Shown here: positions 1 through 64,000 of the stretch, one piece after another
Layout: each line of letters opens with the position of its first letter
How positions within the stretch are numbered: position 1 is the stretch's first letter
Assembly (NCBI GenBank): GCA_031272085.1
Contig: JAISUN010000005.1
Span: 762 to 64,761, forward strand
Direction: 5' to 3'
Origin: Dysgonamonadaceae bacterium
GTDB lineage: Bacteria; Bacteroidota; Bacteroidia; Bacteroidales; Azobacteroidaceae
Length of the DNA stretch: 64,000 nucleotides
Position numbers and translations under genes: made by a program
The notes under the pieces: model-generated
Database searches by the model: none
Told to the model about the DNA's origin: nothing
Seen by the model: the letters and a program-made list of their open reading frames with translations, nothing else

Positions 1-337
1 ACCGCTGGCACAGCGCAAGTTCGAGTTGAATCCCAAACATTTTTTGCGCCGAATATTTTATTAGCCAAGCCGCGAGAAACAAGCCTCCAAAATAGGCAAC
101 CGCTTCGCGGATAACGGTTTTCAGGGCAACTTGCAGGCCGATTCTAAACGTTTCAAAACCGTCTGTCCAGCCCGCTCCGGCAAATGCGCAAAGAGCTATA
201 ACTCCCACTGCGGGGTAGAAATAGCCCGTATTAAACGCCTCGTTGTTTGTCGTTTCCCGTTGTGGCGCAAGTTCTTCCCAGGCTTTGGCAGGATTGATAA
301 TAAGTTGGTAGATTTGAAGAAAAAGTTGTTTCAACAT
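1..337 (-). CDS. Yip1/DUF1282-like membrane protein, runs off the left edge
   Basis: Not in the ORF track. Manual translation from ATG 337 gives MLKQLFLQIYQLIINPAKAWEEL...YFYPAVGVIALCAFAG...AYFGGLFLAAWLIK...LALCQR, open to base 1. The P-x-x-A-W start and the hydrophobic helices fit the family. Confidence 0.65.
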   Translation of the reverse strand, partial: MLKQLFLQIYQLIINPAKAWEELAPQRETTNNEAFNTGYFYPAVGVIALCAFAGAGWTDGFETFRIGLQVALKTVIREAVAYFGGLFLAAWLIKYSAQKMFGIQLELALCQR

Positions 338-355
338 TCTGCAACCGCTTTATTT

Positions 356-1117
356 TCAATAAGAATCGCTAAACCGCGTTATCAAAATCGGCTCGGTCTC
401 GGACGTAAGATTGGAAAATTGACCTACGCCATCGACTACCGAAGAAACATATTTAATCCTTACCTTTATATATTTGTATTTATAGTCCTGATACGTAGTA
501 TCGGAAGCATAACCAAACAGCGGCCGGAGGTCGAAAGCGAAGATTGAGCCGGTTGCCGTTTCGCCGCTCGTGCCGTCGCCTATGAGTTTGGCCTGCATAC
601 AGAGGTCGATAGTGGCGCCCACGTCATAAAACGCCAGACTGCTCTTTGTAATGCGGAAATCAAGTCCTTGTCCCTGTTTGGCGGTAAATTCCGCGCTCAC
701 GAAAAAGCGTCCGTCAAGATAGGGGCTTGAAACATACTGAATGTTTGAAAGCGGAAGGATGTAATCGGTAGAATCAATCTCATCAAGCGAAGTCAGGCTT
801 CTTTTCGGAACTCCAACAGGCTGGATTTCGGTAGCAGTCGTGTAAGCCGTACTCGGCTGATTGTCGTAATCAATTTTCATCTGCTGGATGAAGATGCAGG
901 AATCGGCGGCCATTCCGGTAAGTTGGGGAGCGGCGAAATAGCCGACATTGCTTTTAAGCACCGGATAACCTCCAAATGCGAAATTATAATCCGGCGAAAC
1001 AACGGCGCAAACGCCGGCCGGGGTTACGTAATTTCCTCCGCCAATCGGGTCGCAACCGGTGAGGGCAGTCAGGCTGACAAGCGCTGAAACTGCAATAAGA
1101 AAAATTTTTGTTTTCAT
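356..1117 (-). CDS. Hypothetical lipoprotein (possibly NigD-like)
   Basis: 253-aa ORF with a signal peptide and lipobox LTGC-D; beta-rich body. Confidence 0.7.
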   Translation of the reverse strand: MKTKIFLIAVSALVSLTALTGCDPIGGGNYVTPAGVCAVVSPDYNFAFGGYPVLKSNVGYFAAPQLTGMAADSCIFIQQMKIDYDNQPSTAYTTATEIQPVGVPKRSLTSLDEIDSTDYILPLSNIQYVSSPYLDGRFFVSAEFTAKQGQGLDFRITKSSLAFYDVGATIDLCMQAKLIGDGTSGETATGSIFAFDLRPLFGYASDTTYQDYKYKYIKVRIKYVSSVVDGVGQFSNLTSETEPILITRFSDSY

Positions 1118-1287
1118 TATTTCGTAAATTTATATGTTTTATCTATTATAAGATGCACAAGCAAGTAAAAACGTTGCACGAGGCGTAAAAAAATATCTGC
1201 GCGGGCGCAAAATTACAAATTTTTATTATCCATTCAAAAAAAATCAAATTTTTATTGTACTTTTGCGTAATTTTCAGAAAAAAGAGA

Positions 1288-2115
1288 ATGTATAACGATG
1301 ACTCATTCCATATCGACGTTAAAGAAATATTGCAGGCCAAGGCTCCTGACCTCGCCCGCAAAATCCCCGGTTTTGTCGTTGACGGATTGGCAAAACTGAT
1401 ATGTCAGGACGATGTGAACCGCTTTTTGGAATTTAACGGCGATGCGAAAGGCGTTGATTTTATGAACAATGCGATGAAATATTTCGAGGTCGGCCTGACT
1501 GTCGAAGGCGCAGAAAACCTGCCCGAAGCCGGACAACGCTCGATTTTCGTATCAAACCACCCGCTCGGCGGAATGGACGGGATATGCCTCTCGGCTTTTC
1601 TTGGAAATCATTACTCGCAGAATATCAAGTATTTAGTGAACGACATCCTGTATTTTATCGAACCTCTGCAAACAATTTTCGTGCCGGTAAACAAGCATGG
1701 GGCGCAGGGACGCGAAGCGGTGGCAATGCTCCATGAAGCGCTGGCTTCCGACGCGCAGATAATTACCTTTCCGGCAGGACTTTGCTCGCGGAAAGAACAC
1801 GGAAAAATAAGCGACACGCCTTGGAAAAAGATGTTTATCTCGAAAGCCATTGAATATGAACGGGATATAGTTCCGGTTTATTTCGACGGGAAAAATTCCA
1901 ACTTTTTTTACAATTTGGCATTATGGCGTAAACGGCTGAAAATCAAGTTCAATATTGAGATGCTGTTTTTACCGCGAGAATTTTTTGGAGCAAAAGGGCG
2001 GACTTTCAGGGCTGTTTTCGGCAAACCCATTCCCTACCGGACTTTCGATTCGGCAAAAAGCCCGCAACAGTGGACAAATTACGTAAGAAACAAAGTTTAC
2101 AACACTCATAACTAA
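1288..2115 (+). CDS. glsA: PlsC-family O-acyltransferase, GlsA-like (glycine lipid synthesis)
   Basis: NHPLGGMD (HxxxxD) and FPAG motifs. Directly upstream of the GlsB-like gene. ATG 1288 chosen because it follows the -7 element TACTTTTG at 1258. Confidence 0.75.
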   Translation: MYNDDSFHIDVKEILQAKAPDLARKIPGFVVDGLAKLICQDDVNRFLEFNGDAKGVDFMNNAMKYFEVGLTVEGAENLPEAGQRSIFVSNHPLGGMDGICLSAFLGNHYSQNIKYLVNDILYFIEPLQTIFVPVNKHGAQGREAVAMLHEALASDAQIITFPAGLCSRKEHGKISDTPWKKMFISKAIEYERDIVPVYFDGKNSNFFYNLALWRKRLKIKFNIEMLFLPREFFGAKGRTFRAVFGKPIPYRTFDSAKSPQQWTNYVRNKVYNTHN

Positions 2116-2117
2116 TT

Positions 2118-3173
2118 ATGGAAGAAATAATTCCCAAAATTGAAAGGAAAATCCTTAAATCGGAATTGACACCCGATAAACTGTTCAGAAAAACAAACAA
2201 ATCGGGTAACGAAATCTACATTTTCACCGCTCATACCGCTCCCAATGTGATGAGCGAAGTAGGCCGCCTGCGCGAAACCGCTTTCCGATTTTACGGCGGC
2301 GGAACAGGAAAAGCCTTGGATATCGACGATTTCGATACCATAAAAAATCCTTATAAACAACTCGTTGTCTGGGACCCGCAGGCCGAGGAAATTTTGGGCG
2401 GATACCGATTCCGCTGCGGCAGCGAAATCACGTTCAACGCTGACGGACAGCCCGATAACATTGCGACAGCCGAACTTTTCCACTTTTCGCCGGAGTTTGT
2501 TTCCGAATATTTGCCGTTTATGGTGGAATTAGGCCGCTCGTTTGTGTCATTAGACTATCAATCAAGCAAATACGGCTCAAAAGGCTTGTTCGCCCTCGAT
2601 AATCTTTGGGACGGGCTGGGCGCTCTTTCGGTTTTGGAACCGGGTTTGAAATATTTTTTCGGGAAAGTTACGATGTACAACACTTACAATCCCGACGCCC
2701 GCAACCTGATTCTGTTTTTCCTCGACAAATATTTCCGCGACGGCGATAATTTAGTTACGCCCATTCATCCGCTTAAAACGGAAGCAAACCACGTTGAAAT
2801 CGCAAAACTTTTCAACCATAAAAACTATAAGGACGATTACAAAATCCTGAATACGGAAGTCAGGAAATACAACATAAATATCCCGCCTTTGGTCAGCGCT
2901 TATATGAATCTCTCGCCCACGATGAGGGTTTTCGGAACGGCGGTAAACGACGAGTTCGGAGCGGTGGAAGAAACGGGAATTTTAATAAATATCGACGAGA
3001 TTTTTGAGGAAAAGAAGCAGCGGCATATCGAATCCTTCCTGCGCGAACGGCCTTCGAAGTTTCTGTTGAAACGCCTGAAAAAACTGATTTACGGCGGCGC
3101 AAGGCAAAAATCGCTGTTTTTCGACAAAGATTCTTTGCTCTGCAAAATTAAAAACAGACGAAAAGAAAAGTAA
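2118..3173 (+). CDS. glsB: GNAT/OlsB-like N-acyltransferase, GlsB/ChoA-like
   Basis: EVGRLRETAFR..GGGTG..DIDDFD, ELGRSFV, LDNLWDGLGAL and IPPLVSAYMNLSP motifs match the Bacteroidales N-acylglycine synthase family. Confidence 0.8.
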   Translation: MEEIIPKIERKILKSELTPDKLFRKTNKSGNEIYIFTAHTAPNVMSEVGRLRETAFRFYGGGTGKALDIDDFDTIKNPYKQLVVWDPQAEEILGGYRFRCGSEITFNADGQPDNIATAELFHFSPEFVSEYLPFMVELGRSFVSLDYQSSKYGSKGLFALDNLWDGLGALSVLEPGLKYFFGKVTMYNTYNPDARNLILFFLDKYFRDGDNLVTPIHPLKTEANHVEIAKLFNHKNYKDDYKILNTEVRKYNINIPPLVSAYMNLSPTMRVFGTAVNDEFGAVEETGILINIDEIFEEKKQRHIESFLRERPSKFLLKRLKKLIYGGARQKSLFFDKDSLLCKIKNRRKEK

Positions 3174-3179
3174 AAAATT

Positions 3180-3797
3180 ATGATAACAATTGGAATTGCA
3201 GGCGGAACCGGTTCGGGAAAAACCACGGTAGTCCGCAAAATAATAGAGAGTTTGCCGGAAGGCGAAGTGGCCTTGCTGCCGCAGGATTCGTACTACAAAG
3301 ACAGCAGCCATATCCCGCCCGAAGAACGGCAATTTATCAATTTCGACCATCCCGACGCTTTCGATTGGGAACTGCTCTCGACGCACCTCCGCATGCTTCG
3401 CGAAGGCCGCAGCGTCGAACGTCCGACGTATTCTTACCTCACCTGTACCCGTTTGCCGGAAACCGTGCATATCGAGCCTCGCGACGTGATTTTGATTGAA
3501 GGAATTATGGCGCTTTGCGACGAGGGACTGCGCTCGCAAATGGATTTGAAAGTCTTTGTGGACGCCGATTCCGACGAGCGGCTAATCCGCGTCATCAACC
3601 GCGACATCGTTGAGCGCGGGCGCACCGTGGAAAAGGTTATGGAACGCTATACCCGCGTCCTGAAACCTATGCACCAGCAATTTATCGAGCCTACGAAACG
3701 CTATGCCGACCTTATTGTTCCACAGGGCGGCAACAACCGGATAGCGATAGACATTCTGACAATGTTTATCGAAAAAAATCTTAATTTGACGAAATAA
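3180..3797 (+). CDS. udk: Uridine kinase
   Basis: IGIAGGTGSGKTT P-loop, NFDHPDAFD, RDIVERGR. Confidence 0.95.
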   Translation: MITIGIAGGTGSGKTTVVRKIIESLPEGEVALLPQDSYYKDSSHIPPEERQFINFDHPDAFDWELLSTHLRMLREGRSVERPTYSYLTCTRLPETVHIEPRDVILIEGIMALCDEGLRSQMDLKVFVDADSDERLIRVINRDIVERGRTVEKVMERYTRVLKPMHQQFIEPTKRYADLIVPQGGNNRIAIDILTMFIEKNLNLTK

Positions 3798-3804
3798 AAC
3801 GCTG

Positions 3805-4974
3805 TTACAGAGCCTGTTCCAAGTCTGCGAGCAGGTCTTCGACGTTTTCTATGCCGACCGACATCCTGATTAAGGTATCGGAAATGCCAATCGCGTCGCA
3901 AACCTCTTTTGCTACGTGGACGTGCGTCATTTTTACCGGCAGTTCGATAAGCGATTCCACTCCCCCAAGGCTTTCGGCGGTAACGAAAAGCGAAAGTTTG
4001 TCCATAAATTTCACGGCGTCGCTCAACTCGCCTTTCAGTTCAAAGGAAACCATCCCGCCGTAGCCTGAGGCCTGCTTTTTCGTCAATTCGTGCTGAGGAT
4101 GGCTCGGCAATCCGGGATAAAGAACGCGCTTGACTTTCGGATGATTTTCCAAAAATTCGGCTATCCGGAGGGCGTTTTTCTGATGTTGCTCCATTCGGAC
4201 GGCCAAAGTTTTGATTCCCCGCATATTAAGGTAGCAGTCGAAAGGCGGAAGCACTGCTCCGCAGTTGTTTTGAGCCGCTTTCAGTTTCTCATAGAGAGCG
4301 TCGTCGGAAGTCATTATTGCGCCGCCCAGCACGTCGCTGTGTCCGCCGATGTATTTTGTTGTGCTGTGCAGGATTATGTCGGCTCCAAGGGCTGCGGGCT
4401 GTTGAAAATAAGGCGACATAAAAGTATTATCTACAACAACGATAATCCCTTTTGAATGAGCAATTTCGGCCAAGGCGCGGATGTCGCAAATCTTTATCAG
4501 CGGATTGGTAGGCGATTCTATCCACAGCATTTTTGTTTCGGGACGTATGCTCCGGCGGAAAAGTTCGAGGTCGGTCAAATCAATATAAGATACTGACAGA
4601 TAATTAAATACATCATCCAAGAGGCGGCGCGTGCCGCCGTAAAGGTCGTCGAAGCCGATAACGTGGTCGCCCGGACGGAGCAAAGTTTGAAAAATGGTCG
4701 TTTCGGCCGCCAAACCGGAAGCGAAAGCCAGTCCGTAGCGGACATTTTCTATTGCCGCAAGTTTTTCCTCGTAGGCTTTGCGGGTAGGATTTCCCGAACG
4801 GACATAATCGAAATCCGAAACTTTCTGTTCGGGATTATGCCAGGCGTATGTAGTGGTCAAATGAATAGGCGCAACAACGTCGCCTGCCGCTCCCTGACTG
4901 TAATTCGGCGATTCGCCCGCGTGTATGGATTTTGTAGCGAAACCATAATTTTCTAACTTTCGTTCTTTGCTCAT
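3805..4974 (-). CDS. PLP-dependent cystathionine gamma-synthase/lyase (Cys/Met metabolism family)
   Basis: YVRSGNPT, ESPTNP, DNTF, HSTTKYIGGHSD (PLP lysine), SLGGVESL. Confidence 0.9.
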   Translation of the reverse strand: MSKERKLENYGFATKSIHAGESPNYSQGAAGDVVAPIHLTTTYAWHNPEQKVSDFDYVRSGNPTRKAYEEKLAAIENVRYGLAFASGLAAETTIFQTLLRPGDHVIGFDDLYGGTRRLLDDVFNYLSVSYIDLTDLELFRRSIRPETKMLWIESPTNPLIKICDIRALAEIAHSKGIIVVVDNTFMSPYFQQPAALGADIILHSTTKYIGGHSDVLGGAIMTSDDALYEKLKAAQNNCGAVLPPFDCYLNMRGIKTLAVRMEQHQKNALRIAEFLENHPKVKRVLYPGLPSHPQHELTKKQASGYGGMVSFELKGELSDAVKFMDKLSLFVTAESLGGVESLIELPVKMTHVHVAKEVCDAIGISDTLIRMSVGIENVEDLLADLEQAL

Positions 4975-5050
4975 TATCAAAAAATTTTAGTCCGCAAAAT
5001 TATTAAAATTTTTCGGATTTTCAACCGAAAATGCAAAAAATCGCATAATT

Positions 5051-6532
5051 TTACCAGCCCGGATTTTGACTGCCTTTCAACGCCGGATTTGCTATCAGGT
5101 CGCGCGAAGGAATAGCCCAAACCATCTTGTTGTCGCCTGCCGGACGGTTCAGCGCATCGGCGTCGGAGCCGAGGGTAACTATCGAGGCTTCTTGCGGTTC
5201 GCCGCGCACAACGCCCATTTTCCAGCGTTTCAGGTCGTCTAAACGGACGCCTTCGCAGAGAAATTCGCGGGTGCGTTCGTTGCGGATTTCCTGTTTCAGC
5301 GCTTCGCCCGAAATGTTGGTCAAGGCTGTCAAGCCGCGGGCAGTGCGCAAAACATTGAGCGCAGCCAGACTTTCAGCGTCTTTTCCGCTCCACGCAAGGG
5401 CTTCGGCCTTTATCAGGTGGGCTTCGGCGATTCTGAAAACCTTGGGCTTATGCTGGAAATTGCTGTTCAGCGTATCCATCACGAGCAGCGGATTTCCGGG
5501 ATATTTATTTATCAGATAAACATCGTTGTAAGTCTTGCCGTCAATCTTTATCAGCGGTTTCGACAGATAAACCTGTTTGCGGATGTCGGCCTCGTCGTAG
5601 AGGTCAACCACCCATTTTTCGGGCAGATAATACGGCGTATATTCCTTAGTTACGTAGTAATACGACCAGAAAATGCCGTTGGTAGCCGCTTTTTCGGTAT
5701 CTTTTATGCACATCAGCATCAAAATGCTTTCTTTTATGTCGTCTTTATGCCAAACGTCGGTCAAATCTTTTACGGTGCTGACTATGCGGTAAATCTTCCT
5801 TGAAATCAGTTTGTCGGCTTCGGCGACGGCATCGCCGTAACGGTGCATTGTCAGGTAAACCCTTGCGCGAAGGGCAGTTGCACAGTCTTTTGAAACCCGT
5901 ATTGCTCCCTGATAACCGGCAAGGGAAATTTTTGCCTGCGCAGAGTCCAAGTCGGCTAATATTTGTTCGTAAACCTCTGAAACTGACGCTCTTGGAAGTT
6001 CCGCCTTCAAATCGAAATGCAATGAAAGCGGAACTCCGGGGTCGGCGGCAGCCGTTTCCGGCTCGTAATCGCGGGCGTAGCGCTTAATAAGTTTTTCGTA
6101 ATAAAAAGCGCGGAAAAAATACGCTTCGCCAATGTAATTTTCGAGTTGAGATTTTTCGCTATCTGTTTCAACCTCAATAAGATGGGCATTATCGAGAAAA
6201 TTATTGACATTTGCTATGGCTTTATAACATCCCGCCCAAACGGAAGCAATATTTTCGTCGTTGTCGATAAAATTCCAGCGGTAAACGCTGCTTGCATCCT
6301 CGCAAACAAGGCTGGCGTGCAGCAAATCGGACTGGATATCGGGCAAAAACATATCGCCGCCGTAAACGCGGTCGCGCATCTGGGCATAGAGGCCGTTGTT
6401 GTGCTTCGCCGCATCTTTCAGCGTTTTGAACGATTCGGTATTTTCGAGGTCGGTAAACGGGATTCTTTCCAAATCGCAGGCAGTGAAAAGCAAGGCGGCA
6501 AAAAAAAGGAATATTATGTTTAATTTATTCAT
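5051..6532 (-). CDS. RagB/SusD-family lipoprotein
   Basis: Start reassigned to MNKLNIIFLFFAALLFTAC (lipobox). GEAYFFRA, FRIAEAHLIKAEA, ERTREFLCEGVRLDDLKRW and terminal QNPGW. Confidence 0.92.
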   Translation of the reverse strand: MNKLNIIFLFFAALLFTACDLERIPFTDLENTESFKTLKDAAKHNNGLYAQMRDRVYGGDMFLPDIQSDLLHASLVCEDASSVYRWNFIDNDENIASVWAGCYKAIANVNNFLDNAHLIEVETDSEKSQLENYIGEAYFFRAFYYEKLIKRYARDYEPETAAADPGVPLSLHFDLKAELPRASVSEVYEQILADLDSAQAKISLAGYQGAIRVSKDCATALRARVYLTMHRYGDAVAEADKLISRKIYRIVSTVKDLTDVWHKDDIKESILMLMCIKDTEKAATNGIFWSYYYVTKEYTPYYLPEKWVVDLYDEADIRKQVYLSKPLIKIDGKTYNDVYLINKYPGNPLLVMDTLNSNFQHKPKVFRIAEAHLIKAEALAWSGKDAESLAALNVLRTARGLTALTNISGEALKQEIRNERTREFLCEGVRLDDLKRWKMGVVRGEPQEASIVTLGSDADALNRPAGDNKMVWAIPSRDLIANPALKGSQNPGW

Positions 6533-6545
6533 AATCAGATTATTA

Positions 6546-9503
6546 TTAAAATGAAACTTCAAAACCCAAGGATAATTCCCTCGTGTTGGGATTTGCTCCC
6601 GAAACGGGAAGGCCGCGATTTTCAACTTCCGGGTCGGGTCCGTCGAATCGGGTAAAAGTCAGCAGGTTGCGTCCGCTCGCAAAAATCCTGAAATTGCTTA
6701 TATTGACCTTTTTCAGCAAGTTAGACGGCAGGCTGTAAGACAGCATCAGCGATTTGAGGCGGACAAACGAAGCGTCGTCAAGGAAACGGGAATCTTCCTG
6801 TAAAAGTTCGCCATATTTGGGATATTTTGTCCGGTCGCCGGGCGATTTCCAGTAATCAAGCGCTTCTTTGCGGGTATTGTGGATTGACGACCAGCCCGAA
6901 GCCGAATAGGAAGCGTAAAAACGGTCGCGGTTGAAAACAGTCTTTTTCAGGGTGTAAGAAAACATCGCCGAAAGGCTGAATCTGCGCCAACCGGCATCAA
7001 AACCGAATCCGCCGTTAATCGGGGCATAAACCGGAATACCTGTATTCTGGTAAAGCGCCGTAGAACTGAATTCTTTGGTTACATTGGCGGGATTTTTTGT
7101 TGTTATCGTATTGTCGTCTGCATTAGGCAGATACCACATTTGTTTCCCGTCGTTTGCGTCGATTCCCGCAAAAATCGGATAGAAGTAGGTCAGCGGCTGT
7201 CCTACTACGTAGGAATATGGGTATCCGGCCGGCTGCCACTGCTTTTCGCCGTTGAAAAGTTCGAGGATTTTGTTGCGGTTGTAGCCCATTGTCAGGTTCA
7301 GCGAAACAAACGAATTTTTGGATTTGAAGGCGTCCCAGTTCAAGTTGAGGTCAATTCCGCGGTTCTGCATTTTCCCTACATTCGATTTCAGCGAACTGAA
7401 TCCGGAAGTGTAGAAATACGGCACGTCGATAATGAGTTGCGAAGTTTTGCGGTCGTAAAAATCGAGGTCGATAGCGAGGCGTTTGCCGATTTTCGTACTC
7501 AACGACAGCGTTCCGATTGTCTGGTATTCCCATGTCAGGTGGGGGTCGCCGGCCTGTTTCAGTTCAAAACCGCTCTGTCCGGCGTAAGGTTTCGACGAGC
7601 CTATGGTTGTCAGGCGGTCGTAATCGCCGATTGCCGAGTTGCCCGAAGTTCCGTAATTGAAGCGGATTTTCAAGTCTTTATTCAAATCTTTTTTCAAGTT
7701 CCACATAAAGCCGCCCGAATAGAAGAAAAACGAACGGTTTTCGGCGCTGAAACGCGAAGATTTATCGTTGCGAACATTGAAATTCAGAAAATAACGGTCG
7801 TCGAACGAATAATCGAGACGGCCGAAAAGCGAAAGATAAACGTATTGCGAACGGAACTGATTGACGCTCCGGCTGTTAACGCCTTCGTAAAGCATCATCA
7901 GGCGGTCGTCGGACTGTCCCGACGAGGAAGCCTCGAAACTCTGATAATCGTTGTCGATGTATTCCTGCCCGGCAAGAGCCGTTAAATAGTGGTTTTCGGC
8001 TGGATTGAAGCGGTATTCGAGAGTATTTGTAATAGTCGGCGAGAAATTGCGGTAAAAAGTTTCCGAGCGGTTTCCGTTGTCGAGATTGCCCTCAAACGAA
8101 GCGAGGCGCATAGACGAAATGCGCAAATCGTAAGCGTCAATATTCATATTGGTGCGGAAAACAAGGCCTTTAATCGGAGTAATTTCGGCGAAAAAAGTGC
8201 CGTTCAGCATCAAATTATTCTTGGCCGACTGCATTTTTTCGGCCAAATACCATGGACTGTAACGGTTAAGCCCCGGAATCAGGTTGTAAACCTCGCCCGT
8301 TTCGGGATTCCAAGGGGTATAATAAGGCAAAAGCATATAAAATGCGCCTCCGTTCAGATTGTCGGAACCGACAAAAGAATACGGATTATTGCTGGCTTCG
8401 GTGTAGGTTACCGAAGCATTAAGCCCTATTTTCAGCCATTTACGAAGATTCGACTCTATATTTGAACGCACTGTGTAGCGGTCGAAAGACGAGCGCGGCG
8501 CAAGGCCCTGGGCGCCATAGTAACTGCCTGATATAAAGTAAGTATGGCTCTCGCCGCCGCCGTTGATTGACAGATTCGACTGGTAACGCGGCACGCTCGA
8601 TTTGTAGTAAAGGTCGAGCCAGTTGGTATTGTAGGGAAAATTTTCGCGGATATTTTGAATTTGTTCGTCCGAACGCGCTCCGGTAGCCGCCCAATAATCA
8701 AGCAGTTGCTCGGACGACATCATACTGTTGAAAAAGCCGGTGTTGGCCAAAGACGACCAACTGTACTGCCCTTTTACCGAAATCTGCGCTTTCTGGTTGA
8801 ACGAGCCTTTTTTAGTAGTTATGTAAACTACCCCGTTTGCCGCACGCGAACCGTATATCGAGTTCGAGGCTGCGTCTTTCAGGAAGGTTACGCTTTCCAC
8901 ATCGTCGGGATTGACCGATTCAAAAGAGCCGACCGGCGAGCCGTCAACGACAAACAGCGGATTTGTGTTTCCAAACACCGAACCCATACCGTGCAGCCTC
9001 ATCTCGAAAGAGCCGGAAGGCTCGCCCGAATTGTTGCTTATTTCCAATCCCGAAACCTTGCCTTGAAGCGCGTCTATCAGGTTGGGAGCCGGTTTGTCGA
9101 TAATGGATTTCGACGAAATTTTTGTGATATTGCCGACTACGGTACTTATTTTTTTCCCGCTGCCGTAACCGATAACTACCACGTCTTGAAGCGTTTGTAC
9201 GTCCTCTTCCATTTTCACGTCAATCCGGCTTCGTCCTTTAACCGCCTGTATAACAGGCGTATATCCCATATATTTATATTCGAGGCTGACCTCGCCCGAA
9301 GGAACAGTTATCGTATATTTCCCCTCGGCATCGGTTTCTGCGTAATATTTTGCAGAATTTTTCACAAGAATGGAAACGGCCATCAACGGCTGTCCATCTT
9401 TTGCATCGCTCACAGTTCCGCTTATTTGGCGTGTCTGCGAAAATAAAACGTTGCTCCACGCAAGGAGCGGGAGCAACGCAACAGAAAAGATTAATTTATT
9501 CAT
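6546..9503 (-). CDS. SusC/RagA-family TonB-dependent transporter
   Basis: Start reassigned to MNKLIFSVALL. VVVIGYG, LKDAASNSIYGSRAANGVVYITTKKG plug motif, DASFVRLK, C-terminal Phe. Confidence 0.95.
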   Translation of the reverse strand: MNKLIFSVALLPLLAWSNVLFSQTRQISGTVSDAKDGQPLMAVSILVKNSAKYYAETDAEGKYTITVPSGEVSLEYKYMGYTPVIQAVKGRSRIDVKMEEDVQTLQDVVVIGYGSGKKISTVVGNITKISSKSIIDKPAPNLIDALQGKVSGLEISNNSGEPSGSFEMRLHGMGSVFGNTNPLFVVDGSPVGSFESVNPDDVESVTFLKDAASNSIYGSRAANGVVYITTKKGSFNQKAQISVKGQYSWSSLANTGFFNSMMSSEQLLDYWAATGARSDEQIQNIRENFPYNTNWLDLYYKSSVPRYQSNLSINGGGESHTYFISGSYYGAQGLAPRSSFDRYTVRSNIESNLRKWLKIGLNASVTYTEASNNPYSFVGSDNLNGGAFYMLLPYYTPWNPETGEVYNLIPGLNRYSPWYLAEKMQSAKNNLMLNGTFFAEITPIKGLVFRTNMNIDAYDLRISSMRLASFEGNLDNGNRSETFYRNFSPTITNTLEYRFNPAENHYLTALAGQEYIDNDYQSFEASSSGQSDDRLMMLYEGVNSRSVNQFRSQYVYLSLFGRLDYSFDDRYFLNFNVRNDKSSRFSAENRSFFFYSGGFMWNLKKDLNKDLKIRFNYGTSGNSAIGDYDRLTTIGSSKPYAGQSGFELKQAGDPHLTWEYQTIGTLSLSTKIGKRLAIDLDFYDRKTSQLIIDVPYFYTSGFSSLKSNVGKMQNRGIDLNLNWDAFKSKNSFVSLNLTMGYNRNKILELFNGEKQWQPAGYPYSYVVGQPLTYFYPIFAGIDANDGKQMWYLPNADDNTITTKNPANVTKEFSSTALYQNTGIPVYAPINGGFGFDAGWRRFSLSAMFSYTLKKTVFNRDRFYASYSASGWSSIHNTRKEALDYWKSPGDRTKYPKYGELLQEDSRFLDDASFVRLKSLMLSYSLPSNLLKKVNISNFRIFASGRNLLTFTRFDGPDPEVENRGLPVSGANPNTRELSLGFEVSF

Positions 9504-9526
9504 AATCAAGGATAAATGCAGTTTTT

Positions 9527-10726
9527 TTAGAATATTGCCTTCACTTGGCTGTTTCCTGCCGAAACGATGTAAACTCCGTGTTGTGAAACACTTACGCTTT
9601 CTTCGCTTCCGCTTGCGATGCGGTCGGCAATTTTCAGCCCGTTGAGGTTGTAAACATTCAGTTTTTGTCCTGCGGCAAGTCCCGAAATTTTCAGAACGCC
9701 ATTCGACGCAACTACATTCAGTGAGGTTTTTCCTGCTTTCGCAAGGCCTGTTCCAAGAGGAGCGGACTGCCAGCGGAAATACGGCATCGATTCGCCTTCG
9801 TTGATTTTCCAGACGGAAGCAAAATCCCAATTTTCAAAAGTATCCTGTTGGCGGAGGTCAGATTCTGTGCGCCCCGCTTCGGGAAAACCCTGATAGCCGA
9901 CTGCCGCAAATACGTCGGCTGTGTTCAACTCGTTATTATAATAGGAATCTTCAACTTTTCCTTCGTAAGTTCTTGTATCGTAGTCGCCTACAAGACCGCC
10001 AGCAAAAGTAGCCATCGGAATATACGGAGTAACCGTAACGTTTGAATAGCAGTTTTTTACAAGGCAGTTTGCGTTGCTGTTCTGGGTTCCGACAAATCCG
10101 CCGACAGCCATATTTCCCTTTATTTCGCCTTCGGCATAACAATCAGAGATTGTTCCGTTTTTTTGCGAGCCGACGAAAAGCCCCGAAGCCATAGCGTTCT
10201 GGGTTGCGCTCACGTTGCCGTAAACATAGCAGCGGTCGAAATTCGTAGCGCTGTTGGTTTTTGCGACGAAAGCCGCGCAATAAGTGCTTCCGCCCTGCAC
10301 GCCGCCGGCTGCATTGTCGATTTCGAGGCCGAGATTTTTAAATGCGCTTCCGGTGCTGGTTTGCGCGAAAAGCGCCACCTGCGAGAGATTAGGACGGTTG
10401 ATGCGGAATCCGGTAATCTTGTGGTTTGCGCCGTCGAGAACGATATACATTGTTTGAATCGAGCCGTTTTCAGCCACGCCAATCGGCAGCCAGCCTTCGG
10501 CTCCCCAGGTTGAGGCGGTAAAATCGCCCAGATTAATGTCGTTTTCCAAAACGAAATATTTTGGCGAACCGCTTGCGCCGTTATTGTCGCGGATTGCGCT
10601 CAACTGTTCGGCAGTCTTAATAATATACGGAGTGGTTTCCGTTCCGTTTCCGCCCGAAAATTGCGCTTTCAAAAGAGTATTAGAAGCAAAAATCAGTACG
10701 AGTAATAGAGTAAAAATTTTTTTCAT
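9527..10726 (-). CDS. Secreted GLUG-repeat protein with T9SS C-terminal sorting domain
   Basis: Signal peptide, FSGGNGTETTPYII.TAEQL start, VGGFVG/AGGLVG repeats, and a C-terminal VYNLNG...GVYIVS...VKAIF CTD-like tail. Confidence 0.75.
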   Translation of the reverse strand: MKKIFTLLLVLIFASNTLLKAQFSGGNGTETTPYIIKTAEQLSAIRDNNGASGSPKYFVLENDINLGDFTASTWGAEGWLPIGVAENGSIQTMYIVLDGANHKITGFRINRPNLSQVALFAQTSTGSAFKNLGLEIDNAAGGVQGGSTYCAAFVAKTNSATNFDRCYVYGNVSATQNAMASGLFVGSQKNGTISDCYAEGEIKGNMAVGGFVGTQNSNANCLVKNCYSNVTVTPYIPMATFAGGLVGDYDTRTYEGKVEDSYYNNELNTADVFAAVGYQGFPEAGRTESDLRQQDTFENWDFASVWKINEGESMPYFRWQSAPLGTGLAKAGKTSLNVVASNGVLKISGLAAGQKLNVYNLNGLKIADRIASGSEESVSVSQHGVYIVSAGNSQVKAIF

Positions 10727-11321
10727 ACTTTTTTATATAATAGTTAATAATAAAGTCATATTTACAGAGAGTGCAAAATTAGAACAAAATGTAAGCCTGA
10801 CCAACAAAAAAAGACACAAATATTGCAGACTTTTCCGCATTTTTTCCCGAAAATCGTAGCATTTTAACGATTCGATTGTACAAAAAATTTGAAATCCGAA
10901 ATTATCATTCGTTTTATTCAATGAAACAGTCATAAATCAGTAAAACCGCATATTTTATTTTTACAGAATGAAATATGTAACAAAAATAATCCGGCTGATT
11001 TCCGCATTTTTTCGCCGCAAAATATACAACATTGAAAATCAATGTTTTACAATTAATTAGTCATTTTATGACAAGCAAGCAAAAAATCGAGGCATTTTTA
11101 TCCTCAAACTTCAATGTCAAATGTTTCAAAAAGAAAATATTTCGCCAAAATTTGATTTAAATTTTTATAAAAGAAATTTTTGACAACCGATTTTTGAAAA
11201 TTCATCATTAATAAGTCAAAAAAATATTTTTTTAGGCATAATATCCCTTGATTTACGCAAAAATATGAAATAATTTTGCAACGTGATTAAAATACAAGAA
11301 AAGATTAAAAAAATAGCAAAA

Positions 11322-13430
11322 ATGAATTTTATAAAACATTTTTATGCAATCATTACAATTTGCTTCCTGTTTTGCAATCTTGACTTGAAAGGACAAGTTA
11401 CGGTTGGAACGCTGGAAGACCCTGTAAAAGGAGCGCTTATGCAGTTCAAGACTATTGACGACGCTGCATCCGACGGCGACGCCAATGCTGCGCTGGGTAT
11501 AGGGTTTCCTCGCGTCGCCCTTGTGCAACTCGACCGTTTGCAGCCCATGTATTCCGCCGCAGAAGCGGCTTCGCTCGACGAAAAAACGCAACGCGCCCAT
11601 AAAGGCTTGGTTGTATATAATATAACACGCGACCTCGACGCAGGCCTCACACATGGAATTTACGTATGGAACGGCAAAAAATGGGTGGAAATGCAAAAAG
11701 CATCCACGCAGGCCGAATATACAATCGACTGCGCTAACGTAGCAGTGCACGGAAGTTATGGAGCCGGACAATCGCTCGATAACTCAAACTATCTGCGCAT
11801 CCGCCTTACGGTTACAGAACCCGGTTATTACACTATAAATGCCATCTCGAATCCCGATAACGGATATTTTTTCGAGCGCACCGGTTCTTTCTATTCTACC
11901 GGAACATATTCCATCATCATTTACGGAATGGGAAAACCCGAACAATGCACAGGCGCTTACTCGATTTGCGCTGACCCAAAACGGGAATTTGACGAATTTA
12001 CCCTATATGCCAACGGCGAGGCTACGAACTGTACATTTGAAATTCCCGTAAGAAATACGGCAATTATGCCAAAATTTACTATGAGTTGCGCTTCGGTAGC
12101 GATTAACGGACAGTATTTTGAAGACAAGCCTCTCGACGACAGCAATACAATGACTGTTGAAATCAATGTTGACCCTGCTACCTTTGGAGCAGAAGCGGAA
12201 ATTTACACAAACGAAGTGGACGGAATATCGTTCAACGCAACTTTTTTGCTCCAATCCAACCCTCAAACAGTAACCCTCGCCGGAACAGGAATACCACGCG
12301 GCATAGAAGACAAGGTATTTACAATTATGACTAACAGCGAATCTTCAACCTCCTCCTGCGAGCACGCGCTCTCTATAATGATACCTCAAAAGAGGATAAT
12401 GGCACTCGGACAGGCTGATTCGGACTGGGGATACAACATCGGCGACGCTTGGAAAAATCCAAACAGAAGTTCGGTTAACCAAATGATTACCAACCCCTAC
12501 AATTTCGGGCCTTATCAGGAAAGCATCGTTAAGACCGAACAGATAAACAATGTCAGTACCCCTGCCTCCGTCGGCCGCAATACGTCAAACTATGTAACTC
12601 CAACGCAGGCTGACCCCGGAAACGATATAATCGCTCTAACAATCGCCAATTACCAGTCTATGACTCCCGAAAAACTCGGCGCATACCTTTTCGGACGGCA
12701 AGGCAAACCGAAAATAGACATAGTCGCACTTGGGCACGGCTTTGAATTTTGGCGGGATGGAAATGCCGACGACGCCCAAAAATGCGATACGCTTATTAAA
12801 TTTATGCGCGAAGGCGGGATATTGATTGTTACTTCGCAAAATGAAGGCTCAAACGGAAGATTTTTTAACCGCATGTTCAATACTACAAATATAGGTTCGG
12901 CGCTGGGAAATGGAGCAGGCTCGATTTACCAGTTCGGATGGTCGTCATACAATCTGCCGGAATCGATGAAATCGCATTTCTGCGAAGACAGCGACCCCAT
13001 TTTGCAAGGCCCGTTCGGCAACATTGTAAGCAAAACTTGGGGCGAAGACGCCGATGTTACCCGATATGTAACCAACCTCCCGGCCGACGAAGTAGTGATT
13101 TATTCCAGCGGACGGCGCTCAACAGACGCCGACAGCGGTATTCCCGAAAACTCGGCCACAATATTCCGGCACAAAGAGTTGCCATTCATTTTCATCGGCG
13201 ACGGCGGATTCTGGACAGGCAACGACAGGAATAACGGCGACCTTGCAAACACGCCTTTCAAAACAGAAAACAGGTTGATAAACGGAGTTACTTACACCGA
13301 TTATCCAACTTATAAAAAGTACGGTACAGGGGGTAATTACGAATCTCACAACGCCACGTTTTTGGCAAATGCCTTGGCGTGGTGCCTCCGACAGGCCGAA
13401 TTATACAGAAGAAGTCATAAAGTAGAATAA
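11322..13430 (+). CDS. Secreted hypothetical protein: QVTxG N-terminal module, two Ig-like repeats and an alpha/beta C-terminal domain
   Basis: Signal peptide ending KG-Q. Repeats YTIDCANVAVHGSY...GMGKP and FTMSCASVAINGQY...GTGIP. A -7 element TAATTTTG lies at 11271-11278. Confidence 0.75.
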   Translation: MNFIKHFYAIITICFLFCNLDLKGQVTVGTLEDPVKGALMQFKTIDDAASDGDANAALGIGFPRVALVQLDRLQPMYSAAEAASLDEKTQRAHKGLVVYNITRDLDAGLTHGIYVWNGKKWVEMQKASTQAEYTIDCANVAVHGSYGAGQSLDNSNYLRIRLTVTEPGYYTINAISNPDNGYFFERTGSFYSTGTYSIIIYGMGKPEQCTGAYSICADPKREFDEFTLYANGEATNCTFEIPVRNTAIMPKFTMSCASVAINGQYFEDKPLDDSNTMTVEINVDPATFGAEAEIYTNEVDGISFNATFLLQSNPQTVTLAGTGIPRGIEDKVFTIMTNSESSTSSCEHALSIMIPQKRIMALGQADSDWGYNIGDAWKNPNRSSVNQMITNPYNFGPYQESIVKTEQINNVSTPASVGRNTSNYVTPTQADPGNDIIALTIANYQSMTPEKLGAYLFGRQGKPKIDIVALGHGFEFWRDGNADDAQKCDTLIKFMREGGILIVTSQNEGSNGRFFNRMFNTTNIGSALGNGAGSIYQFGWSSYNLPESMKSHFCEDSDPILQGPFGNIVSKTWGEDADVTRYVTNLPADEVVIYSSGRRSTDADSGIPENSATIFRHKELPFIFIGDGGFWTGNDRNNGDLANTPFKTENRLINGVTYTDYPTYKKYGTGGNYESHNATFLANALAWCLRQAELYRRSHKVE

Positions 13431-13533
13431 ATAAATAAATAAATAATAAATTAGTTAGATTAATAAAAAAGAGTTAACATTTAGAAAATTTAATCACAGA
13501 TACACTAATAAACCTTGACACTATTTACGTTGG

Positions 13534-13571
13534 AAAGAGCCGTCACTCCCTATTTGGCGGCTCTTTTTTTT
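13534..13571. terminator. Intrinsic terminator between convergent genes
   Basis: Stem AAAGAGCCGTCA / TGGCGGCTCTTT followed by a long T run. Confidence 0.8.
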
Positions 13572-13595
13572 ATTTTTTATTCCAATGAAAAAATC

Positions 13596-15251
13596 TTATT
13601 TTTTCGCTTCCCCCCTGATTTGCACGCGGCGAATTTTTCCGCTGATAGTTTTCGGCAACTCATTGACAAACTCGATGATTCGGGGATATTTGTAAGGCGC
13701 AGTTACCCGCTTTACGTGGTTTTGAATATCCTTTATCAGCGCGTCGCCCGCCTGCGGTTTGTACTCGTCGGCGAGAATGATTGTCGCTTTCACTACCTGA
13801 CCGCGCACTTCGTCGGGAACGCCGGTAATGGCGCACTCCACAACGGCGGGATGAGTCATCAGCGCCGATTCAACCTCAAACGGCCCGATACGGTAGCCCG
13901 AACTCTTGATTACGTCGTCGTTGCGGCCTACAAACCAGTAATAGCCGTCCTCGTCGCGCCACGCAATATCGCCTGTGTGGTAAACATTGTTGTAATAAAC
14001 GCTGCGCGTCAGTTCTTCGTCGCGGAAATAGCCCATAAACAGGCCAACCGGCTTTACGCGGTCGGTGCGGAAAATTATCTCGCCCTGCTCGCCGTCCTCG
14101 GCGCTGCGCCCGTCGGCGGTGATAAGGTCTAAATCGTAGGCGGGACTTGGCATTCCCATTGAGCCGGGCTTTGGTTCCATCCATGGATAATTGGCGATAG
14201 TAACCGTCATTTCGGTTTGCCCGAAAGCCTCCATCATCTTTATTCCGGTTGCCTTGTAAAACGTTTCATAAACAATGGGATTGAGCGGCTCGCCCGCAAC
14301 CACGCAATATTCGAGAGCCGAAAGGTCGTATTTTGTAATATCTTCCAAAATCAGGAAGCGGTAAACCGTTGGCGGAGCGCAAAACGAGGTAACTTTGTAA
14401 TCCTGCATCACGCGTAGCATATCGGCGGCTGTAAATTTTTCGTGGTCGTAAACGAAGATGCAGGCTCCCATAATCCACTGCCCGTAAAGTTTCCCCCAGG
14501 CGGCTTTCGCCCAGCCGGTATCGGCCACGGTAAGGTGCAGCGATTTGTCGTGCAGGTTTTGCCAGTAACCCGACGTAACGATGTGTCCAAGCGGATATTC
14601 GTAGTTGTGGATTACCATTTTCGGCTCGCCGGTGGTGCCTGAGGTGAAGTAAAGCAGCATAATATCGTTGTTGCTGCTGACGTTTTCGGGACGGACAAAG
14701 GGTTTTGCCTCGTCTATTCCCTTTCGGAAATCCGCCCAGCCTTCGGGAACTTCGGGGCCTATCGTCAGCCGGTATTTCAGGGTCGGACAGTCGGGCAAAG
14801 CCTCGTCAACGTGCTTCAACACAGGGTTTTCGCCTACGCAGATTATCGCCTTTATGTCGGCGGCGTTGCAGCGGTAAACGATGTCTTTTTTCGTCAGCAG
14901 GTGGGTTGCAGGAATTGCAACTGCGCCTATTTTATGCAGGCCGAGTATCGCAAACCAGTACCAGTAGCGGCGTTTGAGGATGAGCATTACCATATCGCCC
15001 TTTTTTATTCCAATCGAAAGGAAATATGCGGCCGCAGCGTCGCTTTTTTCTTTTATATCCTTGAATGTAAAGTCGATATGCTCGCCGCGGTCGTTTACCC
15101 AGCAGATTGCTTTTTTGTCGGGCGCAATTCTCGCCCATTCGTCGGCCACGTCGTAGGCAAAATTGAAGTTATCGGGTACGTTTATCTTGAAATTTTTGTT
15201 GAAATCTTCCTGATTTTCAAATCGTTGCTGATTTATATATTTTTCTACCAT
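13596..15251 (-). CDS. Acyl-CoA synthetase (AMP-binding, acetyl/medium-chain type)
   Basis: YFTSGTTGEPK, FGQTE, YHTGD, GRNDDVIKSSGYRIGPFEVES, LPKTISGKIRR. Confidence 0.92.
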   Translation of the reverse strand: MVEKYINQQRFENQEDFNKNFKINVPDNFNFAYDVADEWARIAPDKKAICWVNDRGEHIDFTFKDIKEKSDAAAAYFLSIGIKKGDMVMLILKRRYWYWFAILGLHKIGAVAIPATHLLTKKDIVYRCNAADIKAIICVGENPVLKHVDEALPDCPTLKYRLTIGPEVPEGWADFRKGIDEAKPFVRPENVSSNNDIMLLYFTSGTTGEPKMVIHNYEYPLGHIVTSGYWQNLHDKSLHLTVADTGWAKAAWGKLYGQWIMGACIFVYDHEKFTAADMLRVMQDYKVTSFCAPPTVYRFLILEDITKYDLSALEYCVVAGEPLNPIVYETFYKATGIKMMEAFGQTEMTVTIANYPWMEPKPGSMGMPSPAYDLDLITADGRSAEDGEQGEIIFRTDRVKPVGLFMGYFRDEELTRSVYYNNVYHTGDIAWRDEDGYYWFVGRNDDVIKSSGYRIGPFEVESALMTHPAVVECAITGVPDEVRGQVVKATIILADEYKPQAGDALIKDIQNHVKRVTAPYKYPRIIEFVNELPKTISGKIRRVQIRGEAKK

Positions 15252-15280
15252 CTTTTCGAGAGTTTTCCGTTTTTTGATGT

Positions 15281-15838
15281 TTATTTTTCCTTCATTATTA
15301 TTGCTAAAAACCGGACGGGCTTATCGTCTAACGCTTTCATACCGTGCGGATTAGATGAATCGAAATAGATGGAATCGCCGGGTTCGAGCGTAAGGTCTTT
15401 GCCGTTGATATGGAAAAGAAGGCGGCCTTCGAGAACGTAGTTAAACTCCTCGCCGGAGTGTGTGTTGAGCGTGATTTCCTTTCCGCTCGGCTCGACTGTT
15501 ACCTCAAACGGCTCTGACTGCGGCAAAATATACCCGCTGGCTAAGGCCTGATATTTGTACGCGCGGTTGCGCTCGACGGAAACGCCTTTGCCGCAACGGG
15601 TCAGGAAATAAGATTTCATCCGCGGTTCGTCGCCCGAAATAAGCGTGGAAGTGTCGATGTTGAAACTTTGCGCCACCTCGAACAGGAAACTCATCGGAAT
15701 ATCGGTGTCGCCCGATTCGTAAAGAGTGATTTCATCCGGCGAGCGGTCGCACATTTCGGCCATTTCGCCGACCGAGAGTTCGAGGGAATCCCGCAGTCCG
15801 CGCAGCCGCTCTGCAATTTGTTTGATTTGCTCGTTCAT
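15281..15838 (-). CDS. XRE-family HTH regulator with cupin domain
   Basis: N-terminal IAERLRGLR HTH; cupin HSGEEFNYVLEG...GDSIYFDS..PHGM. Commonly paired with the acyl-CoA synthetase. Confidence 0.9.
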   Translation of the reverse strand: MNEQIKQIAERLRGLRDSLELSVGEMAEMCDRSPDEITLYESGDTDIPMSFLFEVAQSFNIDTSTLISGDEPRMKSYFLTRCGKGVSVERNRAYKYQALASGYILPQSEPFEVTVEPSGKEITLNTHSGEEFNYVLEGRLLFHINGKDLTLEPGDSIYFDSSNPHGMKALDDKPVRFLAIIMKEK

Positions 15839-15858
15839 ACTTAAAATAAAATTTAAGG

Positions 15859-15891
15859 TGCAAAATTACGAGTTATTTTTGAGAAATGCAA
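15859..15891 (-). repeat. 33-bp direct repeat copy 1, a complete sigma70-type promoter for the XRE-cupin gene
   Basis: Minus strand reads TTGCATTTCTCAAAAATAACTCGTAATTTTGCA (TTG ... TAATTTTG). Identical to 16708-16740. Confidence 0.9.
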
Positions 15892-16009
15892 CCTTCTTGC
15901 CATATTGTTATTGTTCATCTTAAAAATCTTCTTCTCAGAATCTGTAAATGTTTTTTTACGCTGCAAAGGTAGAAACTATCTGTGCAGCCATTCTGCAAGG
16001 TAATTATTT

Positions 16010-16453
16010 TTATTGAATTTTATTTTTAATTTCAAATAAATCATTAGTAATCAAAATATTATGATAACTTTTCTTTGCAAGTCCGTTAATCAGTTTTTTG
16101 TCGCCTGTCCACAATTTGCAGCGAAAGTGGTTAGCAAAGGCAATATAAACTATATCTTTGGGGTCGATATCCGCAACAAGATTTTCGGCATATAGCCAAC
16201 TGTCTTCTGATATTTGTTCTTCTGAAATGAACGTAACCGACTTATAAATTTGAAATTCTGATTCTAAAATATTTTCCAATGACATATTGGATATTCTTAC
16301 CAGTTTGTCGAGATGGCCGTATATTTCAGTCCGCAGAAAATTAGGGGCAATAAAAGAAAATAACCCACCCGAATTTATCAGCAAATCCCCAATTTTACCA
16401 TTAGAATTAAGGATTGCACTGAAAATAATATTGGCGTCCACGGCAATAATCAT
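16010..16453 (-). CDS. PIN-domain (VapC-like) toxin
   Basis: IAVDANIIFSA, DPKDIVYIAFA and LWTGDKKL acidic PIN motifs. AT-rich. Confidence 0.85.
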   Translation of the reverse strand: MIIAVDANIIFSAILNSNGKIGDLLINSGGLFSFIAPNFLRTEIYGHLDKLVRISNMSLENILESEFQIYKSVTFISEEQISEDSWLYAENLVADIDPKDIVYIAFANHFRCKLWTGDKKLINGLAKKSYHNILITNDLFEIKNKIQ

Positions 16454-16656
16454 TTCAGGAAGCGGTGTTTATTCTTATTCCACCAACCGGAATTAACTTC
16501 ATCCGCCAAAGCGTCTATGTCCGATTGCTTTGCCGTCGATTTGGAAGTAGCGTCTAAATACGCAGCATAATCAATCAATCGTTGAATGCCGTAAAAATCC
16601 GTTCCTTGCGAAAACGAAATCATAATTTGATTGTCTGTAACTCTTTCGACTAACAT
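16450..16656 (-). CDS. Putative antitoxin
   Basis: 68-aa ORF overlapping the PIN start by 4 nt (ATGA), with C-terminal LADEVNSGWW. Confidence 0.7.
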   Translation of the reverse strand: MLVERVTDNQIMISFSQGTDFYGIQRLIDYAAYLDATSKSTAKQSDIDALADEVNSGWWNKNKHRFLK

Positions 16657-16707
16657 AATTTTATAATTTTTAATCTAATACAAAATTACAAAATATTTTA
16701 ATAACTT

Positions 16708-16740
16708 TGCAAAATTACGAGTTATTTTTGAGAAATGCAA
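16708..16740 (-). repeat. 33-bp direct repeat copy 2, promoter upstream of the TA pair
   Basis: Identical to 15859-15891. Confidence 0.9.
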
Positions 16741-16827
16741 AATGGGGGGATTTTATTCATCGAAAAATGTTCATCAAATCACGCTACGATTGTATTATTA
16801 TACGAGTAAAATTTCAAATCAACCGCC

Positions 16828-18537
16828 CTAATAAGCATCATTATGCACCGAAAGCACAGCCCGCCCCGAAGGGTCTATCATTTTTTTGAAAGCCTCGTCC
16901 CATTCGAGGGCTATCGGGGTGCTGCACGCTACGGACGGCACCGAGGGAACGGTCAGCGCGGCCGCATCGGAGGGGAATAATTCCTCGAAAATGGAGCGGT
17001 AATGATATTCTTCCTTCGTCATCGGCGGATTTATCGGAAAACGCTCGGCGGCCTTGGCGAACATCTCGTCGGAAACCTGCGCCGAAGCCACTTCGCGAAG
17101 CGTATCAATCCAACTGTAACCTACGCCGTCGGAAAACTGCTCTTTCTGCCGCCATGCCACGCTTTCGGGCAAATAGTCCTCGAAAGCCTTGCGAAGAATC
17201 CACTTTTCCATACGGCCTTTCAGCCCGCTCAATTTGTCTTCGGGGTTGAGGCGCATCGCAACGTCCATAAATTCCTTGTCTAAGAAAGGCACGCGCCCCT
17301 CTACTCCCCACGCCGCCAACGACTTATTGGCACGCAAACAGTCGTAAAGATAGAGTTTGTCGAGTTTGCGCACGGTTTCTTCGTGCAAAGCCTTGGCGTT
17401 AGGCGCTTTATGAAAATAAAGATAGCCGCCGAAAATCTCGTCGGCGCCTTCGCCGGAAAGCACCATTTTTATACCCATCGACTTGATGACCCGCGCTAAA
17501 AGACACATCGGAGTAGATGCGCGGACAGTCGTAACATCGTAAGTTTCAATATGATAAATCACGTCGCGGATAGCGTCGAGGCCTTCCTGGATGGTAAAAT
17601 GTATTTCGTGATGAACGGTTCCGATATGGTCGGCCACTTTCTGTGCGGCGGCCAAATCGGGCGAGCCTTCCAGTCCTACCGCAAACGAGTGCAGGCGCGG
17701 CCACCATGCTTTTTCCAGCCCGTCGCTCTCGACTCGTTTTGAGGCGTATTTTTTTGCAACGGCCGACACTATCGACGAATCCAATCCTCCCGAAAGCAGC
17801 ACTCCATAAGGCACGTCGGTCATAAGTTGCCGTTTCACAGCCGCTTCCAAGGCGTCGCGCAGTTCGTCTATCACTTCGGGATGGTCTTCGCAGGACGGGT
17901 TGTTTTTCACGTTTTCGTAATCCATCCAGTCGCGCTTGTACCAGCGGACGTAATTAAATCCCCTTTTCCCCTTTTCGGCCTTTGTTCCCGAATAAAGGTA
18001 ATGGCCGGGAGGGAATGATTCTATCTCATCGCAATAACCTTCTAAAGATTTCAGTTCCGAAGCCACGTAAAGCAATCCGTTCCTGTCGCGCCCGATGTAG
18101 AGCGGGATTATGCCTATATGGTCGCGGGCTATGAGGTAAGAATCGTTGCGCGAATCGTAAAGCGCAAAGGCGAAAATGCCGTTCAAATCTTCCAAAAAAT
18201 CAATGCCTTTTTCCATATAAAGCGAGAGGATAACTTCGCAGTCGGACTTGGTTTTGAAGTCGTAAGTCCCTGCCTGACGGTCTCTTATATCCTGATGGTT
18301 ATAAATCTCACCATTAACGGCAAGGGCGACTTTTCCGTCGGGCGAATAAAGCGGTTGCCGTCCCGATTGCGGGTCAACGATGGCTAAACGCTCGTGCGCA
18401 AGAATGGCTTTTTCACTGCAATAGATTCCCGACCAGTCGGGACCGCGGTGCCGGATTTTTTTCGACATCGACAGGGCTTGGGCGCGTAAGGGTTCTACGT
18501 TCCCCTTTATATCAAAGATTCCAACTATTCCACACAT
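16828..18537 (-). CDS. asnB: Asparagine synthetase B (glutamine-hydrolysing)
   Basis: MCGI N-terminal nucleophile, RHRGPDWSG, LLSGGLDSS, SGEGADE. Confidence 0.97.
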   Translation of the reverse strand: MCGIVGIFDIKGNVEPLRAQALSMSKKIRHRGPDWSGIYCSEKAILAHERLAIVDPQSGRQPLYSPDGKVALAVNGEIYNHQDIRDRQAGTYDFKTKSDCEVILSLYMEKGIDFLEDLNGIFAFALYDSRNDSYLIARDHIGIIPLYIGRDRNGLLYVASELKSLEGYCDEIESFPPGHYLYSGTKAEKGKRGFNYVRWYKRDWMDYENVKNNPSCEDHPEVIDELRDALEAAVKRQLMTDVPYGVLLSGGLDSSIVSAVAKKYASKRVESDGLEKAWWPRLHSFAVGLEGSPDLAAAQKVADHIGTVHHEIHFTIQEGLDAIRDVIYHIETYDVTTVRASTPMCLLARVIKSMGIKMVLSGEGADEIFGGYLYFHKAPNAKALHEETVRKLDKLYLYDCLRANKSLAAWGVEGRVPFLDKEFMDVAMRLNPEDKLSGLKGRMEKWILRKAFEDYLPESVAWRQKEQFSDGVGYSWIDTLREVASAQVSDEMFAKAAERFPINPPMTKEEYHYRSIFEELFPSDAAALTVPSVPSVACSTPIALEWDEAFKKMIDPSGRAVLSVHNDAY

Positions 18538-18591
18538 ATTTTTTTATTATTTTTTATTTTACAGTATTATTTTTTTTGTAATTTTCAATTC

Positions 18592-20010
18592 TCAATTTTC
18601 AAGGAATTTCTTTATTTCCTCGGCCGCTTTGCGTCCCGCATCAATGGCGCGGACAACGAGGCTGGCTCCGCTTGTTACGTCGCCGGCTACAAATACCTTA
18701 TTGACAGACGATTGCCAAGGTTTTACGGCCTGCACGTTTCCGCGTCCGTCGTATTGAACGCCCAGAGCGTCGAGCAGTCCTTCGTGAACCGGATGGACAA
18801 ATCCCATCGAGAGCAAAACGAGGTCGGTGGCGATGATTTCCGGTTTTCCGGTTTCCTGCATCGTCATACGTCCCGAAGCGTCTTTAATCCATTCTACCTC
18901 AACAACTTCCACGCCGGTCAGTTTTCCTTTTGTCCCGATGAAACGCTTCGATGCCAGCGACCAGCGGCGGGTGCAGCCCTCCTTGTGCGAACTCGAAGTT
19001 TTCAGGATATTGGGATAGTAAGGCCATGGAGTATCGGGATTGCGGTCTTCGGGCGGCTTCGGCAGAATTTCGATTTGCGTAACCGAAGCGGCTTTTTGCC
19101 TAACCGAAGTGCCTACGCAGTCGGAGCCGGTATCGCCGCCGCCAATGACGAGGACTTTTTTGTTTTTGGCCGAAATTTGCTCCGCCGCAGGGAAAGTTTG
19201 GCCTGCAACAACGCGGTTTTGCTGTTTCAGGAAGTCGAGAGCGAAATGGATTCCCTTCAATTCCCGGCCTTCAATCGGCAAATCGCGCGGAACGCCCGAA
19301 CCCATGCAAAGGCAGACGGCGTCGTATTTCGAGAGCAGTTTATCGACCGGCAAATCTTTTCCGACTTCGGTATTTGCGGTAAAGGTAATTCCTTCATCTG
19401 CAAGCAGTTTCAGGCGGCGGTCGATAATTTCCTTGTTCAATTTGAAATCGGGGATTCCGAGCCGGAGCAGTCCGCCGATGTATTCGTCTTTTTCAAAGAC
19501 GGTTACGGCGTGGCCTGCACGGTTCAGCATATCGGCGGCGGCAAGTCCCGCGGGGCCGGAGCCTACGACGGCAACTTTTTTTCCTGTGCGCGATTTCGGC
19601 GGATAGGCCTTTACAAAACCCTCTGCGAAAGCGTGTTCTGCAATGGCGGCCTCGTTTTCGCGGATTGTCAGCGGCTGGTTTTCGATGTTCAGCACGCAGC
19701 CTTTTTCGCATATTGCCGGACAAACTCTTCCCGTAAATTCGGGAAAATTATTCGTAGAGTTGAGCAGGCGGTAAGCCTCAAACCATTTGCCCTTGTAGAG
19801 CAGGTCTTGCCATTCGGGAATCAGGTTGGCTAAGGGACACGACCAATGGCAAAACGGCACGCCGCACTCCATGCAGCGCGATGCTTGCAGCATACGGTCT
19901 TCCATATTCAGGGTCTGCTCCACTTCGCCGTAGTCGGCTATGCGGTCGTGAACCGGACGGTATCCGGCTTCTTTTCTGTTTATCGTTAAAAATGCTTTTG
20001 CGTTTCCCAT
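18592..20010 (-). CDS. gltD: Glutamate synthase small subunit
   Basis: RCMECGVPFC, NNFPEFTGRVCPA.CE, GSGPAGL, GGGDTGSDC. Confidence 0.96.
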   Translation of the reverse strand: MGNAKAFLTINRKEAGYRPVHDRIADYGEVEQTLNMEDRMLQASRCMECGVPFCHWSCPLANLIPEWQDLLYKGKWFEAYRLLNSTNNFPEFTGRVCPAICEKGCVLNIENQPLTIRENEAAIAEHAFAEGFVKAYPPKSRTGKKVAVVGSGPAGLAAADMLNRAGHAVTVFEKDEYIGGLLRLGIPDFKLNKEIIDRRLKLLADEGITFTANTEVGKDLPVDKLLSKYDAVCLCMGSGVPRDLPIEGRELKGIHFALDFLKQQNRVVAGQTFPAAEQISAKNKKVLVIGGGDTGSDCVGTSVRQKAASVTQIEILPKPPEDRNPDTPWPYYPNILKTSSSHKEGCTRRWSLASKRFIGTKGKLTGVEVVEVEWIKDASGRMTMQETGKPEIIATDLVLLSMGFVHPVHEGLLDALGVQYDGRGNVQAVKPWQSSVNKVFVAGDVTSGASLVVRAIDAGRKAAEEIKKFLEN

Positions 20011-20011
20011 A

Positions 20012-23000
20012 TCAATAATCCGATTCTACAAGTTCAATTTTCTTCTTTATCGCTTCCATTTTTTCTTCCTGCAAGACTTTTTTGTATTCGATTGGGGTAA
20101 TTTTGATGAAATGTTTCAGGTAATTATCCCAGTCGTCGAGGATTCGCTTGGCGAGTCCGCTTTTGGTGTAATAATAATGCTGCGAAATGAGGTGGTGCAG
20201 TTCCAGACTGTCCGACTTATCTTCAATCAGCGTCAATTCCACCATTTCCATATTGCAAAAATAGTCGAAATCGCCTTTCATATCGAGGACGTAAGCCAGT
20301 CCGCCGCTCATTCCGGCCGCGAAATTTTTGCCCGTAGAACCGAGAACTACGGTGCGGCCGCCGGTCATATACTCGCAACAGTGGTCGCCTGCGCCTTCCA
20401 CAACGGCTATTGCGCCCGAATTTCTGACGCAAAACCTCTCGCCTACCCTGCCGTTGATGTAAACTTCGCCCGAAGTGGCTCCGTAAAGCGATGTATTTCC
20501 GGCAATTATGTTGTTTTCCGGTACAAATTGCGCCGATTTTGGCGGCACAACGGCGATACGTCCGCCGGAAAGTCCTTTGCCCAGATAGTCGTTGGTTTCG
20601 CCTTCGATATAGAAAGTTACTCCAGCCGACAGGAATGCTCCGAAACTCTGACCGGCAGAGCCTTTGAAGGTTATTGTGATAGTCCCGTCCTGCAAGCCGC
20701 GGTTGCCGTAGCGCTTGGCTATTTCGCCCGAAAGCATTGCGCCCACAGCGCGGTCGGTGTTTGCTATCGCAACGTTCATCTCGACGGGCAACTGCTTCTC
20801 TATCGCGGGTTTAGTTTTGCGGATAAGTTCGCGGTCGAGAACGTTGTCGATTTTATGGTTCTGAACGCTTGTGCAGCGGATGTCATTGCCGTTATTTACG
20901 AAGTGAAGCAGTTTTGAAAAGTCGAGTTTCGCCGCTTTTTCGTTAATTTTCAGGTCTTTGCGCACTTCCAGCAAGTCGGAGCGGCCGATTATCTCGTCCA
21001 TCGTTTTGAAGCCCATTTGAGCCAGATGTTCGCGCACTTCGGTTGCAAGGAAAGTGAAAAAATTGACGAGATATTCGTATTTTCCCTTGAAACGCGCCCG
21101 CAGCCGCTCGTCTTGCGTAGCGACGCCTACCGGACAGGTATTCAGGTGGCATTTGCGCATCATCACGCAACCGAGGACAATCAGGGCGCTGGTTGCGAAG
21201 CCGAACTCTTCGGCTCCGAGCAGGGCTGAAACGATTATGTCTTTGCCGGACTTCAACTGTCCGTCGGTTTGCAGGCGCACGTAGCGTCGAAGGTCGTTCA
21301 GCACCAGTGTTTGCTGCGTTTCGGCCAATCCGAGTTCGCCCGGAATGCCTGCGTGTTTTATCGAACTCATCGGGCTTGCTCCGGTTCCGCCTTCGGCTCC
21401 GCTAATCAGAATCATATCGGCTTTGGCTTTTGCAACGCCTGCCGCGATGGTTCCAACGCCGGTTTCGGCCACAAGTTTTACCGAAATTCTTGCCGCGGGA
21501 TTGACGTTTTTCAGGTCGAAAATCAGTTGGGCAAGGTCTTCTATCGAATAAATATCGTGGTGCGGAGGCGGGGAAATAAGTGTGATTCCGGGAATCGAGT
21601 GCCGGGTTTTCGCAATGATTTTATCAACCTTGAATCCGGGCAACTGTCCGCCTTCGCCGGGTTTTGCGCCCTGCGCGATTTTTATTTGCAGTTCGTCGGC
21701 ATTGACAAGATATTCGGTTGTAACGCCGAAGCGTCCGGATGCTATTTGCTTGATTGCCGAGCGGCGGTTCAGTCCGTCGTCGCCAACTTGGAAACGCGCC
21801 GGGTCTTCGCCGCCTTCGCCGGTATTGCTTTTGCCGTTCAGCGCGTTGAGCGCGATTGCTAAAGCCTCGTGCGCTTCCTTGCTGATTGAGCCGAAAGACA
21901 TTGCGCCGGTAACAAAGCGTTTGGTAATCGATTCTATTGATTCAACTTTTGAAATATCAATCGGTTTCCGCTTGTAAGTAAGGAAGTCGCGCAGGAAAAC
22001 GGGCGATATTTTATTATCTACAATGTCGGTATATTCTTTGAACTTGGCGTAATCGCCGGTGCGGGTCGCAATCTGCAATCGCGCTATTGTTTCGGGATTC
22101 CATGCGTGATATTCGCCCTCGCGGCGGTAGGAATAAATCCCCGCATTGTCGAGCGTATAAGTCGCTTTCATCTTGAAATCGGGCAAACCCTTGTCGTGAA
22201 AAGCCTCGTAATGAAACGCGAGCGCATCGCGGGCAATGTCCGACATATCTATTCCGCCGATTCGGGAAGTCATCTCGCGGAAGCAGGAATCAAGCGCTTT
22301 TTGGCCGATTCCGACTGCCTCGTAAATCTGTGCGCCGCGGTAACTGCGGAGCGTGGAAATTCCCATTTTCGACAGGACTTTCAAAAGCCCTTTGCTGACC
22401 GATTTTATGTAATTTTTCTCGGCTGTGTGGTAGTCGAGTTGGATTTCGTGAAGATTGACTTTCTCGTTCAGCACTGCGAAAGCCATATACGGGTTTACCG
22501 CGGTCGCTCCGAAAGCGAAAAGCAGGGCGAAATGGTTCACTTCGCGGGCTTCGGCCGTCTCAACCACTATTGCTATCTGCATACGTTTCCGCTTCTCAAT
22601 CAGATGGTGATGGATAGCCGAAACTGCGAGCAATGACGGTATTGGAGCGTGTTCCGCATCAACTCCGCGGTCGCTCAAAATTATGTAGTGATATCCTTCG
22701 TTTACGGCCTTTTCGGCCTGCTGGCAAAGGGCGTGCAAGGCTTCCGTCAGGGTTTTTGCGCCTTTTTCGGGCGGACAGACGTCGAACAACATCGGGACGG
22801 TCAGCGAGCGAAATCCCTTGTAACCCAGATGAGTAAGTATGTCGAGTTCGATATTGTTCAGAATCGGAACTCCGAGTTTTACCATTTTGCACTGTTCGGG
22901 CGAGGCTTCCAGCACATTGCCGTCCTGACAGCCGATGTACAGCGAAAGCGACATCACAAGTTCTTCGCGAATCGGGTCGATAGGCGGGTTTGTAACCTGC

Positions 23001-24553
23001 GCAAACAGTTGGCGGAAATAGTTGAACAGGATTTGCGGCTTGTTCGACAGTACGGCTGTCGGAGTGTCGTTGCCCATCGAACCTATCGGCTCTTTGCCGT
23101 CGGTAGCCATCGGGATAATCAGCCTCTCGACGTCTTCTTTCGAGTATCCGAAGGCTTTCAACTGTTCGGGAAGTGAATCGACGTCGTAACGCACTGTGCG
23201 TCCGGAAGATATGTCGCCAAGCGTAATCCGGCTCCTGTTCAGCCACTCGCGGTAAGGATACTTTTCGGCCAATTCTGCTTTTAATTCCTTGTCATAGAAG
23301 AGTTTGCCTTCTTTCGTATCCACCATCAGCATTTTTCCGGGTTGAAGGCGGCCTTTTTCTTTTATTTCGCCGGCCTCGAAAGGCAAAACTCCCGCTTCGG
23401 AGGCGACGACCATAATATCGTTGTTGGTAATCAGGTAGCGGGCGGGGCGCAATCCGTTGCGGTCCAACATTCCGCCTGCGTAGCGGCCGTCGGTAAAGAG
23501 CAGGGTTGCAGGCCCGTCCCAGGGTTCCATTATGATGCTGTGATATTCGTAATATGCTTTCAGTTCGTCGGAAATGGGATTTTTGCTGTTCCAACTTTCG
23601 GGGACGAGCATCGAAAGCGCGTGAGGCAGCGTGAATCCGGCCATCACAAGAAATTCGAGGACGTTGTCAAGCGAGGCGCTGTCCGACATTCCGGGCTGTA
23701 TGACGGGGAAAATTTCTTCCAAATTGCCGAGTTCCGGCACTTTCAGCACCGATTCGCGGGCTTTCATCCAGTAGCGGTTGCCACGGATGGTGTTGATTTC
23801 GCCGTTATGTCCGAGCAGGCGGAAAGGCTGCGCCAAATCCCAACTCGGAAAAGTGTTGGTGCTGAACCGCGAATGAACCAGCGCAAGTCCGCTCGTAAAA
23901 TAAGGATTCTGCAAGTCGGTAAAATAGTCGCGCAACTGGGTCGAGGTCAACATTCCCTTGTAAATTATCCGTTGCGTGGAAAGGCTGACGATGTAAAAAG
24001 TCCGTTTGTCGGCAAGCGAAGATTTCAGGATTTTCTTTTCCATCTTCTTGCGGGCGATGTAGAGTTTCTGCTCCAAAGTCCGTCCGCCAGCCGTGGAGTT
24101 GGAAGGGGTAGCCTCAACGACGAAAATCTGCTTTATTGCAGGTTCGTTTTGGCGGGAAATTTCGCCCAGAATGTCGCCGTTCACCGGAACATCGCGCGTA
24201 GCCAGCGTTTTCAGGCCTTCCTGCTCAATTATGTTGTTCAAAACCTCCATATACAGCGAGGCCTGCTCATCGTCTTTCGGCAGGAAAATGAGGCCGGTGC
24301 CGTATTTTCCGCGTTCGGGAACCGGAATTCCTTGCAGCAGAATAAATTCGTGCGGGATTTGAAGCGTGATTCCCGCGCCGTCGCCTGTTACCTTGTCGGC
24401 GCTCTCGGCGCCGCGATGGAGCATGTGTTCAAGCACTTGCAGGCCCTTCTCTACTATATCGTGCGACTTGTTGCCGTGAATATCCACCAGCAAACCTACT
24501 CCGCAGGCGTCGTGTTCAAAGTCCGGCTCGTACAGTCCTTTATATTCTGTCAT
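20012..24553 (-). CDS. gltB: Glutamate synthase large subunit
   Basis: EHDACGVG, HSRFSTNT, QGAKPGEGGQLPG, CVMMRKCHLNTCPVG. Confidence 0.98.
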   Translation of the reverse strand: MTEYKGLYEPDFEHDACGVGLLVDIHGNKSHDIVEKGLQVLEHMLHRGAESADKVTGDGAGITLQIPHEFILLQGIPVPERGKYGTGLIFLPKDDEQASLYMEVLNNIIEQEGLKTLATRDVPVNGDILGEISRQNEPAIKQIFVVEATPSNSTAGGRTLEQKLYIARKKMEKKILKSSLADKRTFYIVSLSTQRIIYKGMLTSTQLRDYFTDLQNPYFTSGLALVHSRFSTNTFPSWDLAQPFRLLGHNGEINTIRGNRYWMKARESVLKVPELGNLEEIFPVIQPGMSDSASLDNVLEFLVMAGFTLPHALSMLVPESWNSKNPISDELKAYYEYHSIIMEPWDGPATLLFTDGRYAGGMLDRNGLRPARYLITNNDIMVVASEAGVLPFEAGEIKEKGRLQPGKMLMVDTKEGKLFYDKELKAELAEKYPYREWLNRSRITLGDISSGRTVRYDVDSLPEQLKAFGYSKEDVERLIIPMATDGKEPIGSMGNDTPTAVLSNKPQILFNYFRQLFAQVTNPPIDPIREELVMSLSLYIGCQDGNVLEASPEQCKMVKLGVPILNNIELDILTHLGYKGFRSLTVPMLFDVCPPEKGAKTLTEALHALCQQAEKAVNEGYHYIILSDRGVDAEHAPIPSLLAVSAIHHHLIEKRKRMQIAIVVETAEAREVNHFALLFAFGATAVNPYMAFAVLNEKVNLHEIQLDYHTAEKNYIKSVSKGLLKVLSKMGISTLRSYRGAQIYEAVGIGQKALDSCFREMTSRIGGIDMSDIARDALAFHYEAFHDKGLPDFKMKATYTLDNAGIYSYRREGEYHAWNPETIARLQIATRTGDYAKFKEYTDIVDNKISPVFLRDFLTYKRKPIDISKVESIESITKRFVTGAMSFGSISKEAHEALAIALNALNGKSNTGEGGEDPARFQVGDDGLNRRSAIKQIASGRFGVTTEYLVNADELQIKIAQGAKPGEGGQLPGFKVDKIIAKTRHSIPGITLISPPPHHDIYSIEDLAQLIFDLKNVNPAARISVKLVAETGVGTIAAGVAKAKADMILISGAEGGTGASPMSSIKHAGIPGELGLAETQQTLVLNDLRRYVRLQTDGQLKSGKDIIVSALLGAEEFGFATSALIVLGCVMMRKCHLNTCPVGVATQDERLRARFKGKYEYLVNFFTFLATEVREHLAQMGFKTMDEIIGRSDLLEVRKDLKINEKAAKLDFSKLLHFVNNGNDIRCTSVQNHKIDNVLDRELIRKTKPAIEKQLPVEMNVAIANTDRAVGAMLSGEIAKRYGNRGLQDGTITITFKGSAGQSFGAFLSAGVTFYIEGETNDYLGKGLSGGRIAVVPPKSAQFVPENNIIAGNTSLYGATSGEVYINGRVGERFCVRNSGAIAVVEGAGDHCCEYMTGGRTVVLGSTGKNFAAGMSGGLAYVLDMKGDFDYFCNMEMVELTLIEDKSDSLELHHLISQHYYYTKSGLAKRILDDWDNYLKHFIKITPIEYKKVLQEEKMEAIKKKIELVESDY

Positions 24554-24611
24554 TTTGTATCAAATCACTCTTTCTTTGTCATTTATTGATTATTGTTTAT
24601 TTTGCGTTCCA

Positions 24612-24656
24612 AACCCGCAACTCCCTATATTTCAAATAATTGAGGAATTGCGGGTT
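24612..24656. terminator. Hairpin between glnA and gltB (terminator or mRNA stability element)
   Basis: AACCCGCAA.TCC ... GGA.TTGCGGGTT stem, with only a short U tract on the minus strand. Confidence 0.5.
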
Positions 24657-24702
24657 GAAATGCAGCCGCAAAAGGCGGATTTTTAGCGTTTTTCCGCTCG
24701 TT

Positions 24703-26898
24703 TTAGCGAATGAACAGCAGTTCGCGATATTTCGGCATGGGCCAAAGTTCGTTATCGACTACAAGTTCAAGTTTATCAACCTGATAGCGGATTTCATCGA
24801 AGAACGGCAATACCTTGTCGTGGTATTCTATTGCTTTTTCGCGTTCCGATTCTATCTTGTTGGCTACTTTGCGGGCTTCAATCATCGCTTCCACGCGGTA
24901 TTTGATGATAGATATGCGTTCCGAAATTTCTTCGATGATTCCCTTGTCAAGGGCGCCGAGTTCCGAAGCCTTTTCTTTGCTGTAAACCTGATAAAGTTTG
25001 TAAACATTGTCGAGCAGCGAGGACTGGTATTTTGTGGCCACCGGAATGATGTGATTCAGCACCAAATCGCCCAAAACGCGCGATTCTATCTGGATTTTCT
25101 TGGTGTAAGTTTCCCATTTTACCTCGTTGCGGGCGTGAAGTTCGCGTTCCGAAAGCACCTCTATGCTTTCAAACAGTTTTACGGCGTCTTTTGAAGTGTG
25201 GGCGTCGATAATCAGCGGCACGCTTGTTTCGCAGTCCAAGCCGCGTTTTGCCGCTTCTTCTTTCCATTCTTCGCTGTAACCGTTGCCGTCGAAACGGATA
25301 GGCTTCGATTCTTTGATGTATTTTTTCAGAACCTCGAAAATGGCCTTGTTTTTAGCCGCGCCTTTGGTAATTTCGGCGTCCACCGTTTTCTTAAATTCCT
25401 TCAACTGGGCTGCTACAATGGCGTTGAGCGTAATCATACCCGAAGCGCAGTTGGCCGACGAGCCTACGGCGCGGAACTCAAAGCGGTTTCCGGTAAATGC
25501 GAAAGGCGAAGTGCGGTTGCGGTCGGTGTTGTCGAGCAACACTTCGGGAATTTTCGCGATGCCGAGTCTCATTCTCTGTTTCGAGTCGATGACGATGGCC
25601 TGTTCGCTGGTCGCTTTTTCCAATTTGTCGAGAACAGACGACACCTGCGAGCCGAGAAATACCGAAATAATTGCCGGAGGAGCCTCGTTAGCGCCCAGAC
25701 GGTGTGCATTTTGAGCGGTCATTATCGAGGCTTTCAGCAGGGCGTTGTTTTTGTAAACCGCCATCAGGATATTGACTACAAACGTGATAAATTGCAGGTT
25801 TTCTTCGGGAGTTTTGCCCGGAGTGAGCAGTCCGACGCCGGTATCGGTGCCGAGCGACCAGTTGTTGTGCTTTCCCGAACCGTTGATTCCGGCAAACGGC
25901 TTTTCGTGCAGCAGCAGGCGGAATCCGTGGCGGCGGGCGACTTTCTTCATTATCGACATCATCAGCAAGTTCTGGTCAACCGAAAGGTTGGTCTCGCCGA
26001 AAATCGGAGCAAGTTCAAACTGATTTGGGGCAACCTCGTTATGACGGGTTTTCAGAGGTATCCCGTATTTATATCCTTCATACTCAATATCTTTCATATA
26101 TGCCTGAACGCGCGTCGGAACCGAACCGAAATAATGGTCTTCCAACTGCTGGTCTTTTGCCGAATCGTGGCCGATGAGCGTACGTCCGGTAAGCATCAGG
26201 TCGGGACGGGTAGCGTAAAGCCCGTCGTCGATAAGGAAATATTCCTGTTCCCAACCGAGGTAGGAAAAAACTTTTTTTACCGACTTGTCGAAATAGTGGC
26301 AAACATCGACGGCCGCTTTATCGACAGCATTAAGAGCCTTTAACAGAGGCGTTTTGTAATCCAGCGCTTCGCCCGTGTAGGAAATGAAAACCGTGGGGAT
26401 GCAAAGCGTGTCATCGACGATAAATGCGGGCGACGAGGGGTCCCAGGCCGTATAGCCGCGGGCTTCAAACGTGTTGCGGATGCCGCCGCTGGGGAAGGAC
26501 GATGCGTCCGGTTCCTGCTGTGCGAGCAGTTTTCCTGAAAATTCCTCAATTACCGGACTGCCGGGAGCGCCCGAATATTCGATAAAAGAGTCGTGCTTTT
26601 CAGCCGTCCCTTCGGTAAGCGGCTGAAACCAGTGGGTATAATGCGTTGCGCCGTTTTCTATCGCCCACGCTTTCATACCTGCCGCCACATGATTGGCCAA
26701 CTCGCGGTCGAGGGTTTCGCCCCGCTCTATTACCGCTGTTAAGGCATCCAGAGTCTCTTTCGAGAGGTACTTTGTCATTTGCGCCTTGTTAAAAACCGAC
26801 TTTCCGTAATACGACGAAGTCAATGCTTCGGGCGCCGACACTGCCGCCGCTTTCTTTTTGTAAGCCTCTTCTACTGCTTTAAATCTTAATTTAGACAT
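24703..26898 (-). CDS. glnA: Glutamine synthetase type III
   Basis: 731 aa. THWFQPLT, EPDASSFPSGG, HNEVAPNQFE, HEKPFAGINGSGKHNNWS, DRNRTSPFAFTGNRFEFR. Confidence 0.97.
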   Translation of the reverse strand: MSKLRFKAVEEAYKKKAAAVSAPEALTSSYYGKSVFNKAQMTKYLSKETLDALTAVIERGETLDRELANHVAAGMKAWAIENGATHYTHWFQPLTEGTAEKHDSFIEYSGAPGSPVIEEFSGKLLAQQEPDASSFPSGGIRNTFEARGYTAWDPSSPAFIVDDTLCIPTVFISYTGEALDYKTPLLKALNAVDKAAVDVCHYFDKSVKKVFSYLGWEQEYFLIDDGLYATRPDLMLTGRTLIGHDSAKDQQLEDHYFGSVPTRVQAYMKDIEYEGYKYGIPLKTRHNEVAPNQFELAPIFGETNLSVDQNLLMMSIMKKVARRHGFRLLLHEKPFAGINGSGKHNNWSLGTDTGVGLLTPGKTPEENLQFITFVVNILMAVYKNNALLKASIMTAQNAHRLGANEAPPAIISVFLGSQVSSVLDKLEKATSEQAIVIDSKQRMRLGIAKIPEVLLDNTDRNRTSPFAFTGNRFEFRAVGSSANCASGMITLNAIVAAQLKEFKKTVDAEITKGAAKNKAIFEVLKKYIKESKPIRFDGNGYSEEWKEEAAKRGLDCETSVPLIIDAHTSKDAVKLFESIEVLSERELHARNEVKWETYTKKIQIESRVLGDLVLNHIIPVATKYQSSLLDNVYKLYQVYSKEKASELGALDKGIIEEISERISIIKYRVEAMIEARKVANKIESEREKAIEYHDKVLPFFDEIRYQVDKLELVVDNELWPMPKYRELLFIR

Positions 26899-26990
26899 TT
26901 TCTTACTATTTTACGTTATTTCAATATTATTTTATTCCAAAATCTTTCACCTTAATATTATTTTGCAAATAAATCTTCTAATTTTGTTTG

Positions 26991-26998
26991 CAAATATA
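26991..26998 (-). promoter_or_regulatory. -7 promoter element for glnA
   Basis: TATATTTG on the minus strand matches TAnnTTTG, about 90 nt before the ATG. Confidence 0.6.
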
Positions 26999-27157
26999 AA
27001 GGTTTTTTTTTATTCTACTACTATTTTTTATGATTTTTTTCATTTTATCGAAAAATTTGCAGAGAAAAAGGGAAAATTACGCACAAATGCAGGCTTTTGT
27101 TTTTGAAAAAAATAATTGTCAAGTATTGAATTAGAAAAATAATATTTTTGTCCGGCT

Positions 27158-27423
27158 TGTTTGTCACTACATAAGTGACAAAATTTGTTCGGCACAAAGG
27201 TAAAGGCGTTTTTTGACTTCTTTTGTGTCAATTTGCAAAAATATTATGTCATTTTGCAAAACTCATTTCTGAAATTTGGATTTATTTGCCTGTTGATTCT
27301 CTTTTTCTGATATTATAAACTGTTTCCGAAAAGTTGTTTTTAGAAAATTTATACTACTGTATTTCTGTCGGTTAGGTTATATTTTCCCTCTATTACGTTT
27401 TGTCACTTATGTAGTGACAAACA
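27158..27423. promoter_or_regulatory. Putative invertible promoter (inverton) bounded by perfect 26-bp inverted repeats
   Basis: 27158-27183 TGTTTGTCACTACATAAGTGACAAAA is the exact reverse complement of 27398-27423 TTTTGTCACTTATGTAGTGACAAACA. An internal -7 element TACCTTTG lies on the minus strand at 27195-27202. Confidence 0.85.
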
Positions 27424-27451
27424 GAAAATAACATTATTTAACTGATAAAAA

Positions 27452-29176
27452 ATGAAACGAACAATTTTTTTGGTAATCGCGCTCGCAGCATTGGGCGCGA
27501 CAAACGGCGCAAAGGCGCAGGTAACGATAGGTTCTATGAAAACGCCGGAAGCATTTTCGATTTTGGAACTTATTTCTGACGGAAATCGTGGGTTGAGGCT
27601 GCCACAATTAAGCGACGCCGAAAAAGTTGCCGCTTTTGGGGCGGACAACGCTGTATTAATAACGGCAGGCCAGTCGGCAAAGGGTTTGCAGATTTTCAAC
27701 ACAACTACTCTTTGCGTGGAAACTTGGAACGGCATATCGTGGATTTCCAATTGTGATATGTGCGGCGATGCTCCTTGCCGGAAACTGTCTGCGCCTCTGG
27801 CAAGCAATCAAACTTTGTGTACAAGCGCAAAGATTTCGGATTTGGTTGCTGTGGGCGAAGAAGGCGCAACTTTAAATTGGTACAGCGCAGAAATGGGAGG
27901 CTCGCCCTTGGAGAGCACAAGGGCTTTGACAAACGGTGCAACTTATTATGTCTCGCAGGATAATGGCGTTGATTATGAAAGCGAGAGAACGCCCGTTAAA
28001 GTAACATTAAGCGGCTTGCCCGTCGCGCTTACCCTGACGCTTTCAGCAACAGACGAGCATTTGCGGTCGCAAAAAGCAAATGCCGGAGATACAAACTGTA
28101 CTGATTTGACTACGACTATTACTGCCACTGTAAACGACCCAAATGCCACACTTGTTTGGAGTATTGCAAAAAAACACAATTTGGCGACAATGGCGGATAT
28201 AAATGATGTGGCTTTTTTAAGCGGTACAACTGAGGCAGTAGCCGCCAATACAACCAAGTCGATACAACTTACGGCAAAAGACCTTGAATACTTTAATAAA
28301 AACACCGGCGCATATACTATTACGGTAACGGCAACCGCCTGTGGCTCTTGTTATACAAGCGCTAAAACGGTAACAAAAGATATTTCCGTAGGTTGCGGAG
28401 CGCGTGATATTACGGAAAATACTTGGCTTAAATTTATGTGTCATAATCTTGGGGCTGACCAAACGCTTGACCCGTTTGTATATTATAGTAAAGGAGATAC
28501 TGTTGGCTATGATATTAAGGGCGACCTTTATCAATGGGGGCGTTTTACAGATGGACACGAAAAACGTAGCAACGAGGAACATATCGAGGTGTTTGCTACA
28601 TCTGGGCGTCCTAGTGCTGCCCAATACAATGCTGCGGTAACTGCATATAAGGATATAGGTACTGAAATTCCTTACAAAAAATTTATTTATTATCTGAATA
28701 GTACATATTATGATTGGGTAAATAATACAGATATTACTGCTGATGAAAGCAAGTCGCGTTGGGGTGTTTGCAGCGGCGGTTCAGTAAGCAACACTATGCA
28801 CGACCCGAAAGCAAATAATGACCCTTGTCCTGATGGTTGGAAAGTACCTTCGATGGCACAATGGGGCAGTACCGTGAAAGAAGGTAGTAGTGCTATGGAT
28901 TGCAGTTCAAGTGCGACAACAGCCAACACATGGAGTCAGAAGGATTACGGTTATTATGTTGGAGCATCACTTTTCTTGCCATTTGCTGGCTATCGAACTG
29001 ATTCACATGATTCTTCTTGTGACGAAGATAGACATCTTGGTTGCTATTGGAGCAGTACGTGGAAAGGTACTGCTAATGCGTATAGTCTATATTTCTATTA
29101 CATATTTGGTAACATTGCTGTGGGTATGGCTCACGACCGGGCGAAAGGGAATAGCGTCCGTTGCGTTTCAGAATAA
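27452..29176 (+). CDS. Secreted protein: QVTIG N-terminal module, Ig-like domain(s) and C-terminal FISUMP (Fib_succ_major) domain
   Basis: Signal peptide AKA-Q. Ig-like LNWYS...TYYVSQ...ESERTPVKV. FISUMP motifs FMCHNLGA, GDLYQWGR, DPCPDGWKVPS, FLPFAGYR, YWSST, GNSVRCV. Confidence 0.85.
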   Translation: MKRTIFLVIALAALGATNGAKAQVTIGSMKTPEAFSILELISDGNRGLRLPQLSDAEKVAAFGADNAVLITAGQSAKGLQIFNTTTLCVETWNGISWISNCDMCGDAPCRKLSAPLASNQTLCTSAKISDLVAVGEEGATLNWYSAEMGGSPLESTRALTNGATYYVSQDNGVDYESERTPVKVTLSGLPVALTLTLSATDEHLRSQKANAGDTNCTDLTTTITATVNDPNATLVWSIAKKHNLATMADINDVAFLSGTTEAVAANTTKSIQLTAKDLEYFNKNTGAYTITVTATACGSCYTSAKTVTKDISVGCGARDITENTWLKFMCHNLGADQTLDPFVYYSKGDTVGYDIKGDLYQWGRFTDGHEKRSNEEHIEVFATSGRPSAAQYNAAVTAYKDIGTEIPYKKFIYYLNSTYYDWVNNTDITADESKSRWGVCSGGSVSNTMHDPKANNDPCPDGWKVPSMAQWGSTVKEGSSAMDCSSSATTANTWSQKDYGYYVGASLFLPFAGYRTDSHDSSCDEDRHLGCYWSSTWKGTANAYSLYFYYIFGNIAVGMAHDRAKGNSVRCVSE

Positions 29177-29212
29177 AACTTCATATCTTTAATTTATGCT
29201 TTTTAAACAAAT

Positions 29213-29491
29213 ATGGGGCTTATAGAACTGAAAGAAACCGCCCCCCATCGGTGGGAAGCCTGCTACGAAGGCCGGTACGGCCGCTATGCCATTTACGTAA
29301 ACGGCGACGGCAAAACTTTCACAGGGCAGCACTGCACCTGTCCGGATACCGACGAAGAATGTAAACATATAGAAATCGTGAAAGCGATTATCGCGTTCAA
29401 AAACGAGGCGGAACAGAAAAAGAGTTTGTATTCAAGGTTGTTATTATATATCCAAAAATTTGTTTTCAATAATTTTACAAAAGAGAATTAA
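29213..29491 (+). CDS. Small SWIM zinc-finger protein, possibly truncated
   Basis: CTC-x6-CKH SWIM motif in a 92-aa ORF. Confidence 0.6.
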   Translation: MGLIELKETAPHRWEACYEGRYGRYAIYVNGDGKTFTGQHCTCPDTDEECKHIEIVKAIIAFKNEAEQKKSLYSRLLLYIQKFVFNNFTKEN

Positions 29492-29626
29492 TTTACATAC
29501 CAATGTGTTAATTAGTTATCTGACCAATGCTCATCAAAAGTTTAGCCAGAACCTTTGTTTTTTTAGAAATTAGGGCAAAAATTCGCTATATCAATAAACT
29601 TATCATTTTATGCAAAAAAGCAGATT

Positions 29627-30319
29627 TTATTTTTCCCAAAAATACTTCTCGAAAACTTTTTCTAATTGCTTGATTATATTTTCTTTATTTGTCGGCTCTT
29701 TGCCTTGCAGAACCGATTTATTGTAAAATGCAACGCTTTTGTTTTGATTGTCGATAATCATTGCGTACAGCGTGGATATTGATTTGACCGGCGCTTGATA
29801 GACAGCGGCCGTTCCCATTGTCAAAATCCCGGTCAGGATTCCTATGCCGATTCCCTTTGCTACCTGACTGTTATAGTTTCCTTTTGCTCTTGTAAAGCCG
29901 CTTTGGACAATGATTAGCCCAAATCTTTTGCCGTTTGCCGTCAGCAAAGAATCAATCACGGGCGTAACCGGAAGATTTTTTATGTTCCTGTTGCGGTCGG
30001 CCGATAATATCAGGAAATGCAATTCGTTCTCCAACATTTCCCTGTCAATGGAATCGATTACTACGGCTTCCCCCGAAGCCAAATGAAGCCGTTCCCTGAA
30101 TATTTCCACTGATTCGTTCAATGCGCTTTTTGAGATGCTCGAAACAGAATCGCTGTATTCGCCCTGATTTCCTTTCTTAATGAGCGAAATATAGGCAAAC
30201 GGTTCTATTTTTAACATATCGGTTATTTCAACGGGTTTAACGTCGGAAGTCAAAAATTTCGACGTGGAGCAGGAGGTAAACAATACTGCCGCCAGCAAAA
30301 GTAAATTTACTTTTTTCAT
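29627..30319 (-). CDS. Hypothetical lipoprotein
   Basis: Lipobox FTSC; glycine-rich hydrophobic segment GIGIGILTGILTMG. Confidence 0.75.
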   Translation of the reverse strand: MKKVNLLLLAAVLFTSCSTSKFLTSDVKPVEITDMLKIEPFAYISLIKKGNQGEYSDSVSSISKSALNESVEIFRERLHLASGEAVVIDSIDREMLENELHFLILSADRNRNIKNLPVTPVIDSLLTANGKRFGLIIVQSGFTRAKGNYNSQVAKGIGIGILTGILTMGTAAVYQAPVKSISTLYAMIIDNQNKSVAFYNKSVLQGKEPTNKENIIKQLEKVFEKYFWEK

Positions 30320-30455
30320 AATACATTATTTTCCGGGGTTATTTCGACGCCAAAAATACTACTTATTTTTTATTTGGACAAATCATTTTGCGTAATTATT
30401 TAAAAAACTTTGTATTATTATCCTTGAACTAAATATCGTTTTATAAAGGCGCAAA

Positions 30456-30700
30456 ATGCTAAAAATCAACCGTTGGCGCATGCTTAGCGTTTTTGGGATT
30501 TTTGCCCGCCGTAATCCTCGGAAATATCCCTTTCAACTACGCCGATGAGCAAAGTAATGTACTTTACTTTGTGTATCAAGCAGTTATGAAGCAATTATTC
30601 GACGCTTATCTCGGTTCGCTGGCTTTCTCAATATTGTTTGTGCTGTCAGTCCGGACTGTCGGCATATACTTTATAAGAGGCGATTTATATTAAGATATAA
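30456..30700 (+). pseudogene. Frameshifted C-terminal remnant of an HGSNAT/DUF5009-like membrane acyltransferase
   Basis: Stitching frames gives ...YLGSLAFSILFVLS... then HILYKR then IYIKI-stop, resembling the family C-terminus GYILYKKKIYIKI. Confidence 0.45.
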
Positions 30701-30816
30701 AATCTATTAATTATCAGGCGTTTAAGATAATAAAATAATAATTTCCATTAGAAAATTTTGATATTGGAAAATAAAATATTATCTTTGCAAAATTAATTTT
30801 TAACTGTTTTTTTAAT

Positions 30817-31248
30817 ATGAAAAAGTATCTATTATTCCTCGCAATGACTGTGCTTTTTGCCTCCTGCGGAAAATCGCAAAATACGGCAAAAGACAGCACA
30901 TTTTTTATAATAATCATTGCGGCTATTGCTATTTATCTTATTTACAGACAAATAACAAATTCGCAAAGAGCAAAAAAAATCAGAAATATGATAAATTCGG
31001 AAGGCAAAACAATAGTTGTGGATGTGCGCACGCCGGATGAATTTCGAGGCAGGCATCTCGAAAATTCAATCAATATTCCGCTTGACAAAATTTCGTTATC
31101 GGCGGAAAAACTGCGTCAGTACGATAACGTTATCGTGGTATGTGTCAGCGGAATGCGCTCGGCGCAGGCAGCAGCAATTCTCAAAAACAAAGGGCTTGCA
31201 AACGTTGTAAACGGCGGTGGCTGGACAGACTTAATCGGAAAAATTTGA
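30817..31248 (+). CDS. Membrane-anchored rhodanese-domain protein
   Basis: Lipobox FASC, a TM helix, VDVRTPDEF..GRH and active-site CVSGMRS. Confidence 0.85.
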   Translation: MKKYLLFLAMTVLFASCGKSQNTAKDSTFFIIIIAAIAIYLIYRQITNSQRAKKIRNMINSEGKTIVVDVRTPDEFRGRHLENSINIPLDKISLSAEKLRQYDNVIVVCVSGMRSAQAAAILKNKGLANVVNGGGWTDLIGKI

Positions 31249-31285
31249 ACTTTTGAACATTTAAACTTTTAATCATAAAATAAAA

Positions 31286-32968
31286 ATGAAAACTGTAATC
31301 ATTGGCGGAGTTGCAGGCGGTGCAACGGCAGCGGAGCGTTTGAGGCGGCTCGACGAAAAGGCGGAAATAGTGATGCTGGAACGCGGCGGGTTTATCTCGT
31401 ATGCAAATTGCGGTTTGCCGTATTATATTGGCGGTGAAATCACCGATAAAGAAGAACTTACGCTGCAAACGCCCGAAAGTTTCAAGGCGCGTTTCAACAT
31501 CGACGTGCGGATAAATAACGAAGCGTTGTCGGTCAATTCAAAAGATAAAACTTTGACTGTCAAAAATTTACAGACAGGCAAAACCTATACGGAAAAATTC
31601 GACAAACTGATTCTTTCGCCCGGCGCGTCGCCAGCCCGTCCGCCCATCGACGGAATGAACAGCAAACGTGTTTTCACGCTTCGCAATATCCCTGATACTT
31701 ACGCGATTAAGAATTTTATCGATGCTGAAAAACCAAAATCGGCAGTTGTGGTCGGCGGCGGATTTATCGGCTTGGAAATGGCTGAAAATCTGCATAATGC
31801 GGGTTTGCAGGTGTCCATTGTCGAGTTTGCAAATCAGGTGCTTGCGCCGATTGATTTTGATATGGCTTGCGCTGTTCATCAGCATATCCGCTCGAAGGGC
31901 GTGGAACTTCTGCTCGGAAACGGCGTGAAAACGATTGTTGAAAACACCGATAAATCATTGATTGTCAATTTAATAAATGGCTCAATTTCTGCCGATATGG
32001 TAATTATGGCAGTCGGCGTGAAGCCCGACATCGCCTTTCTGAAAGACAGCGGAATTGCGCTGAACGAGCGCGGATACATCATTACCAACGAAAAAATGCA
32101 GACGAATATCGCTGATATTTACGCAGTTGGCGATGCGGTGGAAGTTGCCGATTTCATCACGCATCAAAAAACGATGGTTCCGCTCGCCGGTCCCGCCAAC
32201 AAACAGGGACGCATTGCGGCGGACGTAATTTGCAGTATTTCAAGTGCTTACACAGGAACGCAAGGTTCGTCCATTCTGAAAGTATTCGATTTGACGGTGG
32301 CATCCACCGGCGTTAACGAAAAGACAGCCAATCGGTTGGGGCTGAAATACGAAAAATCGTTTACCGTTTCGTCGAGCCACGCAGGTTACTACCCCGGCGC
32401 CTTGCCGATGACAATAAAAACGGTTTTCGACCCCGATAACGACAAAATTATCGGAATGCAAATAGTTGGATTTGAGGGAGTTGACAAACGTTGCGATGTC
32501 GTTGCGGCTGCAATTCGTTTCGGCGCTTCGGCACGCGATTTAACGCAACTTGAACTTTGTTACGCTCCGCCCTATTCTTCGGCGAAAGACCCTGTGAATA
32601 TGGCAGGTTACGTGATTGAAAATATTATCGCTTCCAAAGTAAAAATTTTCCATTGGCACGATGTTGAATCGCTTGATAAAGACAAAGTTACGCTGCTTGA
32701 CGTCCGCACCAAAGAGGAATTTTCGCTCGGCGCAATGCCAAATTTCAAAAACATTCCGCTCGACGAAATACGCGAGCGAATGTCGGAAATAGACCGGACA
32801 AAACCCGTTTATCTGACCTGTCAGGTGGGGCTTCGCGGCTATGTTGCGGCGCGTATTTTGTCGCAAAACGGCTTCGACGCCTGCAATTTGAGCGACGGTT
32901 ACGCGGTTTGGAAAAGCGTGATGGATGGCAGTTCGGAAATCAGGAAAACAACAAAGTATGGAAAATAG
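31286..32968 (+). CDS. CoA-disulfide/persulfide reductase with C-terminal rhodanese domain (CoADR-RHD)
   Basis: GGVAGG, SYANCGLPY redox Cys, GGGFIG, YAPPYSSAKD, rhodanese CQVGLRG. Confidence 0.9.
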   Translation: MKTVIIGGVAGGATAAERLRRLDEKAEIVMLERGGFISYANCGLPYYIGGEITDKEELTLQTPESFKARFNIDVRINNEALSVNSKDKTLTVKNLQTGKTYTEKFDKLILSPGASPARPPIDGMNSKRVFTLRNIPDTYAIKNFIDAEKPKSAVVVGGGFIGLEMAENLHNAGLQVSIVEFANQVLAPIDFDMACAVHQHIRSKGVELLLGNGVKTIVENTDKSLIVNLINGSISADMVIMAVGVKPDIAFLKDSGIALNERGYIITNEKMQTNIADIYAVGDAVEVADFITHQKTMVPLAGPANKQGRIAADVICSISSAYTGTQGSSILKVFDLTVASTGVNEKTANRLGLKYEKSFTVSSSHAGYYPGALPMTIKTVFDPDNDKIIGMQIVGFEGVDKRCDVVAAAIRFGASARDLTQLELCYAPPYSSAKDPVNMAGYVIENIIASKVKIFHWHDVESLDKDKVTLLDVRTKEEFSLGAMPNFKNIPLDEIRERMSEIDRTKPVYLTCQVGLRGYVAARILSQNGFDACNLSDGYAVWKSVMDGSSEIRKTTKYGK

Positions 32969-33344
32969 TAATTCCTTGCAGAACAACAAGTTGAAATTCT
33001 GTAAGATACGCGATGTTTACCGCTCAATATTGGAATTTGAGGCAAAATTTCAACAACAATCCGGCTTGAACTTGAACGAAGGTATGCTGCTCTGCACGCT
33101 CTCGGAAAAGGAACGCTGCACTTCGGGCGAAATTGCCGAAGCGATGGGCTTGACCTGTTCCAACTGCTCGAAAGTGATTGCAAATTTAGAGGTTAAAGGG
33201 CTGATTAAGCGCACTTTGGGCAGCGACGACAAGCGCAAAATGTATTTTTCGCTGACCACCGAAGGCAAAAAAACGCTCAACAATCTTAATTTGTGCAACA
33301 CAGATTTGCCGGAAAATTTGCTGAAAATTTTGCAGTTTTCCTAA
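32958..33344 (+). CDS. MarR-family regulator
   Basis: GEIAEAMGLTCSNCSKVIANLEVKGLIKR...DKR winged helix; Cys-rich. ATG at 32958 overlaps the CoADR end. Confidence 0.85.
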   Translation: MENSNSLQNNKLKFCKIRDVYRSILEFEAKFQQQSGLNLNEGMLLCTLSEKERCTSGEIAEAMGLTCSNCSKVIANLEVKGLIKRTLGSDDKRKMYFSLTTEGKKTLNNLNLCNTDLPENLLKILQFS

Positions 33345-33346
33345 CT

Positions 33347-34789
33347 TTATAACTCGTTAAGTAGCCCGACTTTACCTTCATCGACCAACTTCAAAACAAG
33401 TTCGCCGAAAAGGGTATTTGCCCACGCAAACCACGAGCGGGTAAAGCGTTCGGGATTGTTCCTGAAAAAACTTTCGTGCATAAAGCCCGTGCCTGCGTCC
33501 GTATAGCGCAAAGTGCGGATGCAATACTTTATTTCTTCGTCGCTATTGCTGGTCATTGCCCTCATTATCAGGCTCATAGGCCAAATCATTCCGATTCCGG
33601 CGTGAGGCCCGCCAATGCCTTCTGCGGCAGTTCCTTTGAAGAAATACGGATTGTCGTCGCTCCAAACAAACCGGCGGGTATTGAGGTAAACCGGCTCATT
33701 TTTGTCCACGCAGCCGAGATACGGCAACGAGAGCAAACTCGGAACATTGGAATCGTCCATAAACAGCCGGTTTCCGTATCCGTCGGCCTCGAAAGCATAG
33801 ATTTTCCCGTAATCGAGATGTTCGGCAACGGCATATTTTTCTATCGCCTGCCGTACTTCGTCGGCAAAATCGCTGCAAGTGCGGGCAAATGCCGTGTCGC
33901 CGGTAACTTTTTCCGATATTTCGGCGAGTTGTTTCAGGGAAACGACGGCAAAAAGATTCGAGGGAATCAGATAGCCGTAAATCGTGGCGTCGTCCGAGGG
34001 GCGGAAGGCTGAAAATATCATCCCGACCGGCTTTGCGGGATTTCCGTAACCTCCGTTCGACATTGTATCGGTTTGAGTTTCAGTCCTTCGCTGAAAACGG
34101 TAAGGGCCGGAATTTTCCTTCCGCTGCTGTTCGCGGAAAGTCTTGACTATCAGTGCGGCAGCCTTTTTCCAGTCGTCCGAAAAAACGGATGTATCGCCCG
34201 AAATTTTCCAGTAATGATAGGCTAACCTCACAGTGTAGCAAAGGGAATCGATTTCCCATTTCCGCTCGTGAAGTTCGGGTTTCATCGCAGTCCGGTCGGA
34301 AGCCCACTCGCTGCCGGTAGGCCCGTCGTTGAAAGCGTTTGCGTAGGGGTCGAGCAGCACGCAACGGGTTTGGCGGTTTACAACTCCGGCAATCAGCAGG
34401 CGCAAAGGCTCGTCATTTTTCATCAAATTGAGGTAAGGCCAGACCTGTGCGGCAGAATCGCGCAGCCACATTGCGTGAATGTCGCCCGTATAAACGAAAG
34501 TGTCGGGGCGGCCGTCCAAAATCCGGTAATGAACGGTAGTGTCGAGCGTGTTTGGAAAACAGTTCTCAAACATCCATGCCAACTTCTTGTCTTTCAGTTG
34601 CTTTTTAACTTTGACAATCGTTTCGTCCACTGCTTTTGAAACGAAATTACGCTGCCCTATTTCGGGGCGCAGGGATTTGTAATCTTCGCCCTGATTTTCG
34701 CCCGATATTTTCGGGAAACCCGGCATAGGAACGGTTAGCGCAGCCAGAGCCATTCCTCCTTTTTTAATGAAATTTCTACGGCTTAACAT
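33347..34789 (-). CDS. Glycoside hydrolase family 125 (exo-alpha-1,6-mannosidase-like) with Tat signal
   Basis: SRRNFIK Tat motif; TGDIHAMWLRDS, ERKWEIDSLC, FRPSDD, FTRSWFAWAN. Confidence 0.92.
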   Translation of the reverse strand: MLSRRNFIKKGGMALAALTVPMPGFPKISGENQGEDYKSLRPEIGQRNFVSKAVDETIVKVKKQLKDKKLAWMFENCFPNTLDTTVHYRILDGRPDTFVYTGDIHAMWLRDSAAQVWPYLNLMKNDEPLRLLIAGVVNRQTRCVLLDPYANAFNDGPTGSEWASDRTAMKPELHERKWEIDSLCYTVRLAYHYWKISGDTSVFSDDWKKAAALIVKTFREQQRKENSGPYRFQRRTETQTDTMSNGGYGNPAKPVGMIFSAFRPSDDATIYGYLIPSNLFAVVSLKQLAEISEKVTGDTAFARTCSDFADEVRQAIEKYAVAEHLDYGKIYAFEADGYGNRLFMDDSNVPSLLSLPYLGCVDKNEPVYLNTRRFVWSDDNPYFFKGTAAEGIGGPHAGIGMIWPMSLIMRAMTSNSDEEIKYCIRTLRYTDAGTGFMHESFFRNNPERFTRSWFAWANTLFGELVLKLVDEGKVGLLNEL

Positions 34790-34814
34790 ATTGTGTTTCT
34801 TTTATTTATGGTGA

Positions 34815-36110
34815 TTATTCTTCTTTTCCCTTATTTGTCATTATTTCTAAAATCATCCGGTCGGTTTCCAACATTCCGCTCGACGCGATGTGGGTAAGAT
34901 TGCGGATTGAACGGTCAACATCGTCGTCGATAATGCCTTCGACAGACTGAACGCATTTGTTTTCCATCGCCATCATTGCCGAAAAAACGGCGGTCGTTAC
35001 GCTGCCTGAAACTTTCAGCGAACATCCCGGTTTAGCGCCGTCACAGATGATTCCGGCTAAATTTGCAATCATATTTTTAACGGCAAAACAGATTTGCTCG
35101 TAAGTTCCGCCCATAAGATACGTAATTCCGCACGCAGAGCCGGTTGAGGCCACTATGCAGCCGCAGAGAGCCGACAGCCTTCCCATACTTTGCTTGATGT
35201 AAATCACGGTCAGATGGCTCAATGCGAGGGCGCGAATCAGCGATTCTTCGGATTGCATAGTTTCTTCGGCATATATTGCAACCGGCATCGTTGCTGTGAT
35301 TCCCTGATTTCCGCTGCCCGAATTGGTCATTACCGGAATCATCGCTCCGGCCATTCTTGCGTCGCAGGCCGAAGAGGTCGCAGCCAGAATTTTCGACAGC
35401 ATACTGTCGCCCATTATTGCTTTTTCGTAAATTCCGCGCATTGTGCGCCCCAGCGAGTGTCCGTAATTTTCTGCCAGCGCTTTTTCGGAGGCTTCGCGGT
35501 TCATTTTTGCCGATTCGAGGACGAAGCGGATTTCATCCAAAGGCGTTTCCATAGCGAAATCATACACTTTCCGGAGCTTGAGTTCGGGCGTTTCTTCGTC
35601 GTTTTCTGCCGATTTTACGGCCGTTTGGCTGAATAAAATTTCGCCATTCCGCTCAATTTCGGTTATCCGCGTATGTTCGGAGCAGACCGTCGCCTTGGCC
35701 GAATTTTCGCCTTTCGTGCAGACGGCTTCGATATAAAGTTTGTCGGGAGCGTTTTTGTCGAGCGAAATTTTTATTTTCCGGTCGGCAATCATTTTTTTTC
35801 CCGCTTCGAGCGAATCGGGAGTAATATCTTTCAGGACTTCCAGCCCGTATTCCGATTTTCCAATCAACGCGCCGAGCGCAATGGCTATCGGAAGCCCAAT
35901 CATTCCGGTTCCGGGGATTCCCACTCCCATCGCGTTTTTCAGAACATTGGCCGACATATTGACGGTAATTTTATCCGGGATTTGTCCGAGCGTTTCTTTG
36001 GCTTTGGCCACTGCAAACGCAACCGCAACGGGTTCGGTGCAGCCTATAGCGGGAACTACTTCCCTGTGTATCAGTCTGATAATGGCCTCTCGCTCTTTTT
36101 TATCAATCAT
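34815..36110 (-). CDS. L-cysteine desulfidase / serine dehydratase-alpha family (YhaM/CyuA-like)
   Basis: PAIGCTEP, NSGSGNQG, GRLSALCG, ICDGAKPGCSLK. Confidence 0.88.
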   Translation of the reverse strand: MIDKKEREAIIRLIHREVVPAIGCTEPVAVAFAVAKAKETLGQIPDKITVNMSANVLKNAMGVGIPGTGMIGLPIAIALGALIGKSEYGLEVLKDITPDSLEAGKKMIADRKIKISLDKNAPDKLYIEAVCTKGENSAKATVCSEHTRITEIERNGEILFSQTAVKSAENDEETPELKLRKVYDFAMETPLDEIRFVLESAKMNREASEKALAENYGHSLGRTMRGIYEKAIMGDSMLSKILAATSSACDARMAGAMIPVMTNSGSGNQGITATMPVAIYAEETMQSEESLIRALALSHLTVIYIKQSMGRLSALCGCIVASTGSACGITYLMGGTYEQICFAVKNMIANLAGIICDGAKPGCSLKVSGSVTTAVFSAMMAMENKCVQSVEGIIDDDVDRSIRNLTHIASSGMLETDRMILEIMTNKGKEE

Positions 36111-36128
36111 TTATATTTTAATTTTTCA

Positions 36129-36156
36129 TTCTCAATTCTCAATTCTCAATTCAAAA
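36129..36156 (+). repeat. Heptamer tandem repeat (TTCTCAA)x3 plus a degenerate unit
   Basis: Read directly in the lptG-cyuA spacer. Confidence 0.8.
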
Positions 36157-37242
36157 TTACCTCGGCGCTTTGCTGTAAAGATAAGCCGCAATGCCGGAAT
36201 ACAGGATATTCGGAATCCAGACGGCGACAAAAGCGCTCATATAGCCGTTTATCGCAAAGGTCGATGAAATCTGGATAAACAATATGTAGGAAAAACTCAA
36301 AAGCAGCCCCAATCCCAGATTCATCCCCATTCCGCCCTTAATTTTACGGATGCTCAACGAGGCTCCGATAACTGTCAGGATGAAAGCGGCAAAAGTCATC
36401 GCAAACCGCTTATGGTACTCAATTTCAAACGATTGGATATTGCCGATTCCCCGTTTTTTTTGGCGGTCGATGTAGGTTTTCAGGGCGACAGTGTTCAGCA
36501 ATTCTGCATCGTAAGGCGAAATCATAAAGTCGGAAGGAACAATGGTCAAAGTCGTGTCGAGTTTGTCGCCGACGGTAATCATCTGTTTCATTCCAACAAA
36601 GTCGCGAATCATATAATTGTTTATCGTCCAATGATATGCAGAATCGTAGGTAATGCTTCCGGCGGTCAGGCGGGAAACGAGTTCCTTGTCTTTGAAGCGT
36701 TCGAGCGAAACGCCGCGGCCAATTTTGCTTTCGAGCGAATAATAGTCGAAATGCGCTATCAGTCCGGGTTCCACTTCAATCTGTATATTGTCGTTGTAAT
36801 TTATTTGCTTGTTCCGGAAATTTTTATTCTGGAAATCTAACCTTATTTTATTTCCGTGAGGGATGACAAAACTGTTCAAAACAAAGGTCAGCAGCGTAAT
36901 TGCGGCAGCCGAAATCATATAGGGTTTCATCAGGCGTTTAAGGCTCATTCCGCTGGACTGCATCGCTATAATTTCGGAATTGTCGGCGAGTTTTGAGGTG
37001 AAAAATATTACTGCAATAAAGACGAACAGCGGGCTGAACGTGTTCATATAGTAAATTACGAAATTGAAATAGTAGTCGAAAACAATGGATTTGAGCGGGG
37101 TTGAGTGAAGTATGAACTTATCGAGGTTGGTATTTACGTCAATCATCACTGCAATAGCGATTATCAGCAGGATTGCGAAAATATACGTGCCAAGAAATTT
37201 CTTGATGATATACCAATCGATTATCGTAAGCCGCAGTTTCAT
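36157..37242 (-). CDS. LptF/LptG-family LPS export permease
   Basis: Start MKLRLTIIDWYIIKKFLGT overlaps the tgt stop. FFTSKLADNSEIIAM, WIPNI. Confidence 0.9.
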   Translation of the reverse strand: MKLRLTIIDWYIIKKFLGTYIFAILLIIAIAVMIDVNTNLDKFILHSTPLKSIVFDYYFNFVIYYMNTFSPLFVFIAVIFFTSKLADNSEIIAMQSSGMSLKRLMKPYMISAAAITLLTFVLNSFVIPHGNKIRLDFQNKNFRNKQINYNDNIQIEVEPGLIAHFDYYSLESKIGRGVSLERFKDKELVSRLTAGSITYDSAYHWTINNYMIRDFVGMKQMITVGDKLDTTLTIVPSDFMISPYDAELLNTVALKTYIDRQKKRGIGNIQSFEIEYHKRFAMTFAAFILTVIGASLSIRKIKGGMGMNLGLGLLLSFSYILFIQISSTFAINGYMSAFVAVWIPNILYSGIAAYLYSKAPR

Positions 37243-38363
37243 AGCCTGTTTTGTAATTTTGGCAACATTGACGTTTTCCATGCCGTGAAATCGCCTGCAA
37301 TAATCCGGCGGCGGGCTTCTTTTACCAACCACAGATAGAAAGCGAGGTTGTGAATCGAGGCGATTTGCAATCCCAGAATTTCGCCGGTTTTGAAGAGATG
37401 GTGCAAAAACGCCTTTGTATGCGCCGGAGTGTAATATGCGCCCTCGTCGATTGGCGAGAAATCGTTTTCCCATTTCCGGTTTTTGATATTTATAATGCCT
37501 TCTGCTGTAAACAGTTGGCCGTTGCGTCCATTGCGGGTCGGCATAATGCAGTCGAACATATCCACGCCCCGCTCAATGCCTTCCAGCAGGTTGGCCGGAG
37601 TGCCGACGCCCATCAGGTAGCGGGGGCGGTCTTTTGGCAGGATTCCGTTGACGAGTTCAATCATTTCGTACATTTTTTCAACCGGCTCGCCTACAGCAAG
37701 TCCGCCGATAGCGTTTCCGTCTGCGCCTTTTGCCGCTATGTTTTCGGCGGCGCGGGTACGCAAATCGCGATAGACGCAGCCCTGAACAATAGGAAAAAGG
37801 CTTTGTTCGCAGCCATATTTCGGCTCGGTTTCGCGGAAGCGCGTCAGGCAGCGGTCGAGCCAGCGTTCGGTCAGTTCAAGCGAGCGACGGGCATAGTTGT
37901 AATCCGCGTCGCCGGGGGTACATTCGTCGAAAGCCATCATTATGTCGGCGCCTATACTTCGCTGAATATCAACGACTTTTTCAGGCGTAAACAAATGTTT
38001 CGAGCCGTCGATATGCGAACGGAACTCGGCTCCTTCTTCGTGCAGTTTGCGGTTTTCGGTCAGCGAAAAAACTTGAAATCCCCCGCTGTCGGTGAGGATT
38101 GGACGGTTCCATCCGTTGAAGCGGTGCAGGCCTCCGGCCTGTTCTAAAATTTCGGTTCCGGGACGAAGGTAGAGGTGGTAGGTATTTCCGAGGATTATCT
38201 GTGCGCCAATCTTGTCTTCCAACTCGTTGAAATGCACGGCCTTAACGGTTCCCTGCGTTCCGACGGGCATAAAAATCGGAGTTTCAATTTCGCCGTGAGC
38301 AGTCGTAATCAGGCCTGCCCGCGCATTTGAAAGTTTATCGGTATGTAGTAAATTGAATTTCAT
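37239..38363 (-). CDS. tgt: tRNA-guanine transglycosylase
   Basis: TPIFMPVGT, LGNTYHL, TDSGGFQVFSL, DMFDCIMPTRNGRNG. Confidence 0.97.
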   Translation of the reverse strand: MKFNLLHTDKLSNARAGLITTAHGEIETPIFMPVGTQGTVKAVHFNELEDKIGAQIILGNTYHLYLRPGTEILEQAGGLHRFNGWNRPILTDSGGFQVFSLTENRKLHEEGAEFRSHIDGSKHLFTPEKVVDIQRSIGADIMMAFDECTPGDADYNYARRSLELTERWLDRCLTRFRETEPKYGCEQSLFPIVQGCVYRDLRTRAAENIAAKGADGNAIGGLAVGEPVEKMYEMIELVNGILPKDRPRYLMGVGTPANLLEGIERGVDMFDCIMPTRNGRNGQLFTAEGIINIKNRKWENDFSPIDEGAYYTPAHTKAFLHHLFKTGEILGLQIASIHNLAFYLWLVKEARRRIIAGDFTAWKTSMLPKLQNRL

Positions 38364-38408
38364 TTGAGGGGCAAAGATAATATATTTTTGTTTAACGGCA
38401 AAACAGGC

Positions 38409-39083
38409 TTATTTTCCGCCCTCCGCAAAAGTGATAACATAATCATCTTTTACACAATACCTTATGGAAAATATTTCCCCGCGTTCCGTTCTGGTTTCCT
38501 TGGCCTCGAAACTGCCTTGTCCGGAAGCGTCGGGCTGAAACGGGAAAATATGTATTTGCGTCTGAAAATCAACGTTTTCCATATCCATAAGTTTGAAAAC
38601 CGTTTCCTTGGCCGACCAGTGCAGCAAAAGATGAACAAGTTCGTCGGTTTTGGAAATTGCGGCAAGTTCTTCCACGCTCATAAAGCGGCGCTTCACGTTG
38701 TGAATCCGCTCTGAAATCCGCTCTATATCAATGGCTACCGGACGTTCTGGATTCAGGATGACGGCCGCGTAACCCAAACCCGCCGCCTCATTCGCCTGCC
38801 TGCGCCGGTTTCCGGTATGGCTGATGCTGATATTGAAGGAATTGTCCGCCAAATGCGGCTTTCCGTTGGGCATATACAGGATTTCCCGTTCCCGTCCGCT
38901 GATTTCTTTCAGTAAAAGCCTGACAGTCAGCCATTCGCAGCGGCGTTTTTCCGTCATTTCCTCAATTTGCGGAAGATACAAATCTTTCATTTCCAATTCG
39001 GAAAGCAGAACGGATGAATTGCCCGCTATTCTGCAAACGCCTATAATTGAGTTATTTATCCTGATTTTCCTGACCGATTCCAT
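38409..39083 (-). CDS. 4'-phosphopantetheinyl transferase superfamily protein
   Basis: GKPHL, ISISHT, VAIDIE, WSAKETVFK. Confidence 0.85.
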   Translation of the reverse strand: MESVRKIRINNSIIGVCRIAGNSSVLLSELEMKDLYLPQIEEMTEKRRCEWLTVRLLLKEISGREREILYMPNGKPHLADNSFNISISHTGNRRRQANEAAGLGYAAVILNPERPVAIDIERISERIHNVKRRFMSVEELAAISKTDELVHLLLHWSAKETVFKLMDMENVDFQTQIHIFPFQPDASGQGSFEAKETRTERGEIFSIRYCVKDDYVITFAEGGK

Positions 39084-39702
39084 AAACTATTGATTTGTCT
39101 TCGAGTTTGTAGCCGATGGTTCCGAGGGCTAACAGGTCGCTCAAAATATTTTTTGCCGTATTTGAGTTGATTCTCGCTATTTTGCGGAACTGGTTTACCG
39201 TTACGAAATCATTTATTTCCAAATATTTAAGCAATTTTTCCACCGGTTTGCTCACTGTGAGGTGCGTTCCGTTGACGGCGGCCATTTTTGCCCATGCCAT
39301 ATCCAAAACGTCGGGCGCAAGGATATTTTCGTCGTCGATGCGGATATAGGTGCGGTAAACATCGTATTTATCGGGCGACTGATGCGGTTTTTGCGGACTT
39401 GGAGCAACTTTCGCTTCGAGTACGGTTTTTCCCTCGATATTCCACGTTCTGGCTTTGAACGGCACTTTCGGGCGGCAGTACATTTCCGACGCGGCTTCGA
39501 GCATATAATACTCTTCCTCGCTGCGGATGCCGGTTATGTGGCCGTTATCCTTCACGCCAATAAGCAGCGCTCCGCCATCGGAATTGGCAAAAGCCGAAAG
39601 CGTGCGGGCGATTTTTTTGCTGTCGCTAACCTCGAATTTGAAGTCCAAACGCTGGTGTTCGCCCTGCGCAATCAGTTCTGTTATGTATTCTTTTTTAGTC
39701 AT
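39052..39702 (-). CDS. AlbA_2 (Schlafen-like) domain protein with C-terminal wHTH
   Basis: GEHQRLDFK, SAFANSDGGALLIGVKDNG. Confidence 0.85.
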   Translation of the reverse strand: MTKKEYITELIAQGEHQRLDFKFEVSDSKKIARTLSAFANSDGGALLIGVKDNGHITGIRSEEEYYMLEAASEMYCRPKVPFKARTWNIEGKTVLEAKVAPSPQKPHQSPDKYDVYRTYIRIDDENILAPDVLDMAWAKMAAVNGTHLTVSKPVEKLLKYLEINDFVTVNQFRKIARINSNTAKNILSDLLALGTIGYKLEDKSIVYGIGQENQDK

Positions 39703-39773
39703 CAATTTGCCGTAAAGTTTGCAAAAGTAAAAAAAAATCGCTAAATTTGCAAAATAACGAAATTTTGAATACT

Positions 39774-40492
39774 ATGACTTTATCCGTTGAGTTCGTAATG
39801 CTCTTTTTATCAGTGCTTTTTCTTGTCAGCCTGTTTGTTACAAAGGGATGTTCCTCACGCTGGGGCTGTTGGTCAATCCGAAAGATTTGTTGCCGGTGGC
39901 TGTAATCGGCTTGATTATAGGCGCTTTTATGATTTTGGGAGCGCGTCCGCTGTCGGTTTTTATCACGCTTTTGCCATTTCCGAAGATGAAATCGCGCGAA
40001 AAACTTTTTGTTTCGTGGGTGGGATTACGGGGCGCAGTGCCGATAGTTTTCGCCATTTTGCCGCTCGTTGCCGGACTGGAACACGCTCATTTGATGTTCA
40101 ATATCGTGTTTTTCATAACGCTGCTTTCGCTGTTGGTGCAGGGTGCGGGGCTGACTACCGTCGGGCGTTGGCTCGGAATTGCAAAAAACAGCGAAGAACG
40201 CAGCGAGTTTCAGGATTTCGACGTGGAATTTTCGGAAGACGTGAAATCGACTATGACGGAAATCGCTCTGAATGAGGAAATTCTGAAACACGGCAGTCGG
40301 CTGATGAATCTTCCTTTGCCCGAACACACCCTTGCCGTAATGATTAAGCGCAACGGCAATTATATGATTCCGAAAGGCAATACCGAACTTTTGCCGGGCG
40401 ACAAACTCCTGATTATCACAAAAAATGAGGACGCCCTGCTCGAAACTTACAAAAAACTGAATATCAGCGACTACCGCTTGAAGCGGACTTGA
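39774..40492 (+). pseudogene. K+/H+ antiporter (CvrA/NhaP2-like) with a large out-of-frame internal deletion
   Basis: ATG 39774 encodes one TM helix (MTLSVEFVMLFLSVLFLVSLFVTK). The sequence then jumps in another frame to MFLTLGLLVNP...SWVGLRGAVPI and a TrkA-C domain. Confidence 0.8.
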
Positions 40493-40577
40493 ATATTGCT
40501 CCCGATTCGACGGTAAAAATTATTTTTTTTATTAAATTTTAATATTTTTCGTACCTTTGTACCCGTTTTTAAATAAA

Positions 40578-41810
40578 ATGTACAACACCTATTTTTATAT
40601 AATAATTGTAATTTATGTTGCCGCTTTCGTTTGGGGGCAGATTCTTGCATACCTGAACAGGAAACGGATGAGTCCGCTGATTCCCAAAGAGTTGGAAGGG
40701 ATTTACAATGCCGAAGAGTATGCCCGCCAGCAGGAATATCAGCGGACAAACAGCCGCTTCGGACTGATTTCGGGCGGTTTTTCGTTTATCGTTACGCTTG
40801 CGGCGCTGGTTTTCGGACTTTTTGGATGGCTCGACGAGTTTTTGCGTTCATACACCGAAAATTTTCTGCTTTTGCCATTGCTGTTTTTTGGTATAATATT
40901 CATTATCAGTGAGATAATAGATTTGCCTTTTGAGTGGTACGCCATTTTTAATATCGAGGAACGCTTCGGATTCAACAAATCGACGCCCCGGATTTTCTGG
41001 ACTGATTTTTTCAAGGGCATAATGCTGTCAGTCCTTATCGGAGGCCTCATTATCACTGCTATTTTGTATATTTACCACTACACGGAGCAGTGGTTCTGGC
41101 TGCTTGCGTGGGTAGTCGTTACCGCATTTTCGCTCGTGATGACCTTTTTTTATTCGGAGTGGATTGTGCCGCTGTTCAACAAGCAGAAACCGCTGGAAGA
41201 AGGCGAGTTGCGCACTGCGATTGAGGCATTTGCCGCAAAAGCCGGTTTTCAACTGAAAAATATTTACGTAATCGACGGCTCGAAACGCTCCACAAAAGCG
41301 AATGCCTATTTTACCGGCTTCGGACGGAAAAAGCGGATAGTCCTCTACGATACCTTGATGGATGAACTTGATACACACGAAATTGTGGCCGTACTCGCTC
41401 ACGAAACCGGACATTACAAGCGCCGGCACGTTATCTTGTCGATGATTATTTCCATTCTCGCAACCGGGATAACTTTTTTTATCCTGTCGCTTTTCCTTGG
41501 CAATCAGCAACTTGCCGAGGCTCTTGGCGGACGGACAGCCTCGTTTCATCTTGGAATTATCGGATTTTCAATGCTTTTCGCGCCCGTTTCCGAGATTACC
41601 GGCTTGGGAATGAACATATTGTCGCGGCGCAACGAATATCAGGCCGACGCTTTTGCAGCCGCATACGAACTTGGCAAACCGCTGATTTCGGCTCTGAAAA
41701 AAATATCGGTCAAGGCGTTGAGCAACCTCAATCCGCACCCTTTGGTCGTCTTCTGGCTGTATTCGCATCCTACGCTCTTGCAAAGGATTAGGGCGATTGA
41801 GAAGGAGTAA
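40578..41810 (+). CDS. M48 (Ste24/CAAX-like) membrane metallopeptidase
   Basis: DGSKRSTKANAYFTG, AHETGH zinc motif, EYQADAFA, YSHPTLLQRI. Confidence 0.92.
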   Translation: MYNTYFYIIIVIYVAAFVWGQILAYLNRKRMSPLIPKELEGIYNAEEYARQQEYQRTNSRFGLISGGFSFIVTLAALVFGLFGWLDEFLRSYTENFLLLPLLFFGIIFIISEIIDLPFEWYAIFNIEERFGFNKSTPRIFWTDFFKGIMLSVLIGGLIITAILYIYHYTEQWFWLLAWVVVTAFSLVMTFFYSEWIVPLFNKQKPLEEGELRTAIEAFAAKAGFQLKNIYVIDGSKRSTKANAYFTGFGRKKRIVLYDTLMDELDTHEIVAVLAHETGHYKRRHVILSMIISILATGITFFILSLFLGNQQLAEALGGRTASFHLGIIGFSMLFAPVSEITGLGMNILSRRNEYQADAFAAAYELGKPLISALKKISVKALSNLNPHPLVVFWLYSHPTLLQRIRAIEKE

Positions 41811-41839
41811 AAAATTTTTCAGATTTTTTTTCATTTTCT

Positions 41840-41869
41840 TTTGTATTTCAAAAAAAAACCGTAACTTTG
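41840..41869 (+). promoter_or_regulatory. Promoter of the rplM operon
   Basis: TTTG-N18-TAACTTTG. Confidence 0.75.
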
Positions 41870-41889
41870 CAGGCCGATTATTATTCAAA

Positions 41890-41993
41890 ATTGTGTAAGT
41901 GTTTGATTTATAGTTCTTTTATTCCAATATGCAAATAGTCGAAAGAGCGTAAGTCGGGCAAAAATTATTAATTAATAAAAATTTATAAACACA
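41890..41993 (+). promoter_or_regulatory. Structured 5' leader of rplM (candidate L13-Bacteroidia ribosomal leader)
   Basis: About 120-nt UTR with pairing TTTGATTTATAGTTCTTT / AAAGAGCGTAAGTCGGG. The position fits an r-protein leader; no covariance search was run. Confidence 0.45.
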
Positions 41994-42449
41994 GTGAATA
42001 CTTTAAGTTATAAAACCGTATCGCTCAACAAAAACACTGTTGAGAAAGAATGGGTTGTAGTGGACGCCGACGGGCAACATCTTGGCCGCCTCGCATCCAA
42101 AGTCGCCAAACTGTTGAGAGGAAAATACAAACCGGGATTTACCCCTCACGTCGATTGCGGCGATAATGTAATCGTCATCAACGCCGACAAGGTGGTTTTG
42201 ACAGGCAACAAATGGACAGACCGCACCTACCTTTCATACACCGGCTACCCCGGCGGACAGAGGGAAAAGTCGCCTGCCGATTTGATGAAAAAAGGCAGCG
42301 ACCGCCTGCTCCGGAAAGTTGTTAAGGGTATGTTGCCCAAAAACAAACTTGCAGACAAACTGCTCAACAACCTGCACGTTTACGACGGCGCCGAACACAA
42401 AAACGAAGCGCAGAAACCTAAAACGATTGATATAAATTTACTTAAATAA
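41994..42449 (+). CDS. rplM: 50S ribosomal protein L13
   Basis: GTG start; LGRLAS, TPHVDCGDNVIVINA, GYPGG. Confidence 0.98.
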   Translation: MNTLSYKTVSLNKNTVEKEWVVVDADGQHLGRLASKVAKLLRGKYKPGFTPHVDCGDNVIVINADKVVLTGNKWTDRTYLSYTGYPGGQREKSPADLMKKGSDRLLRKVVKGMLPKNKLADKLLNNLHVYDGAEHKNEAQKPKTIDINLLK

Positions 42450-42454
42450 AGATA

Positions 42455-42841
42455 ATGGAAGTAATTAACGCATTAGGAAGACGTAAAGCAGCCGTAGCGC
42501 GCGTTTACGTTAAAGAAGGAACCGGCAAAATCGTGATTAACAGCAAGGAATTTGAAGCATATTTTCCTTCGTCAATCCTCCAATATGTTGTAAAACAGCC
42601 GCTTAACAAACTTGGCGTAGCCGAACAGTACGACGTCAAAATCAACTTGCAAGGCGGAGGTTTCAAAGGACAATCGGAGGCAGCCCGTCTGGGAATCGCC
42701 CGCGCCCTGGTAAAAATCAATCCGGAATGTAAATCGGCGCTCCGCTCGGAAGGCTTTATGACCCGCGACCCGCGCGAAGTTGAACGCAAAAAACCCGGAC
42801 GTCCGAAAGCAAGAAAGAGATTCCAATTCTCGAAACGCTAA
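42455..42841 (+). CDS. rpsI: 30S ribosomal protein S9
   Basis: GRRKAAVARV, RDPREVERKKPG, FQFSKR. Confidence 0.98.
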   Translation: MEVINALGRRKAAVARVYVKEGTGKIVINSKEFEAYFPSSILQYVVKQPLNKLGVAEQYDVKINLQGGGFKGQSEAARLGIARALVKINPECKSALRSEGFMTRDPREVERKKPGRPKARKRFQFSKR

Positions 42842-42925
42842 TATTGGAATGGAAAATGAAAAATTGAAAATGAGAAAAAAGTTGTATTCATTCTCAATCC
42901 TCAATTCTACATTCTACATTAATAT
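42842..42925. repeat. Imperfect inverted array of heptamer units between rpsI and rpsB
   Basis: GAATGGA-AAATGAA-AAATTGA-AAATGAG faces TCATTC-TCAATCC-TCAATTC-TACATTC-TACATT, closed by ATATT/AATAT. Confidence 0.55.
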
Positions 42926-43021
42926 TTGTTTAGTATCTAAACCGGTGGGACTTGCCGCAAGGCAACTACCCGGCAGTTGATTTAACAAAAAGAAGGTAAA
43001 CAATTTTAACAAAAACAAAAA

Positions 43022-43870
43022 ATGTCAAGAGTAACATTTGAACAATTACTGGAAGCAGGTTCGCATTTCGGCCACTTGAAAAGAAAGTGGAACCCCGCGA
43101 TGGCTCCCTACATCTTTATGGAACGCAATGGTATCCATATCATTGACCTCCACAAAACGGTTGCAAAAGTCGATGAAGCAGCAGCCGCAATGAAACAAAT
43201 CGCAAAATCGGGGCGCAAAATCCTCTTTGTAGCCACGAAAAAACAGGCCAAACAAATCGTGTCCGATTTGGCAGTTTCAGTCGGAATGCCATACGTTACC
43301 GAACGCTGGCCGGGCGGAATGTTGACAAACTTCCCCACAATCCGCAAAGCAGTAAAGAAAATGACCACTATCGACAAGATGTCGAAAGACGGAACTTTCG
43401 ACCAACTCTCGAAGCGCGAAAAACTGCAAATCACCCGCCAAAGGGCAAAACTCGAAAAGAACCTCGGCTCTATTGCCGATATGGCACGCCTCCCGTCAGC
43501 CCTGTTCGTAGTGGACGTGATGAAGGAACACATCGCTGTTGCAGAGGCTAACCGTTTGAGCATACCGGTTTTCGCTATGGTCGATACCAATTCCGACCCC
43601 AACGAAGTTGATTTTGTAATCCCGGCTAACGACGACGCTACAAAATCAATCGAAGTAATTATGAAAGCCCTTTGCGAAGCGATAAACGAAGGCCTTGAAG
43701 AACGCAAGGTCGAAAAAATCGACACGCCCGAAGACAAGGACGAAGCCGCTCCCGCCCGCCGCGAACGCAGAGCGAGAACTAATACCGGCAAAAAGTCGAT
43801 TACCAAAGACGACGAAGCCGCTCTCAACGCCAATATAGCCAGCAAATTTGCAAAGGAAGAAGAAGATTAA
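43022..43870 (+). CDS. rpsB: 30S ribosomal protein S2
   Basis: [34 protein letters not shown]. Confidence 0.98.
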
Positions 43871-43891
43871 TATAAAAAACAAAATAAATAT

Positions 43892-44890
43892 ATGGCAGTA
43901 ACAATGGCAGACATCCAGCACTTGCGCAAAATGACCGGCGCAGGCATGATGGATTGCAAAAATGCACTGAACGAAGCAGAAGGCGATTTCGACAAAGCAA
44001 TAGAGATAATTCGCAAAAAAGGACAGGCAATAGCCGCAAAACGCAGCGACCGCGAAGCATCGGAAGGATGCGTACTCGCAGCCGCCAAAGACGGATTTGC
44101 AGCAATAGCAGCCGTAAAATGCGAAACCGACTTTGTGGCAAGAAATGCCGATTTTATCGCACTCACACAGTCAATCCTCGACAAGGCAATGGCTGAAAAG
44201 CCGGCTTCGCTCGACGCCTTAACAGCGCTGAAAATAAACGACCGCACAGTTGCAGAACTCGTAACCGAACGTTCCGGCGTAACAGGCGAAAAAATGGAAA
44301 TTTCCGATTACGTATTCGTAAACGGCGGTACAGTAACTTCTTACATACACCCCGGCAACAAATTGGCAACTATAGCCGCTTTTGCGGAAAAAGACGCCGA
44401 ATATGAAGCCGTACACGGCGTGGCAATGCACATCGCTGCAATGTCGCCCATAGCAATCGACGAATCAGGCATTCCGCAGGACGTAAAAGACCGCGAATTG
44501 GCTGTGGCCATCGAAAAGACAAAGGCCGAACTCGTTGAAAAAGAAGTAGAAGCAGCACTGCGGAAAGCAGGCATCAATCCGGCTCACGTCGATAGCGACG
44601 ACCATATCGAATCGAATCAGGCAAAAGGATGGATAACCGCTGAACAGGCCGCAAAAGCCCGCGAAATACGTAAAACCGTCGCAGAAGAAAAAGCCGCTTC
44701 GCTGCCCGAACAGAAAGTTCAGGCTATCGCAGCAGGCCGTATGGCAAAATTCTACAAAGAATATACTCTGCTCGAACAGAAATACGAAGGCGGAGGCGAC
44801 GATGCAGGCAAAATTACGGTAAAAGAGTTTCTTGCCAAGAAACACCTGACCGTAAGCGAGTTCAAACGTGTAAGTTTGAACGTAGAATAA
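43892..44890 (+). CDS. tsf: Elongation factor Ts (with the Bacteroidales-type insertion)
   Basis: LRKMTGAGMMDCK, CETDFVA, MHIAAMSP. Confidence 0.97.
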   Translation: MAVTMADIQHLRKMTGAGMMDCKNALNEAEGDFDKAIEIIRKKGQAIAAKRSDREASEGCVLAAAKDGFAAIAAVKCETDFVARNADFIALTQSILDKAMAEKPASLDALTALKINDRTVAELVTERSGVTGEKMEISDYVFVNGGTVTSYIHPGNKLATIAAFAEKDAEYEAVHGVAMHIAAMSPIAIDESGIPQDVKDRELAVAIEKTKAELVEKEVEAALRKAGINPAHVDSDDHIESNQAKGWITAEQAAKAREIRKTVAEEKAASLPEQKVQAIAAGRMAKFYKEYTLLEQKYEGGGDDAGKITVKEFLAKKHLTVSEFKRVSLNVE

Positions 44891-44920
44891 GATTTTTTTC
44901 TTTTCACAACTTTTTATGTT

Positions 44921-44950
44921 GGGGCTTTTCCTTCGGGATTAGCCCTTTTT
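44921..44950 (+). terminator. Intrinsic terminator after tsf
   Basis: GGGCT..TCC-TTCG-GGA..AGCCC followed by TTTTT. Confidence 0.8.
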
Positions 44951-45238
44951 ATGTATTAAAATGCCAAAATATTAATTTCTCAATAATTTCTATTTTCATT
45001 TTTTGAAATTGTCAGAAATTGTGTCGCCTTAATTTGAAGCCCTTTGAAATGTACTTTATTGAAATTTGGAATTGCGGTAATGCCAAATAATAATAAATTT
45101 AAAATGGAAAAATCTATCATTGCGCCAAAAAAAATGCAATTTCTCAATTTTAGTTTTAATTTAAATATTTATCTTTGTATCGTAAAAAAATCTGATAATT
45201 CACGAAAAAACAAATTTCAAATTCATACACAAAAAATT

Positions 45239-46228
45239 ATGGATAAACGACTGAACGAATTGCTGACGAGGAAGATTTTGACGAAAATCCCCAACAACAT
45301 CAAGCCGATAGATTATCTGATTGAGGTTTTGGGAATAGGCAAAGAATCTGTCTATCGCCGTATGAGGAGCGAGATTCCTTTTACATTTGAAGAGATTACC
45401 AAGATAGCCATAAATCTCGGATTATCAATCGATGAGATTATTGGCTGGAACAAGCGCGAAAGGGTGTTCTTCGACCTCAACACCAGTTCCTGCTCGCCTG
45501 CCGAGGACAGTTTTTCGTCGATTCTGGGCAATTATCAGAAATACTTAGACCTCGCCTGCGAAAGCCGTGATTTGGAAATTATGGTAACAGTCAATAAGAT
45601 TATTTCACTTTTTGCCATAATTTCGGATTCTGACACGATTTTCAAATTTTACTACTATCGCTGGTTGCAACAGGGAAATCGCGACATTCAGGATATGCCG
45701 CTGTCGGAAATCGCAGTTCCGAAGCATATTTTAGAGGCGAAAAAGGAAATCAAGGCGAAAATCGAACGGCTCGACAACGTTTCGGTCATTTTGGACAAAG
45801 ACGCAATTATCCATTCTGTCAGGGAAATCCAGTATTATTTCAACCGCAAGTTGATAACTAACGACGAAATCCAGATGTTGAAAACCGAATTGAAACTTTT
45901 TCTTGAATATTTTGAGCGCCTGATGCTCCGCGGCTACAATCTCAACGGCAAGGCTTACCATATTTACCTGTCGCTGCTTTCGGTCGCCTCAAACAGCATA
46001 TACTGCCGCTATGGAAGCAATTTTATATCGCACTACTGGATATACGAAACCAATTCCGTCGCAATAATGAGCATGGAAATGTGCCAGATGCACAAACGCT
46101 GGATTGACTCCCTTAAAAAGAGTTCGGTGCTGATTACCCAGTCCAACGAAATTTTGCAGGCCGCTTTCCTCTCGAAACAAAAAGAATATATCGAAAGTAT
46201 TACAAATGATTTATATTACTATGGATGA
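45239..46228 (+). CDS. HTH (BetR/XRE-like) protein of unknown function, paralog 1
   Basis: Start reassigned to MDKRLNELL, after -7 TATCTTTG at 45170. LGIGKESVYRRMRSEIPFTFEE...LSIDEI. Confidence 0.8.
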   Translation: MDKRLNELLTRKILTKIPNNIKPIDYLIEVLGIGKESVYRRMRSEIPFTFEEITKIAINLGLSIDEIIGWNKRERVFFDLNTSSCSPAEDSFSSILGNYQKYLDLACESRDLEIMVTVNKIISLFAIISDSDTIFKFYYYRWLQQGNRDIQDMPLSEIAVPKHILEAKKEIKAKIERLDNVSVILDKDAIIHSVREIQYYFNRKLITNDEIQMLKTELKLFLEYFERLMLRGYNLNGKAYHIYLSLLSVASNSIYCRYGSNFISHYWIYETNSVAIMSMEMCQMHKRWIDSLKKSSVLITQSNEILQAAFLSKQKEYIESITNDLYYYG

Positions 46229-47195
46229 ATTAAACAAAAGAATTGTTGAAAAAATTTTATCGAACATTCCATCTTATATCAAACCTATTTACTACTTGAT
46301 GGAAGTATTAGGAATCAGTAAAGAATCCGTTTACCGCCGAATCCGCGGCGAAATAGCCTTTTCTATTGAAGAACTTGTGAAGTTGTCGAGTGAATTACAG
46401 TTGTCGTTTGACGAGATAATCGGAAAATCGAACGAAACCAGAATTATGTTCGACCTCTCGCCCGACCTGCTCGAAAACCCGTCGAGAAGTTTCGTGAAAG
46501 CGATTCTTGAACGGGAAATCTGCTGCTGCGACTGGGACCACGTCGATTCGCTGATTGCTTCGAGCCGGATTCCCTTCATTTTCATGTCGCAGTTCGACTC
46601 CTTGGTAAAGTTTATTTACTACCGCTGGATGCACCTCAACAGCGAACACTCGCTCAATTATTACTTTTCCGACATCACTCTGCCGCAGGAAGTGGAAGAT
46701 ATGCGTGCCAAATTCGCAAAATGTCCCGAAAAGCATATCAAAATCAGTTATATCCTCGACTCCAATGTTTTCCTGTCTTTCCTCAACGAGGTAATTTATT
46801 ATTACCGCCGCAAACTGATTAAGCCGGAAGAACTTGCACAGATAAAGGAAGACCTCCTGAAAATGATAGAGGTGGTGGAAAAAGTGGTTCAAACAGGCAA
46901 ATTTACCGATACGGCCAAAATCTACATTTACCTGTCGTCAATCAAAATCGAAACTAACAGCAATTATATTCACTACGGCCGCCACGCGACTTCGTATTTC
47001 TACATCTACGCGATGGAGCCTATCGTAATCAAAAACCCGAATATTTGCGCTCTTCACAAGAAGCAACTCGAAAGCACCAAAAAATATGCTACGCTCATAA
47101 CGCTGTCGAACGAGATTCTTCAAGCCCGATATTTTAACGCCCAGCGCGAATATGTCGAGAATATGGAAAATATGGCGGTAAATCTCTCTATCTGA
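46221..47195 (+). CDS. HTH (BetR/XRE-like) protein of unknown function, paralog 2
   Basis: MDELNKRIV start overlaps the paralog 1 stop. LGISKESVYRRIRGEIAFSIEE. Confidence 0.8.
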   Translation: MDELNKRIVEKILSNIPSYIKPIYYLMEVLGISKESVYRRIRGEIAFSIEELVKLSSELQLSFDEIIGKSNETRIMFDLSPDLLENPSRSFVKAILEREICCCDWDHVDSLIASSRIPFIFMSQFDSLVKFIYYRWMHLNSEHSLNYYFSDITLPQEVEDMRAKFAKCPEKHIKISYILDSNVFLSFLNEVIYYYRRKLIKPEELAQIKEDLLKMIEVVEKVVQTGKFTDTAKIYIYLSSIKIETNSNYIHYGRHATSYFYIYAMEPIVIKNPNICALHKKQLESTKKYATLITLSNEILQARYFNAQREYVENMENMAVNLSI

Positions 47196-47202
47196 CGGGC
47201 GG

Positions 47203-48186
47203 TTAATAGTAAAAGAGTTCGTTTTTGATGGAATCGATGTAGGTTTTCTGCTTGTCGAGGAAGTTTTCTTGAAGCAGTTCGTTTGATTGAGTAATCAGTA
47301 TCGAATACTTTTTAAACGAATCGAGCCAGCGCTTCTGCATACTGCAAATTTCCTGATTGACCACCACTATCGGCTTGGTCGGATACAGCCAGTAGAGCGA
47401 GGCAATGCTGTTTTCGTCGTAGCAGGCGCAGTTGGTGTTCGTTTCCACATGCAGCAGCGAAAGATATATATTGCGTGTAATGCCGAGTTTGTTTACTCCG
47501 CTCTGCATCATATCTTTCAGATTTCCAAGGAAGTCTATAAATTCGCCTTTGATGGCCTCCATGTCTTCGTTGGAAATCAGTTTGCGGCTGTAACTGTACT
47601 GAACTTTCCTGACGGCGTTGAGAAAAATTTCGCGGTCGAAAATGAAACTTACATTTCTAATGTGGCTTCTCGCTTCGAGGAATTTCTGGCGTAATTCTTC
47701 GATTTCGGCAGGAATGACGGTTTCCTGAAACGTGGTATTGACCGATGTGCTGTAAGTCTGATGTATCCAGTTGTAGTAATACACCTTGAACAGATAGTCG
47801 TATCCGACAATCAAAAAGAGGCTCAATCGGTTAACGGCGGCCATAACCTCGATGTTTTCGGTAGAACTCAAAATTTCGATGTAGCGGTAATATTCCCTCA
47901 TCATTTCGAGGAAACTTTCTTCGTGGTCGGAATCGCGATTTCCGCGCAGGCTGATAATTATCCGGTTGTCAGAGCCTTTGCCGATGATTTCGTCCACCGA
48001 AAAGCCGAGCCGGAGCGAGAGGGCGCTTACTTCGTCGAAAGTGAAAGGGATTTCGCCCCTGATTCTTCGGTAAACCGATTCGCGGCCTATGTCCAAAGTA
48101 TCAATCAAAAAATCGACGACCTTGTGATTTTTCGAGATGTTTTCCTGAATTTTTTGCATCAGCAAATCAATCTGTGCTTTTGTCAT
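47203..48186 (-). CDS. HTH (BetR/XRE-like) protein of unknown function, paralog 3 (convergent)
   Basis: LDIGRESVYRRIRGEIPFTFDE; own -7 TATATTTG at 48221-48228. Confidence 0.8.
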   Translation of the reverse strand: MTKAQIDLLMQKIQENISKNHKVVDFLIDTLDIGRESVYRRIRGEIPFTFDEVSALSLRLGFSVDEIIGKGSDNRIIISLRGNRDSDHEESFLEMMREYYRYIEILSSTENIEVMAAVNRLSLFLIVGYDYLFKVYYYNWIHQTYSTSVNTTFQETVIPAEIEELRQKFLEARSHIRNVSFIFDREIFLNAVRKVQYSYSRKLISNEDMEAIKGEFIDFLGNLKDMMQSGVNKLGITRNIYLSLLHVETNTNCACYDENSIASLYWLYPTKPIVVVNQEICSMQKRWLDSFKKYSILITQSNELLQENFLDKQKTYIDSIKNELFYY

Positions 48187-48373
48187 AAAATTTTAATTGT
48201 TTTTAGTGAATTACAAGCAGCAAATATACTCAAAATTTGCAATAAAACAAAACATTCTGTTATTTTTCTACTTTTTTATTGATATGAGCAATTATTTTTC
48301 TATTTTTAAGTTGATTTAACAACGCGTTTTTCCAAAAATTATTCATACCTTTGCATTTTATAAAATTTCTGAA

Positions 48374-49384
48374 ATGCGGATAAAACAAAATTATTCTCTT
48401 AAAAAACATAACACTTTCGGCCTCGACGTCCGTACAAAATACTTTTTGGAGTACGAAAACGAAGCCGACCTCTACACGCTGATGCGCGACGAATACTTCT
48501 TTTCGGAGCAGTTTATGCACATCGGGCAAGGCAGCAACCTGCTGTTTCTGGGCGATTACAACGGCATTATAGTTCATTCTGCCATAGTCGGAGCGGAAAT
48601 TTTGAGCGAGGACGAGGATTCCGTCCTTTTGAGCGTCGGCTCCGGCCACGACTGGGATTCTTTGGTTTCCCTCTGCGTCGAAAACGGCTGGGGAGGCCTC
48701 GAAAACCTGTCGCTGATTCCCGGCGAAGCGGGCGCGGCGGCTGTTCAAAATATCGGCGCTTACGGAGCCGAAGCCGCCGATTGCATAGAAGAAGTCCACA
48801 CTTTCTATCTTGTTGAGGGCGAAAAGCGGATTTTCAAGAAAAGCGAGTGCGGTTACGGCTACCGGACAAGTTTTTTCAAACAGGAAGACAATCGCGGAAA
48901 ATATTTTGTCAGCCGCGTAGTTTTCCGCCTCTCAAAAAAGCCGGAATTTAATATTGACTACGGCGATGTGAGAAAACGCCTTGAAAACAAAGAAATTACG
49001 CTGAAAAACGTCCGCAATGCCGTAATTGAAATCCGCCGTGAAAAACTTCCCAACGTTTCGGAAATCGGCAGCGCAGGCAGTTTCTTTATGAATCCTTATA
49101 TTTGCAAAGAGCATTACGAAGGCCTGAAAAAACATTATCCCGACATTAAGCATTATCCTGTGAATGAGGAAGTTGTAAAAATCCCTGCGGCCTGGCTGAT
49201 TGAAAAATGCGGTTTGAAAGGCAAAACCCTTGGCGGAGCGCAGATTTACGAACGCCAGCCTCTGGTAATCGTCAATCGCGGAAATGCGGCCGGCAGCGAT
49301 ATTGCCGCCCTTGCCGAAGAGGTTCAGGCGGCCGTCAAAGAGAAATTTTTCATCGACCTTAAACCGGAAGTAAATTACGTGTGA
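48374..49384 (+). CDS. murB: UDP-N-acetylmuramate dehydrogenase
   Basis: GQGSNLLF, GLENLSLIPG, QNIGAYG, SAGSFFMNP, LKPEV. Confidence 0.96.
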   Translation: MRIKQNYSLKKHNTFGLDVRTKYFLEYENEADLYTLMRDEYFFSEQFMHIGQGSNLLFLGDYNGIIVHSAIVGAEILSEDEDSVLLSVGSGHDWDSLVSLCVENGWGGLENLSLIPGEAGAAAVQNIGAYGAEAADCIEEVHTFYLVEGEKRIFKKSECGYGYRTSFFKQEDNRGKYFVSRVVFRLSKKPEFNIDYGDVRKRLENKEITLKNVRNAVIEIRREKLPNVSEIGSAGSFFMNPYICKEHYEGLKKHYPDIKHYPVNEEVVKIPAAWLIEKCGLKGKTLGGAQIYERQPLVIVNRGNAAGSDIAALAEEVQAAVKEKFFIDLKPEVNYV

Positions 49385-50160
49385 TGAAAATAAGATTTTT
49401 AGGCACCGGAACTTCCACAGGAATCCCCGAAATAGGCTGCCGATGTGCGGTTTGCTCATCGTCCGACCCCCGCGACAAACGCTTGCGGGCCTCTGTTCTC
49501 GTTACGCTCGACGACGGCCGCAAAATCCTGATTGATTGCAGCCCCGACTTCCGCCGGCAAATGTTATCGACATTTGAAATCGAGCCGTTTGAGCGCTTGG
49601 ACGCCGTCTTGCTCACTCACGAACATTACGACCACGTAGGCGGGCTTGACGACCTGCGCATTTTTTGCCGGCATAATCCGCTCGATATTTATGCTGAAAA
49701 CTATGTTGCAGAGGCGATTATGCGGCGGATTGACTATGCGTTTGCAGAGCGAAAATATCCCGGAAGTCCAAGTTTGATAATGAAAAAAATCGGACTTGAA
49801 ACATTCGATATCGAGGGGCAAAAAATCCTTCCTATCCGCCTGATGCACGGCAAATTGCCCATTTTCGGCTACCGGATAGATGATTTTGCCTATCTGACCG
49901 ATTTAAAAACCATTCCCGACAGCGAATACGAAAAATTGAAAGGCATTGACATATTGGTTATCAACGCCTTGCGCTACGAGGAGCATATTGCCCACCAAAC
50001 CATAACCGACGCACTGGCGCAGGTAGAGCGGATTAAGCCTCGCAGAGCCTTTTTCACGCATCTTTGCCATCAGGCCGGATTTCACACGGAACTGCAAAAA
50101 CTGTTGCCCGAAAACGTGGATTTAGCCTACGACGGATTGGAAATTTCAACAGATTGTTAA
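49384..50160 (+). CDS. MBL-fold metallo-hydrolase (PhnP-like)
   Basis: LGTGTSTGIP.IGCRCAVC, THEHYDHVGGLDD. Confidence 0.9.
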   Translation: MKIRFLGTGTSTGIPEIGCRCAVCSSSDPRDKRLRASVLVTLDDGRKILIDCSPDFRRQMLSTFEIEPFERLDAVLLTHEHYDHVGGLDDLRIFCRHNPLDIYAENYVAEAIMRRIDYAFAERKYPGSPSLIMKKIGLETFDIEGQKILPIRLMHGKLPIFGYRIDDFAYLTDLKTIPDSEYEKLKGIDILVINALRYEEHIAHQTITDALAQVERIKPRRAFFTHLCHQAGFHTELQKLLPENVDLAYDGLEISTDC

Positions 50161-50245
50161 TAAATAAACAGAAAAAAAACGTAGAATCTGAAAAAAAAAT
50201 CATACATTTGCACAAAAATAAAATCACTAAAAAAATAGAAACAAT

Positions 50246-51370
50246 ATGAAATTCGCAGTATCAAGCAGTTTATTGGCAAGCCATTTACAGGTTATTGGCC
50301 GCGTTCTCGCATCGAAGAACACTATTCCCATTCTCGACTGTTTTCTGTTCGAGTTGAAAGACAACCTGCTGACTTTGACGGCAGCCGACAGTGAAACCCG
50401 CATCACGGTATCGATTGAAGTTACCGATGTCGAAGGCGGCGGAGTGTTCGCCATTCCCTCGAAAAATATCCTCGACGCTTTGAAGGAATTGCCCGAACAG
50501 CCCATCAAATTCGACATCAACGACGATTCGCTCGAAATGTTCATTTACTACGAAAACGGTAAATACAATTTCATCGCACAGGACGGGGAAGAATATCCCA
50601 TGCCCAAGCCGCTGAACGAAAAAGCAGTGAAACTGAAAATGAGCGCCGAAGACCTCCTGTCAGGCGTGAGCAGAACGCTGTTTGCTACCGCAGAAGACGA
50701 ACTCCGTCCGGTAATGAACGGCATCTATTTCGACGTTAAAGAAGACAACATCACTTTCGTAGCCTCCGACGGCCACAAGTTGGTAAGATTTATCAACAAA
50801 GCCATTTCGGGCAACGAAGTTTCGTCGTTCATTCTGCCTAAAAAACCGGCTAACCTGCTGAAATCGGTACTCGCAAAGGAAACCGGCGATGTTACGGTCA
50901 GTTTCGACGAAAGCAACGCCCGTATCGAAACCGGCAAACTGCTGATTATTTCGCGCCTCATCGAAGGCCGTTATCCGAACTACAACGGAGTTATCCCGAA
51001 AGAAAACCCGTTCCGGATTACCGCCGACCGCCTGCTGTTTATGAACGCAATGAAGCGCGTTACGGTATTCGCAAATCCCACCAGCAGCCTGATAAAACTC
51101 GTTGTTGCAGACAACAAGATAGTGCTTTCGGCACAGGACGTCGATTTCCAGACTTCGGCCGAAGAAACTCTGGCCTGCGTTTACGACAACGACCCGATAA
51201 GTATCGGATTCAAAGGCACTTACCTGATTGAAATCTTGAACAACATCCCGTCTTCGGAAGTTATTATCGAACTCGCCGACCCATCGCGTGCCGGACTGAT
51301 GTTGCCTTCGGAAAACGAAGAAAACGAAGATTTGCTGATGTTGCTGATGCCGATGATGCTGAACGACTGA
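50246..51370 (+). CDS. dnaN: DNA polymerase III beta clamp
   Basis: ELRPVMNG, VASDGHKL, RLIEGRYPNY, LLMPM. Confidence 0.97.
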   Translation: MKFAVSSSLLASHLQVIGRVLASKNTIPILDCFLFELKDNLLTLTAADSETRITVSIEVTDVEGGGVFAIPSKNILDALKELPEQPIKFDINDDSLEMFIYYENGKYNFIAQDGEEYPMPKPLNEKAVKLKMSAEDLLSGVSRTLFATAEDELRPVMNGIYFDVKEDNITFVASDGHKLVRFINKAISGNEVSSFILPKKPANLLKSVLAKETGDVTVSFDESNARIETGKLLIISRLIEGRYPNYNGVIPKENPFRITADRLLFMNAMKRVTVFANPTSSLIKLVVADNKIVLSAQDVDFQTSAEETLACVYDNDPISIGFKGTYLIEILNNIPSSEVIIELADPSRAGLMLPSENEENEDLLMLLMPMMLND

Positions 51371-51428
51371 CAAATTAATTTTGAATGTAAGAATTTTGAA
51401 TAATTTAGAATATTCGTAAAAATATATA

Positions 51429-52196
51429 GTGAAACTGAATTTAAAAAATCCTCTTGTTTTTTTCGACCTCGAAACTACGGGAGTTAATGTTTCTTCGGAC
51501 AGGATAGTGGAAATTTCCTATCTGAAAATTTTTCCTAATGGCGACGAGGAAAGCCGGACGCGCAGACTGAATCCGGAACGCCCGATTCCGCCCGAATCTA
51601 CTCTGGTTCACGGGATTACCGACGAAGACGTGAAAGATGCGCCCACGTTCAAGCAAATAGCCAAATCCTTGGCCGCTCAAATTGAGGGCTGCGATTTGGC
51701 CGGATATAATTCCAACCGCTTCGACATTCCGCTATTAGCCGAGGAATTTCTGAGGGCAGACGTCGATATCGACCTGATGAAACGCAAATTTGTCGATGTG
51801 CAGACCATTTACCACAAAAAGGAGCAGCGGACTTTGGCGGCAGCCTATAAATTCTACTGCGACAAGGATTTGGAAAACGCCCACACCGCCGAGGCCGATA
51901 CCAAAGCGACCTACGAAATTTTGCAGTCGCAACTCGACCGTTATCCCGATTTGCAGAACGACATTAATTATCTGTCTGAATATTCGGCATTTACAAACAA
52001 TGTCGATTTTGCCGGACGGGTAATTTATAACGAAAAAAAGCAGGAAGTAATCAACTTTGGAAAATATAAGGGGCGTTTGGTAGAATCCGTTCTGGCCGAA
52101 GACCCCGGATATTACAGTTGGATTATGCAGGGCGATTTTGCGCTGCACACCAAAAAAGTTTTTACAAACATTCGATTGAGAGCGTTAAAAAAATAA
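51429..52196 (+). CDS. DEDDh 3'-5' exonuclease (DnaQ/epsilon-like)
   Basis: FFDLETTG, GYNSNRFD, AHTAEAD. Confidence 0.9.
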   Translation: MKLNLKNPLVFFDLETTGVNVSSDRIVEISYLKIFPNGDEESRTRRLNPERPIPPESTLVHGITDEDVKDAPTFKQIAKSLAAQIEGCDLAGYNSNRFDIPLLAEEFLRADVDIDLMKRKFVDVQTIYHKKEQRTLAAAYKFYCDKDLENAHTAEADTKATYEILQSQLDRYPDLQNDINYLSEYSAFTNNVDFAGRVIYNEKKQEVINFGKYKGRLVESVLAEDPGYYSWIMQGDFALHTKKVFTNIRLRALKK

Positions 52197-52203
52197 AGTC
52201 CTT

Positions 52204-52500
52204 ATGAGTTGGGAAAGTATAAAATCGCGCTTCGGGTGGGTCAATAAATACGTGGTTGCGATTGCGATTTTTGCCCTTGTGATGCTGTTTTTGGGCGACA
52301 AAACAGTAATCGACCGCATACGCTACGACCGCGAAATAAGCCGTCTCGAAAGCGAAGTTGCAGTTCAGAAAAAGAACTTGCAGGCCAGCCGCGACAAGTT
52401 GGAAGCAATCAAAAAAGACGACGAAAGCCTCGAAAAATTCGCCCGCGAGCAGTACCGGCTGACCAAGCCCGATGAAGAACTGTTTCTGATAGAAGAATGA
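52204..52500 (+). CDS. FtsB/DivIC septum formation initiator family
   Basis: One TM helix, a coiled coil, LEKFAREQY...DE. Confidence 0.85.
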   Translation: MSWESIKSRFGWVNKYVVAIAIFALVMLFLGDKTVIDRIRYDREISRLESEVAVQKKNLQASRDKLEAIKKDDESLEKFAREQYRLTKPDEELFLIEE

Positions 52501-52889
52501 TGCCTCAAACCGTAAGAAACATTATTCTGTTCGTCAGCGCAGTTTTGCTCGTCGCTTCGTCGGCTCTGTATATCGCTGATAATGAGGCGCTTCATACGGC
52601 GGTTCTTTATGTTTATGCAGTATCGGGGGCTTTGATTGCGGTGGAAATCCTGTCGAATCCCTACCGCGGCGAAAACCTGCGCCTGAAACGGCTCAACGTG
52701 CAGCAAACCATTGCCGCCCTGTTGCTGCCTTTTTCGTCGTATCTGATGTTTAAAGGCAAAAACGAGTGGTTTATGTTCCTGCTGATAGCCGTTTTTCTGA
52801 TTTTGTACGTAACTTTTGTCAGGTCGAGCGAAGAGAAAAAAGAAAAGCAAAGTATTGAAAGTGAACACGATAACGAGCGTCCAGAATGA
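52497..52889 (+). CDS. Hypothetical membrane protein
   Basis: Four hydrophobic segments with an NLRLKRL loop; overlaps both neighbours. Confidence 0.7.
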   Translation: MMPQTVRNIILFVSAVLLVASSALYIADNEALHTAVLYVYAVSGALIAVEILSNPYRGENLRLKRLNVQQTIAALLLPFSSYLMFKGKNEWFMFLLIAVFLILYVTFVRSSEEKKEKQSIESEHDNERPE

Positions 52890-53655
52890 AAGGATAAAAA
52901 ACGTTTTGAAACTTGCCGCAAAATCGAAAGAGCGGAAGGAGCAAAACCTTTTTGTCGTCGAAGGAGCGCGGGAACTGTCGTTAGCAAAGGCGGGCGGTTA
53001 CGCGCTCGATTCCGTTTTTGTGTGTACCGAACTTTTTGCCGCTTCCGATTATCCCAATGTGCTGGCAAACGTAGAGCAGGAGCGGATTTTTGAGGTTTCG
53101 CCCGCGGCGTTTCAAAAAATGGCCTACCGCGAACATTCCGACGGGATTACGGCTCTTGTCCGGCCGAAAAGCAATGCGCTTGACGACCTCGTTTTGAGCG
53201 AAAATCCATTTATCATCGTCCTCGAATCGGTAGAAAAACCCGGAAATCTGGGAGCCGTTTTGCGGACTGCCGACGCTGCAAAAGCCGATGCAGTGATAGT
53301 TTGCGACCCTTTGGCCGACGTTTACAATCCTAATACAATCCGCTCGTCGATAGGCTGCGTTTTTACCGTTCAAGTGGCGGCAACGAACAGTCAGGCTGCG
53401 CTTAATTTCCTTAAAAACAGGAAAATACGCACTTTTGCAGCCGAACTCGAAGCCTCTGTCTGGTATCACGAAACGGACTTTACCCGCCCTTCGGCTATCG
53501 TTATGGGAACCGAGGCCGACGGATTGACCGCTTTCTGGCTCGAAAACGCCGACGCAAGAATAAAAATCCCGATGAGGGGCAAAATCGATTCGCTCAACGT
53601 TTCTGTTTCTACGGCCGTTTTGACCTTTGAAGCGATGCGGCAGCGCGGATTTTAA
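52861..53655 (+). CDS. TrmH/SpoU-family RNA methyltransferase
   Basis: GTG start at 52861; ITSVQN, EKPGNLGAVLRTA, MGTEADG, DSLNVS. Confidence 0.92.
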   Translation: MNTITSVQNERIKNVLKLAAKSKERKEQNLFVVEGARELSLAKAGGYALDSVFVCTELFAASDYPNVLANVEQERIFEVSPAAFQKMAYREHSDGITALVRPKSNALDDLVLSENPFIIVLESVEKPGNLGAVLRTADAAKADAVIVCDPLADVYNPNTIRSSIGCVFTVQVAATNSQAALNFLKNRKIRTFAAELEASVWYHETDFTRPSAIVMGTEADGLTAFWLENADARIKIPMRGKIDSLNVSVSTAVLTFEAMRQRGF

Positions 53656-53682
53656 TGTTAAACTTGTTAAACATAAATATTT

Positions 53683-56187
53683 ATGAGAAATTTATTTATT
53701 CTGTTGTTCCTTTCCGCAAGCATGGTTAGCGGCAACGCACAAAAATTCTTTTGGCAAAAAAAGAAACCGGAGGTTAAAAAAGAAATGGCTGCTCCTCCCA
53801 AACCCGCGGCACAAGGCGATTTGAAGCCCTATAAAGACGTTATTACAAAAGACGCAATATCGAGAACCGGATTTTTCAAAGTTCATCACGTGAAAGACAA
53901 ATATTATTTTGAAATTCCCGATTCCATCTACGGCCGCGATATTTTAGCAGTTAACCGCATATCGAAAGCGCCCGTAAACCGCAACCGCCAACTTTCGGGC
54001 TACGGTGCCGACCAGATTGGCGAGGATGTTGTCCGCTTTGAAATGGGCGCCGACAACAAGGTTTACCTCCGCTCGGTTTCATATATCGAGGAAGCCAGCG
54101 ACACGACGAATATGTATCTTTCGGTGCAAAACTCTAATGTTCAGCCGATTATCGCCGCATTTCCCATTGCTGCTTTCTATACCGATTCTGTAAAAAAGAG
54201 CAAAAATGCGGTTATCGACGTTACGGCTTTCATAAATTCCGATAACTCTGCGCTTTCTTTCTCGCAATCGATGAAAAGGCGCACCGGACTTGGAAACTTG
54301 TTTGCCGACCGCTCATTCATCGACACAATGCGTGTTTATCCGCAAAATATTGAGATTCGGACAGTTAAGACTTATGCGCAAACTCCGCCCCAGGGTTATC
54401 CGCAAACGATGGCGCAATATTATCCGAACGGGCCAATCACTTACGAACTGAATACTTCGATTCTGCTCCTGCCCGAAAAGCCGATGAAAGCCCGCCTTTT
54501 TGACCCCAGAGTCGGCTATTTTGCAGTCAGTTACACCGATTTTGACGCAAATTCGCAAGGAATAGAACGCCGCGCAAAAATTACCCGCTGGCGGCTTGAA
54601 CCCAAGCCCGAAGATTTGGAGCGTTACCTTGCCGGCGAACTTGTGGAGCCGCAAAAACCGATTGTCATTTATATCGACCCCGCAACGCCTAAAAAGTGGG
54701 TTCCGTATCTGATAGCAGGCGTTAACGACTGGCAAAAAGCATTTGAAAAAGCCGGATTCAAAAACGCAATTTACGCTCTGGAAGCGCCACAAGATTCGAC
54801 TTGGAGCCTCGACGACGCCCGCCATTCGGCCATAGTTTACAAGGCTTCGGACATTGCCAACGCAAGCGGCCCTCACGTTCACGACCCCCGCAGCGGCGAA
54901 ATTTTGGAAACTCACATCAATTGGTATCACAACGTGATGAACCTGCTCCACAACTGGTATATGATTCAGGCAAGCCCCAGCGACAAGGGCGCACGCAAGC
55001 CGGTTTTCGACGACGAACTTATGGGGCAGTTGATTCGCTTCGTTTCTTCGCACGAGGTCGGCCACACTCTGGGTTTGCGCCACAATTTCGGCTCCTCGGC
55101 CACAATTCCGGTGGAAAAACTCCGCGACAAAGCATGGGTCGAGGCTAACGGCCACACCCCTTCAATTATGGACTACGCCCGCTTCAACTATGTGGCTCAA
55201 CCGGAAGACAACATCGGCCAGAGCGGAATTTTTCCGCGAATCGGAGTTTACGACGAATGGGCTATCGAATGGGGCTACCGCTACCGTCCCGAATTTGCAA
55301 AACCGGAAGACGAAATTGCTTTTAATAACAAACTGATTATCGACAAGTTAAATTCCGATAAACGCTTTACTTTCGGTACAGAATCCGACCCTGACGACCC
55401 GCGGAATCAAAACGAAGACCTGGGCGACAACGCGATTTTGGCCGGAACTTACGGCATAAAAAACCTGAAATTCATTATGCCTAACGTAATTGCCTGGACC
55501 AAAGAAGACAACAAAAATTATTCAAACGCTGAAAACCTTTACACGCAGATTGCAACGCAATTCAGCCGTTACGCAGGCCACGTCGCCAAGAATGTAGGCG
55601 GAATTTACCGTACTCCGGTAACTGTCGAACAATCAACAAATTCCGAAGAATTTGTACCCGCAAAAATCCAGCGGGAAGCAGTTCAATTCCTTAACTCTCA
55701 GGTTTTTGCAACCCCCGAATGGCTGATTGACAAGACTTTGATTGAAAAAGCCGAGGTCAATCCGATTTCGACAATCGACAGAATCCAGAAACAAATCATC
55801 GACCGCCTCATCAGCCGCTCGACCATCGATAAACTGGTGCGCAACGAATCGTTCAACGGACGCGAAGCCTACACCGCCGACGAGATGTTCCGCGACCTGA
55901 AAAAAGGCGTTTGGTCGGAACTTTCGAGCGGAAAAGACATTGACGTTTACCGCCGCAATTTGCAGAAAAACTACGTTGCAGCCCTTATTGCGCTTGTAAA
56001 TCCGCAACAGAACGCTCCGGCAGGCTTCGCTCCGACCGGCTCGTCCGATGCGGCAGGCCTTGCCCGCGTTCAACTGATGGATTTGCGGAGCGCTGTAAAA
56101 TCGGCGGCCGCTTCTGCTACCGGATTGAAACGCAGCCATTTAGTCGATATTGCAGCGCAGATTGACAAGGCATTAGACCCAAAATAA
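53683..56187 (+). CDS. Secreted zinc metalloprotease (DUF5117/DUF5118/DUF4953, EcxA-like)
   Basis: Signal peptide; FDPRVGYF, HEVGHTLGLRHN metzincin motif, SIMDY Met-turn. Confidence 0.9.
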   Translation: MRNLFILLFLSASMVSGNAQKFFWQKKKPEVKKEMAAPPKPAAQGDLKPYKDVITKDAISRTGFFKVHHVKDKYYFEIPDSIYGRDILAVNRISKAPVNRNRQLSGYGADQIGEDVVRFEMGADNKVYLRSVSYIEEASDTTNMYLSVQNSNVQPIIAAFPIAAFYTDSVKKSKNAVIDVTAFINSDNSALSFSQSMKRRTGLGNLFADRSFIDTMRVYPQNIEIRTVKTYAQTPPQGYPQTMAQYYPNGPITYELNTSILLLPEKPMKARLFDPRVGYFAVSYTDFDANSQGIERRAKITRWRLEPKPEDLERYLAGELVEPQKPIVIYIDPATPKKWVPYLIAGVNDWQKAFEKAGFKNAIYALEAPQDSTWSLDDARHSAIVYKASDIANASGPHVHDPRSGEILETHINWYHNVMNLLHNWYMIQASPSDKGARKPVFDDELMGQLIRFVSSHEVGHTLGLRHNFGSSATIPVEKLRDKAWVEANGHTPSIMDYARFNYVAQPEDNIGQSGIFPRIGVYDEWAIEWGYRYRPEFAKPEDEIAFNNKLIIDKLNSDKRFTFGTESDPDDPRNQNEDLGDNAILAGTYGIKNLKFIMPNVIAWTKEDNKNYSNAENLYTQIATQFSRYAGHVAKNVGGIYRTPVTVEQSTNSEEFVPAKIQREAVQFLNSQVFATPEWLIDKTLIEKAEVNPISTIDRIQKQIIDRLISRSTIDKLVRNESFNGREAYTADEMFRDLKKGVWSELSSGKDIDVYRRNLQKNYVAALIALVNPQQNAPAGFAPTGSSDAAGLARVQLMDLRSAVKSAAASATGLKRSHLVDIAAQIDKALDPK

Positions 56188-56191
56188 AGCA

Positions 56192-57292
56192 ATGATTATC
56201 GACAGAATTTCAATACTGAACTTCAAAAATATCGAAGAAGCAGACCTCGTTTTTTCCCCTAAAATGAACTGCTTTTTCGGAAATAACGGGATGGGCAAAA
56301 CCAACCTGCTCGATGCTCTGTATTATCTGTCGTTCACGAAAAATTACACGAATCTTCCTGACAGCCAACTCGTTAAGCACGGAACGGATTTTTGCGTCCT
56401 GCAAGGATTTTACCGCGACGGCGAGGCGGAAGAAGAAATTTACTGCGGCATAAAGCCGGGAAGCCGCAAGGTTTTCCGGCGCAACCGCAAGGAGTACAGC
56501 CGGATGTCGGAACATATAGGCCTCATCCCGCTCGTGATGGTGTCGCCTGCCGACGTTTCGCTGATTCAGGGCGGCAGCGAGGAACGCCGCCGTTTTGTGG
56601 ATATGGTTGTCAGTCAGTACGATAAGGACTATCTCCGCCGGCTTATTCATTATAACAAGATTTTGCAGCAGCGCAATTCGATGTTGAGGGACAATTTAAA
56701 GCCCGTCGATGATTCGCTGCTCGACATTCTTGACGAGCAACTGTCTGAAACAGGGAAAGTTATCCACGAAAAGCGGAAAGAATTTATCGAAAGTTTTTTG
56801 CCTGTTTTCAGGGAATATTACAGCCGGATAAGCAATGGCGGCGAACAGGTCGATTTGCGCTACGAATCGCAGTTTGCCGATATTTCCGACCCCCGCGCCC
56901 TGTTTTCTTCCCGCCGCGAACGCGACAAACTGCTCGGCTATACGAGCGCAGGCGTTCACAAAGACGATTTCCTGTTTTTGCTCGATGATTTTTTGCTTCG
57001 CAAAACAGGCTCGCAGGGGCAAAACAAAACCTGCCTTATAGCGCTGAAACTTGCTCAATTTGAGCATCTTGCGAGGCTCGGCCAAACTGCGCCCCTGCTT
57101 TTGCTCGACGATATTTTCGACAAACTCGACGCCGGGCGCGTGGAGCAGATTATCGCTCTGGTTGCCCGCCCTGAATTTGGGCAGATTTTTATTACTGACA
57201 CCAACCGCAAATATTTAGACGAGATTCTGGCCGGAATGAAGCACGATTACAGGCTGTTTCACGTCGAAAACGGAAAAACCGGATTATTATGA
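56192..57292 (+). CDS. recF: DNA replication/repair protein RecF
   Basis: GNNGMGKTNLLDA, GSQGQ, LLLDDIFDKLD. Confidence 0.96.
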   Translation: MIIDRISILNFKNIEEADLVFSPKMNCFFGNNGMGKTNLLDALYYLSFTKNYTNLPDSQLVKHGTDFCVLQGFYRDGEAEEEIYCGIKPGSRKVFRRNRKEYSRMSEHIGLIPLVMVSPADVSLIQGGSEERRRFVDMVVSQYDKDYLRRLIHYNKILQQRNSMLRDNLKPVDDSLLDILDEQLSETGKVIHEKRKEFIESFLPVFREYYSRISNGGEQVDLRYESQFADISDPRALFSSRRERDKLLGYTSAGVHKDDFLFLLDDFLLRKTGSQGQNKTCLIALKLAQFEHLARLGQTAPLLLLDDIFDKLDAGRVEQIIALVARPEFGQIFITDTNRKYLDEILAGMKHDYRLFHVENGKTGLL

Positions 57293-57582
57293 AACGAATT
57301 GAAGCACAGTCGATAGCGAGCGTTTTAGAAGAGTTTTTCGACGCAAATCCGAAGGTAGCCGACCGCCTCGGCGAAAGCCGCGCAATAGAGGCCTGGTATA
57401 AACTAATCGGAGCCTCGGCGGCAAAATTCACAAGCAGCGTCCAGATTAGGAAACGCGTTCTGTATGTGAAACTTACCTCTTCCGTACTGAAAAGCGAACT
57501 CTCGATGTGCCGCGAAAACCTGATTCAGCGGCTGAACGAAAAAGCCGGTCGCAACGTGGTCGATAATATTGTGTTTACTTGA
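57289..57582 (+). CDS. DUF721/DciA-family protein
   Basis: 97 aa, overlapping recF; LYVKLTSSVLKSEL. Typical synteny. Confidence 0.85.
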   Translation: MKRIEAQSIASVLEEFFDANPKVADRLGESRAIEAWYKLIGASAAKFTSSVQIRKRVLYVKLTSSVLKSELSMCRENLIQRLNEKAGRNVVDNIVFT

Positions 57583-57676
57583 AAAAAAGCATTAACACTG
57601 TTGGTTGAACTGGGAACATATTGTAACTGTCCTTGTAATCGCCGCTTACGGGCATTATGAAGATAAAAATCAGTCT

Positions 57677-59308
57677 TCATTCACTTTGAGCCGCCAAAAG
57701 AGGGTTAAGCCCCTCTTTTTCATTTTTCAGGGTTTCGACGGCTTTTTTTACCATTTTGTCGTTGTTGAGAATGGTATAATACATCATTTCTTCGCCGTAA
57801 AAATTTTGCAGGATATATGCGCTTGTCATATTAACTATCTGATTAGCAGAGGTATAAATCAGATTGCTGCGCCGCTTTACGCCTTTTTTCTCGGCAAACA
57901 GGACGACCTCGTCCAACAAATCCTGCGAATTAAGGTATTTCAGCAGGCCTTGCCAGTTCTCGAAACTTTTCAGCAGTCCGCGGTTGCTGTCGGAATAATC
58001 GAAGGCAAAAGAACGGAAAACATCGTTTTTTTCGAGTTTTATGTAATACGAAGTCAGTTCCGAAGTGTCCATTGGCACAAAAATATCGGGCATTATCCCA
58101 CCTCCGCCGTAAACTTTGCGACCGTTCAGGGTATGGAAAACTTTTGCCGTATCCACTACGCGGCTTGGGTCTTCTTCGGTAAATCCTTCTTTTACAAGGC
58201 GTTCTATCCATTCCTGATTGTAGCCTTCGGAATTTCCGAGTTCGTATTTCCGCTGAATATTCCGTCCCGAAGGAGTGAAATATCTTGCGATAGTAAGCCT
58301 CAAAGCCGAACCGTCGGAAAGTTCTATCTGATTCTGTATCAATCCTTTGCCATACGAGCGGCGGCCGATTATCAATCCGCGGTCGTTGTCCTGGATTGCT
58401 CCAGCAACTATTTCGCTGGCCGAGGCCGATATTTCGTCCATAAGTACTGCTAAATTGCATTTTTGGAGCGTTCCGGAGCCGTCTGCCTCAACATTTTCGC
58501 GCGGGAATGATTTGCCTTCGGCATAAACAATTACGCGGCCTTCGGGCAAAAATTCGTTGCAAATTTTGATTGCCGCATCGAAGGAGCCGCCCTTGTTGGA
58601 GCGCAAGTCGAGAATCAGCGAATTGCAGTTTTTCAGCCTCGCCATCGCGTTTACAAATTCGTCGTAGGTCGTGTGGCTGAACTCGGCAATTTTTATTATC
58701 CCTACGCCGGGCGACAGTTCGTAAGCCGCTTTCACGGTTTTTGTCGGAATATATGTGCGTATTATCCTGAATGTCAGCAGGCTGTCGGAATTATTCCGTT
58801 TTATGTTCAATTTGAGCGGCGAGCCGACTTTTCCGCGCATCACGTTTTCGATTTTTTCTTCCGAAAAATTTTCGCTCACGTATGACGAATCGTTTATTGC
58901 GACAATGCGGTCGCCTGCCAAAATGCCCGCCTGTTCGGCCGGGCCACCGTGCGAAAGGTAGGACACGACAAGCGTATCGCGATGATAAGCGTATTCAATT
59001 CCGATTCCCGCAAAATGGCCGTCCATACTCTCTTTCAGCGTTTCGAGGCTGCCGGCAGGGATGTAGTCGGAATGCGGGTCGAGTTCGCCCACAATCTTTG
59101 GTATTGAGTTCTCAATCATCTGCTGGATGTTGATTGTATCGACATATTCCTCATTTATAATATCCAGAACGAGGTCAATCTTGTTCTTTTTATTGAGGAA
59201 CAGTTTCCGCGACAGGGATTTGCTCGAAAAGAAATTCCCCGCAAAGAAGCCTGCTATCAATGCGATAAGGATAAAAATTATCAACTTCCAATTCAATCTT
59301 TTGCTCAT
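57677..59308 (-). CDS. S41-family C-terminal processing peptidase
   Basis: Start reassigned to MSKRLNWK. LDPHS, PDZ domain, LDLRSNKGG, SASASEIVAGAIQDNDRG, GKG. Confidence 0.93.
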   Translation of the reverse strand: MSKRLNWKLIIFILIALIAGFFAGNFFSSKSLSRKLFLNKKNKIDLVLDIINEEYVDTINIQQMIENSIPKIVGELDPHSDYIPAGSLETLKESMDGHFAGIGIEYAYHRDTLVVSYLSHGGPAEQAGILAGDRIVAINDSSYVSENFSEEKIENVMRGKVGSPLKLNIKRNNSDSLLTFRIIRTYIPTKTVKAAYELSPGVGIIKIAEFSHTTYDEFVNAMARLKNCNSLILDLRSNKGGSFDAAIKICNEFLPEGRVIVYAEGKSFPRENVEADGSGTLQKCNLAVLMDEISASASEIVAGAIQDNDRGLIIGRRSYGKGLIQNQIELSDGSALRLTIARYFTPSGRNIQRKYELGNSEGYNQEWIERLVKEGFTEEDPSRVVDTAKVFHTLNGRKVYGGGGIMPDIFVPMDTSELTSYYIKLEKNDVFRSFAFDYSDSNRGLLKSFENWQGLLKYLNSQDLLDEVVLFAEKKGVKRRSNLIYTSANQIVNMTSAYILQNFYGEEMMYYTILNNDKMVKKAVETLKNEKEGLNPLLAAQSE

Positions 59309-59321
59309 AATGACGTAAAAA

Positions 59322-59756
59322 TTACAGTTCGCCTTTGTCGATATAAACCATTTCGATACCGGCTCTTTCGAGCAGTTCGATACCGTCGGTAAGGCGGTAT
59401 TTTTCGGAATAAACAACCCGTTTGATTCCTGCCTGAATGATGAGTTTCGCACATTCGATGCAGGGCGAGGCGGTAACGTAGAGCGTAGAGCCGCCGCTGT
59501 TGTTGTTCGAGCGTGCAATTTTTGTAATTGCGTTGGCCTCGGCGTGCAGGACGTAGGGCTTCGTGGCGCCGTCTTCGTCTTCGCAAACGTTCTCGAAGCC
59601 GGAAGGAGTGCCGTTATAGCCGTCCGAGATAATCATCTTGTCTTTCACTATCAAGGCGCCAACCTGACGCCGTTTGCAATAAGAGTTTTCTGCCCAGATT
59701 TTCGCCATCCGCAAATATCGAATATCTAATGCCTTTTGTTTATCGAGTTCTTTCAT
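59322..59756 (-). CDS. dCMP deaminase family protein
   Basis: GYNGTP, HAEANA, SPCIEC. Confidence 0.93.
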   Translation of the reverse strand: MKELDKQKALDIRYLRMAKIWAENSYCKRRQVGALIVKDKMIISDGYNGTPSGFENVCEDEDGATKPYVLHAEANAITKIARSNNNSGGSTLYVTASPCIECAKLIIQAGIKRVVYSEKYRLTDGIELLERAGIEMVYIDKGEL

Positions 59757-59852
59757 CCAAAATCCTTTACGGCTGCAAAAGTACAAAAAAATCTATATTT
59801 TACGGCTTTTTTAGGGAAATTTTCAGTATTTTTTCAAAAATAATTAAAAAAA

Positions 59853-59884
59853 TTTGCGACTTGCAAAACTTTGCATTATCTTTG
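59853..59884 (+). promoter_or_regulatory. Promoter of rpsU
   Basis: TTTG-N20-TATCTTTG. Confidence 0.75.
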
Positions 59885-59938
59885 CAGCCCGAAAACAAAA
59901 TTTTATTAACATAAAAATTTAATTATCAAACAGAAATT

Positions 59939-60130
59939 ATGATTATTGTTCCATTAAAGGAAGGCGACAACATCGAACGCGCCCTGAAAAAATTCAAAAG
60001 AAAGTTCGAGAAGACCGGCGTAACCAAAGAATTACGCAACAGGCAGGCATTTTCCAAGCCCTCGGTAAAGAAAAGAAAAGAGAAAATTCACGCCATCTAC
60101 GTGCAGCAACTCCAACAGGCGGAAGATTAA
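59939..60130 (+). CDS. rpsU: 30S ribosomal protein bS21
   Basis: IERALKKFKRKF...F.KPSV. Confidence 0.96.
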   Translation: MIIVPLKEGDNIERALKKFKRKFEKTGVTKELRNRQAFSKPSVKKRKEKIHAIYVQQLQQAED

Positions 60131-60354
60131 TATCCTTAAAATCAACAATTTATCTCTAATCGCCCGATAGACAGCAGTCATCGGGAAAGGAAAAATATTG
60201 TCCCGGCGTAAAAAAATACGTCGGGATATAATTGTTTGCGCTCCATTCAATTTTATTTGCCTGAAAATCAATAAGATTTAAAAAATATTGCAGATTTCCT
60301 TTGCTGTTTGAAAAATATTTCATATCTTCGTTGCATAAAATTTAGACTGAAAAG

Positions 60355-61236
60355 ATGATAGATTCATTCCTGAAATACCTGCAATATGAGAAAAATTATT
60401 CGGTTCATACGGTTAATTCGTACAGGAATGACTTGCTTCAATTCGTCGAGTTTGTCTGCGGCGGCGAACCGGCATTTGTTCCCCGGGAAATAGACGAAGT
60501 TTGGGTGCGCCGATGGATGGCCGGGCTGATGGAAGAAGGTTATTCCGCCCTGTCGGTAAAACGCAAGTTGAGCAGCCTGAAATCGTTTTTCCGCTACCTT
60601 GCCGCCAACCGCCTGATTGACAAAAATCCGCTCCACTACCTGAAAGGCCCCAAGGCGAAAAAGCCCCTTCCCGCATTTGTTAAAGACGCCGATATGGATA
60701 CGGTTATTTCCGATTTCGACGGCTGCGACGCCTTTGAAGACGTCCGCGACCGCGCCGTTATCGACGTTTTCTACTCGACGGGGATGCGCTGCTCCGAACT
60801 TACCGGCCTTACAGACGGCGACGTGGATTTCGACGCAGGACTGCTTCGCGTGAACGGCAAGCGCAACAAACAACGTTTAGTCCCTTTTGCCGAAAATTTG
60901 AAAAACGGCCTCAAAGATTATATCTCATTGAGAAACAAAGAGATAGGCTCTCTTGCCTGTCAGGCCTTTTTCGTCCGCCGAAACGGGAAACCGCTTTCGC
61001 ACACCATAGTTTACGGCATCGTTCACCGGCATCTGTCGGAAATCCCGAATCTTACCAAGCGAAGCCCGCACGTGCTGCGGCATACCTTTGCAACAAGCAT
61101 GCTGAACAACGGCGCCGGACTGAACTCGGTAAAAGAACTGCTCGGCCACGCAAGTCTTTCATCTACGGAAGTTTATACACACAATACTTTTGAAGAACTA
61201 AAACGAGTTTATCACCAGGCTCATCCAAGAGCCTAA
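60355..61236 (+). CDS. xerC: Tyrosine recombinase XerC-like
   Basis: TGMRCSEL, GKRNKQR, HVLRHTFAT, LLGHASLSSTEVY, AHPRA; rpsU-xerC-hpf synteny. Confidence 0.9.
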   Translation: MIDSFLKYLQYEKNYSVHTVNSYRNDLLQFVEFVCGGEPAFVPREIDEVWVRRWMAGLMEEGYSALSVKRKLSSLKSFFRYLAANRLIDKNPLHYLKGPKAKKPLPAFVKDADMDTVISDFDGCDAFEDVRDRAVIDVFYSTGMRCSELTGLTDGDVDFDAGLLRVNGKRNKQRLVPFAENLKNGLKDYISLRNKEIGSLACQAFFVRRNGKPLSHTIVYGIVHRHLSEIPNLTKRSPHVLRHTFATSMLNNGAGLNSVKELLGHASLSSTEVYTHNTFEELKRVYHQAHPRA

Positions 61237-61241
61237 AATTT

Positions 61242-61250
61242 TAAGGAGGT
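61242..61250 (+). promoter_or_regulatory. Strong Shine-Dalgarno sequence before hpf
   Basis: TAAGGAGGT, 5 nt before ATG 61256. Confidence 0.8.
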
Positions 61251-61255
61251 TTATT

Positions 61256-61603
61256 ATGGAAATTGCAATTCATTCGCTTCACTTTGAAGCAAGCAGCAAA
61301 TTGGAGTCTTTCATAAGAAAGAAAATCAGCCGGCTGTCGAAATTTTTCGACGACGTTACAGCAGCCGACGTTACGCTTAAAGTTGTAAAACCGGAATCCA
61401 ACCAAAACAAGGATGCTTCGGTAAAGTTGTCCGCCCGCGGGCGGGAGTTTTTCGCGCAGGAAATTGCCGACACTTTTGAAGAGGCTATCGACAAATGCGC
61501 AGCCAAACTTGAACGGCAGGTTGTGAAAGTGAAAGGGAAACTGCTGGACAAAAAAGCCGGCGTTCCCGAAATAGAAATTCCCGAAATAGAGTTGGCGGAA
61601 TAG
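61256..61603 (+). CDS. hpf: Ribosome hibernation factor HPF/RaiA
   Basis: IHSLHFEAS.KLE.FI.KK...TFEEAID. Confidence 0.9.
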   Translation: MEIAIHSLHFEASSKLESFIRKKISRLSKFFDDVTAADVTLKVVKPESNQNKDASVKLSARGREFFAQEIADTFEEAIDKCAAKLERQVVKVKGKLLDKKAGVPEIEIPEIELAE

Positions 61604-61606
61604 TCC

Positions 61607-62023
<417 letters not shown>

Positions 62024-62036
62024 TTGCAATTAATTG

Positions 62037-62663
62037 TTAATCAAATAGATAACTGAAATCTTCGCCGTTTTTGGCAAGATAGGTTTTCATACCGAGGCGG
62101 TTTCCGATTTCGATATTGGCCGCACCGTCGTCGATAAACAGCGTTTCTTCGGCTTTGATGCCCGAATCGCGGAACAGATATTCGTAGATTGCCGGAGCAG
62201 GCTTGGTGCAGCCGATTTTGTAGGACAGGTAAAGTTTGTCGAAAAACTGGTCAATGCTTTTCCCCTGCGGCGAAAAGGCGGGAGTCAAGGCCCACGACAT
62301 AATAACCGGATTGGTGTTGCTCAACAGGAAAAGGCGGTATTTTTCTTTCAGCCGTTCGAGCAGGTTCAGTTTTGAAGCGGGGATTTCTTTCATAAAGCCC
62401 ATCCATGCGTACTCAATCCGCTCGTTGGGGATAAATTTTCCGGCCTCGCGGCGCAGGGCGTCGTAATATTCCTGCTGCGAGAGTTTTCCCTCTTCTAAAG
62501 CCAGAAAAATGCCTCTCTGATGGTAGGGGTCAAGCACTTTTTCTATCTCGTCGCAGCCAATTTCCTTGAAGCGTCGCAGGGCTTCGTCGAAATCGAGCGT
62601 AACAACCACGCCACCAAGGTCGAAGATAATATTTTTTATCCCGTTTAAGTCAATTTTTTGCAT
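62037..62663 (-). CDS. HAD-family phosphatase
   Basis: FDLGGV, LLSNTN, KP, FIDD. Confidence 0.92.
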   Translation of the reverse strand: MQKIDLNGIKNIIFDLGGVVVTLDFDEALRRFKEIGCDEIEKVLDPYHQRGIFLALEEGKLSQQEYYDALRREAGKFIPNERIEYAWMGFMKEIPASKLNLLERLKEKYRLFLLSNTNPVIMSWALTPAFSPQGKSIDQFFDKLYLSYKIGCTKPAPAIYEYLFRDSGIKAEETLFIDDGAANIEIGNRLGMKTYLAKNGEDFSYLFD

Positions 62664-62808
62664 TTATTTTTGTTTATTAATTTCTGAATGGCAATAAATA
62701 AGAACGTTCGTATCTATTGCAACGCGCTCAATCATAATTGTTTGCCTCTGTTGGCGTAAATACTTGTCTGTACATAATTTTCTGTTTTTAATTTAGATTG
62801 CAAAGATA
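62664..62808 (-). pseudogene. Collapsed PIN toxin-antitoxin relic with its promoter
   Basis: -7 TATCTTTG at 62801-62808. Mini-ORF MYRQVFTPTEANNYD (62775-62728) overlaps MIERVAIDTNVLIYCHSEINKQK (62735-62664), which carries the PIN DTNVLIY motif. Confidence 0.65.
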
Positions 62809-62863
62809 GTTTTTTTTCTATAAAAGCACAAGAAAAACCGAAAAATAAACTGCACATAAAATC

Positions 62864-62890
62864 CAGCGCAGGCCGTCGCAGCCTGCGCTG
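62864..62890. repeat. GC-rich hairpin (terminator or REP-like)
   Basis: CAGCGCAGGC-N7-GCCTGCGCTG, a perfect 10-bp stem. Confidence 0.7.
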
Positions 62891-62901
62891 AAATTTTGCG
62901 G

Positions 62902-63498
62902 CTAATCTGAAGAATTTAGATGCTTTAAATAGACACATTTATTTTCACGCCAAGTATTGATATATTTGGTAAGTATATAATTCCTGTCGTAAAAATAGAT
63001 TTCCCTATACGTTGTATCAATCAGGCTCTGTTTTATTGTAATATACTCATTATCATTTTGTTTCTTAATTTCGTATTTACACCTATCATAACCCAGATTG
63101 AAAACAAATATAGAGGTATAGTCGTCTTTTGGACAGTACTCAAAAACAGTATCTTTCAAGGAAAAAGTTATGATATGAGTAATATATGTATCATTTTCTT
63201 TACCTTCTTCTACTATTTGCGGGCCTAATCGTAACTCATAAAAATTACCATTTTCCTTTATAAATTTACTTTTCAAACTAAACCCCTCACTTCCTAAATA
63301 TCTTGATATTATGATACTGTCAGCATTATAAACAGATACAAACATACTGTCGTACATAAATTTATCATCAACTATAGAAGATACGGATTTATCGCAAATT
63401 AAACTATACTTCTCAATGTCGGAATTACAAGCCATACATATTACTGACAGGAATAAAATGTATATAAAAGCCTTTATTTCAATAATTTCTTTTTGCAT
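62902..63498 (-). CDS. AT-rich hypothetical lipoprotein (start uncertain)
   Basis: KAFIYILFLSVICMAC-N lipobox; composition far more AT-rich than the core genes. Confidence 0.6.
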   Translation of the reverse strand: MQKEIIEIKAFIYILFLSVICMACNSDIEKYSLICDKSVSSIVDDKFMYDSMFVSVYNADSIIISRYLGSEGFSLKSKFIKENGNFYELRLGPQIVEEGKENDTYITHIITFSLKDTVFEYCPKDDYTSIFVFNLGYDRCKYEIKKQNDNEYITIKQSLIDTTYREIYFYDRNYILTKYINTWRENKCVYLKHLNSSD

Positions 63499-63572
63499 GT
63501 TATTCTCTTCTTTAAATGTTTCTATATAATTAGAGTCAATTTTTTCCAATTCTTTTCGTGTAGAATTGTACC

Positions 63573-63610
63573 CTCTGCTCGTCGGTGGCTCCTGCCTGCG
63601 ACGAGCAGAG
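63573..63610. repeat. GC-rich hairpin (REP-like) between AT-rich genes
   Basis: CTCTGCTCGTCG-N14-CGACGAGCAGAG, a perfect 12-bp stem. Confidence 0.7.
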
Positions 63611-63629
63611 ATATGCGTATTCGCTATAA

Positions 63630-63995
63630 TTAACTACCACTTATAAAAAATGTCATATTTTTACTAATATTGTGATAATATGTATCTGCACTTTTAGCAT
63701 TATTAACAATTTCTTTTAATAAAGTGATAAATAACTTATCATTCAATAAGTCAGAATTTGATTCTTTAATCATAAACAATTCATCTATTATTAGACTCAA
63801 ATCACTATATCTGAATATTTTATATTTATCATAAACTATAATCAGAATATAGGCACATTCGCTTTGACTTCCTATAAAATCAAATTCATATAAGTTAAAA
63901 TCTTCTTGAAATTTAGGTTTACAATTATACTCTTTATCACAAATTAAATTATGAATTTTAATAAGTTTCGAGTAATCTGCCTTAAATTCATTCAT
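63630..63995 (-). CDS. AT-rich hypothetical protein, may extend beyond the window
   Basis: 121-aa ORF whose frame stays open to the window edge; no recognisable motif. Confidence 0.5.
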   Translation of the reverse strand: MNEFKADYSKLIKIHNLICDKEYNCKPKFQEDFNLYEFDFIGSQSECAYILIIVYDKYKIFRYSDLSLIIDELFMIKESNSDLLNDKLFITLLKEIVNNAKSADTYYHNISKNMTFFISGS

Positions 63996-64000
63996 ATACT

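Follow-up and report, generated by a model that had tools for sequence, protein, structure and literature searches.

A promoter segment assembled OFF before a FISUMP-like surface gene is probably a cut-down satellite of AraC-enclosing inversion cassettes

Invertible promoters are well known in Bacteroidales, and an orphan switch taken alone is ordinary. The locus considered here lies in a window of 64,000 nucleotides, contig C80 of genome G000 (2.63 Mb in 139 contigs, 82% complete), whose best-matching sequencing run is a termite gut metagenome. It raises the question of where such a switch comes from, what flips it and whether turning its promoter toward the gene would suffice for expression. 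The original prediction saw an invertible promoter in the OFF orientation. This reading has been supported and its testable inferences held; what it missed is the descent of the segment from an AraC cassette, of which it is a remnant, and the likely need of its promoter for AraC. The explanation we prefer, and hold to be moderately probable, is that C80 is a cut-down satellite of the AraC cassettes, an OFF invertible promoter that is flipped in trans and is predicted to be activated by an AraC protein from elsewhere.

The two inverted repeats, at 27158–27183 and 27398–27423, are both 26 nt long, complementary over 100% of their length and separated by 214 nt. As had been described, each contains the dyad TTTGTCAC-N7-GTGACAAA around an asymmetric core. 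In the left, gene-distal arm, TTTGTCAC occupies 27160–27167, the core TACATAA 27168–27174 and GTGACAAA 27175–27182, and the right, gene-proximal arm has the same dyad with the core TTATGTA, the reverse complement of the left core. Both arms are predicted to be tyrosine-recombinase crossover sites, and the predicted invertible segment between them (27184–27397, 214 nt) was assembled in the OFF orientation. The window has two copies of GTCAC-N7-GTGAC; the mean in shuffled sequences is 0.03, and one of 100 shuffles attained two copies. The segment is a real, non-chance feature. We regard it as very probable that it is a recombinase switch by descent, and as quite likely that the switch still works.

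The Bacteroidales -7 box (TAnnTTTG) is found inside the segment as TACCTTTG at 27202–27195 of the minus strand (P2), off-centre, 11 nt inside the left arm and facing away from the surface gene. Inversion maps this box to 27379–27386, aimed toward the ATG at 27452, as anticipated. The claim that it is the only such box inside has to be corrected, as a second one, TATTTTTG, lies at 27243–27236 of the minus strand within a direct repeat. A third TAnnTTTG box, again TATTTTTG, is located at 27143–27150 of the plus strand, immediately outside the left arm and facing into the segment (P1). The box chosen originally is the one conserved at all eight switch loci of the genome, where P2 reads TA(C/T)CTTTG, points away from the gene and lies 40–71 nt from the outer end of the gene-distal dyad. 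P1 is present at 6/8 loci, inward-facing and 20–23 nt outside the distal dyad. Bacteroidales promoters have a canonical spacing between an upstream TTG and the box. For P2 at C80, a TTG at the canonical 19–21 nt upstream was not found. The spacing for P1 is 20–21 nt in C33, C30 and C57 and 14 or 24 nt at C80, so that P1 has probably decayed here. Since its box survives and no terminator was found inside the 214-nt segment, leaky read-through is possible in both orientations. The segment was also searched with a sigma-70 scan, which is poorly suited to Bacteroidales.

The gene presumably under control of the switch (27452–29176, plus strand) encodes a predicted secreted or surface protein of 574 aa with a signal-peptide-like start, an Ig_7 domain (114–186) and a C-terminal FISUMP-like domain. 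It had been named a FISUMP surface protein; the C-terminal match is present, at scores under the curated cut-offs (PF09603, 27.4 bits with a cut-off of 33.9, E 4.9e-6; TIGR02145, 37.4 with a cut-off of 41.65, E 4e-9). An AlphaFold single-sequence model of the protein had a pLDDT of 32 and was discarded. Directly after this gene there is a 92-aa ORF (29213–29491, plus strand) containing a CxC...CxH pattern, which we take to resemble a SWIM zinc finger; Pfam and NCBIfam searches gave no match for this ORF. Elsewhere, G000 has about two dozen paralogous starts of surface genes and some 17 C-termini of FISUMP-like type, on C1, C12, C16, C24, C63, C69, C83, C92, C120, C123, C125 and other contigs. 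Most of the paralogous starts lack a GTCAC site in the 330 nt before them. The locus on C12 (L046:1100-2560) shows a non-invertible, ON-like layout with a -7 box, a long leader, AraC, a second -7 box and a surface gene of the same family.

The wider regulon implied by the original prediction was found on scanning the genome for paired sites, which revealed eight paired GTCAC-N7(8)-GTGAC loci. GTCAC-N7-GTGAC occurs 14 times in G000 and 12 of these sites make six pairs (C30, C33, C57, C80, C81 and C119); a further site at C48 is paired with a one-letter variant, the one at C40 is alone, and C27 is an extra pair with an 8-nt core. No GTCAC-N6-GTGAC site was found in the genome, and the six matches to GTTAC-N7-GTAAC are all unpaired. 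Eight of the 11 perfect inverted repeats of at least 21 nt (30–2000 nt apart) are the switch loci, the other three being one GC-rich repeat. The two cores are identical and inverted within the locus in 8/8 cases (that of C48 was read from its 22-nt perfect repeat), and seven different cores occur across the eight loci. Tyrosine recombination requires matching overlaps, and this rule of identity within loci and variation between them therefore fits it.

Comparison of the eight loci places C80 at the reduced end of the family. Five segments are ~1.15–1.2 kb long, each enclosing an AraC-family gene that runs antisense to the gene downstream. Four of the cassettes are complete with a recombinase and a whole AraC (C30, C57, C119 and C27) and share the order recombinase, P1, repeat, segment, repeat and downstream (surface) gene, with P2 facing back, repeats of 21-bp period and the antisense AraC gene inside the segment. 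C33 has no recombinase and carries an AraC gene with a frameshift near codon 70. C80 and C81 are reduced to P2, the repeats and a fragment of the AraC 3′ end, and by alignment (104/128 identical around the promoter) C81 is the sister satellite of C80. Measured against the cassette of the Bacteroides fragilis Tsr16 type (see below), C80 has a 23-codon remnant in place of the whole AraC between the repeats and is without the adjacent recombinase that is present in the four complete cassettes.

That no recombinase adjoins C80 had been stated correctly, as the neighbours of the switch are a GSIII glnA and the 92-aa ORF. The trans-acting invertase postulated for this reason has candidates in five tyrosine recombinases that adjoin same-arm sites elsewhere in the genome. 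These Phage_integrase and Phage_int_SAM_5 genes stand beside 5/8 switch loci and retain the YxRRKT, HxxRH, LGH and Tyr motifs; the usual first catalytic Arg is absent, as is also reported for some enzymes of the IntCTnDOT subgroup (PMC8138268). The proteins are 292–345 aa long with no Arm-DNA-bind_5 match, and several relatives with this match have ~420–440 aa; the C27 enzyme has a 20-residue deletion. In a tree of 23 proteins, the five recombinases and two enzymes of genome G012 form one clade (support 99/97), separate from the enzymes beside GACAC, GTCGC or GTTAC sites. A shortened 268-aa paralogue of the C27 recombinase occurs on C111 (L064:1501-2307), with no repeats found nearby.

The origin of the segment was deduced from its interior. 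An AraC 3′ remnant with one in-frame stop lies at 27300–27368 on the minus strand, where 22/23 aa match the C-terminal end of the C33 protein (E 1.6e-10), and DNA similarity continues to about 27382. The segment aligns with C33 for ~195 nt and then skips ~900 nt to the right arm. As judged from this jump and the remnant, the C80 segment arose by deletion from an AraC cassette, the ~1.2-kb one at C33.

AraC-activated promoters have tandem direct-repeat half-sites with a period of ~21 bp, abutting the -33/-35 region. Such an arrangement by the -33/-35 region is found at C80, where two 13-nt direct repeats with the consensus TTGCAAATTGACA lie at 27226–27259 of the minus strand (27259–27247 and 27238–27226; 21-bp period), match at 13/14 positions at period 21 and end 23–24 nt before the P2 box. 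They are predicted from this layout to be an AraC operator. The period-21 score is 12–14/14 at 6/8 loci, with weak values for C119 (8–10/14) and C48 (9–10/14); 12 of the 1251 AT-rich TAnnTTTG sites of G000, a background set that can include the switch loci, attain a score of 12. With up to two mismatches, the C80-type repeat occurs in the genome only at C33, C80, C57 and C81; none was found at three or four mismatches, and the 13 at five or six are chiefly heptamer runs. The half-sites are better kept than their flanks in the comparison of C80, C81 and C33 (23/26 against 30/54; Fisher p = 0.003, for copies that are related and not independent). The first AraC recognition helix is common to C33 and C57, and C30 and C27 have other helices together with other repeats, which is suggestive, among five related proteins, of a helix that tracks the repeat type.

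The following mechanism could be drawn from these features. Recombination between two sites with the same core would invert the segment. In a complete cassette, one flip would set AraC under P1 and turn P2 toward the surface gene, so that P1 of the long cassettes would transcribe AraC only after inversion, and AraC would bind the period-21 repeats and switch P2 on. At C80, a flip would turn P2 toward the gene, and strong transcription would in addition need an AraC whose specificity matches. The leading candidate would be the intact protein of C57, with the repeat and the first recognition helix in common with C33; this protein would itself be made only with the C57 cassette ON. Alternative surface proteins would then be expressed rarely and in a nested manner.

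A two-tier circuit, in which the gene of a satellite is expressed only if both the satellite and a master with the matching operator (C57) are ON, is put forward tentatively. If true, masters would flip AraC onto a fixed P1 while turning an AraC-dependent P2 to the surface gene, and satellites would be born by deletion of recombinase and AraC with crossover sites and operator kept. Locus-specific cores would keep the flips independent, and the operator types would divide the family into separate regulons. The significance of the locus lies in the series displayed by one genome, from a complete AraC-flipping cassette to a minimal satellite, in the prediction that surface proteins of a termite-gut symbiont phase-vary in a nested, AND-gated manner, and in a compact, reporter-testable collection of recombinases, core-coded sites and pairs of AraC and operator.

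The absence of a TTG at canonical spacing from P2, the half-sites that outlast their flanks in copies without an AraC of their own, and the confinement of the motif to these promoters all bear on a simpler account, a stand-alone invertible promoter flipped in trans, with P2 independent of AraC or P1 driving the gene and the repeats as leftovers. All three speak against it. It has precedent nonetheless, as most described Bacteroidales switches of the class are plain promoters in the accounts at hand (PMC4611039, PMC12940148). The short switches at C48 and at locus L017 of G012 adjoin a recombinase and have weak repeats, and the P1 box survives at C80. We consider this account unlikely, though it deserves some weight.

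The reading of C80 as a satellite that still flips has to be confronted with the orientation data. Finding a single orientation had been named among the observations that would count against inversion, and only OFF was indeed seen in the contigs of two runs and in all relatives. In run X1, the possible source (depth ~12), contigs span both C80 arms unchanged, and in run X2 from another study (depth ~5) a contig spans the right arm. No strand-change joint at C80 and no inversion joint at the complete C119 cassette was found among the contigs of these two runs, which drop rare variants, and every repeat-flanked AraC cassette found in relatives is likewise OFF. BT1927, for comparison, is reported to be ON in ~1 of 1000 cells and its B. 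fragilis ortholog in 0.008% in culture, the published members of this switch class being ~99.9% OFF (PMC4611039). Considering the low depth, the contigs that drop rare variants and these precedents, the single orientation does not refute inversion.

A frozen relic, that is, a real switch by descent which has stopped flipping or never gives productive expression, and is now in decay, would also show OFF only, and the series C33, C80 and C81 with its loss of recombinase, AraC and P1 would be in line with decay. Such a relic is hard to reconcile with arms that match at 26/26 positions and have a locus-specific core, when identity of the interior to paralogues is ~83% (106/128), with an intact target ORF and with the presence of same-arm recombinase genes. 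We regard it as distinctly unlikely.

In the OFF state P2 faces the divergent neighbour glnA, a glutamine synthetase of type III (24703–26898, minus strand), about 300 nt off. The nitrogen-assimilation cluster to which it belongs extends over 16828–26898 of the window on the minus strand, with the Pfam-confirmed GSIII glnA and gltB-like, gltD-like and asnB-like genes assigned from the ORF sequences. AraC-activated P2 might thus feed glnA-gltB-gltD-asnB when OFF, the nitrogen genes all being on the minus strand, and the flip would choose between nitrogen assimilation and the surface protein. This two-way promoter is very improbable, because glnA has a -7 box of its own (26998–26991), the left neighbour gene differs at every switch locus and the analogous IVp-II of B. 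fragilis is reported to leave its upstream operon unaffected (PMC4747536). It is hardly credible that a fixed promoter lies between dyads that serve as repressor operators or hairpins, for although the dyads are intergenic palindromes of 17–23 nt, one of which scores terminator-like, and a single orientation was seen, operators give no reason for spacers that are identical and opposed within a locus yet vary between loci, and recombinase genes adjoin 5/8 loci with the box directed away from the gene in 8/8.

The preferred reading, an AraC-dependent satellite of inverting cassettes, can be compared with known systems. At the Tsr16 locus of B. fragilis, inversion affects an AraC gene enclosed by 23-bp repeats, and the neighbouring operon is reported active only when co-oriented; the locus consists of the recombinase BF9343_RS20620, the AraC-family regulator RS20615 and a fimbria-like operon, RS20580-20610 (PMC13139388, PMC11761130). 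This type of switch has been linked to phage protection. The long cassettes of G000 resemble Tsr16 in having a recombinase next to a repeat-enclosed AraC, with surface genes presumed silent when AraC is antisense, a likeness of layout. Unlike Tsr16, which is one locus, the G000 family has five long and three short copies, its targets are FISUMP-like and the C80 copy is without recombinase and AraC. The portions of the Tsr16 accounts at hand describe no outer/inner promoter pair, operator or satellites. By analogy, the same P1/P2 wiring may explain the Tsr16 switch, for which the sequence offers a testable arrangement of outer promoter, inner activator-dependent promoter and operator.

The orphan promoter IVp-II of B. 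fragilis is flipped in trans by the distant BF2766/Tsr19, and its output is reported to rise 25-40-fold with the distant IVp-I ON, a two-switch dependence (PMC4747536). C80 is similar as an invertible promoter without its own recombinase that would be served from a distant locus. The cross-dependence of IVp-II needs IVp-I promoter activity, with a mediator that the accessible account does not name, whereas C80 shows a candidate AraC together with its putative site.

C80 had further been likened to the GTTAC-N7-GTAAC site class. It would work like this class, but its arms are GTCAC...GTGAC and by arm sequence it stands outside; its AraC-cassette origin and a termite instead of a mammalian gut also set it apart from the GTTAC switches. 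With the S-layer family of BT1927 it shares the 17-nt dyad, the 7-nt core, a segment of ~250 bp there, the surface targets and, judged from contigs, the strong OFF bias (PMC4611039). The G000 family as a whole parallels the B. thetaiotaomicron set of eight paralogous loci, whose palindromes are reported to differ only in core (10.1101/521070). A GCTAC arm variant is described for P. distasonis (10.1101/2024.11.17.624012), and the GTCAC arm may already be catalogued. The paralogous tyrosine recombinases BVU2677 and BVU2684 of the P. vulgatus Mfa1-EPS system cross-react on each other's promoters (PMC12940148), and similar cross-reaction is expected among the five of G000; the available part of that account describes no enclosed regulator. 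A literature search found no report of AraC-cassette-derived satellites, of the P1/P2 wiring or of such switches in termite-gut Bacteroidales.

The strict site pattern occurs in 2/36 same-genus genomes and in 0/24 other-family genomes. A relaxed pattern matched 31 of 400 other genomes of the order, with at most three sites each and counts like those of the reversed-pattern control, and no paired relaxed sites were evident among the matches listed. Genome G009 contains eight GTCAC sites with four complete ~270-nt pairs, three of which are shown before similar genes, with P1 and no strict P2. These sites (L009-L016) are near-identical with one core throughout, and several lie at contig ends. The G009 assembly yielded no recombinase of the GTCAC clade, and its ~270-nt segment may be an orientation-dependent leader or terminator. 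G012 has one locus in the order recombinase, short segment and surface gene, with both P1 and P2.

Cassettes of recombinase, enclosed AraC and gene with other arms were observed in G022, G062, G154, G291, G373 and human-gut contigs, the AraC of the latter clustering with B. thetaiotaomicron proteins, and long AraC cassettes without recombinase in G415 and G466. Eleven repeat-flanked AraC cassettes of other genomes or contigs, chosen from 65 loci with seven near-duplicate human-gut contigs omitted, have P1 in eight cases and P2 in nine, and the period-21 score is at least 11 in 4/9 of the P2 regions. All 11 were assembled with AraC antisense (the downstream gene of L209 is ambiguous), and a gene-facing -7 box was found neither in the 230 nt inside the proximal arm nor in the 120 nt beyond it. 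Strict P1 and P2 boxes are absent from the two tested cassettes of B. thetaiotaomicron type, and a same-layout cassette with an AraC of the B. thetaiotaomicron cluster aligns with those of G000 at 23–26%. Repeat-free, co-directional AraC-to-surface-gene loci also exist, including that on C12 and one beside a recombinase. Such non-invertible loci were rejected as natural models of the ON state, a gene-facing -7 box being found in 6/6 but a strong repeat (12) in only 1/6. A search with the C119 AraC protein returned four proteins, three of them from G000; tblastn against plasmids gave seven distant AraC matches, and viral contigs gave one site-pattern match, unpaired.

Some minor observations concern the long cassettes. 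Five AraC leaders (L005:120-284, L003:1593-1752, L001:5408-5573, L002:4912-5077 and L007:5023-5188) have a GC hairpin, a purine run and a T tract before the start codon, as well as a smaller upstream hairpin, and look terminator- or attenuator-like. A structured RNA in these leaders was rejected because the RNAalifold consensus was weak (-3.3 kcal/mol) with an unfavourable covariation term, and Rfam gave three matches on the five cassette loci, all with E above 1 and none meaningful. A conserved ORF of ~180 codons lies between switch and surface gene at C57 (L003:1001-1552), C30 (L001:5613-6128) and C27 (L007:5216-5579); it gave no match in Pfam and NCBIfam and may represent a long leader, not a gene.

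The lone C40 site (L006:1-130, C40:100-116) has the same core as the C119 pair (L005:1-119) in an extended dyad. A 509-nt piece with a surface-gene start and a GTCAC site branches to both contigs at ~2x depth (28 vs 14.6 and 16.2 in X1; 8.2 vs 4.8 and 4.6 in X2). The C40 site may be a third compatible site that swaps the C119 promoter between two surface genes, or a plain duplication. In the human-gut cassette L082 (4534-4559, 5732-5757), the two sites have different core alleles, each matched in L083 and L084, and this cassette is predicted to be locked. Related recombinases in L105, L116 and L085 are flanked by inverted repeats of 56–118 nt in a shufflon-like manner, and in L105 and L116 these long repeats cover the starts of divergent SusC-like genes.
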